64,000 bases of DNA from NCBI GenBank assembly GCA_963769935.1, contig CAVYNY010000001.1, forward strand, positions 1 to 64,000, in the 5' to 3' direction. The translations under genes were made by a program, and so were the position numbers. This DNA comes from an uncultured delta proteobacterium. GTDB lineage: Bacteria; Desulfobacterota; Desulfobacteria; Desulfobacterales; JAFDCJ01. The notes under the pieces were generated by a model. The model made no database searches and had not been told where the DNA came from. It worked only from the letters and a program-made list of their open reading frames with translations. This document shows positions 1 through 64,000 of this stretch, piece after piece (position 1 is the first letter of the stretch; each line of letters opens with the position of its first letter).

Positions 1-205
1 TTATGCTGATACCTTGGCATTTCATATTGCTTAGTGCGTGACAAATTAAGATTACGTTTGTACCATCATCATTTAGTTCACCATAGGATTGATAAGCAAC
101 CCGAACATTTGATAATGAATTACCGCAATCTAAATTTAAAGGACGAACTTCGCTGAAGAGCTCAACGAAATTCGTCTTTGCAATTATTTCTTTTGCTTTA
201 TTCAT
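1..205 (-). pseudogene. metX: Homoserine O-acetyltransferase N-terminal fragment (frameshifted, runs off the window edge)
   Basis: Manual translation gives MNKAKEIIAKTNFVELFSEVRPLNLDCGNSLSNVRVAY, then after a frame change SYGELNDDGTNVILICHAL, the typical MetX N-terminus. It lies directly downstream of metY. The indels may be sequencing errors. Confidence 0.75.
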
Positions 206-266
206 AGTATGCTTTTTATTAGCGTATAAATTACATAAAGAAATCTAATTTTATCTTATTCTATTC

Positions 267-936
<670 letters not shown>

Positions 937-940
<4 letters not shown>

Positions 941-1929
941 ACCCTTTCTCCAATAACCACGGCAGCCTCTTTCTTTTCACTTTGGACAGTACGCCAACGG
1001 TTGAAAACCACTGCTGCCAGGATAAGAAGTCCGAGGAAAAAATCCATATAATAGGGGTTGGTGCGTGCTATGAACAGCCCATTTTCCAGCAACAGAATCA
1101 TAACGACGGCGATCATTGTTCCGACAACGGAAACATGACCTCCCGCAAGTATGGCACCACCGATAACCGGAGCGGCAAAGGATGGCAGCAGCCACACCGC
1201 GCCGATAGTTGGTTCGGCTGTGCCAAGGCGGGCTACGGAAACAACGCCGGCAAGCGCGCCAAGCGTGCCGGAAACAGTGTGCGCAACCAAGGTGGTCTTG
1301 CGCACAGAAATGCCGGAAAGTTCAGCGGCGGCCGGATTACCGCCGACTGCCAGAATATAGCGACCCCAGGGGTGGCGAAAGAGAAATAATGCAACCAGCG
1401 TCGCGGTAACCAGCGGTATGAACACGATATTGGGTATGGGACCGAGATAACTATCATACCAAACGATCAGCTGCTTAGGCATGTGGTAAAAGGGGATCGA
1501 TTCGGTAATGCCGTAATTGAGTCCGGTATAAATCGACATCGTGGCCAGCGTAATGATAAATCCGTTGATTCCGGTAAAAGCGATTAAGGCACCATTGATA
1601 AAGCCGCATGCAACGCCGATCAGCAAACCAATGAGTGCGGCTGCCGGGACCGGAACACCATAGACTTCCATCATGCCGCCGAATAGAATGCCTACCAACC
1701 CACCAATGGCCCCAACAGCCAGGTTCATCTGCCCGAGACCGATAACAATCATCTGGGCCATAGCGACGATGCTGGTCACCGACAGAATCCGCAGCATAAC
1801 AAACAGATTCGTTCGGGTAAGAAAAGCCGGTGCAATTAGCGAGAGGATGATGATGGATAAGAGTGTGACACCGAGAATCGGCAGCCACTCGATCTTGGCC
1901 AACAAGCTGGAATAGTTAATTCTTTTCAT
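937..1929 (-). CDS. Sugar ABC transporter permease (RbsC/BPD_transp_2 family)
   Basis: Hydrophobic protein with the GRYILAVGGNPAAAELSGI motif. Start taken at MKRINY, which gives a TAATG overlap with the upstream gene. Confidence 0.9.
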
Positions 1930-2939
1930 TATGTTAAACCTATGCGGTGTGCATAGTAGCTCCTCCACCGGTCGAGACCGACAGCGATTAAAAGCGTCAT
2001 ACCCAGATAAAATTGGACCCAGAAACTGCCGACTTTAAGCAGGACGAGGCCATTTTGCAGGATCGTTACCAGGATCGCACCCAGCAGGGTGCCGATGACC
2101 GATACATACCCTCCGATAAGGAGTGTGCCGCCTAACAGCGGCGCCAAAAACGAGGGTAATAACCAGTCCGCGCCGACCGACGGCAGTGCGGCGGCAAGGC
2201 GCGCCGTGACCATAACCCCGGCAATACCCGCAAGCAAACCCGACAATGTATGGGCCACGATAATTGCGCGCTTTACCGGAACACCGGACATTTCGGCCGC
2301 CAATGGATTCGCACCACTGGCCAGAATCTGCCGCCCAATCACGGAATACTTGAAGAGGATCAACAGCGCTGCGGAGACGAAACCGGTTACGAAAAGCATG
2401 GAAGAGTAAGGGCCCAGGAAGCGTTGCTTGCCAAGGACGTTGAATGCTGCCGGAAGATTGCGGAAGGCCTCGGCTTTGGTGAGAATCAGCATCAAACCAA
2501 AAAAAAGGCTGGCGGTGGCCAGGGTGATGACGAAACTGTGGATGCCGGTTTTTACCACCAGCATTCCGTTCAGCCATCCCATGACAGCGCCAGTTACCAG
2601 GCCACCCGCTATGGAAACGGGAATCGGAAGGCCCAGTCCCTCGAGCAAATAACCGGTGGCCATGATTGCACTTACACCAATTGAACCAACCGCAAGGTTA
2701 AAATGGCCGCAGGCCAGAACGACCATCATGGCAAAGCCGATCACCGTGTCGATAGCCAGATTCCGGGTCAGGGCGAATAGGTTGAAGGGCGATAGAAAAC
2801 CTGGCGACAGGCTGGTGATAATAGTTGAGAGTAATAAAATGATGATCGCAAGGCCGCCTACATTGGCGGCGCGAATGATGAACGCGCCGAAATAAAGTTT
2901 GGATGCCGGCGGCTTCGGGGTAGTAGCTGCTTCTGACAT
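1929..2939 (-). CDS. Sugar ABC transporter permease (RbsC family)
   Basis: GRQILASGANPLAAEMSGV motif and multiple transmembrane segments. Confidence 0.9.
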   Translation of the reverse strand: MSEAATTPKPPASKLYFGAFIIRAANVGGLAIIILLLSTIITSLSPGFLSPFNLFALTRNLAIDTVIGFAMMVVLACGHFNLAVGSIGVSAIMATGYLLEGLGLPIPVSIAGGLVTGAVMGWLNGMLVVKTGIHSFVITLATASLFFGLMLILTKAEAFRNLPAAFNVLGKQRFLGPYSSMLFVTGFVSAALLILFKYSVIGRQILASGANPLAAEMSGVPVKRAIIVAHTLSGLLAGIAGVMVTARLAAALPSVGADWLLPSFLAPLLGGTLLIGGYVSVIGTLLGAILVTILQNGLVLLKVGSFWVQFYLGMTLLIAVGLDRWRSYYAHRIGLT

Positions 2940-3025
2940 AGTTCACATTGTCTGATCGGCTTGGCCCGGTTAAACTGGAATTGAATATTCAATCTTCAAT
3001 CGAAAATCTTGGATCATTTATTGGG

Positions 3026-3056
3026 ACTCACCCGCCCATTATATGGGCGGGCGAGT
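3026..3056. other. Intercistronic stem-loop between binding-protein and permease genes
   Basis: ACTCACCCGCCCAT-TAT-ATGGGCGGGCGAGT is a near-perfect inverted repeat, at the usual position for an mRNA-stabilising hairpin. Confidence 0.55.
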
Positions 3057-3069
3057 AGATTCCTGTTGA

Positions 3070-4128
3070 TTATTCACAGGTCAGATATTTGGCTTCGAAC
3101 GAACCGATGATATCTTTGGCAATTTTCTTCAGTTCGTCCTTGTAGGTGTCGATATTATCGGCGGTGATGAGCAGCGTACCGGAATCGATGAATGTTTTGT
3201 TTTGAGCCGTTTCCTGGAACGGCGCATTGGCCTTGATCTTGCAGCCTTCGTGGAGTCGTTTCAGCACGAAGGAAGCAATATAGCCCTGCCCATAGGGGTT
3301 CTGAGCCATGGTGCCCTGCAAAAAGCCGTCCTTAATCGCCTGGAGGACGATGGGGTCATCGTCGATGCCGATCATCTTGATCCGTTTGTCCCCCATATTG
3401 CGCAGAGACCGCGCCGCAATGACGGAAGAAACATAACCGGTCGAGATAATCCCATCAATTTCGGCCGCCTTGGCGGCGAGCAAACCGTTAATCTTCTGAT
3501 CGCCGGTTTCCTGGCTGTCGGTATCGGGCAGATGCATATACAATTTAACGGCGGGTCCCGCTTCTGCAATAGCCTTGTCAATGGCGGCGATGCGTAAAAC
3601 GGTATTTGGGTCAACCAGGCGGGAGCAGACGTGCAGGATGCTGCCCTTGCCGCCCATTTCTTTGATCAATTGCTTGGTGCCAATGTAAACTGAACGGTAA
3701 ACGTCAGTGGCGAGGCAGAACTGAGCAGGACTTGGACTTTGGGTGCAGCCGCCGATAGCAACGGAAGGGGCACCGAAGTCGAGCAGTTCCTGCATCATGG
3801 CATTGGTACCCGTGGCATCGCCGGGGAAGATACCGAACGCATTGTAACCCTGGGCGGCAAGGCTTTCAAGCAGCTTGTTCTGCAAATCCAATTTCCATTC
3901 CTGCGGCACCTTGTAATCATCCGCCGCAAGGTTAAAATCTTTTTTGGCGTCCGCTGCTGCCTGTTCCCAGGGAGCAAAGAACGGGTGAGGGCCGCCCGGA
4001 ACCAGGGCCACCTTAACATCAGCGGCGTTAGCCGAAGGTGATAACATGGCGCCGATTCCAAAAAAGGCTGCCAGACTGAGCGCAATTAAAATGGCCTTGA
4101 TTTTTTTAACTTTGAAAATACGAATCAT
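3070..4128 (-). CDS. Sugar ABC transporter substrate-binding protein (RbsB-like)
   Basis: Signal peptide ending ANA-A, plus IGIDDD and QNPYGQG motifs. GAGGA RBS. Confidence 0.9.
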   Translation of the reverse strand: MIRIFKVKKIKAILIALSLAAFFGIGAMLSPSANAADVKVALVPGGPHPFFAPWEQAAADAKKDFNLAADDYKVPQEWKLDLQNKLLESLAAQGYNAFGIFPGDATGTNAMMQELLDFGAPSVAIGGCTQSPSPAQFCLATDVYRSVYIGTKQLIKEMGGKGSILHVCSRLVDPNTVLRIAAIDKAIAEAGPAVKLYMHLPDTDSQETGDQKINGLLAAKAAEIDGIISTGYVSSVIAARSLRNMGDKRIKMIGIDDDPIVLQAIKDGFLQGTMAQNPYGQGYIASFVLKRLHEGCKIKANAPFQETAQNKTFIDSGTLLITADNIDTYKDELKKIAKDIIGSFEAKYLTCE

Positions 4129-4211
4129 GGTGGTTTCCTCCTCTAACTTGAAGTGGGTTGAAGATGGACAGGGTGGCGGGGCGCCGTGGATGCCGGGTCA
4201 CCGAGTCGTTG

Positions 4212-4227
4212 GATCAATATTCTGAAC
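4212..4227. promoter_or_regulatory. Putative IclR operator upstream of the ABC operon
   Basis: GATCAATATTCTGAAC matches GTTCATCATTCTGAAC at 5275. A TTGACA lies on the minus strand at 4259-4264. Confidence 0.5.
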
Positions 4228-4317
4228 GCTGTTCAAGATAGTAGATTATAAAACGGCTTGTCAACACTTATTTTAAAATTAGGCCGCAGGCTGAAAAAAT
4301 GGGTGAAATCGTAATTA

Positions 4318-5088
4318 TTAATTGAAAAGTTTAGGCCCCTGAAAACCGAGGCGGCGGGATAAATTTAAGACTGCCTCCTGGAGCAATGATCCTAGCTTTT
4401 CAAGGCGGCTGGAATTCATCCGCGAGGAGTGGCTGACAACACTGATGGCGGCGGCCGGCTCGCCCGTCGATCCGAAAACCGGGGCGGCAATGCAGGAAAT
4501 ATCGGGAAAAAGCTCCCGGTCGTCAATGGCGAAACCGCGTTTGCGGGTGCTTTTTAAATCCGCCATGAGTTGGTCCCGGCTTTGGATGGTAAAATCGGTA
4601 AAGCGCTCAAAAGGTTCCTCGCCGATGATCTCCATCACCTTGTCATCCGGCAGAGAGGCCAGGATGGCCTTGCCCAGGGCCGTGCAGTGGATGGGGCCTC
4701 TGGTGCCGGGATTAACGCTCAGCCGCAACAGAGAGGGTCCCATGACCTGGTCGAGGTACACAATCTCATTCCCATCGTATGTTGCCATGAACACCGACTC
4801 ACCGGACTTTGAGCTCAGATCTTCCAGGATGGATTCGGCTTCCCGCCTTAAATCCAAGCGGGCAAACGCCGGCAGCGCCAGCTCAAAAAAACGAATACCC
4901 AGCCGATAGGTCTTGGATCTGCTGATTTCCAGGATCCGGAGTTCGAACAGCGTCTGAATAATCTGGTGTGTGGTGCTTTTGGGAATTTTCAGAGCATGGC
5001 TGATTTCGGTAATTGTCAACGGCTGTGAACTGCCGGCGATAAGATGCAGGATTTCAATGGTACGAACTGTGGATCTATTGGTATTCAT
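4318..5088 (-). CDS. IclR family transcriptional regulator
   Basis: N-terminal HTH (ITEISHALKIPKSTTHQI), HCTALGKAILA, and CIAAPVF. Confidence 0.95.
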   Translation of the reverse strand: MNTNRSTVRTIEILHLIAGSSQPLTITEISHALKIPKSTTHQIIQTLFELRILEISRSKTYRLGIRFFELALPAFARLDLRREAESILEDLSSKSGESVFMATYDGNEIVYLDQVMGPSLLRLSVNPGTRGPIHCTALGKAILASLPDDKVMEIIGEEPFERFTDFTIQSRDQLMADLKSTRKRGFAIDDRELFPDISCIAAPVFGSTGEPAAAISVVSHSSRMNSSRLEKLGSLLQEAVLNLSRRLGFQGPKLFN

Positions 5089-5274
5089 AGACTATTCCGT
5101 ATTTTTAAAAAGGAGCCGGTCTTAGTAAAAAGTTCCATGAATACAGTAACGTAAAATCGGAGGAATGGATTCGGATTGAAAAAAAATATCCCGGCGATTA
5201 CGTCACCGTAATTATGAATAGAAGCACTTGGGCTCCGGTTTTAGACCGGGTTTAAAATCATCATTATGATCTTG

Positions 5275-5290
5275 GTTCATCATTCTGAAC
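5275..5290. promoter_or_regulatory. Putative IclR autoregulatory operator
   Basis: GTTCA-N6-TGAAC palindrome overlapping the expected -10 of a TTGACA (5305-5310, minus strand) promoter. Confidence 0.5.
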
Positions 5291-5343
5291 AATTTAAACA
5301 CATTTGTCAAGAGGTGAGTTGTTCTTATTTAGAAAAGTTTGGC

Positions 5344-5473
5344 GGCTGGGAAGCTGGGAAGAGAAAAGGCCGGCAAGCTCGGAAGCATCAGGAATTCGAT
5401 CGATTTTTGATGCGGCAAAATTTTATATTCAATTTTCAGCCTCCCAGACTCCCGGCTTCCTCGCTTCCCAGCC
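5344..5473. repeat. Inverted pair of 8-bp-period arrays (CTGGGAAG / CTTCCCAG)
   Basis: The left arm ggctgggaagctgggaag is answered by a right arm ending cttcccagcc. Confidence 0.7.
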
Positions 5474-5480
5474 CATAAGG

Positions 5481-5720
5481 TTACCCCCCGAATATCGGTT
5501 GAAACACCTTGACAACGGCTTTTTCCGGAATGGTATCGGCGGAATTTACCGGGTGCCCATTCACTGTTACCATCCCGACCTTGGAGCCTGGAATTCCCAG
5601 ATATTCAATCAGGGCCGCCGTATCGGTATGGTCCGGCAGCTCCAGCTCAAGCCCAGTTGCGGGGTCATAATTCGACAGGTATTTCATTAAGGTTCCGTGA
5701 ACCTTGATTGTGATTTTCAT
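5481..5720 (-). CDS. MoaD/ThiS family sulfur carrier
   Basis: 79 aa ubiquitin-like protein ending in GG, 3 nt downstream of the AOR gene. Confidence 0.9.
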   Translation of the reverse strand: MKITIKVHGTLMKYLSNYDPATGLELELPDHTDTAALIEYLGIPGSKVGMVTVNGHPVNSADTIPEKAVVKVFQPIFGG

Positions 5721-5723
5721 CGT

Positions 5724-7451
5724 TTAAAAATCAAACGTCGAATCCATCTGCTCATCGCTTATAATGACGACCTTGTTGGTCGGCGGCAGGGGTTCTTCAT
5801 AAAACATCTTCGGCAGCCGGTCATCCTTGTCCGTAAATCCGGCGTTGCGGTTGAATTCGCGTTCGGCCTTTAAAACTCTCATACCCAGCGCCTTCCAGTC
5901 GTTGGCATCGAACGGCTTGCCGGATTTGGCCGCAATCATCTGGTAGACATTCGCGATGCCTTCCGGCGTTGCCAGGCCGGACTGGGCAAAGTCGCAGATG
6001 CCGACGCTGTCCACGGCGGCCATGTGAATCTGGGCCGTGCGCGAAGCTTCCACCTGCCCCTTGTCTGAAAAGCGGTCCAGTTTGCCGCCGAAGGCCTCCA
6101 GGTTTTTATCCACCACCCAGCCGGCCGTGTGGTCGCCCCCCATGGGGCTGGTGGCGTAGGTCACGGCCATACCCTGTATCGCCCGGGGGTCATAGGCCGC
6201 CATACTTTGTCCTTTCATGACCGGTACCCGGTCATGCTTGAAGTGGGCTCCCACGGCGGACGGTCCGTTGCCGATGATTTTACCGAACTCGGTCCCGGCG
6301 GCTACCTCTTCAACCATCGCAATCGCCGCCTGACCATCGCCGAATTTCTTATAGCCGGCATCCATGGCCACGGCGATGGCCACCCCCGTGCTCATGGTAT
6401 CCAGCCCGATATCGTCGCACAGAAAGTCGAGCCGGGCTATAGCGTCCAGATCGCCGTTTCCGATCATCCCGCCCATGGCCCAGATCGTTTCGTATTCGAG
6501 CGAAGAGGTGACATACCGGCCGTCTTTGTCCACAAATTCATTGGAGCAGTCGATGATGCATTGGGCGCAGCCTTTGTGGGTGGTTTTGCCGCCGCGCTCC
6601 TTGATAATTCTTGCCATGGTTTCGCCGCTGATTTTGTCGGCCTGTTCAAACTGTCCCAGACGCGCGTTGCAGGTGGGAAAAGCACCGGCGGCATTGATCG
6701 GCTCCACCAGGACGGCTGTTCCTAAAGCCGGCAGTACTTCGCCGCTGAATTCATCGGCCTTGACCGCCCTGGCGTAGGCCTGGGAGGCTTCTTTAAAGGC
6801 GGTTGGATCGGCAAGTGGATCGGCGGACCTGCCGCCGCGCGCCACGATGAGCGCCTTAAGCCCCTTTGATCCCATAACCGCTCCCAGCCCGCCGCGTCCG
6901 GCTGCCCGGCAGGGACGACCGTCAAGATCCGTCGTCTGGATCGAAGCGGCCTTCAATTGGAAATCACCGGCCGGCCCGATACAGGTGATACTGTTCTTGT
7001 CGCCGAATTCTGCATTCAGCTTTGCCACCAGGGCGTAAGTTCGCATTCCTTTGTAGGGTCCGGCATCCAGCAGCGCAGCCTCGCCGGCGGCATCAATTTT
7101 GAGAAAATAATATTGGTCTTCAGCCGCCCGGCCTTCAACGATCACGGCCGTGATCCCAAGATTGGCCAGCGCGGCGGAAACCGTGCCGCCCACATTGCTC
7201 TCCTTGATCCCGCCGGTCAGCGGGCTTTTGGCCCCGACCGACAGCCGGCTGGTATTGATCAGCGGAGTGCCGCTCAGGTAGCCGGGGGCAAAAACAAGTT
7301 TGTTATCCGGCCCCAGGGCATCACAGGCGGCCGGCACTTCATTTTTGATCAGATTGGATGTCAACCCGCGCCCACCCAGCCCGGCATATTCTGCCGGAAC
7401 GTCCTGCCTATCGATGCTTTTGTCGGTTAAATTTACCCTAAGAAATTTCAT
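5724..7451 (-). CDS. aor: Aldehyde:ferredoxin oxidoreductase (tungstopterin AOR family)
   Basis: KSPLTGGIKESN, AGRGGLGAVMGSKGLKA, CxxCxxxC, EYET and DDIGLD motifs. Confidence 0.93.
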   Translation of the reverse strand: MKFLRVNLTDKSIDRQDVPAEYAGLGGRGLTSNLIKNEVPAACDALGPDNKLVFAPGYLSGTPLINTSRLSVGAKSPLTGGIKESNVGGTVSAALANLGITAVIVEGRAAEDQYYFLKIDAAGEAALLDAGPYKGMRTYALVAKLNAEFGDKNSITCIGPAGDFQLKAASIQTTDLDGRPCRAAGRGGLGAVMGSKGLKALIVARGGRSADPLADPTAFKEASQAYARAVKADEFSGEVLPALGTAVLVEPINAAGAFPTCNARLGQFEQADKISGETMARIIKERGGKTTHKGCAQCIIDCSNEFVDKDGRYVTSSLEYETIWAMGGMIGNGDLDAIARLDFLCDDIGLDTMSTGVAIAVAMDAGYKKFGDGQAAIAMVEEVAAGTEFGKIIGNGPSAVGAHFKHDRVPVMKGQSMAAYDPRAIQGMAVTYATSPMGGDHTAGWVVDKNLEAFGGKLDRFSDKGQVEASRTAQIHMAAVDSVGICDFAQSGLATPEGIANVYQMIAAKSGKPFDANDWKALGMRVLKAEREFNRNAGFTDKDDRLPKMFYEEPLPPTNKVVIISDEQMDSTFDF

Positions 7452-7635
7452 GCGTTCTCCTTTCCTACTAAGCCCAGCATAAATTAATAAACATAAATGA
7501 AATTAAAATGGAAAACAAACCTTCACCTTGCGCCGAAGGCCCTACGCCGAATGCCATTTCGAAATTATTAAAACCATGGTGGCTGACCGGGACATCTTTT
7601 ATGTCCTCTTAATTATGGCCTTCTCTGTAACTCCC

Positions 7636-8451
7636 TCATTTTCCGGCGCCCTCGACACTCTCCGTGCCCCGGGTGACATAATAGGCAACCAGAATCGGAA
7701 TAAATGTTACGGCCATGATAAATACGGCGACAACATTGGTTACGGGCCGCTGTCGTGGCCTTACCAATTCTGTCAGCATCCAAATCGGCAGCGTTGCCTG
7801 TTGCCCGGCCGTAAAGGTCGTAACGATGACCTCGTCAAAGCTGAGGGCAAACGCCAGCATGCCCCCCGCCAGCAATGCGGTTGCCAGATTGGGCAAAATG
7901 ACATAGCGGAAAGTTTGGAATCCGTTGGCCCCCAGATCCATGGATGCTTCTATCAGCGAGGACGATATGCGCCGGAACCGTGCCAGCGCATTATTGTACA
8001 CAACGACGATGCAGAAGGTGGCATGCCCCAGAACAATCGTCCAGAAACTAAACGGTATATTGCCGATATTAAAAGCGCTCCTCAGAGAAATACCGGTGAT
8101 AATCCCGGGCAGAGCAATCGGCAGTAGTATCAGCAAAGAAATGGTTTCGCGTCCGAAAAATTTTTTCTTGTGAATGGCTCCCGCGGCGAGCGTTCCCAGC
8201 AAAATAGCAATCACAGTTGAAACGGCGGCCACTCTTACCGACAGGCTGACGGCGTCCCAGATATCCTGCCGGCTCCAGGCCACCGCAAACCATTTGGCGG
8301 TCAGCCCCGGCGGTGGAAACTGGTAGGATTTATCCTCGGTTGAAAAGGCATACAGTAGAATAAATCCAAACGGCACGTGCAGAAAAAGAAGCCCGCCCAG
8401 CGCAGCCAATTTTATCGCAAGCGGTGAGCCGCCTTTTTTGTTAGAGCGCAT
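7636..8451 (-). CDS. ydcV: Polyamine-type ABC permease (PotC/YdcV-like)
   Basis: EASMDLGA loop and [11 protein letters not shown]. Position in the operon fits. Confidence 0.88.
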
Positions 8452-9397
8452 CGAAGGCTCCCAATTTTTTGGCTGCGGCCAGGTAAAACGCCATGATAAT
8501 TATCGGCACGACGGAAAATGCCGCGGCCAGCGGGATGTTGCCGGCAATTCCCTGGTGGGCATAGACGGCCTGGCCGATGAAAAACCGCGAGGAGCCGATA
8601 ATTCCGGGAATAATATAATCTCCCAGGGTTAGGGAGAACGTAAAAATAGAACCGGCCACGACCCCGGGAAAGGCCAGGGGCAGGATGACCTTGCGAAAGG
8701 TTTGACCCGGTTTGGCGCCCAGGTCGGAGGACACTTCGATCAGGGAAGCCGGGACCCGCTCCAGCGATGCCTGGATCGGCAGGACCATATACGGCATCCA
8801 GATATACAAAAAGACCAGGAAGGTTCCCAGATAGCTGACCGACAGGGAAGTCCCGCCAATCACCGGCAGGGATAAAACACCGTCCATAAGCCACATCAGG
8901 TGCAGTTTATCAAACACCCAGTTTAAAATACCTTCTTTGGCTAAAATAAGTTTCCAGGAGTAGACTCTGACTAAATAACTGGACCATAAAGGCAGCATGA
9001 CCGCCAGGTAAAGAAGGGCTTTGACCCGGCCGCGGGCGTAGCGGGACATATAAAAAGCGATGGGAAACGCGATCAGGGCGGAAGTAAAAGTTACGGATGC
9101 TGCCATGAGAACGGTTCGCAGGACGATATCCATATTCGCGGGCGTGAACAGGTCCAGATAGGTTCGCAGGGTGAGCTGATACCTGATAAGGCCGGTGAAC
9201 TCATCAATCGAGAAGAAACTTTGCATCAACAATGCAAAAAGCGCTCCCAGATAGATGACGCCCAGCCACAGGATCGGCGGGATTAAAAGCAGCACGAGCA
9301 ACAGCAGCGGGTGGCTGTACAGAAAGGTCGACAGCCTGCTTGCCGGGGACTGCGGTTGTCCCAATCCATAAGGTAAGGCTAAAGAATCGCTGCGCAT
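8441..9397 (-). CDS. ydcU: Polyamine-type ABC permease (PotB/YdcU-like)
   Basis: [13 protein letters not shown] and the EAA loop EVSSDLGA. Confidence 0.88.
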
Positions 9398-9408
9398 GGT
9401 TTCAACCC

Positions 9409-10440
9409 TTAGCCGCTGAAATAGCGAATGTCCTTTTTGTTCCAGCAGATCCGTTTCGACATGCCCGCCTCGATGCCCCCGTACGGACTGTGGTTCATTT
9501 CGCTGGAATTCTGCTGCACCAGAATTATATTGCTGCCGACTTCCAAGGCCAGCGTATAACGCGTGCTGGCGCCGAGATAGTGGATGTCCGTGATTATGCC
9601 TTCAGCCATACATACCTCACCGTCAACCGCCTCATCTGCATGATGAAACTGAATTCTTTCAGGTCGAATCGAATAGGACTTTTTTTCACCGTTCAGCCGA
9701 AATGCCAGGTCGGCATCGATGATATTGGCATCTCCCACGAAATCGGCCACAAATTTCGAGGCCGGGTGTTCATAGATCCCGGCGGGGGTTCCGATCTGTT
9801 CGATTTTCCCATCCTTGAACACCGCCAGGCGATCACTCATGGACAGGGCTTCATCCTGATCATGGGTAACGTAAATAAAGGTAATGCCTACCTGGCGCTG
9901 GAGCGCTTTCAGCTCGACCTGCATCTGTTTTCTGAGTTTCAGATCCAGGGCCCCTAAAGGTTCATCCAGCAGGAGCACCCGTGGTTCATTGATCAGCGCT
10001 CTGGCCAGTGCGACCCGCTGCCGCTGGCCCCCCGAAAGCTGCGATGGGTATCGCAACCCCATATTGCCCAGCTTGACGATATCTAACATTGCGTTGGCTT
10101 TTTGATGGTAAACCTTTTTAGGGATGCCCTTAACCATCAGTCCATAGGAAACATTTTTCAAAACCGTCATGTGAGGAAACAGGGCGTAATCCTGAAAGAC
10201 GGTATTAACATTTCTTTCGTAGGGCGGAATATTCTCCGTCGGGGCGCCGTGGATCATTATTTTGCCGGAAATGGGCTTTTCGAACCCGGCAATCAGCCGC
10301 AGGCTGGTGGTTTTGCCGGAGCCGGACGGGCCGAGCATCGCAAAAAACTCGCCGTCGGCAACCTCAAAGCTGACATTATCAACCGCACGCACCTCACCAT
10401 AATACCGGCAGACATTCTGAAATGAGACAGCAGGTTCCAT
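9409..10440 (-). CDS. ydcT: Polyamine-type ABC ATPase (PotA/YdcT-like)
   Basis: Walker A GPSGSGKT, signature LSGGQRQR, Walker B LLLDEP. Start placed at MEPAVSF after an AGGAG. Confidence 0.92.
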   Translation of the reverse strand: MEPAVSFQNVCRYYGEVRAVDNVSFEVADGEFFAMLGPSGSGKTTSLRLIAGFEKPISGKIMIHGAPTENIPPYERNVNTVFQDYALFPHMTVLKNVSYGLMVKGIPKKVYHQKANAMLDIVKLGNMGLRYPSQLSGGQRQRVALARALINEPRVLLLDEPLGALDLKLRKQMQVELKALQRQVGITFIYVTHDQDEALSMSDRLAVFKDGKIEQIGTPAGIYEHPASKFVADFVGDANIIDADLAFRLNGEKKSYSIRPERIQFHHADEAVDGEVCMAEGIITDIHYLGASTRYTLALEVGSNIILVQQNSSEMNHSPYGGIEAGMSKRICWNKKDIRYFSG

Positions 10441-10536
10441 CTTATCTGAAAGCACTCCTGATCCGTCATGAGCAATGACGCCGTTGGCCGATGGCGCAGC
10501 AAATATATCCAAAAGTCATTTGTAAAAGTTTCAGAA

Positions 10537-11703
10537 TCAACGGCCGCCAAGGATGGCAATATAATCGGTCACCCAGCGATAATAGGGAACGCAATTCCCC
10601 TGGCTTTGGCACTTTGACACCGGCGTTTTCCAGAAGCTGATTCTTGCAAATTCATCCAGTCCATTTACCGAACAACCATCCTCACCCAGCAGTTTATTGC
10701 CTTGGCAGGCATCCAACCGGACAGGAACCGAACCGAACCAAGCCGCCAGGTCGCCCTGCAGCTTCTTGTTGAGAGACCATTCCAACCACTTGTAGGCGCA
10801 GTTGGGGTGCGGCGCATCCGCATGCATCATGGTTGTATCTGCCCACCCGGTAGCACCCTCGACCGGTACCACGCTGGAAATCGGTTGATTTTTTGAGCGT
10901 AAGATGTTGACCTGAAAGGGCCAGGCGGATGATGCCACCACGCCTTCATTTGTGAAGTCGTCGATTTGGATAAAGGGATCGTGCCAGTAGCGGTTGACTA
11001 TTTTGCGTTGCCCGCGCAGCAATTCCAGCGCTGCTTTATACTGATCCTCATTCAGTTCATAAGGATCCTTGATTCCCAATTCCGGGCGGTGATATTTCAG
11101 GTAGAGCGCGGCATCGGCGATATAAATCGGACCGTCGAAAGCCTGGACCCGGCCTTTGTTGGATTTGCCGTCCGGCAGCGTCATCGGCTCAAAGACCACG
11201 TTCCAGCTGGTCGGCTTTGCTTTGAATACTTCGGTATTAAACATCAAAACATTGGAGCCCCACTGATACGGCACGCCGTAATGTTTCCCGTCGACGGTAT
11301 GCCAGGGAGCGTTCTGCAGACGCGGGTCGATCTTGTCCCAGCTGGGTATTAATTTGGTATTAATTTCCTGAACCCGCTTGCCGGCAACCAGTCGGAGGCT
11401 GGCATCGCCGGAGGCCGTCACCAGGTCGAAGCCGCCCTCGTTCATCAGAGCAACCATTTCATCCGAAGTTCCGGCATTTTTGACGCGAACCTTGCAGTCA
11501 CACTGCTTTTCAAACTCTGTTACCCAATCGAAGTTGGGATCGGTTTCCCCCCTTTCAATGTAGCCCGGCCAGGCGACAATATCGACATAGCCTTCGAGCT
11601 GACCGATTTTTTGAAGGCCGGCGGCGACCGCCGCACCACTCAAACTGAAAGCGAAAAATATTACGATTGCAATTAATATCGGTTTGCGCATCCCATTTGA
11701 CAT
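10537..11703 (-). CDS. ydcS: ABC substrate-binding protein, YdcS-like
   Basis: AWPGYIERGETD, DLVTASGDASLRL, DGKSNKGRVQAFDGPIYIADAAL and the C-terminal YIAILGGR closely resemble E. coli YdcS as I recall it. Signal peptide present. Confidence 0.9.
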   Translation of the reverse strand: MSNGMRKPILIAIVIFFAFSLSGAAVAAGLQKIGQLEGYVDIVAWPGYIERGETDPNFDWVTEFEKQCDCKVRVKNAGTSDEMVALMNEGGFDLVTASGDASLRLVAGKRVQEINTKLIPSWDKIDPRLQNAPWHTVDGKHYGVPYQWGSNVLMFNTEVFKAKPTSWNVVFEPMTLPDGKSNKGRVQAFDGPIYIADAALYLKYHRPELGIKDPYELNEDQYKAALELLRGQRKIVNRYWHDPFIQIDDFTNEGVVASSAWPFQVNILRSKNQPISSVVPVEGATGWADTTMMHADAPHPNCAYKWLEWSLNKKLQGDLAAWFGSVPVRLDACQGNKLLGEDGCSVNGLDEFARISFWKTPVSKCQSQGNCVPYYRWVTDYIAILGGR

Positions 11704-12116
11704 TGGTTACCTCCTTTTGGTGTTGAGTTGAAAAGGTTGCTGAAGATGCATGGTTCACCCCCCCTATTGGAAGGCTGCGACAAATGGCTTGCAACACTCC
11801 GCTGAGTCGCCGCAAGAGTCTGCAGTCAATTTTTATTCTGCCTGGAGTGGATGAGAATGGAATTGTTTGACACACGGTTCGCCATTGTTTGTCATATGCA
11901 GAAGCATAATGTCAATAGGAATTAATCCAATTTAGACCGGTATGAACTCAGTAAAAGAACCTGGCTAAGAGGCCCCGCCGGCGGGGTTTGGCTTCACCCC
12001 AGAGGCGTGGTCTATGCCGTCAGATAACCCATGGAATAACGGAATGGTGGCCTCCGGCTCGTAGAGCCTACGGATCGGAGAGAAAAATGGAATATTGGGG
12101 ATCAAAAGCGGATGAA

Positions 12117-13339
12117 TTAGGCGATCCTTTTTTCGACGATCTCATCAACCGTGATGTCCAGTTCGGCGAGCTCCTGAAAACAATATTGGCGGGCATCTTC
12201 CGGAAGCTGCTCCGGGACGAACAATCCGCTTTCGGTAAACGCATCGTCCACCAGCATTTTCACAAATACTGCAGCGCACTGGCCCGTCAGATAAGCTTCA
12301 TGGCTCAGGCCGGATTTCCCGAAAGCTTCAACCAAGCCCGGTGAATTGGCATAGCAGTCAATTCTCACCGGCTGTTCTTCTTTATCGCCTTCGACCCGCA
12401 CCAGAAAGGCACCCTCCTCCAGCAAAAGGCCTTCATCGATGATCGCTTTGATTTCATCCGGAAATTTCGGCGCCGGCGGACACAATTTTAAGACCAGGTT
12501 CAGGGGGGCGACTTGGGCGCCGTTGACCGCCACCGGTTCGCTGGAGAGCAGTCCCATTTTATACAGCGACTCGGATAATTCGACCTGGGGGCCGCCGTAT
12601 TTGAATTCCACATTCTTAACCCCTTTGAGCACGTTATCCGCGAGCAGGCCCATGGTCACCGGTTCATCGTGTTCATGATCGACCATTTTAATTGGGCGGT
12701 CGATTCCTCTGAATTTCATCATGACAGGACGACTGAATGGTCTATCGGTAATGATTTTACCGTTTTCAAACCGAAAAGTTTTAAATGCCATGTCACCGAA
12801 GGCCACTTCCGGCGACCACCAGAAAGGAGTGAACCGCCGGGTCCAGACACCTTCATAGACATAAATACCAATGTGATCGCAGCTGTCGAGCCTATCAACC
12901 GATTCTCTGGCAATGATATTGGCCAGCCCGGGGAGGATCCGCAACCGACCAGGGCGGTCAGCCCTTTTTCCCTAAACCGCGCGTGCCAATCGGAAAAAAT
13001 CATGCGGTAGCTTTCGACGAATCCGATTTTTTCCATGGGACCGGCCAGATCCACGTAGGAAGCATTCAGCGCCAGGGCGGCCTCCATGATGATCAGGTTG
13101 TACTCCAGGGGCAAACCATTGACTACCATGTTGCACCCCTGGGCCGCCTGAATGACATTGTTCACTTCCCCGGCGTCCAGCTGGACGGCCTTGGCCTTTT
13201 GCAGTGAACTACTCAGTTTTTTTGCCACATCGAGATTGTAATCCGCACAAATAATTTCCGCTACTGCCGGATGTTCGTCCATTCGCCTGGCAATCGTACT
13301 GCCCTGAGCGCCGACACCGACAATAATAATCTTTTTCAC
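12117..13339 (-). pseudogene. Saccharopine/carboxynorspermidine dehydrogenase family protein with a single frameshift near 12925
   Basis: The N-terminal ORF has the Rossmann motif IVGVGAQG and ends GCGSSPG. The other frame continues PGLANIIA...WWSP...HDEP. The span is 1223 nt, one short of a multiple of 3. Confidence 0.8.
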
Positions 13340-13408
13340 TTCTGCTCCTTTCTTTTAATTCTTCCATCATGAATAGTTGGGAAATTAGATATCTAAAAAA
13401 ACATTTTG

Positions 13409-13428
13409 TGTCAATAAAAATATTGACA
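13409..13428. promoter_or_regulatory. Back-to-back -35 boxes or operator of the divergent promoter
   Basis: TGTCAATA-AAAA-TATTGACA is a perfect inverted repeat in the AT-rich divergent spacer. Confidence 0.5.
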
Positions 13429-13482
13429 ATTATATCGAATAATGTAAAAAAAATAAAAAAATAACATTATATAGGCATAATT

Positions 13483-13998
13483 ATGAAGAAAAATATCGAA
13501 AAAAACAGAAAAACAACAAATGACATCGACGACTCTCGCGGTAAAAAACTTGATCGAGTAGACTGCCGGATGATTCAACTGCTGCAAAAAGATGGTCGCA
13601 TGCCCAACAATGCGATCGCCCAGGAGCTGGGCATGTCCGAGTTCACCGTGCGAAGACGCTTGAAAAGGCTTTTAGACAGCGGCATAATCAAAATCGTGGC
13701 GGTCGCCAATCCCATGGATTTGGGGTTTGAAATCGCCGGAAATTTAAAGATACGGATCGACCTGAAAAAAGCGGACGAAGTTCTGGAGAAGCTCAAAAAG
13801 CTTGAGGCCTTGATCTGGGTGGCACTGACCACCGGCGGAACGGACATTGATGTGGATTTCGTGGTCCGCTCTCTGAAAGAATTTCAGGAGTTGGTATTTA
13901 AAAAAATCAGCAAAATAGACGGAGTCCTGTCGACGGAGGCCTCTTTAATGGTGGATCTGGTAAAGGATGAACACGATTGGGGCACGGCCTGGGACTAG
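13483..13998 (+). CDS. Lrp/AsnC family transcriptional regulator
   Basis: LDRVDCRMIQLLQKDGRMPNNAIAQELGMSEFTVRRRLKRL HTH plus a C-terminal RAM domain. Confidence 0.93.
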   Translation: MKKNIEKNRKTTNDIDDSRGKKLDRVDCRMIQLLQKDGRMPNNAIAQELGMSEFTVRRRLKRLLDSGIIKIVAVANPMDLGFEIAGNLKIRIDLKKADEVLEKLKKLEALIWVALTTGGTDIDVDFVVRSLKEFQELVFKKISKIDGVLSTEASLMVDLVKDEHDWGTAWD

Positions 13999-14158
13999 CA
14001 GAGGATAGAAGACGAGAAGATGAGAAGATCAGAAGATCAGAAGGTTAAAAGGTGAGACAGTGGGAAGGTGAGTGGGTGAAAAGATGGGAACCAGGTATAA
14101 GATATTGGTTATTAGACTAAAAGCGGGTAAACTTCGGCGGCTGTCACAGGCTGACACC

Positions 14159-14233
14159 TCGTGTGAAACTACATTTAGTTTCTTCCACGATCAGACTGGA
14201 CGCTCGCGGCCAGAGGCGGCGCTTATATGAAAC
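14159..14233. repeat. Dispersed repeat (TGAAAC-bounded family), related to sequence at 44219-44431
   Basis: tcgtgtgaaactacat...gtttct..cgat...ctgg...ggccag.ggc...ttatatgaaac recurs near 44219 and 44372-44431. Confidence 0.65.
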
Positions 14234-14553
14234 CGATTTAGGAAATCCCCTACTGGCTGGACCCGCCGCCTTTGGTTAAGTCATTTCCCGGGGCCGCCTT
14301 CCCGGCCCGAACCGATGTCCTGGTTGTGGGCAGCGGGTATACCGGCCCCCTGACACCCTGGCTGCGCAGGCGCCTGGTGCCGACGGAAAGCCTCATGATC
14401 GCAACCGAAGAACTTCCAGCGGATGTAGCCGGATCACTGATTCCCAAGGGCCGGATGATCTACGACTCCAAAATTTTTCTTTACTATAACGGAAATCCGT
14501 GGTTCCAGCCGCTGGGTTACGCCGGCTTCAGTCTGCTGGATCGAATTTTCTGA
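14227..14553 (+). pseudogene. Remnant of a PuuB/DadA-family FAD-dependent amine oxidoreductase
   Basis: Reads MKPI*EIPYWLD...DVLVVGSGYTG|PLTPWLRRRLVP..MIATEEL..SKIFLYY|NGNPWF. The N-terminal, middle and C-terminal family motifs are present in only ~108 codons, with an in-frame TAG at codon 5. Confidence 0.8.
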
Positions 14554-14765
14554 TCGCTACAAATTGAACAAAATGCGTAAAAAACAAATTTCGCGTCTAC
14601 ATAGAGATCTAAAATCCTCGCATACCAATTTTCGATTTTTTCAAAATTCGATTTAATGTGCTCAAGGTTTTGGCGTTAGCGACCGATAAGATTGTAAAAA
14701 TCTAAATTTTCGTCGTACCGGTATATTTTCAATATATGGCGGGATTATGATGCACCGGAGGGATC

Positions 14766-15959
14766 ATGAATAACCAGATCACTGCGTTTATCGATGAGCT
14801 GAAAACCAATAAAAAAATGGCAACTTTTGACGAGGCTTCCACCAAACAGGCGGTCGTGCTGAGACTGTTGTCCTTTTTGGGCTGGGACATCTTCAATGTG
14901 GAGGAGGTCTACCCGGACTTTTCAACCGGTTCATCAAATATTTCCTATGCGCTGCGAATCAGGAATACCAATAAGGTTTTTATCGAGGTCAAAAGGGTAC
15001 ACAAAAAGCTGGACAGCTATCAAAAAGAACTGGTAGATCTGTCCGCTCGCGACGGCGTTAATATGGCGGTCCTGACCAACGGCATTACCTGGTGGTTCTA
15101 CCTGGTGTCGGCTCCGGGCAATTGGAAGCAAAAATGGTTTCTTGCAATTGATTTGATGAAACAAAAAACAGATTCCATTGTTCCCCATCTGCTTGATTTG
15201 CTTGAAAAAGACAAAATCACCAAAGGCCAGTCATTAAGAGCCGCCAAGACGCTTTTTCAGAAAAAAAAGCAAAAATTGGCGGCTGATTTCCTGCCGGAAG
15301 CCTGGAATCAAATCCTGACCCAGCCCAACAAAATATTTGTCGAATTGCTGAGCGAACAAACTGAAAAGCTATGCCGGTATAAAGTCGACAGCAAAACCGT
15401 TGAAAAATTTATCAACAAATATCAGGATAAATGGCTGTTGAAGAGCAAGGCCAGCAACGTGGCTGAGCCGCCGGCAGCCGCCATGGAGGCTGATATTTTG
15501 GACCTGCATGACGAACTGCCCAAGTCGTGGACCAAGGCTTTATCAAGCACCGATACATCATTGTCAGGCACGGATACATCCTTATCAGGAACGGACAAAT
15601 CCCTGGCAAGCACGGATACCATCAAACTCGCCGAACGCTATGCGGATAAAACCATTAAATCATATACCTTTAACGGCAACACGTATAAAGTCAGCACCTG
15701 GGATGAAATGCTCACGACTCTGTGCGACTATTTTGCCGCCGCCAACAGTAAAGACTTCGAAAAAGTGCTATGGATTTCCAATGAGCAAAAACCGCGCTTT
15801 TCCCGCTACGGAGACCAATTGCGAATGCCGGAAAAAGTCAAACGTACGGATATATATGTTGAAACCAAATTAAACCCCGGCGAAGTTGTCAGAACCTGCG
15901 GCAAGCTGCTGGCAGAGTTCGGTTTCAGCAAAGATGATTTGCAGATTGAAACGGCGTAA
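14766..15959 (+). CDS. HsdR_N-type PD-(D/E)xK nuclease-like domain fused to a SeqA-C-like domain
   Basis: The N-terminus has EASTKQAVVLRLLSFLGWD, FIEVKR and LTNGITW. The C-terminus has PRFS...LRMPEKVKRTDIYVETKLN...LLAEFG, resembling SeqA C-terminal domain homologs. Confidence 0.7.
   Translation: MNNQITAFIDELKTNKKMATFDEASTKQAVVLRLLSFLGWDIFNVEEVYPDFSTGSSNISYALRIRNTNKVFIEVKRVHKKLDSYQKELVDLSARDGVNMAVLTNGITWWFYLVSAPGNWKQKWFLAIDLMKQKTDSIVPHLLDLLEKDKITKGQSLRAAKTLFQKKKQKLAADFLPEAWNQILTQPNKIFVELLSEQTEKLCRYKVDSKTVEKFINKYQDKWLLKSKASNVAEPPAAAMEADILDLHDELPKSWTKALSSTDTSLSGTDTSLSGTDKSLASTDTIKLAERYADKTIKSYTFNGNTYKVSTWDEMLTTLCDYFAAANSKDFEKVLWISNEQKPRFSRYGDQLRMPEKVKRTDIYVETKLNPGEVVRTCGKLLAEFGFSKDDLQIETA
15546..15620 (+). 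repeat. 21-bp coding tandem repeat (STDTSLS/GTDTSLS/GTDKSLA/STDT)
   Basis: About 3.5 degenerate copies in the interdomain linker. Confidence 0.8.
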
Positions 15960-16082
15960 ATCGTTTTTAACCTTGACAAATTCCAACAGATCGCTGATTT
16001 TGGCTGAGTCGAAATCTAAGCTTCGACACCGAGACTGCGCTCGGTAGAAATGGCTTTTGCGGGGCAACAAATTTTTTAAGTG

Positions 16083-16210
16083 GGTTTCAGGTGTCAGCTA
16101 TCCGTCGGTCGCCGAAGTTTTCAGTTTGATCGAAATGGAGACATGCCTCAAATCTTCGACCGTAGGCCATCTTCCCTGCGCATAGCACCAAAAATCTGAC
16201 ACCTGAAACC
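16083..16210. repeat. Inverted repeat GGTTTCAGGTGTCAG ... CTGACACCTGAAACC
   Basis: 15-bp perfect arms at 16083-16097 and 16196-16210, inside an imperfect outer inverted repeat (15962-15979 / 16230-16245). Confidence 0.75.
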
Positions 16211-16279
16211 TCGCGTTTTTAACAATAGGTTGTCAAGATAAAACGCCTTAAGCGCATACCATGCTGAAAACGAAATCTC

Positions 16280-17749
16280 ATGACTGCCAGCTATCTCTTT
16301 TACGATATTGAAACTACGGGGTTAAACAAGGCCTTTGATCAGGTTTTACAGTTTGCCGCCATTCGCACCGACAGCCAATTGAATGAAATCGGCCGCCATG
16401 ACATCAAAATCAGGCTGCGACCGGATGTCATTCCTTCCCCCCTGGCGATCCTCACCAATCGCATCCCCGTCGCCGAGCTTGCCGGCGGTCTGTGTGAATA
16501 CGATGCCACCGTGCAGATCCACGCCCTGATGAATGAATCGGATACCGTCAGCATCGGCTACAACACCTTAGGATTTGATGACGAGTTCCTGCGGTTCTCG
16601 TTTCACCGCAATCTGCTGCCCCCATACACCCACCAGTACCGCAACGGTTGTCGCCGCATGGATTTATTCCCGATCGCCATTGTCTACTGGCTTTATCAAA
16701 GGCAGGTATTGACCTGGCCGGTAATCAACGGCAAGCCTTCCTTAAAGCTGGAGCATCTGGGGGCTGAAAACCGCATGCTGACCGGCCAATCCCACGAGGC
16801 CCTGGCGGATGTCGAGACAACCGTTGAGCTGGCCCGCCGCTTTTTCACAAAAAAGAAAATGTGGCAGTATTTGGAAGGCTATTTTGACAAGGAAACCGAC
16901 GCCTATCGCATCGATGAGCTGCCGGTTGCACTCCAAAGCGGGTCCGGCGGGCATCGCAAGGGATTGATGATCAGCGGCGAGTACGGCCCCGTCCAGAATT
17001 ATCAAATCCCGGTGATATCCATCGGAGAATCGATTCCCTACTCGAATCAAACCCTGTGGCTGCGCATGGATCAGCCCCAGCTGCGCGAAACCATCCTGCC
17101 GTCCCTTGCGGAGACAACCTGGGTGGTCCGCAAAAGACTGGGGGAGCCCGGGTTGTTGCTGCCGCCCCGGCAGCGGTACTGGCGGCGCATCGGTGATGAA
17201 CGCAATGCTGTTTTTGAAGAAAATCTGAAATGGCTGCAGGCCAATCCGGAAATTTTTCAGCAAATCATAAAATATTATCGGGAGTACCACTACCCCTTTA
17301 TACCGAATTTGGATGCCGATGCCTCGCTGTATCAAATCGGGTTCTATTCCAAGGCTGACGAAAAATTATGCCGCCGGTTCCAGCAGGCCTCGCTGATGGA
17401 AAAAGCCATGCTGGTGGACCAGTTTGCCAGCCCCGACGCCCGCACCCTGGCCTGGCGTATTCTCGGCCGCAATTATCCCAATGTTTTGCCCGTCGAATAT
17501 GAGAATGAATTTAAAACGTACCTGCAGCGCATCAATCCCTTCCGGCAGGAGGATGCCCTGATAGACTACCGCGAAGAACGCCGCACCACTCCGCGAGCGG
17601 CGCTGCTTGAAATCAAGCGCCTGCAGCAAACCGGTAAGCTTGACAAAGAACAGAGCCGGCTGCTTGAGGACCTGGAAAACCAGATTCGCTCGATTTTTCC
17701 CCTGGACACGGATCAGCACGGACAAACGCAGATTAATTTTGGGGAGTGA
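16280..17749 (+). CDS. sbcB: Exodeoxyribonuclease I (DEDDh 3'-5' ssDNA exonuclease)
   Basis: YDIETTG..DQVLQFAAIRTD, GYNTLGFDDEFLRFSFHRNL, PSLKLEHL, HEALADV and DASLY motifs. Length 489 aa. Confidence 0.88.
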   Translation: MTASYLFYDIETTGLNKAFDQVLQFAAIRTDSQLNEIGRHDIKIRLRPDVIPSPLAILTNRIPVAELAGGLCEYDATVQIHALMNESDTVSIGYNTLGFDDEFLRFSFHRNLLPPYTHQYRNGCRRMDLFPIAIVYWLYQRQVLTWPVINGKPSLKLEHLGAENRMLTGQSHEALADVETTVELARRFFTKKKMWQYLEGYFDKETDAYRIDELPVALQSGSGGHRKGLMISGEYGPVQNYQIPVISIGESIPYSNQTLWLRMDQPQLRETILPSLAETTWVVRKRLGEPGLLLPPRQRYWRRIGDERNAVFEENLKWLQANPEIFQQIIKYYREYHYPFIPNLDADASLYQIGFYSKADEKLCRRFQQASLMEKAMLVDQFASPDARTLAWRILGRNYPNVLPVEYENEFKTYLQRINPFRQEDALIDYREERRTTPRAALLEIKRLQQTGKLDKEQSRLLEDLENQIRSIFPLDTDQHGQTQINFGE

Positions 17750-17754
17750 ATGGG

Positions 17755-17806
17755 ATCAATCTAATCAACCCAATCAACTCCATCAACCCAATAAACTCAA
17801 TAAACT
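17755..17806. repeat. 9-bp-period tandem array (ATCAACCCA-like)
   Basis: atcaatcta atcaaccca atcaactcc atcaaccca ataaactca ataaact. Confidence 0.75.
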
Positions 17807-17829
17807 TTTCTTCCTTTAACCTTCTACCT

Positions 17830-18870
17830 TTAACCTATCACCTCTGCCAGTTCCCCCACAAATCCCTTATAGCAATTTCGGCAGACAGCCGGCCGCCTTC
17901 CCCTGGTGTGGGCCCGGACAAATTCCTGGTAGGCTTTGCGGTGCCAGATGATGTTGAGATCTTCTGTTTGAATGTTGCCGAAGCTCAAATTCTGCTGAAT
18001 TCGCTTTTGCCCTTTAAAGTAATAAAAATTTTCACTCTGCGCCGGCAAGCAGGTAAACACACAGGGCGAAATGCTGCCGTCCGAACCCGCCACGACGGCC
18101 CGCGCCACATTTTCACTACACCTAAAGTCTGTCGATTGCGGTGCGACCAAATGAAAGTGAATCTCCGCTCCCCGTTTGGCAGCTGCATCCTTGACTTCCA
18201 GCAGGCGCTCCTGCAGCGGCCCAGAATCTTCCGGCACCCGAACCAGCCTGGATTCATCATCCATGGCCGGGTTCACGGCCAGTGAGAGGGAACTGACGAC
18301 CGTTTGATCGGCACCGGTGCTCGCCAAAAATTCAGGGAGGCGTTCGAGGTCGGCCAGACCGCTTGCCAACAACATATAAGCGATGTGAATCCGGGGATTC
18401 TCAGTGCCGTGCTTGCTTTTATACCGTTGCAAAGTCTCGATGCATGCCAGCGTTTTTTTGATCGAAGTCCCCTTGCGGATGACATCATTTTTTTCATCGA
18501 TGCCCGCCAGCGAGAATCCGATCACATCCAGCCCCTCGCCCACAAGCCTTTCAATGGTCTTATCATTTAAAATAGTTGCATTGCTCGTGGTTCCCACCAG
18601 GCAGCCGGCTTGCTTGGCACTTTGCAGCATGGCGATAAAATCAGGCTGCAGAAACGGCTCCCCCCAACCCTGCAAGTAGATAAGCCTGGTTTTGGCAAAA
18701 GCGGGAATCAGTCTTTCAAAAACCTGCAGCGGCAGGTGGCGATTTTGCCAGTTTTTTTGGTAGGCGGTATGGGGGCAATAAATGCAGTCCGCATTGCAAT
18801 AAGAGCTCACCTCAACCTGGATCCAATCCAGGCGGGGATAGCTTTTCTTAAAAAGGTTATTCAGCAGCAT
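17830..18870 (-). CDS. Radical SAM protein with SPASM domain
   Basis: CNADCIYC, LQGWGEPFL, and C-terminal C..GSISPC..CRNC. The start could extend to 18894. Confidence 0.88.
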   Translation of the reverse strand: MLLNNLFKKSYPRLDWIQVEVSSYCNADCIYCPHTAYQKNWQNRHLPLQVFERLIPAFAKTRLIYLQGWGEPFLQPDFIAMLQSAKQAGCLVGTTSNATILNDKTIERLVGEGLDVIGFSLAGIDEKNDVIRKGTSIKKTLACIETLQRYKSKHGTENPRIHIAYMLLASGLADLERLPEFLASTGADQTVVSSLSLAVNPAMDDESRLVRVPEDSGPLQERLLEVKDAAAKRGAEIHFHLVAPQSTDFRCSENVARAVVAGSDGSISPCVFTCLPAQSENFYYFKGQKRIQQNLSFGNIQTEDLNIIWHRKAYQEFVRAHTRGRRPAVCRNCYKGFVGELAEVIG

Positions 18871-19484
18871 CGGTTCAATCTCGCAATCGCCCAATTTTGG
18901 AAAGCATAACTTTCGATATTAATTTTAACTCATCCCATTCACCACCGCAACCGGCAACGGGCAACCGACCCCGGACGCCCACTTGAGGTTTACCAGGAAA
19001 TATTAGCAGGCACAGTTATCGCTCAATGTTCTGAAAGATGCTAAAAAAACATGAAAATCGTTTTACCAGTGGTGCATGACCCGCCATTGGGCAGGAAACT
19101 TTCCCGCCTCCCGTGAAAATCCCCTATCAAAATGCCTGTTTTTCTATTTGAAAAAGAATAATAGTTGTGTTAAAAACTCTTGCTGATCGTGTTTTCCCGT
19201 GATTTCAAACCTGATGCCGCCTCCTGTTTTTAGACACCACCATGCGCTACATGCCGATCTTGTGAAGATGAGCTAAATTGATACCTGCACAATCTGAATA
19301 TACTTGACTTCAGGCTCCAATGAGGTTTTTTGAACGATCCAAATCTTAAAAGCTCTTTGGTCTTAGACATTGACTGGGCGAGAAGTCAACTTTCATATGC
19401 AATCATTGCTGAAAGAAGATCCGGTAATGATCGTAGGAATGGTACCGGGAATAAAACAGATAACATAAAAGGAGGAGGTGGACT

Positions 19485-19967
19485 ATGGAAAGAAGGAGTT
19501 TTCTCAAAGCGGTTGCATGGGGCATCGCAGCGGTTGCGGTCGAGAAGAAAGCGTCTGCGGGCGACAAATATTTTCCGGTTAAAGTGGACGCGAAGCTGTT
19601 TGACAACATCAATCGTGTGAAAGATATCTCGAATGAGACTCACTTGGAAAAGTTGCATGCGCCGTTCATCACCGCGCCGGAAAAGGTTAAAGTCGGAGAG
19701 CCGTTTACGGTTGAAATAAACGTCGGCAAGGTGCTGCACCCAATGGGCCCGGCTCATTGGATCGAGTTTCTACAATTAGACATCGGCAACGAACCTGCCG
19801 GCAGAGTGGATTTTCAGTCCAGTGGATACCTGAACCCGAAGGCGACTTTCACTGTCGTTCTGACAAAAGAGTCGGCTCCGGAAGGCAAGGTTACCTTGAT
19901 CGCTCATGAGCGTTGCAACCTTCACGGATACTGGGAAGGCACAAAAGATATAGCGGTTGGTTTATAA
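19485..19967 (+). CDS. Superoxide reductase-like (class II SORL/neelaredoxin) protein with Tat signal
   Basis: MERRSFLK twin-arginine motif, iron-ligand motifs EKLH, HPM, HWI and CNLHG, and a strong GGAGG RBS. Confidence 0.85.
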   Translation: MERRSFLKAVAWGIAAVAVEKKASAGDKYFPVKVDAKLFDNINRVKDISNETHLEKLHAPFITAPEKVKVGEPFTVEINVGKVLHPMGPAHWIEFLQLDIGNEPAGRVDFQSSGYLNPKATFTVVLTKESAPEGKVTLIAHERCNLHGYWEGTKDIAVGL

Positions 19968-20063
19968 CCTTTAAATTAATGTTTGGCCGCCGGCAAACGA
20001 AAAAAATGCGAAAATTAATCTTGTATTTACATCACTTCAGGGGTGTCATAATGATAAGGCATA

Positions 20064-20867
20064 ATGACAATCAACCCCCAGGCAGAGATAACCAATAGTA
20101 TTTTGAGCCGCTTGCGCGCCCGGTGGTGGGCGGCAGCCGGCCTTTGCTTTTTGATTCTGGCAGGCGGTTTTTTTCTGTTTAACCGTGACCGCGGCCGGCC
20201 GGCCGATTATCAATGGATTTTGCAGTCGATGATCATTATGATCTATGTGCTGGGACTGCTGAGACACGGACTGCGCTGGAATTACCACCCCGTTGAAAAG
20301 GTTTTGCACTCAAGTCTGGGCTATGGTACATGGTTGACGATCATACGGGGCGCTATGCTTGCCGTTTTGGCCGGCTACCTCTTTCAGCCCTGGCCGGAGT
20401 CGAAATTTTTCCCCGGCCGTCTTTCCTGGTCCCCCGGTTTGCTTTACATAACGGCTTCGATTCTGGACTACATCGACGGTCGGGCCGCCAGGGCCAGCCG
20501 ACATGAAACCCGGCTGGGCGCATTTCTTGATATCAACCTGGATGCTCTGGGTTTGCTGATCGCACCGCTGGCGGCGGTCTGGTACGGCCAGCTGCCGCCG
20601 GCCTATTTGAGCGTCGGCTGTGCCTATTATGTTTTTATAGGCGGTATCCGGCTGAGAAAAAAATTCTCAAAGCCGGTTGTTGAGCCTGAACCCTGGCGGG
20701 GAGCCCGAATATTCGCCGGATTCCAAATGGTCGTTGTCGGCATCGCATTGCTTCCTGTGGTGAAGCCCCCGCTTACGACGCTGATTGCTTATGCAGCGAT
20801 GATACCCCTGTTAGCCGGATTTGTCAGAGACTGGATGATTGTATGCGGATATTTGAAACAAAAATGA
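20064..20867 (+). CDS. CDP-alcohol phosphatidyltransferase family protein
   Basis: D-x2-DG-x2-AR-x8-G-x3-D-x3-D motif (DYIDGRAAR...GAFLDINLD). Membrane protein. Confidence 0.9.
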   Translation: MTINPQAEITNSILSRLRARWWAAAGLCFLILAGGFFLFNRDRGRPADYQWILQSMIIMIYVLGLLRHGLRWNYHPVEKVLHSSLGYGTWLTIIRGAMLAVLAGYLFQPWPESKFFPGRLSWSPGLLYITASILDYIDGRAARASRHETRLGAFLDINLDALGLLIAPLAAVWYGQLPPAYLSVGCAYYVFIGGIRLRKKFSKPVVEPEPWRGARIFAGFQMVVVGIALLPVVKPPLTTLIAYAAMIPLLAGFVRDWMIVCGYLKQK

Positions 20868-20906
20868 GCGCTGCAGATATCTACAGAATGGGGAATTATT
20901 TTGTTT

Positions 20907-21647
20907 ATGCCGATTGATTCGATTGAAAGGCTTGAATCCTGCTTGGCCGGAGCGGAAGCCTTTCGCCTCAAAAATAATCGCCCTTTTATTACGGTCAGCT
21001 ATGCCCAGAGCGTGGACGGCAGCATTGCGACCCGAAGCAGGCAGCCAATCGGCCTGAGCGGTCCGGAGTCGGCACACCTGACCCATCAAATCCGTGCCTG
21101 CAGCGACGCCATCCTGATCGGAATCGGAACACTTTTGGCCGACGATCCAGAGCTGAACGTGCGCCTGGTGGAAGGAAGCAGCCCCCAACCGATCATTCTG
21201 GACACGCATCTGCGAACCCCGTTGAATGCCAGACTCATGCGACGATCCGATACCCGGCCCTGGATCATAAACGGTGAAGATAACGGAGGTGAGCAGTTCC
21301 TGGCGCTGCAGGATGCCGGATCGACCCCTATTCGCTGTGCCGCCTCCCGGGCTGGAAAAATCGATCTGCATGCCCTGATGAAGATTCTGACCGAAAAGCG
21401 GATCAACAGCCTCATGGTGGAGGGTGGCGCCCGGGTGATAACCAGCTTTGTCAATTCCCGGTTGGTGGATCAATTTATCGTGACGGTTTCCCCGAGATTT
21501 GTGGGCGGACTGCCGGTAATCGATTCCGACGGCCTGCAATTCGCTACTCATTTGGAGCTGGCGGAGGTAAGTTACCGGCATGCAGGCAATGACCTGATCA
21601 TATGGGCCCGCCCGAAGTGGGGTGATAATTTCAAAGAAAATTTTTAA
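20907..21647 (+). CDS. RibD C-terminal (pyrimidine reductase/DHFR-like) domain protein
   Basis: RPFITVSYAQSVDGSIA, DAILIGIGTLLADDPEL and LMVEGG motifs. No deaminase domain. Confidence 0.88.
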   Translation: MPIDSIERLESCLAGAEAFRLKNNRPFITVSYAQSVDGSIATRSRQPIGLSGPESAHLTHQIRACSDAILIGIGTLLADDPELNVRLVEGSSPQPIILDTHLRTPLNARLMRRSDTRPWIINGEDNGGEQFLALQDAGSTPIRCAASRAGKIDLHALMKILTEKRINSLMVEGGARVITSFVNSRLVDQFIVTVSPRFVGGLPVIDSDGLQFATHLELAEVSYRHAGNDLIIWARPKWGDNFKENF

Positions 21648-21740
21648 GATTGCGAGTGATGGATCATCAAGGACAATGGCAAATTCGGCGAGGCGCAAGG
21701 TGCAAGGCGCAGGGCCCAAGGCTGAAGGAATGAATTTTTC

Positions 21741-21820
21741 ATCACGAAAGCACGAAGGGACGAAAATAGGAAAAGGAATAAAATAATTTTTGTGCCTTCT
21801 AAATTTCGTGCTTTCGTGAT
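21741..21820. repeat. ATCACGAAAGCACGAA...TTCGTGCTTTCGTGAT hairpin element, copy 1
   Basis: 16-bp perfect terminal inverted repeat. Family copies lie at 23070 and 24810. Confidence 0.85.
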
Positions 21821-21892
21821 TAATTTTTTTTTAGTTCCTCGATAAATGGGAATTTCGGTTTCACACCAACCAGCTTTTCCGGATTACGTGTT

Positions 21893-22921
21893 ATGCAGCG
21901 AACATCGGTCATTTTTAAAAATCCGTATGAAATCGAACTTATCCAAAGTCCCCTGCCCGCCCCCGGTGAGGAAGAAGTTCTGGTAAAGACCCGGATTTCA
22001 GGCATCAGTCCGGGCACAGAGCTGCTGGTCTATCGCGGCCGGTTTCCGACCGGCCTGCCGGTGGATACAGCCATTCCCACCCTGGCTCGCCCTTTCAGCT
22101 ACCCGCTCGCGTACGGGTATGCCTCCGTTGGAAAGGTTGTCGCGGTTGGCCGCTCAGCAAAAAAAGAACTGTTAGACCGGTCGGTCTTCTGCTTTCATCC
22201 CCACGAAAGCCATTATACAATCCACCAGAATCAGCTGATTCTGCTTCCCGACGATATCGATCCGGTCGAGGCTGCATTTTTAGCGACCATGGAAACCGCG
22301 GTTAATTTTTTAATGGACGGCCGGCCGGTCATCGGCGAAAATGTGGTGATATTCGGGCTGGGCATTGTCGGCTTGTTGACCACTGCCTTGCTTGCTCGAC
22401 TGCCGCTGGGCAATCTGATTGCGCTGGACCCCTATGCGCTCAGGCGCGAAAACGCTGAAATTGCCGGGGCCCGGACTGTATTGGATCCAGACGCAGCGAG
22501 TGTGCTCGATGAAGCGGAAAGAGTGCTGGAATCCGCCACCGGTGAAGAGGGAGCCGATTTGGTTTATGAATTATCCGGCAATCCGGCCGCATTGAATCAG
22601 GCGCTGGCAATTGCCGGGCCCGGTGCACGCATTGTGATCGGCTCATGGTACGGCACCAAAAAGGCGGAGCTGGACCTGGGCGGCCGGTTTCATCGCAACC
22701 GGATCCGGCTGATCAGCAGCCAGGTAAGCACCCTGGCGCCGCAGTTTTCCGCCCGCTGGACCAAAAACCGGCGCATGAATGTAGCTCTGGAAATGATTCG
22801 CCAGTTGAATCCCGGCCGCTTTGTCACCCACCGTTTCGACGTTCAGCAGGCCGCGGCGGCCTATGACCTTCTGGACCAAAGACCGCAGGAGGCCGTTCAG
22901 GTGCTTTTAACCTATGAGTAG
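21893..22921 (+). CDS. MDR-family (zinc-binding-like) alcohol dehydrogenase
   Basis: SGISPGTE, GYASVG, HPHES and the Rossmann motif FGLGIVG. Confidence 0.88.
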   Translation: MQRTSVIFKNPYEIELIQSPLPAPGEEEVLVKTRISGISPGTELLVYRGRFPTGLPVDTAIPTLARPFSYPLAYGYASVGKVVAVGRSAKKELLDRSVFCFHPHESHYTIHQNQLILLPDDIDPVEAAFLATMETAVNFLMDGRPVIGENVVIFGLGIVGLLTTALLARLPLGNLIALDPYALRRENAEIAGARTVLDPDAASVLDEAERVLESATGEEGADLVYELSGNPAALNQALAIAGPGARIVIGSWYGTKKAELDLGGRFHRNRIRLISSQVSTLAPQFSARWTKNRRMNVALEMIRQLNPGRFVTHRFDVQQAAAAYDLLDQRPQEAVQVLLTYE

Positions 22922-23069
22922 GATGGCCATGGATGTTATCCTCTGTGCTTCTGTCCTGCAATATTTCTAAATCAACAGAAGAAGCTGCTCGAAGCAATGC
23001 CTAAAATTACAAAATGCCTAAAATGCCTAAAATTGAGGTATTCTGTCGATCTTAAGGAAAAATTTTTTC

Positions 23070-23150
23070 ATCACGAAAACACGAAATATAGAAAGCACGA
23101 AATTTATCTTTCCTCCCTTTCGTGTCTTCGTCCTTTCGAGCTTTCGTGAT
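23070..23150. repeat. ATCACGAAA hairpin element, copy 2
   Basis: atcacgaaaacacgaa...ttcgagctttcgtgat. Confidence 0.85.
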
Positions 23151-23224
23151 TAATTTCTTTTTTGATTCTCCGCCTCAGGCGGATCCAGGTTGGGATTTAA
23201 AATATTATCACAAGGAGCCGACCC

Positions 23225-23611
23225 ATGTACACGGTAGCAGTCAAACGTGATTTTATCGCCCGGCATTATCTGACCGGCGGGGATTGGGGTGAGGAAAATG
23301 AAACGCATGGGCACCATTATACGATCGAAGTCCGCCTGGAGGGCCTTAATCTCGATGACCACGGTTATCTGACGGATATCTGCGACATCGAGTCGGTGCT
23401 CGATACCCGGATCGCCTATTTCAGGGACAAGATACTCAATAAGCTGCCCGAGTTCGAGGGTCTGAATCCCAGCATCGAGCATTTTGCCCGAATTCTTTGC
23501 CAAACCCTGGCAGCCAATATTCAAACCCGTCCTCTAAGCGCGATGGCCGTTAAGCTTTGGGAAAATGAATCGGCCTGGGCCCAATTTCGTCAAACATTCA
23601 AATCCGGATAA
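23225..23611 (+). CDS. 6-pyruvoyl-tetrahydropterin synthase / QueD superfamily (COG0720) protein
   Basis: FIARH, HGHHY, NPSIEHFA and LWEN motifs. No Cys precedes HGH. Confidence 0.88.
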   Translation: MYTVAVKRDFIARHYLTGGDWGEENETHGHHYTIEVRLEGLNLDDHGYLTDICDIESVLDTRIAYFRDKILNKLPEFEGLNPSIEHFARILCQTLAANIQTRPLSAMAVKLWENESAWAQFRQTFKSG

Positions 23612-23644
23612 ACAGCAGGTCGGAAATTCCTTCCCGGGGAACAA

Positions 23645-24736
23645 ATGCATATTGGGCTGATCATCTATGGAAGTCTGGCCACTCTTACCGGCGGGTATAT
23701 TTACGATCGGATCCTGGTTGACTTCATGCAACAGCGTGGCCACCAGGTTGAAATTATCTCACTGCCCCAGCGGCGCTTCGGAAGTCATTTACTGGATAAC
23801 TTCTGCAGCCGATGGGTAACGAATTCGCCGGCCCTGCAATTTGATCTCCTCCTGCAGGATGAACTTTGCCATCCATCTCTATGCCGGGTTAACCACCGTC
23901 TTCGAAAAAAAGCACATTTTCCCGTGGTCGCCATTGTGCATCAGGTGCTGTGCCGCCAACCGCGAAGCCGCCTGCTCAACCGCATTTACGAAACCGTCGA
24001 ACGACCTTATCTTAATTCCGTCGACGCATTTGTTTTCAACAGCAACACTACCCGTCAAAGCGTTGAAAAACTCGTCGCCGGCCGCCGGCCGGCCGTTGTG
24101 GCCTGTCCGGCCGGGGACCGGCTGGGTTGTCTGGCGTCACCGGAGCGGATCGAATCCAGGGCCATGTCCCCCGGCCCGCTCAGGCTGATATTCGTCGGCA
24201 ATGTGCTGCCCAACAAGGGGCTGCTGCCGCTGATCCGGGGGTTGTCGAAACTGCCCTCTGAATCCTGGCACCTGACGGTTGCGGGCAGCCGGGGAATGGA
24301 CCGCCGCTATTCCCGCAGGGTTCAAAAATTGGCCGCCGCCCAAAATATGGGGCAGCAGGTTGCGTTTGCAGGTCCCCTGGACGGTCCTGATTTGGCGTCG
24401 CTTTTAACCCGAAGTCATGTTTTTGTCATGCCCTATTCCCATGAGGGCTTCGGAATGGCCCATCTTGAAGCCATGGGGTTCGGCCTGCCCGTCATCGGCT
24501 CTTCAAGAGGGGCGGTCAAGGAATTTGTGTTACCGGAGCGAAACGGATTTTTGATCGACCCCGGTGATGTTCAGACAGCCCTGGCCTGCCTGAGTCGATT
24601 GAACCGTGATCGTCAATTGCTGGTCAAAATGAGCCGCGCCGCCCTGCAAACATTTCATGAACGTCCGCACTGGAGTGATACAATGACGGTAGTCCATCGA
24701 TTTTTAAGCGATCTGGTGAGCAAAGAACTGGTTTAG
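23645..24736 (+). CDS. Glycosyltransferase family 4
   Basis: LTGGYIYD N-terminal motif and the EGFGMAHLEAM (E-x7-E) motif. Confidence 0.92.
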   Translation: MHIGLIIYGSLATLTGGYIYDRILVDFMQQRGHQVEIISLPQRRFGSHLLDNFCSRWVTNSPALQFDLLLQDELCHPSLCRVNHRLRKKAHFPVVAIVHQVLCRQPRSRLLNRIYETVERPYLNSVDAFVFNSNTTRQSVEKLVAGRRPAVVACPAGDRLGCLASPERIESRAMSPGPLRLIFVGNVLPNKGLLPLIRGLSKLPSESWHLTVAGSRGMDRRYSRRVQKLAAAQNMGQQVAFAGPLDGPDLASLLTRSHVFVMPYSHEGFGMAHLEAMGFGLPVIGSSRGAVKEFVLPERNGFLIDPGDVQTALACLSRLNRDRQLLVKMSRAALQTFHERPHWSDTMTVVHRFLSDLVSKELV

Positions 24737-24809
24737 TCAGTTGTGAACTTCCGACTCAGACTCGGAGCGTCTGGGTTATTCAAGAAACTAACTTAAAAAG
24801 TAAAAGCCA

Positions 24810-24883
24810 ATCACGAAAGCGCGAAATAAAATCTAATATAAACCGTCGTTTTTCGTGGTTTCCTTCTTTCGTGCTTTCGTGAT
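24810..24883. repeat. ATCACGAAA hairpin element, copy 3
   Basis: atcacgaaagcgcgaa...ttcgtgctttcgtgat. Confidence 0.85.
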
Positions 24884-24942
24884 GAATAAATTTTTAGGCT
24901 CACGACTCATGAGCGCAGATTCAAGTTTATTAGGAGTTATCC

Positions 24943-26601
24943 GTGGTAGGTTTCAAATATATTTGCGCCGGTTTTTTATCATTATTAAAAAAACTCAAGC
25001 CCACCCTGGCATTCATCCTGTCGGTGTGCTTTCTCGATGTGGTGCTTAACATCCGGTATCCGGCATCGGATCTGCCGCTGTGGACGCTTTTCAAGCTTTC
25101 ACCGGAAATCCTCGGTATCATCCTGATCATATGGCTGACAGTCGTTTTGAGGATTCGGTTTCAGGCGGCCGTATTTATACCGCTGATTGCTTGGGTGATA
25201 TTTCTGCGCCTGTTCCGGATTGGTGATGTTCTGGTACCGATGTATTTTTTCCGGCCTTTTAACCTGTATCTGGATTCGCGGTTTTTGCCGGATCTGATCC
25301 ATCTGCTGTACACGACCACGCCGCACCGGACATTCATATTCGGGATTTCATTTGCCGCGGGACTGCTGATTGGCGTCGCGTTGCTTTTGCAGCTCTCATT
25401 TAAAGCCATCCACAGCTATTTGTCGGCTTCGCCTATCCGTTGCCGGGCTATGGGGGCCGTAACAGCAGGCCTGATGCTGCTGTCTTTTCTTATGGCCGGC
25501 ACCCCCCTGGCTGACAATCCGTTCCTGACCCGGAGCTTCTTCGGCCGGGTGGCGGAAGAATTTGATTTTATTCTGCAGGTCAAAAGCCACCGCGCCCGGA
25601 ATATGGCGGTAATCGGATCGGTGTTGGAAAAAAGCAGGACGTTGCCATCGTCTTTGGATAAGCTGCACGGTGCCGATGTGTATCTTTTCTTTGTCGAATC
25701 CTACGGTTACACCATTTTTAGCGATCCGCGCCATTTCCCGAAAATCAAGCCCGATCTGCTCGCTTTGGAAAAGAAGTTAAAGGATCAGGGGTTCGGCATC
25801 GTTTCGAACTTTTTCAGTTCACCCACCTTCGGCGGTTCCTCCTGGCTGGCCCATGCCAGCCTTGCCAGCGGTGTTCATCTCAACAGCCAGATGCGCTACA
25901 ATCTGCTGATTACCTCGCAGGTCAAAAGCCTTGCCCGCTATTTCAACGGCGCCGGCTATCGTACGGTATTATCGATGCCCGACACCCAGTGGCCCTGGCC
26001 GGAAGGTGATTTTTACGGTTATCAGGCAAAATACTATGCCTGGAATTTCGACTACCGGGGTCCCACGTACGGCTGGTCGACCATGCCCGACCAGTATGTA
26101 CTGGACTTCATCCGGCGCCGCGAAATGACAAAGCCGGGCCGGCCCCAGTTTATCGAGTTCATCTTGGGCAGCAGCCATGCACCTTTTCACCGCCAGCCGC
26201 CCTATCTGCCTGATTGGTCCCGCATCGGCAACGGCGCCGTTTACAATAATCTTGAAGTAATTACATTTCCCATTGTGTGGCCCGATCTGACCAATGCCTC
26301 CGAGGGCTATGTGGCTGCCATCCGCTACGATCTGACCGTCTTGAGTGAGTTCATCTCGCAGTTTGTAAAGGACGACGCCTTGATCGTTATTTTAGGCGAC
26401 CACCAGCCGAATGTTCAGCTGACCGGCCCAAATCAGCTCTGGTCGGTCCCCGTGCATGTTCTCAGCCGCGACAAGGATTTTATAAAAGCTTTTCAAAACC
26501 GCGGTTTTCTGCCCGGTCTCATTCCTACCCAGCCGCCGCCCCATCGCGGGATGGAAAGCTTTTTGTTCGATTTCCTGGAAGACTTCAGCACGCAGGAATA
26601 G
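24943..26601 (+). CDS. Membrane-anchored alkaline-phosphatase/sulfatase superfamily protein (LtaS/MdoB-like architecture)
   Basis: N-terminal transmembrane helices, then FVESYG, SPTFGGSSWLAH, SSHAP and LGDHQP metal-site motifs. Confidence 0.82.
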   Translation: MVGFKYICAGFLSLLKKLKPTLAFILSVCFLDVVLNIRYPASDLPLWTLFKLSPEILGIILIIWLTVVLRIRFQAAVFIPLIAWVIFLRLFRIGDVLVPMYFFRPFNLYLDSRFLPDLIHLLYTTTPHRTFIFGISFAAGLLIGVALLLQLSFKAIHSYLSASPIRCRAMGAVTAGLMLLSFLMAGTPLADNPFLTRSFFGRVAEEFDFILQVKSHRARNMAVIGSVLEKSRTLPSSLDKLHGADVYLFFVESYGYTIFSDPRHFPKIKPDLLALEKKLKDQGFGIVSNFFSSPTFGGSSWLAHASLASGVHLNSQMRYNLLITSQVKSLARYFNGAGYRTVLSMPDTQWPWPEGDFYGYQAKYYAWNFDYRGPTYGWSTMPDQYVLDFIRRREMTKPGRPQFIEFILGSSHAPFHRQPPYLPDWSRIGNGAVYNNLEVITFPIVWPDLTNASEGYVAAIRYDLTVLSEFISQFVKDDALIVILGDHQPNVQLTGPNQLWSVPVHVLSRDKDFIKAFQNRGFLPGLIPTQPPPHRGMESFLFDFLEDFSTQE

Positions 26602-26795
26602 CAGCTGTTGATGTTGAGGACGAAATGCACTTCCGGCCGTGCCTTCGCATTTAAGGAGTTGTTTATTTTCCAAACATATTGTATCCGTATATATTCCGGA
26701 GAAAATTTTTTATCCTCTTTTTCCTGGAGATTTGACACCCCGTCACCCTCGGAAGCCGTTGTCGCGCAGATCATCTGGTTAAAGGAGAAGACGTC

Positions 26796-29700
26796 ATGCC
26801 GACCAATAAGAAAAAACCCGCCGCCAAAAAGCTCTCCCGGGCGCATAAAGCCGGCGACGAGAGTCGGGAAACTAAAAAACAGGCCAAGGAAGCCCGCCAA
26901 AAATCCGATGGCCGTCAGCAGACGCAAGCCGAACCCGCTAAGCCTGCCGAAGGCGAAGGATTATTTCCCATTGTGGGCATCGGCGCATCGGCCGGCGGCC
27001 TGGAGGCGTTGGAGGCTTTTTTTGAAAACCTGCCGCTCGAAAACGGGATTGCCTGTGTTGTCATCACCCACACTGACCCGAAGCGCACCAGCCTGCTGCC
27101 GAGCATCATCAAAAGAAAAACCAAAATTTCCGTCAAACAGATCGAAGATGAGATGCCCGTTGAGCCGAACACCATCTACCTGCCACCGTCCGACCGCGAT
27201 TTGCTGCTTAATAAGCAATATTTTCAGCTGAAAAAAAGGCCGGCCAGGGATGCGATCCACCTGCCGATTGATCTATTTTTGCGGCATTTGGCCGCCGAAT
27301 GCGGCGAACGGGCTGCTTGCGTCATCCTGTCCGGCACCGGAACCGACGGCACCCATGGGCTGCGCGCCATCAAAGAAAAATCCGGCCTGGCAGTGGTTCA
27401 AAAGCCGGATTCGGCCAGGCACTCGGGCATGCCGGCCAGTGCAATCGACACCGGCCTGGTGGACTTCGTGCTTTCCCCGCAGGAAATGCCCGGCCGGCTG
27501 ATCGAATATTTCAAGCATCCCGACTCAATTAAACCCATCCCGCAAAAAGAGCCCCAAAAAGAGCCCGACAAAATCCATCAAATCCTTGCCCTTCTGGCCA
27601 AACACACCCGCCACGATTTTAGCCTGTATAAAGCCAGCACGCTTCAGCGGCGCATCGGACGGCGCATTGCCGTGACCCGCAGCCGGGATTCATCCGAATA
27701 TCTCCAGGTCCTGTATCGGAACAACCTGGAGGTCCAGGCCCTGTTTCAGGACCTGCTCATCGGCGTCACCAGCTTTTTCAGGGATGCGGGCGCCTTTGCC
27801 TATTTAAAAGAAAACGTGCTGGCTGAACTGTTTGCCCGTAATAAGGAGGGCCAAAGCCTGCGGGTGTGGGTGCCGGGCTGCGCCACCGGCGAAGAAGCCT
27901 ATTCCGTGGCTATCATTTTAAAAGAATACATGGAAGAAAAAGACAGCTCGCGCGAAATACAGATCTTCGGCACCGATATCGATCCGCGCGCCATCAAAAA
28001 GGCCCGCGCCGGCGAATATCTGGAAAACATCGCCGCCGACGTCGGCGCCGAACGGTTTAAACGGTTTTTTGTCAAAAAAAACAGTCGCTACCTGGTCAAA
28101 CGCGACATCCGCGAACCGGTGGTATTTGCCGAGCAAAACCTGCTGCGCGATCCGCCCTTCTCGGAGTTGGATCTGCTGGTGTGCCGCAACCTGCTCATCT
28201 ATCTTAAGACCGAAGCCCAGGACAGGTTGATCCCGCTGTTCCACTACACCCTGAAAAAAAACGGCATCCTGTTTTTAGGCAGCTCGGAGACTATCGGCCG
28301 TTTTCCCGAACTTTTCGAGCCGTTGAGCAGGTCGCACAGCATCTTTCGCAAAAAGGAAAGCGCAGTCCGGCCCCAGATTCGGTTTCCCGCCGGGAAAATC
28401 GAACCGGAACCCTTCGACGACGAGCGGGAAGACGCAAAGCACACACACGGAGAGGATCATATCAGTCTGGACAAGGCAGTCACAAATGTGCTGCTGGAAG
28501 AGTTCACCCCGGCCTGCGTGGTTGTAAATCATGGCGGCGAAATCGTTTACACCCGCGGCCGGACAGGCAAATACCTGGAACTTGCGCCGGGCAAACCCAA
28601 TTTGAACATTGCCGACATGGCCCGGGATGGTTTGCGCTTTCCGCTGATATCCGCGCTGCGCCAGGCTAAAGAGACCAAGGCGCCGATTCGCGAAACCGGT
28701 CTGAAGGTCAAGACCAACGGCGAGTACCAGTGGATCGACCTGACGGTCAAAGGATTCAGCCGACGGTCGTTGAATGAAGCCTGGCTGGTGGTCTTCGAGG
28801 ACGTTCCCGCTCCGGCGAAAAAGGCCGCAACACCGAATCGAGGCCGGAAAAACGAACGGAAAAAGGATCGCGTCCAGGAACTGGAGCAGGAGATCCTGCG
28901 GGTGCGCCAGGAATACCACAGCGTCAGGGAGGAGCTTGAGACATCCAACGAGGAGCTGCGCTCGTCCAACGAGGAGTTACAGTCGTCCAACGAGGAGCTT
29001 CAGAGCACCAACGAAGAGCTGGAATCGTCCCGCGAGGAGCTTCAGTCGCTCAACGAAGAGCTCAACACCGTCAATGACGAGTTTCAAAATAAAATACTGG
29101 AGCTTCGCGCTTCCTACCAGGTCGTCACCGAGACCCTCAACAGCACCCGGATCGCCATCGTCATATTAGATAAAGACCTGTGCGTTGCCCGCTTCACCAA
29201 GGCGGCCACCGAGCTGATCAATCTGATCGATTCGGACCTGGGACGCCCGCTCGGGCATTTCTCGGACAACCTGGAGTTCGAAGATCTTCCCGGCACCGCC
29301 GCCCGGGTGCTCAATGACCTCGCCCCCTTCGAAGACGAGGTAAAGACCGACGACGGGCACTGGTATCGAATGAGCATCATGGTCCACCGTCAAGTGGATC
29401 ATCTCATCGCAGGCGTCGTGATGACCTTCGTCAACATCGATCCACAGAAAAAGGTCCAGCAGGAGATCGAGGATATGAAAGCCAGGGAAATTCAGTCGGC
29501 CAGGCGATATGCGGAAAATGTCATCGACACGGTCAGGGAATCGCTGCTGGTGCTCGACGAGCAGATGCAGGTGATCTCCGCCAATCGCCGATTTTACCAA
29601 ACCTTTGCTACCGACTCGAAGCAGACTGAGGGCAAAAATTTGTTCGAATTGGGAAACGGCCAGTGGGATATGCCCGAACTGCGCAAACTTATGAAGCAAG

Positions 29701-29858
29701 CTGCCGGGCAGCGCCGATCCTTCGAGGATTTCCGGGTCGAGCATAAGTTTCCGAATATCGGATTCAAGAAAATGCTGCTTAATGCCCGCTATCTCCAATC
29801 AGACACCGAGGATGAAAACAAAGTCCTGCTGGCTATCGAGGATGTGACCGACCGATGA
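26796..29858 (+). CDS. CheB/CheR fusion protein with coiled coil and PAS domains
   Basis: GIGASAGG, LSGTGTDG, VTSFFRD, GCATGEEAYS, CRNLLIY and (S)NEELQ heptads. Confidence 0.95.
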   Translation: MPTNKKKPAAKKLSRAHKAGDESRETKKQAKEARQKSDGRQQTQAEPAKPAEGEGLFPIVGIGASAGGLEALEAFFENLPLENGIACVVITHTDPKRTSLLPSIIKRKTKISVKQIEDEMPVEPNTIYLPPSDRDLLLNKQYFQLKKRPARDAIHLPIDLFLRHLAAECGERAACVILSGTGTDGTHGLRAIKEKSGLAVVQKPDSARHSGMPASAIDTGLVDFVLSPQEMPGRLIEYFKHPDSIKPIPQKEPQKEPDKIHQILALLAKHTRHDFSLYKASTLQRRIGRRIAVTRSRDSSEYLQVLYRNNLEVQALFQDLLIGVTSFFRDAGAFAYLKENVLAELFARNKEGQSLRVWVPGCATGEEAYSVAIILKEYMEEKDSSREIQIFGTDIDPRAIKKARAGEYLENIAADVGAERFKRFFVKKNSRYLVKRDIREPVVFAEQNLLRDPPFSELDLLVCRNLLIYLKTEAQDRLIPLFHYTLKKNGILFLGSSETIGRFPELFEPLSRSHSIFRKKESAVRPQIRFPAGKIEPEPFDDEREDAKHTHGEDHISLDKAVTNVLLEEFTPACVVVNHGGEIVYTRGRTGKYLELAPGKPNLNIADMARDGLRFPLISALRQAKETKAPIRETGLKVKTNGEYQWIDLTVKGFSRRSLNEAWLVVFEDVPAPAKKAATPNRGRKNERKKDRVQELEQEILRVRQEYHSVREELETSNEELRSSNEELQSSNEELQSTNEELESSREELQSLNEELNTVNDEFQNKILELRASYQVVTETLNSTRIAIVILDKDLCVARFTKAATELINLIDSDLGRPLGHFSDNLEFEDLPGTAARVLNDLAPFEDEVKTDDGHWYRMSIMVHRQVDHLIAGVVMTFVNIDPQKKVQQEIEDMKAREIQSARRYAENVIDTVRESLLVLDEQMQVISANRRFYQTFATDSKQTEGKNLFELGNGQWDMPELRKLMKQAAGQRRSFEDFRVEHKFPNIGFKKMLLNARYLQSDTEDENKVLLAIEDVTDR

Positions 29859-31552
29859 CCAAAAGCGAAATATCTGAAAACATCAGATCAAAAACGGCCC
29901 ATAAAGCACTGCGGAAAAAGGTGGACCGGATTGCCGGGGGCGAAGCCGTCGGTTTGACTGAAGAAGAGCAGCTGGATCTTTTGCGACTGGCCCATGAGCT
30001 CGAGCTGGTCCAGGTAGAATTGGAAATTCAAAACGAAGAGCTGCAGAAAACCAGCCGGGATTTGGAGGCCGCAAGATTTGAGTTCTGGGATCTGTACGAA
30101 TCTGCGCCGGTAGCCTATGTCTCCCTGAGTAAAAAGGGTATCGTGGAAAAGGCCAATGCCGCCGCCCGGCAAATGCTGTCCGGAAGATCGGACGGCCATT
30201 TGATCGGCCAGGCCTTTTCAAATTTTGTCATGCCTGAAGATATGAACCGTTATTTTCAGGATATGAAAAAAATCACCCGAAATGAGAAGCCCGTTTTTTT
30301 TGAACTGCAGTTTGTGGACGCCGCGGGAAGGTCGATACCCGTTTACTGCCAGGCATCAACCAAATTTGACCCGCAAGGCGGGTTAATCAGCTGGAACCTG
30401 GCTTTTTTCGACATCTCCGAACAAAGGCGGCTGGAAGAAGCGCTGCGGATCAGCCGGGAGAAACTGGCAATGGCCACTCAAGCCGGAGGAATCGGCATCT
30501 GGATTGTGGACCTGAAGACCGGCAAATCCCACTGGAACGCGCCGCTGTATCGCATGCTGGGGTTGGCGCCCCGCAGCGGCCCCGAGGATCAGCAGGAATT
30601 TTTCAAATTCATTCATCCGGATGATCGCCAGGGTGTGCTGGAAAGCGCGCAAAACGTGGCAACGCTTGAACATAAAATCGACCTGGAATTTCGCATCATC
30701 CGAGCGGACGACGGCAGCACCCGCTGGCTGGCGGCCAGAGGATCCATCGACCGCGACGACAGCGGCCGGCCGGTCCAGTTAAGGGGGGTCAACTTCGATA
30801 TCACCGATCGCAAACAGGCCGAAGAGACGCTGCGCCTGGCACAATTTCAGCTGGCCGAGCAGCTGGTGGAAACCAGGCAGATCAACGAGGAGCTTTCCCA
30901 GTATGCCTACGCCGTCACCCACGACCTGAAAGCGCCCCTGCGTGCCATTCGCAACTACGCCGATTTTCTGTACGAGGACCTGGCCGACACGCTCACCGGC
31001 GATCAGAAAGAATATCTGAAGGGGTTGAAGAGGGCCGTAGACCAGGGAGACGCCCTGATCAACGACCTGCTGAACTTTTCACGCGTCGGGCGGGTATCGC
31101 TGGTGAAGCAGGCAGCCGATGTGCCCGGCATCGTGCACGAGATTCGCTCCCTGCTCGACCTGCCGCCCGGTGTTGAGATCGAAGTTCAACCGCAATGGCC
31201 GGAGGTTTGGGCCGACCACACCCTGCTGAAACAGATCCTGCAGAACCTGATCGTAAACGGCATCAAATTCAACCAACGGAAGCTCAAACGCATCGAAATC
31301 GGCTGGCAGCCGGGACCGGATGCCCGCCTTGAAATCTTTGTGCGCGACAACGGCATCGGCATCAAGCCCGAATACCGGGACCAGGTATTTAAGATTTTCC
31401 GGCGGTTGCACACCGACAGCGAATACGAAGGCACCGGCATCGGCCTGGCCATAGTGCAGAAGGCCGCCCAGAAACTGGGCGGTTCGGTGCGGCTGGAATC
31501 CACAGCCGGTGAAGGCAGCACGTTTTATGTCAACCTGCCGAATTCCAAATAG
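29855..31552 (+). CDS. PAS-domain sensor histidine kinase
   Basis: THDLKAPL H-box and N, D and G boxes. ATGA overlap with the CheBR gene. Confidence 0.93.
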   Translation: MTKSEISENIRSKTAHKALRKKVDRIAGGEAVGLTEEEQLDLLRLAHELELVQVELEIQNEELQKTSRDLEAARFEFWDLYESAPVAYVSLSKKGIVEKANAAARQMLSGRSDGHLIGQAFSNFVMPEDMNRYFQDMKKITRNEKPVFFELQFVDAAGRSIPVYCQASTKFDPQGGLISWNLAFFDISEQRRLEEALRISREKLAMATQAGGIGIWIVDLKTGKSHWNAPLYRMLGLAPRSGPEDQQEFFKFIHPDDRQGVLESAQNVATLEHKIDLEFRIIRADDGSTRWLAARGSIDRDDSGRPVQLRGVNFDITDRKQAEETLRLAQFQLAEQLVETRQINEELSQYAYAVTHDLKAPLRAIRNYADFLYEDLADTLTGDQKEYLKGLKRAVDQGDALINDLLNFSRVGRVSLVKQAADVPGIVHEIRSLLDLPPGVEIEVQPQWPEVWADHTLLKQILQNLIVNGIKFNQRKLKRIEIGWQPGPDARLEIFVRDNGIGIKPEYRDQVFKIFRRLHTDSEYEGTGIGLAIVQKAAQKLGGSVRLESTAGEGSTFYVNLPNSK

Positions 31553-31581
31553 GAAAAACTCGCCGCTGTCTGCCGGTCGGC

Positions 31582-31744
31582 TTAGGGTTCACGAAAAAAT
31601 AAGTTCACAATTTTAGGCGTTGCGGCGCCCGGCCGGCAAGGCGCGAAAACGCAGGAATATCTGGATATTCCGAGCTTTCGCAACGCAGCCGGGAGGGATG
31701 CCGCGGCGTATAAAATGTGAAGGTATTTTTGAGTGAACCCTTAG
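31582..31744. mobile_element. ~160-bp fully self-complementary MITE-like element flanked by TTAG
   Basis: Paired arms: AGGGTTCAC/GTGAACCCT, AAAAATA/TATTTTT, TTCACA/TGTGAA, GCGAAA/TTTCGC and GGAATATC/GATATTCC. TTAG occurs at both ends. Confidence 0.65.
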
Positions 31745-31867
31745 TGTCGACAAACGAAGGATTGGTACTTCAAAAGGCGCAGGGTGGCCATTGCCCATCG
31801 AGGAAACCCGTTTGAGGAGGGCATATTTTACCGGTTATAATGCTGTATTATGATTGCACAACCATCA

Positions 31868-32557
31868 TTAGCATTGCCCCAGCAGGATTTCACGCGCTTT
31901 GGGCCCGCAGTTGAACAGCAGATCAAACGTCGAAAGGTCGGGGATAAAATCGCCCCACAATTGCGGGTAGACCGGCGAGCGGGGATTGATCCGGCGCAGT
32001 TCGATGCCGGCGCTTTCGAACAGCGCGGCATTCAGATATTTGTCGGCGGCACCGGGCGCCAGATAAACGGACGCATCAAAATAGCGGCAGATCTCAAGCA
32101 GCAGCCGATCGCCGCCGGCGTCGATATTCAGTTCGGACAGCCGGAGGATCTCGGTTTCAAGGCCGAGATTCAGCATCAGATGCCGGAGAATGGCGAGATT
32201 AAAATCAATGAGCCGGCCGGAAGCCGTTGAAAATATATTCTCGATAAACTGAAGATGTTCATAAAAATAAGGGGCAGCGGCATAGGCCTGTTTCAGGCTG
32301 GCCGGGTGTTTGCGCGGCCAGCTGCCTTCACGGCACAGGCGCACGTCATCGATAGATTGCAGTCCCAGACCTTTTTTCCAGACGGGAATCGTCATCCACA
32401 GAGTCCCCTGGTCGTTTTTAAAGCGATTGCGGGTAATCCAGGTAGTTGCCCTGGGAAACTGAACACAGTCGAGGACGACAAAAACATCGGCCAGATGAAC
32501 GCGGTAAAAAAATCCGGGAAAGGGGGCGAAATAGGGTCGGCTGGCGGAAATGATCAT
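31868..32557 (-). CDS. WbqC family protein
   Basis: PYFAPFPGFF, DVFVVLDCVQF, WITRNR and LSTFDLLFNCG. Confidence 0.88.
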   Translation of the reverse strand: MIISASRPYFAPFPGFFYRVHLADVFVVLDCVQFPRATTWITRNRFKNDQGTLWMTIPVWKKGLGLQSIDDVRLCREGSWPRKHPASLKQAYAAAPYFYEHLQFIENIFSTASGRLIDFNLAILRHLMLNLGLETEILRLSELNIDAGGDRLLLEICRYFDASVYLAPGAADKYLNAALFESAGIELRRINPRSPVYPQLWGDFIPDLSTFDLLFNCGPKAREILLGQC

Positions 32558-32561
32558 GGGT

Positions 32562-33500
32562 TCAACCGGAATTGATAATCTGCAGTAATTCTTTTACCAC
32601 ATGGTCGGCCTCAGCGCGCTTTACCTGGCAGGTGCCGACCTCCCGGTGGCCTCCGCCGCCGTATTTCAGGACCAGAGATCCCACGTCCACCCGGCAAGTT
32701 CGGTTAATGATGCTGTGCCCGATGGAGATCATCGTAAACGCATTATTTCTTCCATCGACCATGCGCAGGGAGATGTTGGGCTCAGGATACATCACATATT
32801 CCAGAAAACGGTTGCCTACCGGAATATCTTCGATACCGCGGAAATCAATGACGATGGCATCGCCTTCGATCCGGGTATGCTGCCTGAGCAGCGCTTTATA
32901 ATTCTGCGTTTCCTCGGAATACACCTGAACCCGCTCCTGAAAATCCGGCAGGGACAGGATTTCTGCCACGGTTTTTGAGCGCAGCAAGCCGGGCAGCTGC
33001 TTCATCAGCTCGAAATTACTGATACGGAAGGTGCGTTTATATCCCAGTCCGGTGCGCGGATCCGCAAGAAAGGACAGCAGCACCCATCCCCGGGGATTTA
33101 ATATATCATCCCGGCTGAATCGGGCGGAATCCGCTATACCGACAATTCGTATCAGTTCTTTAAATTTTTTTAATTTCTCCGCATAGGCGTCATTGTCTTT
33201 ATAGTAGTTATAAATAACCTGGGCCGCACTGGGCAGGAGTTCACTGGCGCCCTTGAATTTGCCTTTCATACCCAACCGTTGGTGTTCACTGGAATGATGA
33301 TCAAACCACAATCCGCACCCCTCGACATGCGGCACGTTGGCAATAATGTCATTTTCGGATACTTCTACTTTATTATCCTGTAAATCCTTGGGGTGAATAT
33401 ACAGGATTTCATCCACCAGGCCCAGCTCCTGCAATATGGCCGCACACGCTGAACCGTCAAAATCAGAACGGGTTAGCAGTCTCACATTTCCACCTTTCAT
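32562..33500 (-). CDS. DHH-family phosphoesterase (NrnA/exopolyphosphatase-like)
   Basis: TRSDFDG, FDHH and C-terminal GGGGH motifs. Confidence 0.9.
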   Translation of the reverse strand: MKGGNVRLLTRSDFDGSACAAILQELGLVDEILYIHPKDLQDNKVEVSENDIIANVPHVEGCGLWFDHHSSEHQRLGMKGKFKGASELLPSAAQVIYNYYKDNDAYAEKLKKFKELIRIVGIADSARFSRDDILNPRGWVLLSFLADPRTGLGYKRTFRISNFELMKQLPGLLRSKTVAEILSLPDFQERVQVYSEETQNYKALLRQHTRIEGDAIVIDFRGIEDIPVGNRFLEYVMYPEPNISLRMVDGRNNAFTMISIGHSIINRTCRVDVGSLVLKYGGGGHREVGTCQVKRAEADHVVKELLQIINSG

Positions 33501-36297
33501 CCAGCACTTTGCGAACCGTTACGGCAAGCTCACTCATGATGATGGGTTTGAGAACGAACTCCCTGATTCCGATCGCTTGGGCCTTTTCTTTGGAAATTCG
33601 TTCACTGTAGCCGGTACAAAGGATTACCGGGATATCGGATCGGATTGCCATCAGTTTGCGGGCCAGTTCGTCACCGGTCATGTTGGGCATGGTCATATCG
33701 GTGATGACCAGATCGAATTTGGGAGGCTGGGCGATGAACAGCTCCAATGCTTCGATGCTGCTCGTGCGGGTGGTGACATCGTAACCCAGGCGTTCCAGCA
33801 TCTGATAACCCAGATCCACCAGGGCTTTTTCATCGTCGATAAATAAAATCTTTTCGTTCCCGGTGGGCATGGCCATCTTCGGCCTGGTTTCAGTATCGAC
33901 TTCACGCTCGATGACAGGCAGATATATATCAAAACTGGATCCCTGATCGACGGAACTTTCCACCGTAATCGTTCCGCCGTGGCTTTTTACGATACCCAGT
34001 ACCACGGCCAGGCCCATGCCGGTCCCTTCTCCGCGCTCCTTGGTTGTAAAGAAAGGGTCGAAAATGCGGTCGGTGATTTTCTTGTCCATACCGTGCCCGG
34101 TATCTCTCACCCTCAGTTTTAAATAAGTTCCGGCCGATAAATAGGGATGCTGTTCAAGAAAATCTTTCTGCAGTTCGACCTCGGAGAGTTCAATTTTCAG
34201 CTGCCCACCTTTTTCCCGCATGGCGTGGGCGGCGTTGGTGCAAAGATTCATCATCACCTGATGAATTTGGGTTGGATCAGCCATCACGGCGGAATTACTC
34301 CGCAGGTTCGGCTCGATTCTGATTGTCGTCGGCAAGGAGGCCCGCAGCAATTTAAGGGTTTCGATGACAATCTGGCTTATCTGGACGGGTTTTAGTTCCT
34401 TGTCCGTTTGACGGCTGAACATAAGAATCTGCTTCACGAGATCCCGGGCACGATTGCCGGCTTTAAGCACTTCCTGCAGGTTCCTATGCTGCTGAGATCC
34501 ATCGGCCGTATCTGCCAGCACAATTTCGGTATAGCCGATGACGGCCGACAGGATATTATTGAAATCATGCGCAATGCCCCCCGCCAGGGTGCCGATGGCT
34601 TCCATTTTCTGGGCCTGCTGCAACTGGGCCTGGATGTGAAGGCTTTCTTTTTCGAGATCTTTGATGCGCGTAATATCGGTGGCGATTTCCAGACGCACCA
34701 ACCGGCCGTCCACCCACTTGATCGCCCGATCGTAATTGAGGTACCACCTGCCGGTAGCGCGGTTTTTGGCTTCCCAGACACAGGGTCCGGCCGGTTGGCC
34801 TTTTGAATCAATTAACTGCTCATTGGTACAGTCGCTGCACGGGCCGGAGAAATTACGAAACACCTCGTAGCAGGTCTTGCCCACGACGTCCTCGCCGAAG
34901 CTTTCGTGCATATGCTTATTGACCAGCAAAATTTCATAGGTGTCCATGTCGGCCACATAAATATCGGCATCGATACTGTCTAAAACCGTAAGAAACCGCA
35001 CATGGGAATCGATCAGCGCTTTTCTTGACCGATTGCGTTCGCTGATATTGGTTGCGATAATAGTCAGCCCGCGCGCCGTGCTCTCCGATCTCAAGGGCGA
35101 GACGCTGATGTGCGCCGGAAACAAAGCCCCGCCTTTGCGAATGGCGGCGGTCTCGAAATTTCGGGCGGTTTCCTGCTTGAAGCAGCTGGTGATTTGGGCT
35201 CTCTGGTTCGAGGTGAAGTCAAATATATTTTCGATATTCTGCCCCACCAGTTCTTCCTTCCGATAGCCGCAGAAGTTCAGGCTGGCGGCATTGGCATACA
35301 CGATCCGGCCATCGGCATCGGCCGCAATGGCACACTCCTCTACATTTTCAATCATGGAGGATATCAACGAAAGCTGCTGGGAAAGCTGGTGGTGCTCAAC
35401 TGCCTGGTCCAACCGGATGTCTGATTCGAAAGAATCGATATTATCCCGGGTGACTACAATAAAACCGGTGTCGATATTGCCGGGGATGTTGATGGCCCCC
35501 GGCGTATGGCCGGTTACCCTGGATCCATGGTTATAGTCGTAGAGCAATTGAAAAGCCATATAGGTGGAGACTTCGCTCTTCTGGAAAAAGGCTGCATCGA
35601 TTACGCCTGATCTAACCAGCTGGAAATGTGGCGCATCGGCATCCACACAAATCAGCTTTACGGAACCGATCAACCCCATTTTTTCCAAAGCTCGCGCCGC
35701 CGCAGGGCCGCAGTCACCGTTAAATCCCACAATGCCCTTCAGATCCGTACAATGGCGCAGAAATTCCTCGATGACGGGCTCTTCCAGCCTGGGATCCGCA
35801 TCCGGCTCCTCAACCGCTGCCAACACTTCGATATCGGGATAACGGGAGATGTGCTGCCGGAAACCCGTGACACCCAGCTTGACATTTTCAAGGTCAAAAG
35901 CTCCCAGAGTCAAAACCCGGCCCTGGTTTGTCAGTAAAGCTGCCATTTTTTCGGCCATGGTGGTTCCCATGCGGTACCAATCCGATCCGACATAGGCATG
36001 CCGCTTGCTCCGGGGAATATCCCGATCGACACAGACGACCGGAACGCCGTTGTCGACGGCTGCATCAACAGCCGATACGATTTCCGCCTCGCCCCAGCCG
36101 ATGAGCATAATGCCGGCGACCTTGCGCTGAACAGCATCATACACCGCTTTCACATAGGGCTCGGTAGCGGTGTCTTCCGGTCCGGCAATCGATATTTTGA
36201 CATGATAGTGTCCTGCCAGGCGCAGCAGTATCGGATGGGAGCGGCCGCTAAAGACGGGATGGTGGGCAACCTTGGAAATCCAGACATATTCTTCCAT
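33463..36297 (-). CDS. Hybrid histidine kinase: sugar-binding (PBP type 1) domain, PAS x2, HisKA, HATPase, receiver
   Basis: N-terminal GVPVVCVDRD..AYVGSD, AHDFNN H-box, GTGMGL, and receiver motifs FIDDE/TDMTMP. Confidence 0.92.
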   Translation of the reverse strand: MEEYVWISKVAHHPVFSGRSHPILLRLAGHYHVKISIAGPEDTATEPYVKAVYDAVQRKVAGIMLIGWGEAEIVSAVDAAVDNGVPVVCVDRDIPRSKRHAYVGSDWYRMGTTMAEKMAALLTNQGRVLTLGAFDLENVKLGVTGFRQHISRYPDIEVLAAVEEPDADPRLEEPVIEEFLRHCTDLKGIVGFNGDCGPAAARALEKMGLIGSVKLICVDADAPHFQLVRSGVIDAAFFQKSEVSTYMAFQLLYDYNHGSRVTGHTPGAINIPGNIDTGFIVVTRDNIDSFESDIRLDQAVEHHQLSQQLSLISSMIENVEECAIAADADGRIVYANAASLNFCGYRKEELVGQNIENIFDFTSNQRAQITSCFKQETARNFETAAIRKGGALFPAHISVSPLRSESTARGLTIIATNISERNRSRKALIDSHVRFLTVLDSIDADIYVADMDTYEILLVNKHMHESFGEDVVGKTCYEVFRNFSGPCSDCTNEQLIDSKGQPAGPCVWEAKNRATGRWYLNYDRAIKWVDGRLVRLEIATDITRIKDLEKESLHIQAQLQQAQKMEAIGTLAGGIAHDFNNILSAVIGYTEIVLADTADGSQQHRNLQEVLKAGNRARDLVKQILMFSRQTDKELKPVQISQIVIETLKLLRASLPTTIRIEPNLRSNSAVMADPTQIHQVMMNLCTNAAHAMREKGGQLKIELSEVELQKDFLEQHPYLSAGTYLKLRVRDTGHGMDKKITDRIFDPFFTTKERGEGTGMGLAVVLGIVKSHGGTITVESSVDQGSSFDIYLPVIEREVDTETRPKMAMPTGNEKILFIDDEKALVDLGYQMLERLGYDVTTRTSSIEALELFIAQPPKFDLVITDMTMPNMTGDELARKLMAIRSDIPVILCTGYSERISKEKAQAIGIREFVLKPIIMSELAVTVRKVLDERWKCETANPF

Positions 36298-36561
36298 CTG
36301 TTGTACCCTTCACGAATGGTTAATGAGCCCTACCCAAAAGTGCAGCCCTTGGGCAGCATGCAGTCGGCAGTCTGCACAGCTGCAGGAATCAGAGAACAGA
36401 TTTGTTGACCGGAAATTCAAGACCAGGTAAAGCAGTCGAATTAAAGATAATATATCATATCAAAGACTTGGTGACAAGGTGTAAACGTGAAGAGATAGGA
36501 AGGCGTCATTTAAACAAAAAATTGATTGATACGAAAATTACCTTGCTTAATAAAAATCATG

Positions 36562-36871
36562 AAAACTCCAAGCATCAAAATACAAACCCCAAACAAATCC
36601 CAATGACCTAAATTAAAAATTCCAAACAGATAATCCGTTTATCGCTTGGCCCGAAGGCATAATCCCCAGCAAACCAGGGGGGTGAAGGGATGCGACGCAA
36701 TTGTAGTGAGTGTTTTGGTCATTGAAAATTGAGATTTACCTGCCCTGTTAAATCATCTTGCAAGGATTAACGGAATAGGTCAATAATGTGATCTTCATAA
36801 CTCAGACCGATGCACCCTCAGCCGAATAATTTAACAGGGTAAATAATTTGGTGCTTGGGATTTGGAATTTT
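36562..36871. repeat. AAAT(C/T)CCAAA-type long inverted repeat with a nested insertion
   Basis: The arms resemble 47571-47780. The right arm is interrupted by CCCTGTTAAAT...ATTTAACAGGG (36743-36839). Confidence 0.75.
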
Positions 36872-36935
36872 TTCGTCTTACATAACCTTCTGAGGCAACT
36901 GAACCCAGGACCCAGTACCCTGACCCGTTGCAAGT

Positions 36936-39900
36936 CTAGCGCAACTTTATTTCCCGATAAGGCAACCCCAGCGACTGTGCCAGGTCCATCAGGGCCTTTT
37001 CCAGAGTCACTTCTTCCCCGCGACTGTTTTTCACTTTAATGAGCTTATCCGCCACCACAAAAATCTGGATTTTGTGCGGATCGAGGTATTCTTCCGCCAG
37101 CCGGCGCAGATCGTCTCTATCGGCCGTGAAAAATGCATCCTGGATTTTATCCAGCGTGTCAAGGGGCTCTTGACGCATGTAATATCGGCCGTAAACATTT
37201 ACCAGATCCGCCGGGGTGTCCACGTTAAAAACAAAGCTGTTTAATGCATCCAGCCTTTTTTGTTCAAGCTCATCTTGCGGGACATCCCGGCCCAGCAATT
37301 TCATAATGTTGAGCGTCTCTTCCAGGGCCGGCACGGTTTTATCACCTTTGCAGCCGATATAGCCGATGAGAACACCGGCCGACCACTTGTATGTCTCATA
37401 AAAAGCGGCGGAGTAAACCAGGCCGAGATCATCGCGCAAACGGGTATACATCATGGAATCGTTGCCGCCGAAAATGTGCATCAGCAAGTTGATTTTCCAG
37501 TAGTCCGGCTGCCGGCGATTAACGCTGGGCAGGCTCAGCGCAATCTGAGACTGCACCTGACCGGGCTTGGGAATCAGGGCCAACACCGGCGGTGTTGGCC
37601 CGGGATCAGGCAGCTTCCGCTGCGGCGCCGGTGTCTGGGGCAAGGCTTTAAAAAGCTGCTCTAATCCCGTTAGGGCTTCCTGCCTATCGATATCGCCGGC
37701 TATAGCGGCGACCATGTTGGACGGCACAAAATATGTATGCAGAAATTGCTTAAGATCCTCGCCGGTAATTGCCGGAATGGTTTTAAGCGCAGATAGAGGA
37801 TCGCGACCGTACGGATGGCCCTGGAAGTGCCAGATATCCCTTTCGCGCGCGGCCACCGACTGGGCATCTTCTCCCTGCCGTTCAAGGCCGGTCATTTCCT
37901 GAGCTTTGACGACCGCCAACACCCGGGAATCAAATGCGGGCCGGGTCAAAATTTCCTGCAATATGCGCAAGCCCGCCTGCCAGTCTTTTTTGAGCACCGA
38001 TAACTGAATGGCCGTGTCTTCCTCCCCGCCTTCAATGCTGATCCGAATGGCATTTTCATCAAGCAACCGCGCCAGCTCAGCCGGTGCGTGGGATGCGGTT
38101 CCGCCCAGGACGAGGCTGCCGTTCAGCAAATCGATCAAACCGCTCCTGGAATCAGGCACATCAACCGAACCGGCCTTGACCAATAAGGTTAAATCCACCA
38201 CCGGCAGCTCCCTGTCCGGCAAATAAAAGACTCTGCTGCCGCCGATAGGCAGGTCTTCGGCGGCGGGGTATTCGATTTTCTGGGGATGACGCTGAAAAGA
38301 CAGCGGATGTTTCCAGCCGACGGGCGTCGGATATTGGGAAATGTTGGTAAAATCAGGCGGACGTTCCATTTTGGCGGATCTGCTGCCGGCAATTGAACGA
38401 ACCTCCGAATAATTCTCGGGGGGTCGTTCCGGCTGTCCCCCGGGAATGACATACACGCTGGTTTGATTGTCCGTTTGAATGTACTTGTTGGCGGCCTGAA
38501 GGATATCCTCGGGCGTGATGCTTGCAATGTTCTCCAGATAACGCAGCAGGTAGCGCCAACCCACCTGAACCTCGAGCGTGGCCAGGGTGCCGGCCAGGCT
38601 TTCGTTGCTGCGCATGCCGTCAATAAAGTCGCGCTGGTTGAGCTTCTTAATACGCTGAAGCTCGCCGGCGGAAACCGGCTCGGTTTTAATTTTCTCGACT
38701 TCCGCTAAAAGCAGCCCTTCCAGTTCCTGACAGGCCTTAAGGTACGCCCGGCGCTTTTCTGCATCGCTCACCCCTTCTTTCCCGGTGATCTCCGGCTGAT
38801 TGGGCGACCCGCCCAGAATGATCATTCCGCCGTAGCGGTTGTCGGGGTTATAAGACCAGGCCACCTGGGCCAGTCCTTTGTTGGTGATATTTTGGGTCAG
38901 GCGGGCGCTGAGGCCATGGCTCAAGATCATGGTCATGGCGTCCAGAGCATAAAAATCCCTGGTATCCATGGGGGCAGCGTGGAAACCGATCCTAACCAGA
39001 GGCGTGCGGGCGCCTTTCAAGTAGCGGATGCTTTGTCGCGGACCCTTCTGCACCGGTTCCTCGGTGACATTTTCAGAGGCGCGCTTACCGGCCGGATAGC
39101 GTTCGAAGTAGATTTCAGCAAACCGGCGGGCCCTCTCCAGTGAGACATCACCCACCAGAACACAGACGGCATTCGTGGGATTATAATAGGTCTTATGGAA
39201 CGCGGCGGCATCCTGTGTATTGAATTTTTCCATATCGGATTTCCAGCCGATGGTCGGATTGCGATAGGGGTGGGCGCTGTAAGCTGTCGCGTCAAGATCC
39301 AGCCAGGCCGCGCCGTTGGGGTCGTTGATATAGCGAAACGCCCATTCCCGCTGGACGACTTCTTTTTCGACGTAAAACTCGCGCCAGGCCGGTTCGAACA
39401 CCTGTTCGCTAACAATTGAAAACCACTGCTCCAACATGTCGGAGGGCACGGAAGCGACATACTGCGTCTGGTCCTTGGTGGTGAATGCGTTGACGCCCAC
39501 CGCACCATTTTGGCCGAGCTGGGAAGAAAACACCTGGGGAATATATATTTTTTGCACCTCCAGCCGCAGTTCATTCATTTCGGCCGTCTTTTTCGCGATC
39601 AAGTCCTGATCGGGGTTTCGTTTGCTCTGTTCCGCGAGCACGACCTGGTAAGCGGCCTCGATGCGGGCCTGCAGCTGTTCATCTTTTTTGTAGTCCAGCG
39701 ACCCGAAATTTTTGGTGCCTTTAAACATCATGTGCTCCAGCAGATGGGCGATGCCGGTTTTGCCGGTTTCCTCGAGCGCCGAGCCCGCACGAATCGCCAG
39801 ACGAACGGCAACCTGAGGCGTTGCCGGCCGTTCGACCACCAGAAACAGCATACCGTTTTTAAGCTTAAAATGCTGGACGTCGATGTTGAGATCATAAGCT

Positions 39901-39977
39901 GTGTCACCGGCGGCATAAACGTTGCCGGTAAACACCAGCAAAAAGAGCGTCAATATAAAAAGTTTAAGGGTGCGCAT
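36936..39977 (-). CDS. Secreted M16 (pitrilysin/insulinase) zinc peptidase, fused two-part form
   Basis: Signal peptide, HLLEHMMFKG (inverted HxxEH), NAFT, and RLRDDLGLVY. Confidence 0.93.
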   Translation of the reverse strand: MRTLKLFILTLFLLVFTGNVYAAGDTAYDLNIDVQHFKLKNGMLFLVVERPATPQVAVRLAIRAGSALEETGKTGIAHLLEHMMFKGTKNFGSLDYKKDEQLQARIEAAYQVVLAEQSKRNPDQDLIAKKTAEMNELRLEVQKIYIPQVFSSQLGQNGAVGVNAFTTKDQTQYVASVPSDMLEQWFSIVSEQVFEPAWREFYVEKEVVQREWAFRYINDPNGAAWLDLDATAYSAHPYRNPTIGWKSDMEKFNTQDAAAFHKTYYNPTNAVCVLVGDVSLERARRFAEIYFERYPAGKRASENVTEEPVQKGPRQSIRYLKGARTPLVRIGFHAAPMDTRDFYALDAMTMILSHGLSARLTQNITNKGLAQVAWSYNPDNRYGGMIILGGSPNQPEITGKEGVSDAEKRRAYLKACQELEGLLLAEVEKIKTEPVSAGELQRIKKLNQRDFIDGMRSNESLAGTLATLEVQVGWRYLLRYLENIASITPEDILQAANKYIQTDNQTSVYVIPGGQPERPPENYSEVRSIAGSRSAKMERPPDFTNISQYPTPVGWKHPLSFQRHPQKIEYPAAEDLPIGGSRVFYLPDRELPVVDLTLLVKAGSVDVPDSRSGLIDLLNGSLVLGGTASHAPAELARLLDENAIRISIEGGEEDTAIQLSVLKKDWQAGLRILQEILTRPAFDSRVLAVVKAQEMTGLERQGEDAQSVAARERDIWHFQGHPYGRDPLSALKTIPAITGEDLKQFLHTYFVPSNMVAAIAGDIDRQEALTGLEQLFKALPQTPAPQRKLPDPGPTPPVLALIPKPGQVQSQIALSLPSVNRRQPDYWKINLLMHIFGGNDSMMYTRLRDDLGLVYSAAFYETYKWSAGVLIGYIGCKGDKTVPALEETLNIMKLLGRDVPQDELEQKRLDALNSFVFNVDTPADLVNVYGRYYMRQEPLDTLDKIQDAFFTADRDDLRRLAEEYLDPHKIQIFVVADKLIKVKNSRGEEVTLEKALMDLAQSLGLPYREIKLR

Positions 39978-40019
39978 TAAAAAAGCCTCCTGATAAGGTC
40001 CAAAAGTTTGGGGTTTGGG

Positions 40020-40112
40020 ACTCCGCCCTTTGGGCTTCGCTTTCAGCTACGACCCAAAAGGTCGGGCTTCCGACTTCGCTCTTCGAGCTACGACGGGACA
40101 AGTCCACCCCAC
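40020..40112. repeat. CTTCGCT...AGCTACGAC repeat element (two adjacent copies)
   Basis: gggcttcgctttcagctacgaccc and ccgacttcgctcttcgagctacgacggg. Confidence 0.55.
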
Positions 40113-40411
40113 ACGCAGGGTTCAAAGGTTCGAGATCGAGTTTTTACCCCGGTCTGCGATTAGCGATAAACTTATATACAAAAGCATGGGATTTCAAGAC
40201 CACCCGGCGTATTTTTTGGCGTTTGGCCCCAACCGTCGCCTATGGTATAAGGGACAGGCCGGCCTCCGGTATGGCGAATTTTTGCTGGAAACCGGTGGGA
40301 GCCGATTTTGAATTTGCTCCGCTGATACGACAGTGCACCTTGATTTTTCATTAACAAGATTATAATAGTATTTTTTCGAATTATAAAATAAAATCATTGA
40401 AGAGTGTGGGT

Positions 40412-41398
40412 ATGATTAGTGCTGTTGTAATGGCGGGCTACAACAACAAGCGTGAAGTTAAACGATACAGCCGCATTGTGGCTGAACATTACGGCGAAAA
40501 GTTTATCGAGTCGGGATACAAGCCGCTGCGGGAGTTTCGGACAGTCCTCAACGGCGTGACGGTCAGCAAACCCCTGATTCAATATACCCTTGAAAAACTT
40601 TTCGAAAACGAATTTATCGATGAGATCATCATTGTGGGCCACCAAATGCTGCTCGAGCAAAGGCTGCGCAAATTCATCCGACAATTTGAAAAGCCCTGTC
40701 ACGTTGTAAACCAGAATTCAAAAATTCCCGGTGATATCGTCCGTCAATTCAGGATCAAACCCCGCAAAGTAAAATACAACTCGATTGCCGGTAATTTTAT
40801 CAAAGGATATGCCGCCAGCAAGTCCTGCCGGGAAAAAAGACATGCCTTGTTTGTGGCCTCCGACTCTCCGCTGACCACCAAAGAATTTATCAGTCGGTTT
40901 ATTAACGTGGCCGCCCAATACTGGGACGAAACCGCCATCATTGTGCCGGCGATCCTTATCAATGATAAAAGGGACAAGCTTGGCAGGCTGCCCATAAGGC
41001 TTCAAAATGACTCGCAGTTTCAGCTGGCCGATCAAAAAGATGAATACGGCCGGCAGGGTTTTCGCCTCTCCTCCTTAATTTCGGCCAATCCACATTGCTT
41101 TGATGTGAACACGGCCAACACGGCTTACAGTCTGCGTAAATGCCTGAGTCCCAAAGTTCAAATAAAGCTGTTTAAGATTACGCGCGGTCTGGGATATACA
41201 AATGTGTATTCCAAGTATTTTATAAGAAAGCATTTGAGTGTCGTCGAAGTCGAAAACATCGTTTCGGCGCATTTCGGGGGCAGGCTGAAAATAATTCCGA
41301 TGCTCGGTGAAGATGCCACCTATGACTACGACGGAACGGATCTGGAGTTTCGCATGATCAGCACAATGCTGAAATCCGATACCGAGGCATCGGAGTAA
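40412..41398 (+). CDS. NTP-transferase (MobA-like GT-A fold) domain protein
   Basis: AVVMAG, KPLIQYTLEKL..IDEIIIVG, FVASDSPL and YDYD. The start may be the TTG at 40397. Confidence 0.65.
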   Translation: MISAVVMAGYNNKREVKRYSRIVAEHYGEKFIESGYKPLREFRTVLNGVTVSKPLIQYTLEKLFENEFIDEIIIVGHQMLLEQRLRKFIRQFEKPCHVVNQNSKIPGDIVRQFRIKPRKVKYNSIAGNFIKGYAASKSCREKRHALFVASDSPLTTKEFISRFINVAAQYWDETAIIVPAILINDKRDKLGRLPIRLQNDSQFQLADQKDEYGRQGFRLSSLISANPHCFDVNTANTAYSLRKCLSPKVQIKLFKITRGLGYTNVYSKYFIRKHLSVVEVENIVSAHFGGRLKIIPMLGEDATYDYDGTDLEFRMISTMLKSDTEASE

Positions 41399-41674
41399 CC
41401 TTATATGATTACTTCACGCTGCCGTCTGCCGGCTTGAACCGTGTAGCTCGAACTGTCAACCAGCACCTCGTACCCCGCAACGCACAACGCAGCCTTGTCC
41501 TCCTGCCGTTATCTTCCCTTTAACTTCCTGAGATATATTTCGCTTCACCCTGGTTGAGAACGCCGCCATGACATTTTGGTCATCTGTCCGCCATCTTTCC
41601 GTTAACTGAGTAATTTATATTGACTGACACTAAGGCCGATTCCGGCCGAAACTTTAAAATGGAGGTAAGAGAAA

Positions 41675-43111
41675 ATGAAACAGACATTCAGGTTCACAAG
41701 GTACATTTTGGTAGTTATGATGGTCGGGCTTATGCTGGGTGCCGGTCTTCCGGCAGTGCAGGCATCTACGAATGCGCCGGTTCGGATGGTTCCGCAAAAT
41801 TTCAGCGAGCTGGCCGAAACCGTCAGTCCCGCAGTGGTTCACATCCGGGTGGAAAAGACAGTTAAGGGCGGCGGCCCCGCAATGGGTCCATTCGGTCAAA
41901 ATCCCTTTGGCGACAATGAGCAGTTCAAAGAATTCTTCGGCCGACATTACGGTAATCAGAGCCAGCCGGAGTTTAAACAACCGGCTCAGGGCTCCGGGTT
42001 TATCATCGACAAGTCCGGCTTAATTGCCACCAACAACCACGTTGTAGAGGGCGCCGATAAGATTACGGTTATTCTAAAGAATGAATCCGAGTACGACGCC
42101 AAAGTCGTCGGACTTGATCCGGTAACCGATATCGCCCTGATAAAGATAGATCCCAAGAAGGATCTGCCCGCGGTGAAACTGGGAAGCTCCGACGACCTGA
42201 AAGTGGGCGAATGGGTGGTCGCCATCGGCGCCCCGTTCGGTTTGGAGCATACGGTAACCGCCGGTATTGTCAGCGCCAAGGGTCGCGTCATCGGCTCCGG
42301 GCCCTATGATGATTTTATCCAGACAGATGCTTCCATCAACCCGGGCAACAGCGGCGGCCCCCTGATCGATATGAAGGGTGAGGTCGTGGGCATCAACACC
42401 ATGATCATCGCCGGCGGTCAGGGAATTGGTTTTGCCATCCCCGTCGACCAGGCCAAGAGCATCATTGCCCAGCTGGAAACCAACGGCGAAGTGACCCGCG
42501 GCTGGCTCGGTGTTACCATTCAGGATGTTAATGAGAATATGGCCGACTATTACGGGCTCAAAGGTAAAAGCGGTGCCATGGTTGCCGATGTCGCCCCCGG
42601 GGATCCCGCAGACAAGGCCGGCATCAAACCCAAGGATATCATCACGGAAGTCAACGGCAAAGCGATCACCAACAGCCATGATCTGACCAACCTGGCTGCC
42701 AATCTACAGGTCGGCGAAACCGCCAACGTGACGGTTTTGCGCAATGGCAAGTCGCAGACCCTGGAAGTTAAAATCGGCAAGCGGCCTTTGACCATCGCCG
42801 CTGCTTCCCAGGGTAATCGTCAGGAAAATGAAGGTCAATACGGCTTTCAGGTGACGAATTTAACACCGGAACTTGCCCGTCGGTATGACATTCAGGACAA
42901 CGCGGGGATCATGGTGGTCGGCGTGGCACCCGACAGCAAAGCCGATGCAGCCGGCGTCAAAAAAGGCGACGTCATCCTGGAGGTCAACCGGGTAAGCGTT
43001 GCATCAGTGAATGACTTCAAAAATCTGCTTGACCAGAATAAAAAGAATGACGGTATAAATTTGCTCGTCAAGCGCATGAATGCGGGCTTAATGGTGATTC
43101 ATCTGGCATAG
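41675..43111 (+). CDS. DegQ/HtrA serine protease with two PDZ domains
   Basis: TNNHV, DIAL and INPGNSGGP catalytic triad motifs, a signal peptide and PDZ domains. Confidence 0.95.
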   Translation: MKQTFRFTRYILVVMMVGLMLGAGLPAVQASTNAPVRMVPQNFSELAETVSPAVVHIRVEKTVKGGGPAMGPFGQNPFGDNEQFKEFFGRHYGNQSQPEFKQPAQGSGFIIDKSGLIATNNHVVEGADKITVILKNESEYDAKVVGLDPVTDIALIKIDPKKDLPAVKLGSSDDLKVGEWVVAIGAPFGLEHTVTAGIVSAKGRVIGSGPYDDFIQTDASINPGNSGGPLIDMKGEVVGINTMIIAGGQGIGFAIPVDQAKSIIAQLETNGEVTRGWLGVTIQDVNENMADYYGLKGKSGAMVADVAPGDPADKAGIKPKDIITEVNGKAITNSHDLTNLAANLQVGETANVTVLRNGKSQTLEVKIGKRPLTIAAASQGNRQENEGQYGFQVTNLTPELARRYDIQDNAGIMVVGVAPDSKADAAGVKKGDVILEVNRVSVASVNDFKNLLDQNKKNDGINLLVKRMNAGLMVIHLA

Positions 43112-43295
43112 CTGCAGACAACGGATCACCTTCATCCACTGCAGCCGGAGCAATATTCATATAACGGAATTTGCTCCGGTTCAGTGAGTATGAATCCCGC
43201 GGCACGATAATTGAATTTCCGGCCTTTACAATACTGCCAAAAGAGTTATAATAGATCATTAATGCGGAATACTTTGGTCGGCGGATAACAAAAGG

Positions 43296-44033
43296 ATGCG
43301 ATTTCTCCTGTATAATATACGTTACGCAGCCGGAATTGGGAAAAAATTTCACTTTCCGGTACCGTACAGCGGCTATTTCAAACATACCAACGGTAATCTA
43401 AAAAGAATCCTGGATTTCATTAAATCGGTGAATCCGGACATTATTGGATTGATCGAGGTGGACAGCGGGTCTTTTCGATCCCAAAAAAACAACCAGGCCG
43501 AGGGAATCGCTTGGGAACTGCAGCTCGATCACATTTACCGGTCAAAATACCCTGTCAATTCCGTAGCCCAGAAACTGCCGTTGCTGAATAAACAGGGCAA
43601 TGCGATATTGACCAACCGGGAAATTGTTTCTCAAAAGTTTCATTATTTCCGCCAGGGTGTCAAACGGCTGGTGATTGAACTGGAACTGGCGGATCTATCG
43701 GTTTTTCTGGTACACCTGTCGATCAAATTCCGTCATCGTCATGACCAGCTGCAGGACCTTCACAACATCATAAAAGACATTAAAAAACCGCTCATCGTAG
43801 CGGGAGATTTCAATTCCCTGTGGGGCGATCGCGAACTGGAGTTGTTCCTGGCCGCCACAGGTTTAATAAATGCCAACACAAACGGGCAGCCTTCCCATCC
43901 CAGCCGCGCCCCGCGGCGGCAGCTGGACTACATTTTCCACAGCCCCCAAATACGGGTCACTGATTTCGAAATCCCGCAGGTTAAATTCTCCGACCATACG
44001 CCCCTGGTTTGCGAGTTTGACATCGCCGCCTAA
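43296..44033 (+). CDS. Endonuclease/exonuclease/phosphatase family protein
   Basis: YNI, GLIEVD, AGDFN, LDYIF and SDH motifs. Confidence 0.9.
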   Translation: MRFLLYNIRYAAGIGKKFHFPVPYSGYFKHTNGNLKRILDFIKSVNPDIIGLIEVDSGSFRSQKNNQAEGIAWELQLDHIYRSKYPVNSVAQKLPLLNKQGNAILTNREIVSQKFHYFRQGVKRLVIELELADLSVFLVHLSIKFRHRHDQLQDLHNIIKDIKKPLIVAGDFNSLWGDRELELFLAATGLINANTNGQPSHPSRAPRRQLDYIFHSPQIRVTDFEIPQVKFSDHTPLVCEFDIAA

Positions 44034-44142
44034 TTAATCCAAATTGATCCGCTCTGGAAAATATTCCATTCAAGGTTGTTGACTGTTATTTGATAACTGA
44101 AGAAATTTGCTAACTCAAAGGTCCGGCGGGTTAATCAAACAA

Positions 44143-44208
44143 AAAATTCCAAATAACAAATCCCAAATAACAAACAAATCACAATTACCAAAATTCCAAA
44201 TCCCAAAC
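44143..44208. repeat. AAAT(C/T)CCAAA array, left arm only
   Basis: Near-identical to the left arm at 47571. Confidence 0.75.
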
Positions 44209-44473
44209 CTTTGAACCCTTATATGAAACTACATCTCACACAGAGCGCTCAGAGGTCACAGAGGTAAGGGTTGGCAGCCGCCTGCGGCGAAAGAAAAATA
44301 TTCTCCGCGGTCTCTGTGAGCTCTAACGAAGTGGGCGTGATAGTAAATCCAACTGTGTCCGAATTCCCAAAAGTTTCTTTCTCGATTAATCTGGCCGTCT
44401 TTTTGGCCAGCGGCCCGGCTCGTGTGAAACTTCATTAAATTCCATGCCATTTTTAGGATTGAGCTAATGGCGG

Positions 44474-44546
44474 GTGGGAGTGGTTTTTAACCACGATTAC
44501 AGATGTTGACCCGACCGAGTTGATCGCGGTTAAAAACCGCTCCCAC
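44474..44546. repeat. REPIN-like element (two inverted GTGG-type REP sequences)
   Basis: GTGGGAGTGGTTTTTAACCACGAT-N25-ATCGCGGTTAAAAACCGCTCCCAC. Confidence 0.8.
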
Positions 44547-44669
44547 GAGGTTCATAAACTGTTAGGAAGTTCAAAAGCGGAGTCTTTTGACTATGAGCTA
44601 TCAGCTTTGAGCTTTTTTATCTGACCCCTGAAACCTTTACCCTTTCACCTTTCACCTTTCACCTTTACC

Positions 44670-45308
44670 TTAACCTTCGTATACAACGGCCAGAATGGTT
44701 GCCCGGCCGCTCTTGGCCGCAATATGATGGGGTATGGTAGACAGGTAGTAGGCGCTGTCCCCCGGTTCCAGTTGGAATTTATCGTCACCGATTTCCAGCG
44801 CAACCTCACCGTCCAGCACGAAAATGAATTCCTCGCCTTCATGCACCGAAATCTCCTTTTCAGGGTCCTCCTCAAGCCTGACGATCAAGGCCTCCATATG
44901 ACGGCCCTTAACATCAGGGGCCAGGCTTTTGTAAGTGTAAACCTGTTTTTGACCTTTCCTGGATGTCGATCGGGAAACAGTCCGGCGCTCATTCTTTCTG
45001 GTGATCGAATAGAGCTTGTCGCCGATGCCTGAGACCAATCTGCCGAAAGCACTGTCCAGGGCCTTGGATAATTTGATCACGGTACCCAGTTGGGGCTGCG
45101 CTTCATTTTTTTCAAGACTCGCTAAAAAGCCCACCTCAAATCCGGTCAAGCGGGATAATTCTTCCAGGGAAAGCCCCTTTTCCTCCCTTATTTTGCGAAT
45201 GCGCACACCGATGTCTTCCATGCCTCTGCGGGGCTCGGCCGGTATCTCGCCGGTTAAATCCTCAAAAAAATCAAAGTGAACAAAAGTTCTGCGACTTTTT
45301 TCTTCCAT
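44670..45308 (-). CDS. XRE-family HTH regulator with cupin domain
   Basis: IRKIREEKGLSLEELS HTH, plus cupin motifs HEGEEFIFVLDG and IPH. Confidence 0.92.
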   Translation of the reverse strand: MEEKSRRTFVHFDFFEDLTGEIPAEPRRGMEDIGVRIRKIREEKGLSLEELSRLTGFEVGFLASLEKNEAQPQLGTVIKLSKALDSAFGRLVSGIGDKLYSITRKNERRTVSRSTSRKGQKQVYTYKSLAPDVKGRHMEALIVRLEEDPEKEISVHEGEEFIFVLDGEVALEIGDDKFQLEPGDSAYYLSTIPHHIAAKSGRATILAVVYEG

Positions 45309-45436
45309 ATTAATTCCCCTTCATTTAGTCTTCTTTATCTGTGATGAAAGTCTTGGCCTCTATGATGGATGAAATATGATAAGGGCGCTTATGTTTTGGG
45401 ATTGTCAACCGACAACAATCAATGTCCCGTTATTTT

Positions 45437-46594
45437 TTATGAACACTTGGCGCCGATATGCCTGGCGATAACTATGCGCTGAACCTCGGAGGTCCCCTCA
45501 CCGATGTCCAGCAATTTCTGGTCTCTGTAGAATCGCTCCACGTCGTACTCTTTCATCAAGCCGTACCCGCCGTGCAGCTGGACGGCGTGGTTCGCACATC
45601 GATACATGACTTCCGAGCAATACAGTTTGGCCATGGCCGCTTCCTTGGAAAACGGCCGTTCGTTGTCCCTCAGCCAGCAGGCCTTATACAGCAGCAGACG
45701 GGCACATTCGATTTCCATCGCCATGTCGGCCAGCTTAAAGGCATTGGCCTGGAAAGTGGCGATGGGTCGGCCGAACTGCTCCCGTTCGTTGCTGTATCGA
45801 ATCGCCATGTCAAAGCATCCCTGGGCGCCTCCCAGTCCCATGGCCCCGATGGACAGACGCCCGCCGTCCAGGGTCTGCATCATCTGGTGAAATCCGTGGC
45901 CGCGCGGGCCTAATAGATTTTCCTTGGGCACCCGGCAATCCTCAAAATAGAGTTCACTCGTATTGGAGCCCCGCCACATCATTTTATCGTGCATCACTTT
46001 GGGGGTATAGCCGGGCGTACCTGCTTCAACAATTATGCAGGAAAGTTCGGGCCGGCCGTCATCCCGGGCACCGGTGCGGGCCAGGACCGTCACGCCGGCG
46101 GATATGTCGGTGGAGGCATTGGTGATAAATATCTTGCTGCCGTTGATCACCCACTCATTCCCGTCCAGCACCGCTCTGGTCGCACTATTGGCGGCATCGG
46201 AACCGGCATTGGGTTCGGTCAGGCCGAAACCCCAGAGAGCTTCACCGCTGCACAGCTTCGGCAGATATTTTTTCTTTTGGGCTTCATTGCCGAAATAGTA
46301 AAGCGGACCGATGCCCAAGGAGTTTTCGGCGGCCACCGTAGCGGCATGGGAACCGTCTACCCGGGCAACCTCTTCAACGGCAATGATGTAGGACAGGTAA
46401 TCCATTCCCTGCCCACCGTATTGTTCGGAAACAAAAACACCGAAAAGGCCGAGCTCTGCCATTTTTTGCATCGTATCATAGGAAAATTCCTCTTTTTCAT
46501 CCAGCTCCCGGGCAACAGGCTTGATCTCATTTTCAGCAAAGCTGCGAACTGAATCCCGCAATATTTCATGATCGGTTGAAAGGCTAAAGTCCAT
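45437..46594 (-). CDS. Acyl-CoA dehydrogenase
   Basis: FGLTEPNAGSD, NGSKIFIT, REQFG and IGEGTSEVQR. Confidence 0.95.
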   Translation of the reverse strand: MDFSLSTDHEILRDSVRSFAENEIKPVARELDEKEEFSYDTMQKMAELGLFGVFVSEQYGGQGMDYLSYIIAVEEVARVDGSHAATVAAENSLGIGPLYYFGNEAQKKKYLPKLCSGEALWGFGLTEPNAGSDAANSATRAVLDGNEWVINGSKIFITNASTDISAGVTVLARTGARDDGRPELSCIIVEAGTPGYTPKVMHDKMMWRGSNTSELYFEDCRVPKENLLGPRGHGFHQMMQTLDGGRLSIGAMGLGGAQGCFDMAIRYSNEREQFGRPIATFQANAFKLADMAMEIECARLLLYKACWLRDNERPFSKEAAMAKLYCSEVMYRCANHAVQLHGGYGLMKEYDVERFYRDQKLLDIGEGTSEVQRIVIARHIGAKCS

Positions 46595-46720
46595 GCTTGC
46601 TCCTTATGCTTTGGTTTATCTAATAATATTATTTGACGAAAACAGCAGGCCTGTCGTATTAATGCGGTAATTTATAGGAAGATGCCCTGAAATTGTCAAC
46701 GTAAAACAGTGGAAAACAAA

Positions 46721-47551
46721 ATGCCCGAATTGCCTGAGGTTCAAACCATTGTCAACGATCTGATAGCGGCAGATTTGATCGGTATTCCCATAAGCAGGGC
46801 CAGGGTCTACTGGCCGGGTACCATTGCGGAACCGTCGGCGAAATTATTCTGTCAACAGATTTGCAATCGGCATTTTACCGCTATCGGGCGCCGCGGGAAA
46901 TTCCTCGTTTTTGATTTGAGCAACGACAGCTTTCTGCTGCTGCATCTGAGGATGTCCGGTCGCCTTCATCTGGTACCGGCGGACACGCCGCGGATCAAAC
47001 ATGAACATGTGGTCCTCAGCTTCAATGACGGCCGGCAATTAAGATTTCACGATACCCGCAAATTCGGACGAATACACCTGGTTGAAGATCCGCATAAAAT
47101 TTTAGACCGCCTGGGGCCGGAGCCTCTGGATAAAAGTTTTACGGTAAAGGGGCTGGCCGGGCAGCTCAAACGGCACCGGCGGCTTCTCAAACCGCTGCTG
47201 CTGGACCAGGCATTTATCGCCGGCCTGGGGAATATATACGTCGATGAAGCCCTGTGGGATGCCGGATTGCATCCCAAACGCATTGCCGTTTCCCTGTCGC
47301 TGTCCGAAATTAAAGCGCTGCACCGCGCCATTCAGAGGGTTCTCAACCGCGGTTTAAAAAATCTCGGCACAACGCTGGGAACCGGGGAGACCAATTTCTA
47401 TTCGGTGGCGCACCACCGAGGGCGCAACAAAGATGAATTGAAAGTATTTCGCCGCACGGATCTTCCCTGTCCGCGCTGTAAATCGCCCATCGAGCGCATC
47501 ATCGTCGCTCAACGAAGTACACATATATGCTCAAAATGTCAAAAAATCTAA
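46721..47551 (+). CDS. mutM: Formamidopyrimidine-DNA glycosylase
   Basis: MPELPEV start, HLRMSG, GLGNIY, and the CPRC..CSKCQ zinc finger. Confidence 0.96.
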   Translation: MPELPEVQTIVNDLIAADLIGIPISRARVYWPGTIAEPSAKLFCQQICNRHFTAIGRRGKFLVFDLSNDSFLLLHLRMSGRLHLVPADTPRIKHEHVVLSFNDGRQLRFHDTRKFGRIHLVEDPHKILDRLGPEPLDKSFTVKGLAGQLKRHRRLLKPLLLDQAFIAGLGNIYVDEALWDAGLHPKRIAVSLSLSEIKALHRAIQRVLNRGLKNLGTTLGTGETNFYSVAHHRGRNKDELKVFRRTDLPCPRCKSPIERIIVAQRSTHICSKCQKI

Positions 47552-47570
47552 GATGACAGTATGATGGAAT

Positions 47571-47780
47571 AAATTCCAAATAACAAATCACAAATAACAA
47601 ACAAATTCCAATGACCTAAATTCGAAATCCCAAACAGATATCTGACAATGTACAATGAACCCAAAGTAGACAGGCTTCTCAGAAATAATGCAGACCAATC
47701 CGATGCCAAAGGAACATTTTGTCATTGGATTTTGAGATTTAGAATTTACTTGGAATTTGGTGCTTGAAATTTGGAATTTT
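47571..47780. repeat. AAAT(C/T)CCAAA-type long inverted repeat, intact copy
   Basis: aaattccaaataacaaatcacaaat...caatgac pairs with gtcattg...ttggtgcttgaaatttggaattt. Confidence 0.8.
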
Positions 47781-47848
47781 AGAATTCTGTTACGCGGATC
47801 AATATTGAGGTTCGCTGAACGTTTTTTGAAATATGATTGAGGTGATCC

Positions 47849-48805
47849 ATGCCCACCGGTGCCTGTGGCATAAACTGTGACGTCTGCAAGCTGAATCTGC
47901 TGGAAACCTGTTCTTCCTGCGGTCCCGGAACCAGTCTTCAGGCAGGCAGGAAACTGGCTGCTCAGCAGCGGCTGTTGGGAAGCACCTGCCCCATCCTGGA
48001 CTGTACCCGGATGAATGAGATCGAATACTGTATGCGCGACTGCAACCAATTTCCCTGCCGCAATTTCAACACAGGCCCCTATCCCTTCAGTCAAGGATTT
48101 TTGATGATGCAGGAAAGACGATTAAAGCAAAGACCGCCGGCATTTGCCCCGGACGGATCGCGCGTCAGCGTGGCCGCCGGATTCTGGGACGAATTACAGC
48201 AAAAAGATATCACGTCTCTGTGCAATTTAACCCTTTTCGAACCATTTTCATCCCATCAGATCCTTTTTCGCTTCTTGAACGAAGACGTGCTGGTGGATAT
48301 AGAACACCGCTGCCTGAAACGCCGCACAGAACGGCAGTGGCATCATACAGCAGATCCGCTGCTTGAGCTGGCAACAGTTTTATACTTGATTAACGTAAAA
48401 GATATCTACCCCGTCGGCAGGGACATCGTTGGGATAAAGGATCTGAAGGAGGGTCATTTTTTCCAGGGTCCCCATGCCCTCAAAACCGATCCCCTGCTGA
48501 GGCGCTACGGCAAGGATGTGAAGGGCTTCCGGGAAGCGGCCGAGTACCTGGCAGGCGAATCGGTGGATATGGCCGATGCCGCCTACAGGCTGCGGCCCTT
48601 TCCGCGGGTGGGGTTGTATTTTCTGCTTTGGCAGGGGGACCAGGAATTTGCACCGCAAATGACGGTGCTGTTTGATCGATCCATTGAAGCGATCTTCGCG
48701 GCGGATGCCATCTGGGCGCTGGTTAACCGGGTAGCCACCGCACTTTTGGAAGGAGCACAGAGCAAAGCGCAAAGCGTAGAAAAAGACAGCGGCGGAGGTA
48801 GATAG
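47849..48805 (+). CDS. Cys-rich DUF3795-like domain fused to a DUF3786-like domain
   Basis: ACGINCDVC..CSSC..CPILDC..C..CNQFPC, then C-terminal PFPRV..LWQGDQEF..LFDRS. Confidence 0.75.
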   Translation: MPTGACGINCDVCKLNLLETCSSCGPGTSLQAGRKLAAQQRLLGSTCPILDCTRMNEIEYCMRDCNQFPCRNFNTGPYPFSQGFLMMQERRLKQRPPAFAPDGSRVSVAAGFWDELQQKDITSLCNLTLFEPFSSHQILFRFLNEDVLVDIEHRCLKRRTERQWHHTADPLLELATVLYLINVKDIYPVGRDIVGIKDLKEGHFFQGPHALKTDPLLRRYGKDVKGFREAAEYLAGESVDMADAAYRLRPFPRVGLYFLLWQGDQEFAPQMTVLFDRSIEAIFAADAIWALVNRVATALLEGAQSKAQSVEKDSGGGR

Positions 48806-48956
48806 AATCGCGTTTCTTCGATTTTGGATTTCTGATTTCGAATTTTGGCTTAACGATCTAGCGTATCGTCAACGACTTTCAACGCGATACCCTATGCCTT
48901 TTTAACTTACACCCCGGGTTTGCCCCGTTGTTACGGATCAGGCTACTGATAGCATT

Positions 48957-50309
48957 CTAAAAATTACATATACCCGTATAATCCTCAGGTGTAATCCTCA
49001 ACAGTTCCTCTTTAACCTTGCGGGAAACATCCAGAGATTCAATAAATTCGGCGATGGCCTGCTGATCGATAACGGCATGAGTGCGGGTGAAGGCCTTCAG
49101 CGCTTCGTAAGGTTGCGGATAGTTCTCGCGACGCAAAACGGTCTGGATGGCTTCGCTCACCACCGCCCAGTTTTTTTGCAGGTCGGCCCGGATCGCACCG
49201 GCATTTAAAATCAGTTTGTTCAAACCGCGCAGCAACGATTTCAAACCGATGAGGGTGTGGGCTACCGGGACCCCGAGGTTGCGCGTTACGGTCGAATCGG
49301 TCAGGTCCCGCTGTAATCTGGAAATAGGCAGTTTGGCAGCCAGATGCTCCAGAATGGCATTGGCAATCCCCAGGTTGCCCTCCGAATTTTCGAAATCGAT
49401 GGGGTTGACTTTGTGCGGCATGGTTGACGAGCCGACCTCGCCGTTTTTGATCTCTTGCTTGAAGTAATCCAGCGAAATATAGGACCAGATATCGCGGTCC
49501 AGATCGATCAGGATGGTGTTGATCCGCTTCAGATTATCGCAAAATGCTGCCAGGTTGTCGTAGTGCTCGATCTGGGTGGTTACCCTGGAGCGGCTGAGCC
49601 CCAAGGTGGTGTTGACCAGTCGGTCGGCAAAAGCCGGCCAGTCGATATCCGGGTACGCAACATGATGGGCATTGAAGTTGCCGGTGGCACCGCCGAATTT
49701 GGCCGAGAAGGGGATGGTATTCAACTGCGCAACCTGGACGAGCAGACGTTCTACAAACACGTAAATTTCTTTGCCCAATCGGGTGGGTGAAGCCGGCTGG
49801 CCATGGGTGCGGGCCAGCATAGAGACATCCAGCCAGTCGCGGGCTTTGGCCTGCAGCACTTCAATGACTTCATTTAAAGCGGGCTGAACCACCTCCGCCC
49901 AGGCCTTTTTCAATGAAAGGGGCGTGGCGGTATTATTGATGTCCTGAGATGTCAGGCCGAAGTGGATAAATTCCTTGTAATCCTGCAATTGCAATTCATC
50001 GAATTTCTCCTTCAGGAAATACTCGACTGCTTTGACATCATGATTGGTAATTTTTTCAATGTCTTTAACCCGTCCGGCATTTTCGGGAGTAAAATCATTA
50101 TAGACAGCCCTGAGCGCCGCAAACAGGTTTTTATCGAATTTTTTCAATTGAGGCAGCGGCAGTTCGCACAGGGCGATAAAATACTCCACCTCCACCAGCA
50201 CCCGGTATTTGATCAGGGCGCCTTCGGAAAAATAATGCGCCAGCTTCCGGGTTGCCCCTCGATAGCGGCCGTCCACCGGAGAGATGGCCTCCAAGGATGT
50301 AAATTCCAT
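48957..50309 (-). CDS. purB: Adenylosuccinate lyase
   Basis: AISPVDGRY, TNHDVKAVEY, HFGLTSQD and GSSTMPHKVNP. Confidence 0.97.
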   Translation of the reverse strand: MEFTSLEAISPVDGRYRGATRKLAHYFSEGALIKYRVLVEVEYFIALCELPLPQLKKFDKNLFAALRAVYNDFTPENAGRVKDIEKITNHDVKAVEYFLKEKFDELQLQDYKEFIHFGLTSQDINNTATPLSLKKAWAEVVQPALNEVIEVLQAKARDWLDVSMLARTHGQPASPTRLGKEIYVFVERLLVQVAQLNTIPFSAKFGGATGNFNAHHVAYPDIDWPAFADRLVNTTLGLSRSRVTTQIEHYDNLAAFCDNLKRINTILIDLDRDIWSYISLDYFKQEIKNGEVGSSTMPHKVNPIDFENSEGNLGIANAILEHLAAKLPISRLQRDLTDSTVTRNLGVPVAHTLIGLKSLLRGLNKLILNAGAIRADLQKNWAVVSEAIQTVLRRENYPQPYEALKAFTRTHAVIDQQAIAEFIESLDVSRKVKEELLRITPEDYTGICNF

Positions 50310-50330
50310 GATATTTACCTGTCTTTTAAA

Positions 50331-50410
50331 CCGTTGGCCCGTTGACCCGTTGATCCGTTAGCCCGTTAACCCGTTAGAACTGAAGCAAACCGGCTAACCG
50401 GCACACCGGA
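50331..50410. repeat. Inverted 8-bp-period arrays (CCGTTGAC / AACCGG)
   Basis: ccgttggcccgttgacccgttgatccgttagcccgtt ... aaccggctaaccggcacaccgg. Confidence 0.7.
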
Positions 50411-50943
50411 TAGTTGCCGGGGAGTATAGGCGAAGCCGGCCATGGTGTCAAGACGGGGAACCTCGCAACCCAGGGCATTGTCCACGGTAGCTCTAAATTC
50501 GATTCGCGGGGTTCTGCCAACGAAAATCCGCCCGAGACAGTAAAAAGTCCAGGCCCGGAGGTCCAGGCTTTCAATGTTGGAGTGAATTTTTTCATCTTGC
50601 AAAATCGCCGTTAATTCTTTAGATGTTTGGCAGCCATTTTATTATTGAAAGGTATATCCTGTGCGCCTTGCAAAAGCCTTGAATTGAGAAAGGGTCCAAA
50701 TCAAGGTAATATAATTTAGACTGCATCCCGCTTTCAGCCGAATGAAAGAAGAAAATAAGACGATTGAGATCTATAGATGGGTTTGGGAAAAGCTATTTGA
50801 AAAGAGAGACCGCGAAAAGAAAAAGAAATAGCACTAACCGACCATCGAGAAACTACTTTCTCTATGTATATCTCTCAGGCGGGTGGGATATAAATTCGAT
50901 CTAATTTTTCCCGTCAACATACTACAACCAACAAACAACACAC

Positions 50944-50975
50944 ACCCTGCTCGAGCCATCAAGCTCGAGCAGGGT
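50944..50975. other. Perfect 13-bp hairpin just upstream of the RBS
   Basis: ACCCTGCTCGAGC-CATCAA-GCTCGAGCAGGGT, ending 7 nt before AAGGAG. No U-tract follows. Confidence 0.6.
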
Positions 50976-50995
50976 ATTACCCAAGGAGACAAACT

Positions 50996-51895
50996 ATGCG
51001 ACTGGGAATGCACACGTATAGTTTATATCATCACGGCATCGCCGAGGATTGGGCCGGTTTTCGATTGCCCTGGCCCGGACAGATGGATATATGGCAGCTG
51101 ATGGATTACATGGTGGAACTCGGTCTGGAGGGAATACACCTCGACGATAAGGCTTTTGACGCCATGGATGAAGCGTATTTCAGCCGGGTTCGTGATTATG
51201 CCCGAGCGCGAAATCTGTATCTTGAATATAACTTTGCACTGCCCAGCAAAAAATATGATTCCAGTGTCCAGCACGAAATAGAGCAAGGTATTGGTATTGC
51301 CCGAGCAATCGGGGCCGATGTTGCCAAAATCGGTATGAATTTAAGCCGCCCCCAACCGGTAGCAGCAAGCAAGTTTCATCCTCAAGTCATAGCGCAGCTT
51401 GAAGGTGTCGTAAAAAAATTGAAGAAGGCGGCATCGCTGGCCGAGCAATCAGGAGTTAAGCTTGCCGTCGAAAATCATACGGACGCATTTTCGGAAGAAG
51501 TCATCTGGGTATTGGACCGGGTCAATCATCCATTTGTCGGCGCATGCATTGACACGGTCAACGGTTTGCACGTCACCGAGAACCCGATTACGGCCGTCGA
51601 AAATTTAGCGCCCAGAGCGTTTACCAATCACTTCAGGGACAACAAAATCATCATTAAACCTTACGGGTTCGAAATGACCGGCGCTGCCGTCGGAGAAGGC
51701 GATCTCGACATGCAGCGTGCCTATGAACTGATACACCGGAATCCGGATGTGAATCGGATAAACATCGAACTGGATCTGCAGTGCCCGCTGGATAACATGC
51801 AGGAAGCGCTGCGCATCGAACGCGAGGCTCTGCAAAGAAGTATCCGGTATTGTCGGGAAATACTGGGTATCGGGAGAAAGAATCAGGGCACCTGA
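50996..51895 (+). CDS. Sugar phosphate isomerase/epimerase TIM-barrel protein (AP_endonuc_2)
   Basis: LAVENH, CIDTVN, HFRD, GEGDLD and NIE motifs. Confidence 0.88.
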   Translation: MRLGMHTYSLYHHGIAEDWAGFRLPWPGQMDIWQLMDYMVELGLEGIHLDDKAFDAMDEAYFSRVRDYARARNLYLEYNFALPSKKYDSSVQHEIEQGIGIARAIGADVAKIGMNLSRPQPVAASKFHPQVIAQLEGVVKKLKKAASLAEQSGVKLAVENHTDAFSEEVIWVLDRVNHPFVGACIDTVNGLHVTENPITAVENLAPRAFTNHFRDNKIIIKPYGFEMTGAAVGEGDLDMQRAYELIHRNPDVNRINIELDLQCPLDNMQEALRIEREALQRSIRYCREILGIGRKNQGT

Positions 51896-52026
51896 AAAAC
51901 GACTACCGGAAGTGAACGGTTCATCGGTCAGGGGTCAGGGAGCAAGGGTTAGAAAATATTGAAATAATTCGTGGTTGTTCGTGTCAATTCGTGGTTAATA
52001 AATTTTTAAAGGGCTGAAATCATATT

Positions 52027-52902
52027 TTAGGGGTTATTGTCCCGTTTTTGATGCAGGTGTTGCCGCAGCAGCTGCACGACCTCCTGATTACCCTTTTGAG
52101 ATGCCGTATGCAAAGGCGTCACACCGTTATTATTTCTGGCATTGACATCCGCGCCCGCGGCAATGAGCAGGGCGACCGTTTCCCTGTCACCGGCCAGCGC
52201 AGCCGCATGCAAAGGGGTCATGCCCTCCGCGTTTTTAACATTGACATCCGCCCCCCTGGCAATGAGCAATGCGACGGTCTCGCTGCGTCCGGCCAAAGCC
52301 GCCGCATGCAGGGGGGTCACCCCGTCTTCATCTCTGGCATTGATATCGGCGCCCTTATCGATAAGCAATGCAACGACCTCATTGTTGCCGCTCCACGCTG
52401 CTGCATGCAACGGCGTCAAGCCCTGTACATCACCGCTATTGACATCCGCGCCCTTGGCGATCAGCATTGCAGCGACCTCCAGATAGCCTCTTACCGCCGC
52501 AATATGCAAGGGCTTTTCTCCAAGTTCATCCGCAACATTTACGTCGGCACCGGCCTCAAGGAGCGCTTTGACCTGGTCGATATCATTTAATTTCACGGCT
52601 TCGCCGAGCGACAGTTTGACAGGCGGTTCTTTGGCATTCAACCGGAATTTGGTCAGCTCATCTAATTGCCCGGTCTCCGGCATGCCATCGTCTTGTTGAA
52701 AGCTCTTTACTGCTTCGGCGGTCTTCTTTCCCCAAACTCCATCGGGTTTTCCGACATCGTATCCCAGTTCGTTCAGTTTTTTCTGCGCATTATAAACCGC
52801 ATCGTCATAGCAGACCGCAGTTTCAATTCCCAAAAGCACTGCACTGCAAATGATCACCAGAATTATTATCCAAAAATTTCTCAATTGCCTGAAATTTTGC
52901 AT
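52027..52902 (-). CDS. Exported peptidoglycan-binding domain plus ankyrin repeat protein
   Basis: Hydrophobic N-terminus, LNELGY..DGVWGKKT.EAVKSFQ (PG_binding_1), and about six 33-aa TPLH.AA repeats. Confidence 0.9.
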   Translation of the reverse strand: MQNFRQLRNFWIIILVIICSAVLLGIETAVCYDDAVYNAQKKLNELGYDVGKPDGVWGKKTAEAVKSFQQDDGMPETGQLDELTKFRLNAKEPPVKLSLGEAVKLNDIDQVKALLEAGADVNVADELGEKPLHIAAVRGYLEVAAMLIAKGADVNSGDVQGLTPLHAAAWSGNNEVVALLIDKGADINARDEDGVTPLHAAALAGRSETVALLIARGADVNVKNAEGMTPLHAAALAGDRETVALLIAAGADVNARNNNGVTPLHTASQKGNQEVVQLLRQHLHQKRDNNP

Positions 52903-53180
52903 TGCCGACTTGCTTAAAATACCAGGGCAGTTGATCCGAGCCCGCGTGATTAACTGCCCAATTAATTTTTGGAGAGTCTGAATTTTTTCTCAATTCTTAA
53001 ATAAAAATAGCAAAAACCCTAATTTTAGTCAAGTGATCAGCCGCAAGCCGTCATTGGCGTTGCACCGTCGATGACCCCAAATGCTTTATAGCGACCACCC
53101 GGTCATGCGCCATAGAAAGCCATAATCCCCTTCCGGCAGCGGGCGAGCGACCCATCAGTTCGATCATGGATGAACTCCCG

Positions 53181-53633
53181 TCAGAGGCTTCGTTCCAGGT
53201 TAATGGTTTTGGAGGGGCTAAACCGGTTCGCGCTGAAGAAATGTATCAGTTTGGAATCATTCCAGTCGACTAAGGTATTTACTTTTTGAACGCCGAGTTT
53301 TCTCAAATGATCCATAAATTCATTAATCAACTGCTCACCGATACCCTTATGCTGGCAATTGGGATCAACGCCGATGGTATCCAGGGTCGCTTTTTCCTGG
53401 AAAATACCATATTCTCCCATATATAGCTCCCCCATTACAAACCCCACCACCGTTCCGTCTTCTTCCTCTGCCACAAGCGAAGCGGGCAAATAATCTTTGG
53501 AATTAAAAAGTTTTTCAAACTTCATTTCATAGTAATCCGGCCGGGAAGCCTTGAGTACTTTCTCGTCAATCCCAACCACCGCGTCAAAATCTTCAGCCTT
53601 CATGAGTCTGATTTTAATGGTGCTCGCGTTCAT
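53181..53633 (-). CDS. GNAT family acetyltransferase
   Basis: IGVDPNCQHKGIG acetyl-CoA binding motif. Confidence 0.88.
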   Translation of the reverse strand: MNASTIKIRLMKAEDFDAVVGIDEKVLKASRPDYYEMKFEKLFNSKDYLPASLVAEEEDGTVVGFVMGELYMGEYGIFQEKATLDTIGVDPNCQHKGIGEQLINEFMDHLRKLGVQKVNTLVDWNDSKLIHFFSANRFSPSKTINLERSL

Positions 53634-53658
53634 GGTGCCTCCTTTATCTCAATTGAAT

Positions 53659-55524
53659 TTACATCCTGACCCGTGCGCTTTGCGGGTCGTACGGCGGCTT
53701 GAGATGAACTTTGATGGGAAACAGTCGGCCGGCAACATTTATTTCGTATCTGCCCGACAGGATCCAGTCATCTCGGATGCCTGCCGGGTTTTCCAGATAG
53801 CACATGCCGATGGCACAGCCGAGCAGGTGGGAAAAGGATCCATGGGTGTTTTCGCCGATGGGTTTACCATCGCGGTAAACCGGCTCATCATGGTAGATCA
53901 ATGGCTCGGGATCTTCTATGGTAAACGTCACCAGCTTGCGCTTGATGCCGGTATCCAGCTGTTTTTTTAATGCCGCCCGGCCGATAAAATCTCCCTTGTC
54001 CATTTTAACGCAAAATCCAAGACCGGCCTCAAAGGGCGTATCGTCCGGTGTAATATCGGCGCCCCAGTGTTTATAGCCTTTTTCCAGGCGCAGCGAGTCC
54101 AGGGCATGCAGCCCCACCAGTTTGAGGTTATGCTTTTCGCCGGCGGCCATCAGAGTATCGAACACATTATTTGAAAATTCAGTCGGAATGTAAAGCTCCC
54201 ATCCCAGTTCACCGACAAAGGAAATTCTGATGGCCAGGGGTCTGGCATAGGCCGCATCGATCTCCTGTGCGGTCGCAAAGGGGAAGGCCTCGTTGGAAAG
54301 GTCGGCATACAGATTGCCGACGGCTTCGGTGACGCGGTCATAAAGATACCGGTGGTTCGCCTGCCAGCCGTGAAAGCGACGGATGTCGACCGCCCACAGG
54401 TCCTCTTCCGGATACCCCTGATCCATCCACTGGGCCAGGGCCTTGCCGGCACCGCCGGCACTGGTGATCCCCACCGAATTCATCCCGGCGGCCACGAAAA
54501 AGTTTTTCACCCCCGGGGCTTCCCCCAGCATGTAAGCTGTATCCGGCGTAAAACTCTCCGGAACGGTGGTCAAGCTGTTGACTTCCGCCTCCTCGAAGGC
54601 CGGCACTCTTTTGATGGCGTTTTTCATGAAAATTTCAAACTGGTCCCAATCTTCCTGCAGCTGGGTATAGGCAAAATCTTCGGGGATGCCTTGCGCGCCC
54701 CAAGGCTTGGCCACGGGTTCGAATCCGCCCATCAACAAACCGCCCATTTCTTCCTTGACGTAGATATAGCCGTCCATGTCCCTCAGATAGGGCATGCCTT
54801 TGTAAGTGCCCTCAATCGGGTTGGTGGACAGGTGCATGTGCTCGGCCGCGTGCAGGGGAATGCCGACCCCGACCATTTTACCGACTTGCCGGGCCCACAT
54901 GCCGGCACAGTTGACGACATATTCGCAGACGATGTCGCCCCGGTCGGTGCGAACGCCGGCAACAGCCCCTTTTTTAAGGTGAATATCGATAACCTTAATC
55001 CCTTCAATAAGGTTGGCACCCCCCATTCGAGCACCTTTGGCAAGGGCCTGGGTGGTGTCCTCCGGATTGGTGTGTCCGTCATTGGCTTGAAACCAGGCAG
55101 CCACCAAATCTCTGGTATTTAACAGCGGAAACAGCCGGCGCGCCTCCTCGAGGCTGATTTCTTCCATCGGGATGCCGAATGAGTGCGCCATGGCCATGGA
55201 ACGGTCGAACTCGCTCTTGCGGGCCTTGGTCTGGGCAACCCGGATGGAGCCGGGACGCTGATAGCCGGTTGGCTGTCCGGTTTCCGCTTCCAGGCGTGCG
55301 TACAGCTCAGCACCGTACACAGCCAGTTTGGTCAGCGCACTGTCGGACCAGAGCTGGCCCAGCAAGCCGGCCGCGGCCCAGGAAGTGCCGGAGGCAATGG
55401 TTTTACGCTCAAGTAAAACCACTTCCTGCCAGCCGATTTTGCACAAATGGTACGCAACACTGCAGCCGACTATCCCCCCGCCGATGATGACCACCCTGGC
55501 ATGGGTGGGCAGCTGTTTGGACAT
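53659..55524 (-). pseudogene. GcvT-family (dimethylglycine/sarcosine dehydrogenase-like) oxidoreductase with an apparent in-frame internal deletion
   Basis: IIGGGIVG FAD motif, PESFTPD, ISFVGELGWE and SLRLEKG are present. It is only 621 aa, and GNLYA runs straight into DLSNEAFPF, skipping the HWP...GPQS segment. The ORF is still open. Confidence 0.7.
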
Positions 55525-55610
55525 GTTGACCTCCTTACGGCTGCTTCGGTTTCATTTCCGCCGTTTTGATAGTGATGCCGAAAAACTTAATAAGTTCCTT
55601 CATCTTCTTT

Positions 55611-55652
55611 CATTCAATGTTCAATGTTGGACGTTCGAGGTTCGATGTTCAT
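55611..55652. repeat. 7-bp-period array (TTCAATG/TTCGATG)
   Basis: ttcaatgttcaatgttggacgttcgaggttcgatgttc. Confidence 0.7.
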
Positions 55653-55777
55653 TTTTTCAGTTCCTGCCACTTCAAAACAATTTACCGCTTATGGGAGGCC
55701 GCCATCCGCCCTCCTGAAGTGCAGCAAATCAAATTTTTTAATTTTATTAACAGGCAAAACCTGGTAAAGTCAATAAG

Positions 55778-56770
55778 ATGTCTCTTTCAAACGACTCAAA
55801 TCAAATCCCACAGGCTTCTGCCGCCAAAGATCCCATCAGCGCCCACCGCGCTTTTGTCTATGGTGCCTGCGGCCCCGGCTTCGGGGAAATATATGCCGGC
55901 GCCCGCCTGCGGGGCTATGCCACGCTGCTGCTGTTCATGTTTTTCACGGCCTGGTTTACCTGGTCGCTGGTCGGGGTCATAAGAGTCTTCGTGGGCCAGG
56001 TATTTGACAGCCTCAACGGTATGGCGCCGTTTGCTCTGCCGCAGATGTCTTTTACCACTGTGGCAGTTTCTTTTTTTGGGATCTATTTTACCTGGTTATG
56101 GGCCATGATCTCCTCAGTCGAGGCGGCGATCAGCAGCCGTCAAAAAGCCGGCGCAGAAGCCCAGGCCAGCGTCGGGTGGGCTGCCGCGATCGCCTGGTTT
56201 TGCCCCGGCGCCGGTCAGATTTACACGGCTGAGCGTCGCTTCGGGTTTATCCTGTTCGGGGTGTATCTTCTGGGAATACTGCTCGTTGTTCCGGCTTACC
56301 TGCAATTGTTCCAAAGCCTGTCCGAACTGGCCAAAAGCGGAAAGCTGTCGGCCCACGATCCCTTTGCAGTTATCGCCATCGTCCATGAGCTTATCGCCCG
56401 GGTGAATTACAGCTTCGGCAAGCTCTTTCAGGACGCCGTAAAGTATTTTTCAGTCGCCGGCGCTTTGGCCGCCTTAAGGCAAGGCCCCCTGATAACCGAC
56501 ACAAAATGGTTAAGGCCGTCAATGGCCTACGGCGCCGCCCTTTTGGGTCTCGGTTGGCTCTGTCCGGGCTCCGGGCAGCTGCTGCAGGGGCGCAACAGGC
56601 TCGGATGGGGCCTTTTTACCGGATATGTCGCCAGTAAGATTCTCATCGGAATTTTGCTGGGCCGGGACTTCATAACCGTTCAAAATGCGGATGCGCTGGC
56701 CTGGGTGTCCGTGATTGTGCAGTGGGTCGCCATGATCGAGGCACCGCTGGCAATGAGGAAAGCCAAATAG
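55778..56770 (+). CDS. Hypothetical polytopic membrane protein with three C(G)PGxG(Q/E) repeats
   Basis: CGPGFGEIYAG, CPGAGQIYTA and CPGSGQLLQG, each followed by a transmembrane helix. Confidence 0.75.
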   Translation: MSLSNDSNQIPQASAAKDPISAHRAFVYGACGPGFGEIYAGARLRGYATLLLFMFFTAWFTWSLVGVIRVFVGQVFDSLNGMAPFALPQMSFTTVAVSFFGIYFTWLWAMISSVEAAISSRQKAGAEAQASVGWAAAIAWFCPGAGQIYTAERRFGFILFGVYLLGILLVVPAYLQLFQSLSELAKSGKLSAHDPFAVIAIVHELIARVNYSFGKLFQDAVKYFSVAGALAALRQGPLITDTKWLRPSMAYGAALLGLGWLCPGSGQLLQGRNRLGWGLFTGYVASKILIGILLGRDFITVQNADALAWVSVIVQWVAMIEAPLAMRKAK

Positions 56771-56960
56771 GAAAGGGAAGTAAAGAATCCTGGCCCAGAA
56801 GGCCAGGCTTTCAATGCTGGAATAAAAAGGCCTCAATGGCAAGGGGCCGGATCGCTGTTTGAGCCGGCGCATGGGCCTGGATCCAGCCCCTTGACCTTTT
56901 CGGATCAACGGCTTCTATGGTTTGACAAATCGTACTGAACTTGATCGATGAATATGCGAC

Positions 56961-57338
56961 TCATCCACCCAGCTGCAGTTTGATCCATTCTGCAGGGCGG
57001 CCCCGCTCATCATCTACAAATCTAACCTCGGCCGACATACCTTTTTTGCAATCTGCCAGTGCGCCGTAAACATTTTTTTGATTCAGTCTGCTCTTGTCCA
57101 GGTATATCTTCGTATTTTCAGTCACCTGGACGTTGTAACTGCCGGTGGCGTTCGACAGGGTAAGGGCGCCATTTTGAGCATCAACACGCTCGATTTTTCC
57201 GATAACCGTTAATTTTCCGGACACCCCGGGCGACTGGCCGAGTGGAATATACAACTCCGTTGTTTTCTCGGCGAGTGCCTGGGACAGGACACCCACCAGA
57301 CCAACTATAATTGCGACGAATAGAATTCGTTTCAGCAT
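56961..57338 (-). CDS. Small exported hypothetical protein (predicted beta-rich)
   Basis: Signal peptide ending ALA-E and a GGAGG RBS. Starts 39 nt after the cytochrome gene. Confidence 0.8.
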   Translation of the reverse strand: MLKRILFVAIIVGLVGVLSQALAEKTTELYIPLGQSPGVSGKLTVIGKIERVDAQNGALTLSNATGSYNVQVTENTKIYLDKSRLNQKNVYGALADCKKGMSAEVRFVDDERGRPAEWIKLQLGG

Positions 57339-57377
57339 GGCTGTTCACCTCCCTTGGGTTTACCTTGCAAGATATAT

Positions 57378-58733
57378 TCAGGAAGCTTCAACGAGTTCAT
57401 TGCGGGCTTTTTCCTGCAGTTTGATAGCCTCCCGGGCATGACGCGCTTTTAAAAATATGCTGTGCTTCGCTTTCTTGGTCGAGTTCATGGCTTCTTCCAA
57501 ATAGATCACGGCCGCAGGATGCAGCCCGCCGCCCTTGAGCACCCTGATGCTGTTTCCGGTTTCAACCAGCGCTGAATCCAGCAGATCTTCGCCGGCCTGC
57601 ACGGATTGGAAATTTTTGGCTGCAAATTTCTCCAGCATTTCAATACTCTCACGAATATTTTCCAGCGTATTGATAACCCGCAGGAAGGCGGCGATCTCGA
57701 CGATCTGGGTGCCGTCCAGTTCAATACCGCTGCCGGTGGCGTTTATGATCAGCTGCGCTGCAGGTGAATTGTTAAAGGATTCCCCATCGTAGAAGCCGAC
57801 CGCCCCCTCGATGGTTTCAATCGAATTGTTGTGGAAAAACGGTCCGCTGTCGGCTGCCTCGACCAGTGAAGGCACATTGAAAGTGCCGTCGCCGGGCGTG
57901 CCGAATCCGTCATCGGGCGGCACCAGCTCTCCGGTCAGACGGGCGGGCTGATCGGGCAGATCCTCCACGCCGGTATTAAAATTCTGATTGCCGGTATTTT
58001 GACCAAAAACAGCCGGATCTGCGTTGGCACCGGCATTGAAGTGGCACGCAAAGCATTTGCCCTCCGTCGGACTGAGGAAAATCTCCTGTCCTCGCTTGGC
58101 AACCGTGCCTTTGAGCGGCAAGGGCAAAGTCAATTCACTCTGCCGGCCGAGGGATAATTGAAACGCTTCCAGGGCGTCGAGTTCCTCGTCGGTGGGGAGA
58201 CGGAAATCCACACCGGGAATCCGATTGAGTGTTTTGGTGAAGTGTTGGATGACCGCGCCGGTGGCAAATGACCGCAGGGAACCGTCACCCGGCGCGCCAT
58301 CGCCCGACCATCCGGTTCGCGGCCCCTTGTTGCTGTTCACTGAAAACCGAAGGCCCCGCAGGTGGGGTATCCCGCGCTGGGTGAATTTGTTGGCTAGATC
58401 GTCGAAGCCGTCCAGGTTTTCGATAATTAATCCAAATTCCCGCATCAGCCGGGGATTCTCGAAATTTTCTTTCAGCGCCGGATTGAATTCGGCGACAAAC
58501 AGCGGATTATCGGCCGGCAAGGCGGCAATAAAGGCGGGGTCGATGGTGAAGTTGTTTTCCGCCGGGTGGCAGGAGCCGCAGGTTCGGCCATTGCCGCCAA
58601 ATGTTTCATTGAAGAAAATTTCCTTGCCTTTGGCGATCAGCGCCTCATTCGGATCCGGAGGTTGCGGCGGCGACGGCAGGTGGCAGCCGGCGGCCAGTAA
58701 TACCCCGCAAATGAGCACTCCAATCTTTTTCAT
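57378..58733 (-). CDS. Diheme cytochrome c peroxidase/MauG-superfamily lipoprotein
   Basis: Lipobox LAAGC, two heme motifs CGSCH and CFACH, and FNVPSL..GPFFHNN. Confidence 0.82.
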   Translation of the reverse strand: MKKIGVLICGVLLAAGCHLPSPPQPPDPNEALIAKGKEIFFNETFGGNGRTCGSCHPAENNFTIDPAFIAALPADNPLFVAEFNPALKENFENPRLMREFGLIIENLDGFDDLANKFTQRGIPHLRGLRFSVNSNKGPRTGWSGDGAPGDGSLRSFATGAVIQHFTKTLNRIPGVDFRLPTDEELDALEAFQLSLGRQSELTLPLPLKGTVAKRGQEIFLSPTEGKCFACHFNAGANADPAVFGQNTGNQNFNTGVEDLPDQPARLTGELVPPDDGFGTPGDGTFNVPSLVEAADSGPFFHNNSIETIEGAVGFYDGESFNNSPAAQLIINATGSGIELDGTQIVEIAAFLRVINTLENIRESIEMLEKFAAKNFQSVQAGEDLLDSALVETGNSIRVLKGGGLHPAAVIYLEEAMNSTKKAKHSIFLKARHAREAIKLQEKARNELVEAS

Positions 58734-60934
58734 TTTGTTCTCCTTTCAGTTGCAAATTTCAATCGGGCTTGCAATCCCGTGTAGCGGCGCTGCGTTTTGT
58801 TGTTGCTCACCCCGATGGCCAACGCTTTTTTGCTGCCCACGATGACGACCAGCCGTTTGCCGCGGGTGACGGCCGTATAAAGCAGGTTGCGCTGCAGGAG
58901 GATATAGTGCTGGGTAACAAGGGGTATAATCACAGCCGGATATTCGGATCCCTGGGATTTATGCACGGACACGGCATAAGCCGGCACGATTTCGTCCAGA
59001 TCGCTGAAGTCGTACCGCACCTGGCGGCCGTCGAAAGTGATCAGGACTTCCCGCTCTTCCCCGGCAATGGAAGTAATTCGACCGATATCCCCGTTAAATA
59101 CTTCCTTGTCATAGTTGTTTCTGATCTGCATAACTTTATCGTTGATCCGGAAGGTGCGATCGCCGCGCGTGATCCCGCCCTCGCCGGGGTTTAAAACCGC
59201 CTGCAGCTGCTGATTCAGGTTGCCGGCACCGACGACGCCCCGGTGCATGGGGGTCAATATCTGGATCTCGTCAACCGGGTCCAGACCAAAGCGCCGGGGG
59301 ATGCGCTTTTTACTCAGCTCCAGGATAATCTCCAGCACTTTTTCAGGATCCTCCTGCTCGATAAAATAAAAATCATTGCGCGGGTCGGTTGAATCGGCGG
59401 TGTTAAGGGAGGGCAAAATGCCTTCGTTGATTTTATGGGCATTGACAATGATGTTGCTGGTCATGGCCTGGCGAAAAATCTTATCCAGGGTCACCACCGG
59501 CACGGCAGCCGATGCAATGATATCATTGAGAACATTTCCGGCGCCCACTGAAGGCAGCTGGTTCACATCGCCGACCAGAATAAAAGTGGCAAAAGGCGGG
59601 ACCGCCCGCAGCAGGAAGTACATCAGGATGGTATCGATCATCGACGCCTCATCGATAACCAGCACATCACAGTCGAGCGGTTTGTCCTCATTACGCTGAA
59701 AGCCGCCTTTCTGCGGGCTGTATTCCAGCAACCGGTGAATTGTTTTGGCTTCCAGGCCGGTGGTCTCCCCCATCCGTTTGGCGGCCCGACCGGTGGGTGC
59801 GGCCAGCATCATGCGGGCTTTGATTCGGGCGTAGATCTTCAGAACTGCGTTGATGATGGTCGTTTTTCCGGTACCCGGGCCGCCGGTAATCACCATGACT
59901 TTGTTTTCAATGGCCCGCCGCACGGCCTCAATCTGCTTGCCGGCCAAGGTGATGGCAAGCTGGCCCTGAACCCAGTCAATGGCCTTTTGAGAGTCAATAT
60001 CCCGCAGGGATTTGGGAGCGTCGATCAGGCTTTTTACACTCTGGGCAATGCCCGTTTCACACAGGTGGAACCGGCTTAAAAACACAGCTTTATGATTTTC
60101 CGGCAACGCATCGCGGCCGTGATTCAAATCTTCGATGACGATCTTCTGATTATGCGCCAGCGCCTCCAGGGACTTAACCACGGCCTCGCGCTCGACCGCG
60201 AGGATTTCACAGCTTTTTAAAATCAGCGACTCATAGGGGAAGTAAACATGGCCCTCGTCGGACAGTTGATTTAAGACATAAAGAATCCCGGCTTCAACCC
60301 GGATGCCGGCGTCTTTGGCAATACCCAGTTTGGCCGCGATCTGGTCGGCGGTGACAAATCCGATGCCGAAGATATCCGTCGCCAGCCGATACGGATTTTC
60401 CTTGACCACGGCAATGGAACGGCTGCCGTAGTGTTTGAAGATTTTAGCGGCATATCCGGAGCCGACGCCGTGGCTTTGCAAAAAAAGCATGACATCCCGG
60501 ATGTCTCTTTGCGCATCCCAGGCGGTTGCAATCATGCCGATTCGTTTTTTGCCGATGCCCGCCACTTCGGCCAGCCGCTGGATATCGCTTTCGATAATCT
60601 CCAGCGTCTCTTTCCCGAATGTATCCACAATGCGGCCGGCCATCACGGGGCCGAGTCCTTTGATCAGACCCGAGCCCAGATATTTGCGGATACCGTAGAC
60701 AGTCGCCGGAACCTCGGTGCGATATTCGAGTACCTTAAACTGCTCGCCGAATTTGGGGTGGTGGGACCACTCCCCTTGCATGTCAAGAATTTCACCGGGC
60801 ATGGGCGCCATCAGCGTTCCCACCACCGTTACAAGATCGCGCCGTCCGGGCACCTTCACCTTGGCGATGGTAAAACTGTTTTCTTCGTTGGTGAACGTTA
60901 TGCGTTCGATCTGGCCGGTGAGTTCAGTTGGCAT
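58730..60934 (-). CDS. recD2: ATP-dependent RecD2-type DNA helicase
   Basis: N-terminal OB and HhH region, GGPGTGKT, DEASM and YAVSVHKSQGSEY. Confidence 0.95.
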   Translation of the reverse strand: MPTELTGQIERITFTNEENSFTIAKVKVPGRRDLVTVVGTLMAPMPGEILDMQGEWSHHPKFGEQFKVLEYRTEVPATVYGIRKYLGSGLIKGLGPVMAGRIVDTFGKETLEIIESDIQRLAEVAGIGKKRIGMIATAWDAQRDIRDVMLFLQSHGVGSGYAAKIFKHYGSRSIAVVKENPYRLATDIFGIGFVTADQIAAKLGIAKDAGIRVEAGILYVLNQLSDEGHVYFPYESLILKSCEILAVEREAVVKSLEALAHNQKIVIEDLNHGRDALPENHKAVFLSRFHLCETGIAQSVKSLIDAPKSLRDIDSQKAIDWVQGQLAITLAGKQIEAVRRAIENKVMVITGGPGTGKTTIINAVLKIYARIKARMMLAAPTGRAAKRMGETTGLEAKTIHRLLEYSPQKGGFQRNEDKPLDCDVLVIDEASMIDTILMYFLLRAVPPFATFILVGDVNQLPSVGAGNVLNDIIASAAVPVVTLDKIFRQAMTSNIIVNAHKINEGILPSLNTADSTDPRNDFYFIEQEDPEKVLEIILELSKKRIPRRFGLDPVDEIQILTPMHRGVVGAGNLNQQLQAVLNPGEGGITRGDRTFRINDKVMQIRNNYDKEVFNGDIGRITSIAGEEREVLITFDGRQVRYDFSDLDEIVPAYAVSVHKSQGSEYPAVIIPLVTQHYILLQRNLLYTAVTRGKRLVVIVGSKKALAIGVSNNKTQRRYTGLQARLKFATERRTK

Positions 60935-60941
60935 GGCTTAT

Positions 60942-61121
60942 TAAGCTCTTAAGTTGGTAAGCTGTTAAGCTGATGAGCTCACAAGAATGAGAATAGCTGA
61001 TAAGTTCATGAACCGGCAAGTTCATAGGTTGTGAACGGATCTTATTTTAGCTTTCCTGCTAACGAACTTACCAGCTTATCAGCTCATCAGCTCATCAGCT
61101 TACTAGCTTACCAGCTCATCA
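60942..61121. repeat. Inverted 8-bp-period arrays (TAAGCTGA / TCAGCTCA)
   Basis: taagctcttaagttggtaagctgttaagctgatgagc ... cttaccagcttatcagctcatcagctcatcagcttactagc. Confidence 0.8.
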
Positions 61122-61532
61122 ACTATTCCCCACCCAATCCGGCAGCTGCACCTCCGATACCGAGAACGGGATGTAGCATTTGATGTCAACAACCGGTGAT
61201 CCGTCGATGGCATCGATGGCTTCGATATGAATTTTGTTGCCTTCAATTGACAGTATTCTGCAGACGGCGAGTCCGATAAGATTGGGTCTTTGGGGCGAAT
61301 GGGTGGCAAAAACGCCGGTTAACGGAATACCCGGATCTTTTCTGGGATGAACTTGAAGGGTTCGGCGTTTATCCGGCGCATCATTCTGATGAAACCAGTA
61401 AAGCACGAGAATATGCGAAAAGCCGTCGAGTCCCAGCAGGCCGTCTGAAAACTCGTCAAATATTTCGATCCAAATTCTTCCATCGCTTTTCCCGACAATC
61501 CCCACCGGATTCAGATAAAAAGATGCCGTCAT
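61119..61532 (-). CDS. tsaA: tRNA m6t6A37 methyltransferase TrmO/YaeB domain protein
   Basis: FSHILVLYWFH, GVFATHSPQRPNLIGL and DGSPVVDIK. Confidence 0.9.
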   Translation of the reverse strand: MTASFYLNPVGIVGKSDGRIWIEIFDEFSDGLLGLDGFSHILVLYWFHQNDAPDKRRTLQVHPRKDPGIPLTGVFATHSPQRPNLIGLAVCRILSIEGNKIHIEAIDAIDGSPVVDIKCYIPFSVSEVQLPDWVGNS

Positions 61533-61554
61533 TGAATGCCTTTCTGGATGGAGG

Positions 61555-61795
61555 TTCGAAGGTTAAAGGCTAAAGGTTAAAGGTCCGGGCGAATTAATGC
61601 CGGGTAATTAGTCCTTAGCGCCTGAATTTTTCAACACCCATCCGCCTTGCGCCGTGAGCCGTGCGCCATGCGCCAGTTTAAACTCCCGGCCCGCACCCCG
61701 CAACAATCTCGCTTCGTCTCGCTCCCTTACACCCTGCTCTAGGCGCTATGCCCTCTGCAATTGAATCCCGTAACTCGCATCCCGCATCGCGCGGT
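61555..61795. repeat. Cluster of 7-bp-period degenerate arrays
   Basis: aaggttaaaggctaaaggttaaagg; ccttgcgccgtgagccgtgcgccatgcgcc; cccgcaccccgcaac; cccgtaactcgcatcccgcat. Confidence 0.6.
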
Positions 61796-61870
61796 CGTTT
61801 GAGAATTTTTTAAAACAGATAGAATTCCTTCATTCGACATTCGTCATTTCATTAGTCCCCGCACCGCGGC

Positions 61871-63832
<1,962 letters not shown>

Positions 63833-63941
63833 CCCCCTTTATGAACGTTACTCAGAAAATCCAAATTTTCACGAAATTAATTATGTGTCTTACATGCTCC
63901 GGCAACCATAAGTCAAGATGATTGAATTGGTTCGCCGATTC

Positions 63942-63983
63942 GTTTCCGAATATCAAGACGGAGTTTCCGAATATCAAGACGGA
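63942..63983. repeat. Perfect 21-bp tandem duplication
   Basis: GTTTCCGAATATCAAGACGGA x2. Confidence 0.85.
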
Positions 63984-64000
63984 TCGGATCAGAGCCGTTT

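Follow-up and report, generated by a model that had tools for sequence, protein, structure and literature searches.

What is made by a gene cluster in which a RibD reductase domain and a PTPS-fold protein stand beside a glycosyltransferase and lipid-type enzymes? This question is raised by six genes at positions 20064..26601 of the window, the whole stretch of 64,000 nucleotides analysed here. A sequence-only reading had named six co-oriented genes of these families and assigned them to one pathway for a glycosylated, lipid-linked envelope compound. Open reading frames and Pfam domains agree with the family names, and all six frames on the + strand are intact and full length. The features are listed in Table 1.

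Table 1 Features of the six-gene locus (positions in the window).
Feature	Position	Strand	Details
CDP-alcohol phosphotransferase (CDP-OH)	20064..20867	+	267 aa, PF01066 E 6.8e-16
Stand-alone RibD_C reductase, archaeal/fungal type	20901..21647	+	248 aa, PF01872 only, TIGR00227 above cut-off
Intergenic palindromic repeat copy 1	21735..21840		TCACGAAA...TTTCGTGA
MDR dehydrogenase, usual zinc ligands absent	21893..22921	+	342 aa, PF00107
Intergenic palindromic repeat copy 2	23051..23170
PTPS-IV-type T-fold protein, Glu subtype	23225..23611	+	128 aa, PF01242
GT4 glycosyltransferase	23645..24736	+	363 aa, PF00534, E267-X7-E275
Intergenic palindromic repeat copy 3	24802..24903
Predicted membrane-anchored LtaS/EptA/GacH-like phospho-head-group transferase	24943..26601	+	552 aa, PF00884

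The genes are loosely packed, with three gaps of 206-303 nt that each hold one copy of the palindromic repeat. Such elements number 33 genome-wide; the repeat is a dispersed element, probably outside the pathway. Promoter and terminator scans gave chance-level results only, an Rfam search gave no match, and the ESM Atlas returned generic names only. Four sediment metatranscriptomes, all from a single study, contain contigs that match parts of all six genes, mostly at 90-95% identity; DNA carry-over is possible for these. A decayed or pseudogene cluster was rejected, since no frame is truncated and other loci have the same layout. An upstream Tat-type superoxide-reductase-like gene was rejected as a conserved partner, as tblastn gave no match across 133 loci; it still adjoins the cluster in near-identical strains.

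Conserved-neighbourhood analysis, proposed in the sequence-only reading, showed that the genes co-occur widely elsewhere. The identical six genes in identical order were found in nine other loci. Of the loci fetched, 40 had all six, a number that falls to 33 once they are dereplicated at 90% identity. Because the six genes recur together in other loci, their grouping is far beyond chance. Among 80 fetched metagenomic loci anchored on the sulfatase-like gene, 28 had at least 6.5 kb of upstream sequence; 25 of these 28 carried all six genes and none carried RibA. In 80 loci anchored on PTPS, the partners were GT4 (69), MDR (63), RibD (42), methyltransferase (40), RibA (29), flippase-like (23), CDP-OH (19) and sulfatase-like genes (4). 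In a sample of 401 proteobacterial genomes, in which only the top three candidates per genome were scored, PTPS-IV occurred in 29, the transferase in 19 and both in 14; independence would give 1.4, and kin are not independent. The six genes very probably belong to the PTPS-IV orphan cluster, of which they are a RibA-less, recurring and conserved variant. The cluster ranges over Streptomyces, haloarchaea, Chloroflexota, Proteobacteria and Desulfobacterota. Searches of open-access text found no description of its product; the primary papers on PTPS-IV and SCO6650 may cover parts of the neighbourhood.

The locus contains neither a GTP cyclohydrolase II nor a methyltransferase gene, as had been noticed before. 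The missing cyclohydrolase had been regarded as unexpected, and this part did not stand: its absence is the rule in the lineage, not a defect of the window copy. Among 61 genomes (the source genome and its relatives), PTPS-IV was found in 14, the sulfatase-like gene in 16 and both in 13. Each of the 14 PTPS-IV-positive genomes had one PF00925 match, and the sole match of the source genome sits in its rib operon. As for the methyltransferase, one of the cluster type is encoded elsewhere in the source genome, split over two frames. In many close relatives the cluster has a membrane methyltransferase of the PEMT type instead; this was found in 19 of the 40 complete loci, and the soluble enzyme was absent from 17 of these 19.

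The PTPS protein had been described as lacking the catalytic Cys, and the alignments bear this out. Its motif is W21-G-E-E24-N-E-T-H28-G-H30, with Glu24 in register with the QueD Cys (CxxxHGH). Glu occupies this position in 39 of 40 aligned relatives, and His14, His28, His30, Glu85 and Glu113 are retained, as judged from conservation in the 40. The protein scored 47.8 bits against TIGR03367 (cut-off 89.25) and fits no motif of PTPS-I (QueD), PTPS-II or PTPS-III, which are given as CxxxHGH, CxxxxxHGH and ExxHGH in an excerpt of PMC5041015. A separate queD of the source genome exceeds the TIGR03367 cut-off and has the motif CENLHGH. The best PDB match of the window PTPS was SCO6650 (3D7J, E 5.7e-7); this match and the conserved neighbourhood agree with the PTPS-IV-type cluster identity claimed earlier. 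RibD_C and PF00925 are among the PTPS-IV neighbours reported in the available part of PMC5445326, which also gives the signature FGPAQ, 'preferentially'. This signature was absent, with WGEEN in the same register. Compared with FGPAQRLHGA of the SCO6650 kind, WGEENETHGH has Glu at the Cys position and, as in haloarchaeal members, keeps the third His. The Glu subtype (WGxENxxHxH) is common to haloarchaea, Chloroflexota and Desulfobacterota. The MDR-PTPS-GT4 core with a CDP-OH gene is shared with Streptomyces, haloarchaeal and proteobacterial loci; unlike the described PTPS-IV and SCO6650 neighbourhoods, the window cluster has no RibA, methyltransferase or flippase-like gene, and has an LtaS-like transferase. 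Genome-wide, only distant PF03706-type matches to a flippase-like gene were found.

The RibD_C protein has no deaminase domain. It scored 160.5 bits against TIGR00227 (cut-off 150.15) and 129 bits against TIGR01508, for which the cut-off is 186. Its conserved residues include G74-x-G76, T77, D81, E174, G175-G176, R65 and R88. In PDB alignments, Ser33 occupies the place of Lys152 of bacterial RibD. A residue other than Lys was found there in 82 of 83 cluster RibD domains (the remaining one was unparsed), and the housekeeping RibD of the source genome keeps Lys. According to an excerpt of PMC3631187, this Lys selects the deaminated substrate. The absence of an equivalent Lys therefore indicates a non-deaminated 2-amino substrate, and the residue pattern points to 2,5-diamino-6-ribosylamino-4(3H)-pyrimidinone 5'-phosphate (DAROPP) as the predicted, concrete first substrate. 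The archaeal and fungal DAROPP reductases MJ0671 and Rib7, as described in that excerpt, are likewise stand-alone RibD_C proteins with the Thr/Asp/Glu and Gly motifs and no Lys152. Unlike their setting, the source genome also has a complete bacterial ribD (TIGR00326 above cut-off), so that the RibD_C protein represents a branch and not the riboflavin route.

Alignments of the MDR dehydrogenase showed that its zinc ligands are replaced (GISPGTE for GICGSD, and GYASVG for GHEFSG). Its joint-best NCBIfam matches, bchC and tdh, were both far below cut-off, and a search of open-access text for zinc-independence of BchC found nothing. The invariant GT4 residues are kept in 56 sequences, and the structure model (pLDDT 92) had tll1590, BshA and MshA as its nearest folds. 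Tetrahydrobiopterin glucosyltransferases (PDB 5ZE7 and 9V0L) share the GT4 fold but rank well below the sucrose-phosphate-synthase-like, BshA and MshA matches. The first of them stood at rank 36 of the fold search, which showed no special likeness to pterin glucosyltransferases.

The CDP-OH motif is intact (D135xxD138G..AR..G152xxxD156xxxD160), is at least 90% conserved in 16 relatives, and matches the family consensus, DxxDGxxAR...GxxxDxxxD. The enzyme is predicted to put the head group on a phosphatidyl carrier. Among the best 150 representatives, of which nine long ones were scanned, CDP-OH was fused to a sulfatase-like domain in three (P0138, P0250 and P0258); a fusion with RibD_C occurred in one sequence only, P0270.

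The last gene had been read as LtaS/MdoB-like; active-site residues and fold agree with this, and the CDP-OH/sulfatase fusions exist. About five hydrophobic helices form the N-terminus of the protein. E252, S300 and D486 are invariant in 131 sequences, and H412 and H487 are conserved in at least 90%. A true (formylglycine) sulfatase was rejected: residues 241-330 contain no C/SxPxR motif, and LtaP, EptC, GacH, MCR-1 and LtaS outranked true sulfatases in the fold search, with moderate TM scores of 0.34-0.46. A direct sequence search of the PDB found nothing with E ≤ 1, a sequence-profile search found nothing both significant and relevant (LtaP, E 0.3), and there was no NCBIfam match. By its residues and modelled fold, the protein is LtaS/EptA-like, with a putative Ser nucleophile and metal ligands. 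It shares N-terminal helices, an alkaline-phosphatase-fold domain, metal ligands and a hydroxyl nucleophile with LtaS/LtaP, EptA/EptC/MCR-1, GacH and OpgB (MdoB). Thr is the usual nucleophile in LtaS/EptA-type enzymes; the window protein differs in its Ser, its 10-17% identity and the CDP-OH lipid synthase of its own alongside. In Streptomyces and Paracoccus, several of the transferase genes occur on their own.

Our main reading, at a probability of about 50%, is that the cluster encodes a pathway in which a glycosylated head group derived from GTP is built, attached to a phospholipid and handed on to an acceptor in the envelope. We infer the product and the order of the steps as follows. Housekeeping RibBA would supply DAROPP; still undeaminated, this would be taken by RibD_C and reduced to its ribityl form, which would retain the guanine-like 2-amino-4-oxo face bound by T-fold proteins; this start is probable. 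At a ribityl hydroxyl the zinc-less MDR would then carry out an oxidation, and ring closure or remodelling by PTPS-IV, in which Glu24 would replace Cys as the base, would give a dihydropterin-like alcohol. This is the least certain step. In an excerpt of PMC4161248, DAROPP is converted to dihydroneopterin phosphate by the chlamydial RibA and TrpF route, a precedent for turning the RibA product into a pterin without FolE. That route uses an isomerase, whereas the remodelling proposed here would fall to the RibD_C reductase, the MDR dehydrogenase and the T-fold protein PTPS-IV. A sugar would be attached by GT4 at a side-chain hydroxyl, and CDP-alcohol phosphotransferase would couple a free hydroxyl with the phosphatidate of CDP-diacylglycerol; a lipid-linked intermediate in this organism is rather likely. 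The phospho-head group would next pass to Ser300 of the LtaS-like enzyme, releasing diacylglycerol, and then to a periplasmic acceptor. For this onward transfer to an envelope polymer we see an even chance. Osmoregulated periplasmic glucan is the best candidate acceptor, though a doubtful one; mdoH is found near the transferase gene on two plasmids as well as in 5 of the 19 proteobacterial loci, and the source genome encodes opgG-opgH.

The earlier proposal of one glycosylated-lipid pathway thus holds for the cluster identity and less well for the pathway itself, since members of the family can do without the lipid arm, which argues against a single obligatory pathway. In the 24 other PTPS-IV-positive genomes of the phylum, the transferase was found in one, and a CDP-OH gene in one by protein search or in three by neighbourhood profile. 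With the top three candidates per genome scored, the transferase was missing from 15 of the 29 PTPS-IV-positive genomes of the proteobacterial sample. All five transferase-positive proteobacterial genomes without PTPS-IV or MDR have an NMT1/THI5 binding protein, whose gene adjoins the CDP-OH, transferase and flippase-like genes. Its nearest solved structure is the formylaminopyrimidine-binding protein 3IX1, which we take to be ThiY. An NMT1/THI5 binding protein is also encoded on plasmid pDSHI05 of Dinoroseobacter shibae (DSHI_RS20900). Close orthologues were found in none of the 29 PTPS-IV-positive genomes (best, 31% identity). Judging from these sequences, some bacteria without the synthesis genes appear to take up the building block by a ThiY-like ABC importer. 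With 72-89% identity to one query, the five genomes may go back to a single event. The binding protein of the importer is soluble, and its ligand should be the intermediate sought.

A wider picture can be drawn only speculatively. Bacteria of at least four phyla may build a new class of phospholipid with a glycosylated, GTP-derived pterin or aminopyrimidine head group, which an LtaS-like enzyme would graft onto periplasmic glucans or other envelope polymers as a b561-rechargeable, redox-active or light-absorbing coat, and some may scavenge the building block by the ThiY-like importer. If so, a building block scavenged from neighbours would be a shared metabolite. PTPS-IV is a subfamily with a solved structure and no settled function, and our reading, if it holds, would define a lipid head group and an envelope modification that are both new. 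The window copy, a minimal set of six genes with natural recurrence, seems to depend on the host for RibA alone.

The same genes could instead form two separate, often adjacent modules, one (RibD, MDR, PTPS-IV, GT4, methyltransferase and phosphatase) for a soluble pterin or pyrimidine glycoside and the other (CDP-OH and transferase) for a different head group. We regard this as possible, though not probable. Cyanobacterial pterin glycosides are a model for the soluble product, most PTPS-IV-positive genomes of the phylum have the soluble core and no lipid arm, a HAD phosphatase often accompanies the core (9/25 loci), and Rhodobacterales plasmids carry the lipid arm without the core. However, such core-less arms keep the cluster-type GT4 and the aminopyrimidine-type importer, the single CDP-OH-RibD fusion links the two sides, and the arms co-occur even when unlinked (7/14 genomes). 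Less likely still, the pathway could end with the membrane lipid itself: its head group would be redox-active or UV-absorbing and be re-reduced by cytochrome b561, and the LtaS-like enzyme would do no more than trim or recycle the lipid. Many clusters with CDP-OH and a flippase-like gene but no transferase favour this, as does cytochrome b561, which was seen in 6 of the 16 fetched plasmid loci and in 5 of the 19 proteobacterial ones. Against it, the 131 transferase sequences keep all of the LtaS-type active site, and the window cluster has no cytochrome b561 gene.

A role of PTPS-IV in coenzyme F420 synthesis is very improbable. One sentence in the available part of PMC5041015, citing unpublished data, states it, and the cluster is present in haloarchaea and Streptomyces; yet it would leave the GT4, CDP-OH and transferase genes unexplained, and we rejected it for the window genome, which is 96.7% complete and gave no CofG and no F420 ligase match while controls were positive. 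A PF01933 match in this genome is not diagnostic for F420, because E. coli also matches. Equally remote is the view that RibD and PTPS serve as extra copies in riboflavin, queuosine or folate synthesis; only their Pfam family membership speaks for it. Simple duplication was rejected on the separate full ribD and queD. The sequence-only reading had named two grounds for its own refutation, an absence of co-occurrence elsewhere and a mere complementing of queD and ribD; neither held. The window PTPS lacks the PTPS-I, II and III motifs, and PTPS-IV is spread patchily within the phylum, occurring in 25 of 401 genomes.

Open reading frame analysis with Pfam and NCBIfam matches confirmed that the cluster (20064..26601) comprises six full-length genes on the + strand. 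They encode a CDP-alcohol phosphotransferase (CDP-OH_P_transf; CDP-OH), a stand-alone RibD_C domain, an MDR dehydrogenase, a PTPS protein, a GT4 glycosyltransferase and a protein in which membrane helices precede a Sulfatase-family domain (the transferase). The sequence-only reading had interpreted them as an orphan pathway for a GTP/pterin- or flavin-precursor-derived, glycosylated, lipid-linked envelope compound, and this interpretation was partly supported. Two gene junctions were 33 nt long and three were 206-303 nt, each of the longer ones containing one palindromic repeat. Promoter and terminator scans of the cluster gave chance-level matches only. In more distant loci, the upstream desulfoferrodoxin-domain gene did not accompany the cluster. 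The WbqC-like gene is separated from the cluster by a CheB-CheR-PAS gene and a sensor kinase (26796-31552); a WbqC gene was present in 16/80 metagenomic transferase loci, a recurrence that is probably synteny.

Features located in the window and in compared genomes.
Feature	Location	Strand	Remarks
Dispersed palindromic intergenic element, TCACGAAA...TTTCGTGA	window:21735-21840, 23051-23170, 24802-24903		33 copies genome-wide
Desulfoferrodoxin-domain protein, twin-arginine-like N-terminus (MERRSFLK)	window:19485-19967	+	co-oriented, directly upstream of cluster
WbqC-like gene	window:31868-32557	-	convergent with cluster
Cluster-type soluble methyltransferase	G000:C22:42621-43629 (own genome; locus L081:7622-8630)	-	two reading frames, other contig, unrelated neighbourhood
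CDP-OH, transferase, flippase-like, GT4 and cytochrome b561 genes with NMT1/THI5 ABC importer	L118:10688-18466 (Dinoroseobacter shibae pDSHI05)

The nearest solved relative of the PTPS protein was Streptomyces SCO6650 (E 5.7e-7). In the available part of PMC5445326, PTPS-IV is described as carrying the signature FGPAQ and having PF00925 and RibD_C among its neighbours, whereas the window protein reads WGEEN in the same register. It matched none of the PTPS-I, II or III motifs as far as these are given in the accessible part of PMC5041015. His14, His28, His30, Glu85 and Glu113 were invariant in 40 close relatives; Glu24, which occupies the position of the QueD Cys, was retained in 39 of them, and this Glu subtype is common to haloarchaeal members. 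Neighbours in 80 PTPS-anchored loci (in brackets, the 43 with full flanks) were GT4 in 69 (37), MDR in 63 (36), RibD in 42 (25), methyltransferase in 40 (23), RibA in 29 (17), a flippase-like gene in 23 (14), CDP-OH in 19 (13) and a sulfatase-like gene in 4 (2). The proposed assignment to a PTPS-IV-type orphan cluster was supported by the SCO6650 match and the shared neighbourhood. The same gene set occurs on annotated plasmids of Streptomyces, haloarchaea, Thiodictyon, Peteryoungia and Palleronia. On a Streptomyces fungicidicus plasmid (L132:13338), the cluster RibA has Met where the 31 other parsed RibA domains have Tyr, and adjoins a creatininase-family gene, as in the formyl-retaining SCO6655 type. 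A hydrophobic protein of ~115 aa (motifs AxIH and LNGLGY; no Pfam match) lies inside the cluster at L011:5201-5563 and 23 other loci, mostly of Chloroflexota, and DUF420 does so in 5 loci.

All six genes co-occurred in 40 fetched loci (33 after 90% dereplication), nine with the exact window layout. Of 80 metagenomic loci anchored on the transferase, neighbours were counted in the 28 whose upstream sequence was 6.5 kb or longer: the other five genes were present in 25/28, a soluble methyltransferase in 10, a flippase-like gene in 5 and RibA in none. This recurrence and the full-length frames rule out a decayed cluster. The expected GTP cyclohydrolase and methyltransferase are indeed both missing from the window cluster, but the RibA-less layout is natural. 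The orphan cluster itself was already known; its RibA-less, transferase-bearing variant is new. Among 61 genomes (own and 60 relatives), 14 had PTPS-IV, 16 the transferase and 13 both. Each PTPS-IV-positive genome had a single PF00925 match, located in the rib operon in the own genome. Housekeeping RibA is thus the probable supplier of the pathway. In five same-genus genomes (G001, G004, G007, G009, G010; loci L241-L245), the PTPS-IV gene had no other detected cluster gene nearby; CDP-OH lay on other contigs, as did the transferase except in G001.

The cluster-type soluble methyltransferase was found in 2/61 genomes, the own genome and one without a cluster match; its split in the own genome is either a pseudogene or an assembly error. 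Of the 40 complete loci, 19 contained a membrane PEMT-family methyltransferase, in 17 cases with no soluble counterpart and in 2 alongside one; another 10 had the soluble enzyme alone and 11, like the window cluster, had neither. PEMT/Ste14-family genes occurred at two different cluster positions or fused with the transferase (L167:7427-8203, L002:8731, proteins P0022 and P0025), largely coinciding with absence of the soluble enzyme. Unrelated phosphatases (HAD, ComB-like, inositol monophosphatase, PAP2; L015, L060, L133, L122) recur in or near the cluster across lineages, HAD in 9/25 PTPS-IV loci of the phylum. This suggests a dephosphorylation step, which the window copy must obtain elsewhere.

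Yeast Rib7 needs Thr79, Asp83, Glu180 and Gly182. According to the available part of PMC3631187, the bacterial RibD Lys152 position decides between deaminated and 2-amino substrates. The window RibD_C keeps the equivalents T77, D81, E174 and G176 and has Ser33 at the Lys152 position. This position was non-Lys in 82/83 cluster RibD domains (the other one was unparsed) and Lys in the separate ribD of the own genome. The residue at this substrate-selecting position points to the RibA product 2,5-diamino-6-ribosylamino-4(3H)-pyrimidinone 5'-phosphate (DAROPP) as the predicted substrate. T-fold enzymes bind a guanine-like face, which RibD_C action on this compound would preserve. In alignments of the MDR, the Cys and His that bind zinc were missing. 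In fold searches, the GT4 resembled the small-polyol-accepting enzymes tll1590, BshA and MshA, whereas pterin glucosyltransferases appeared only from rank 36. The CDP-OH motif was intact; one sequence was a CDP-OH-RibD_C fusion, and three CDP-OH-transferase fusions were found among the best 150 representatives. In the fold search with the predicted transferase structure (pLDDT 95.8), LtaP, EptC, GacH, MCR-1 and LtaS ranked above sulfamidase, at moderate TM scores, and E252, S300, H412, D486 and H487 were kept across 131 sequences.

A housekeeping back-up role, with PTPS and RibD merely complementing queD and ribD, is unlikely, as the own genome already has a full ribD and a queD. The unpublished claim that PTPS-IV serves F420 synthesis, as worded in the accessible part of PMC5041015, does not fit this genome, which lacks cofG and F420 ligase. 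PTPS-IV occurred in 25/401 genomes of the phylum, and the transferase in only 1, and CDP-OH in 1 to 3, of the other 24. The soluble genes can therefore exist without the lipid-related ones, which counts against a single obligatory pathway and favours two independent modules. We consider such independence rather unlikely: among 401 genomes of the proteobacterial centre, 19 had the transferase, 29 PTPS-IV and 14 both (7/14 within ~10 kb), an overlap that is inflated by kinship and counts for a link.

The five transferase-positive proteobacterial genomes without PTPS-IV also lacked MDR. In all five, an ABC binding protein adjoins the CDP-OH, transferase and flippase-like genes; GT4 and cytochrome b561 were each seen in four. 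An importer in place of synthesis genes is a classic salvage pattern, which suggests an aminopyrimidine- or pterin-like compound as the substrate of the lipid arm, with GT4 acting downstream of its synthesis. These five genomes could be closely related and stand for a single event. The binding protein is NMT1/THI5-like, its nearest solved structure being a formylaminopyrimidine-binding protein, and neither the 29 PTPS-IV-positive genomes nor the own genome yielded a close orthologue. The family is versatile, since the ligands of related COG0715 binding proteins are riboflavin, thiamine-related compounds or methionine (PMC4418817, available part). The gene set as such is unsurprising, but an old question becomes directly testable through its minimal layout in nature, the clue to the substrate and the salvage importer. 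Searches of open-access text turned up no description of the product.

OpgB is an analogue for transfer to periplasmic glucan. As mdoH lay near the transferase in 5/19 proteobacterial loci and on two plasmids, and the own genome has opgG-opgH outside the cluster, periplasmic glucan would by analogy be the best guess for the head-group acceptor, albeit a doubtful one. That the lipid itself is the end product seems unlikely. The lipid arm and importer, often beside mdoH, also occurred at L127, L129, L260-L262, L264 and L265, where, as at L118, PTPS-IV was absent from the locus.
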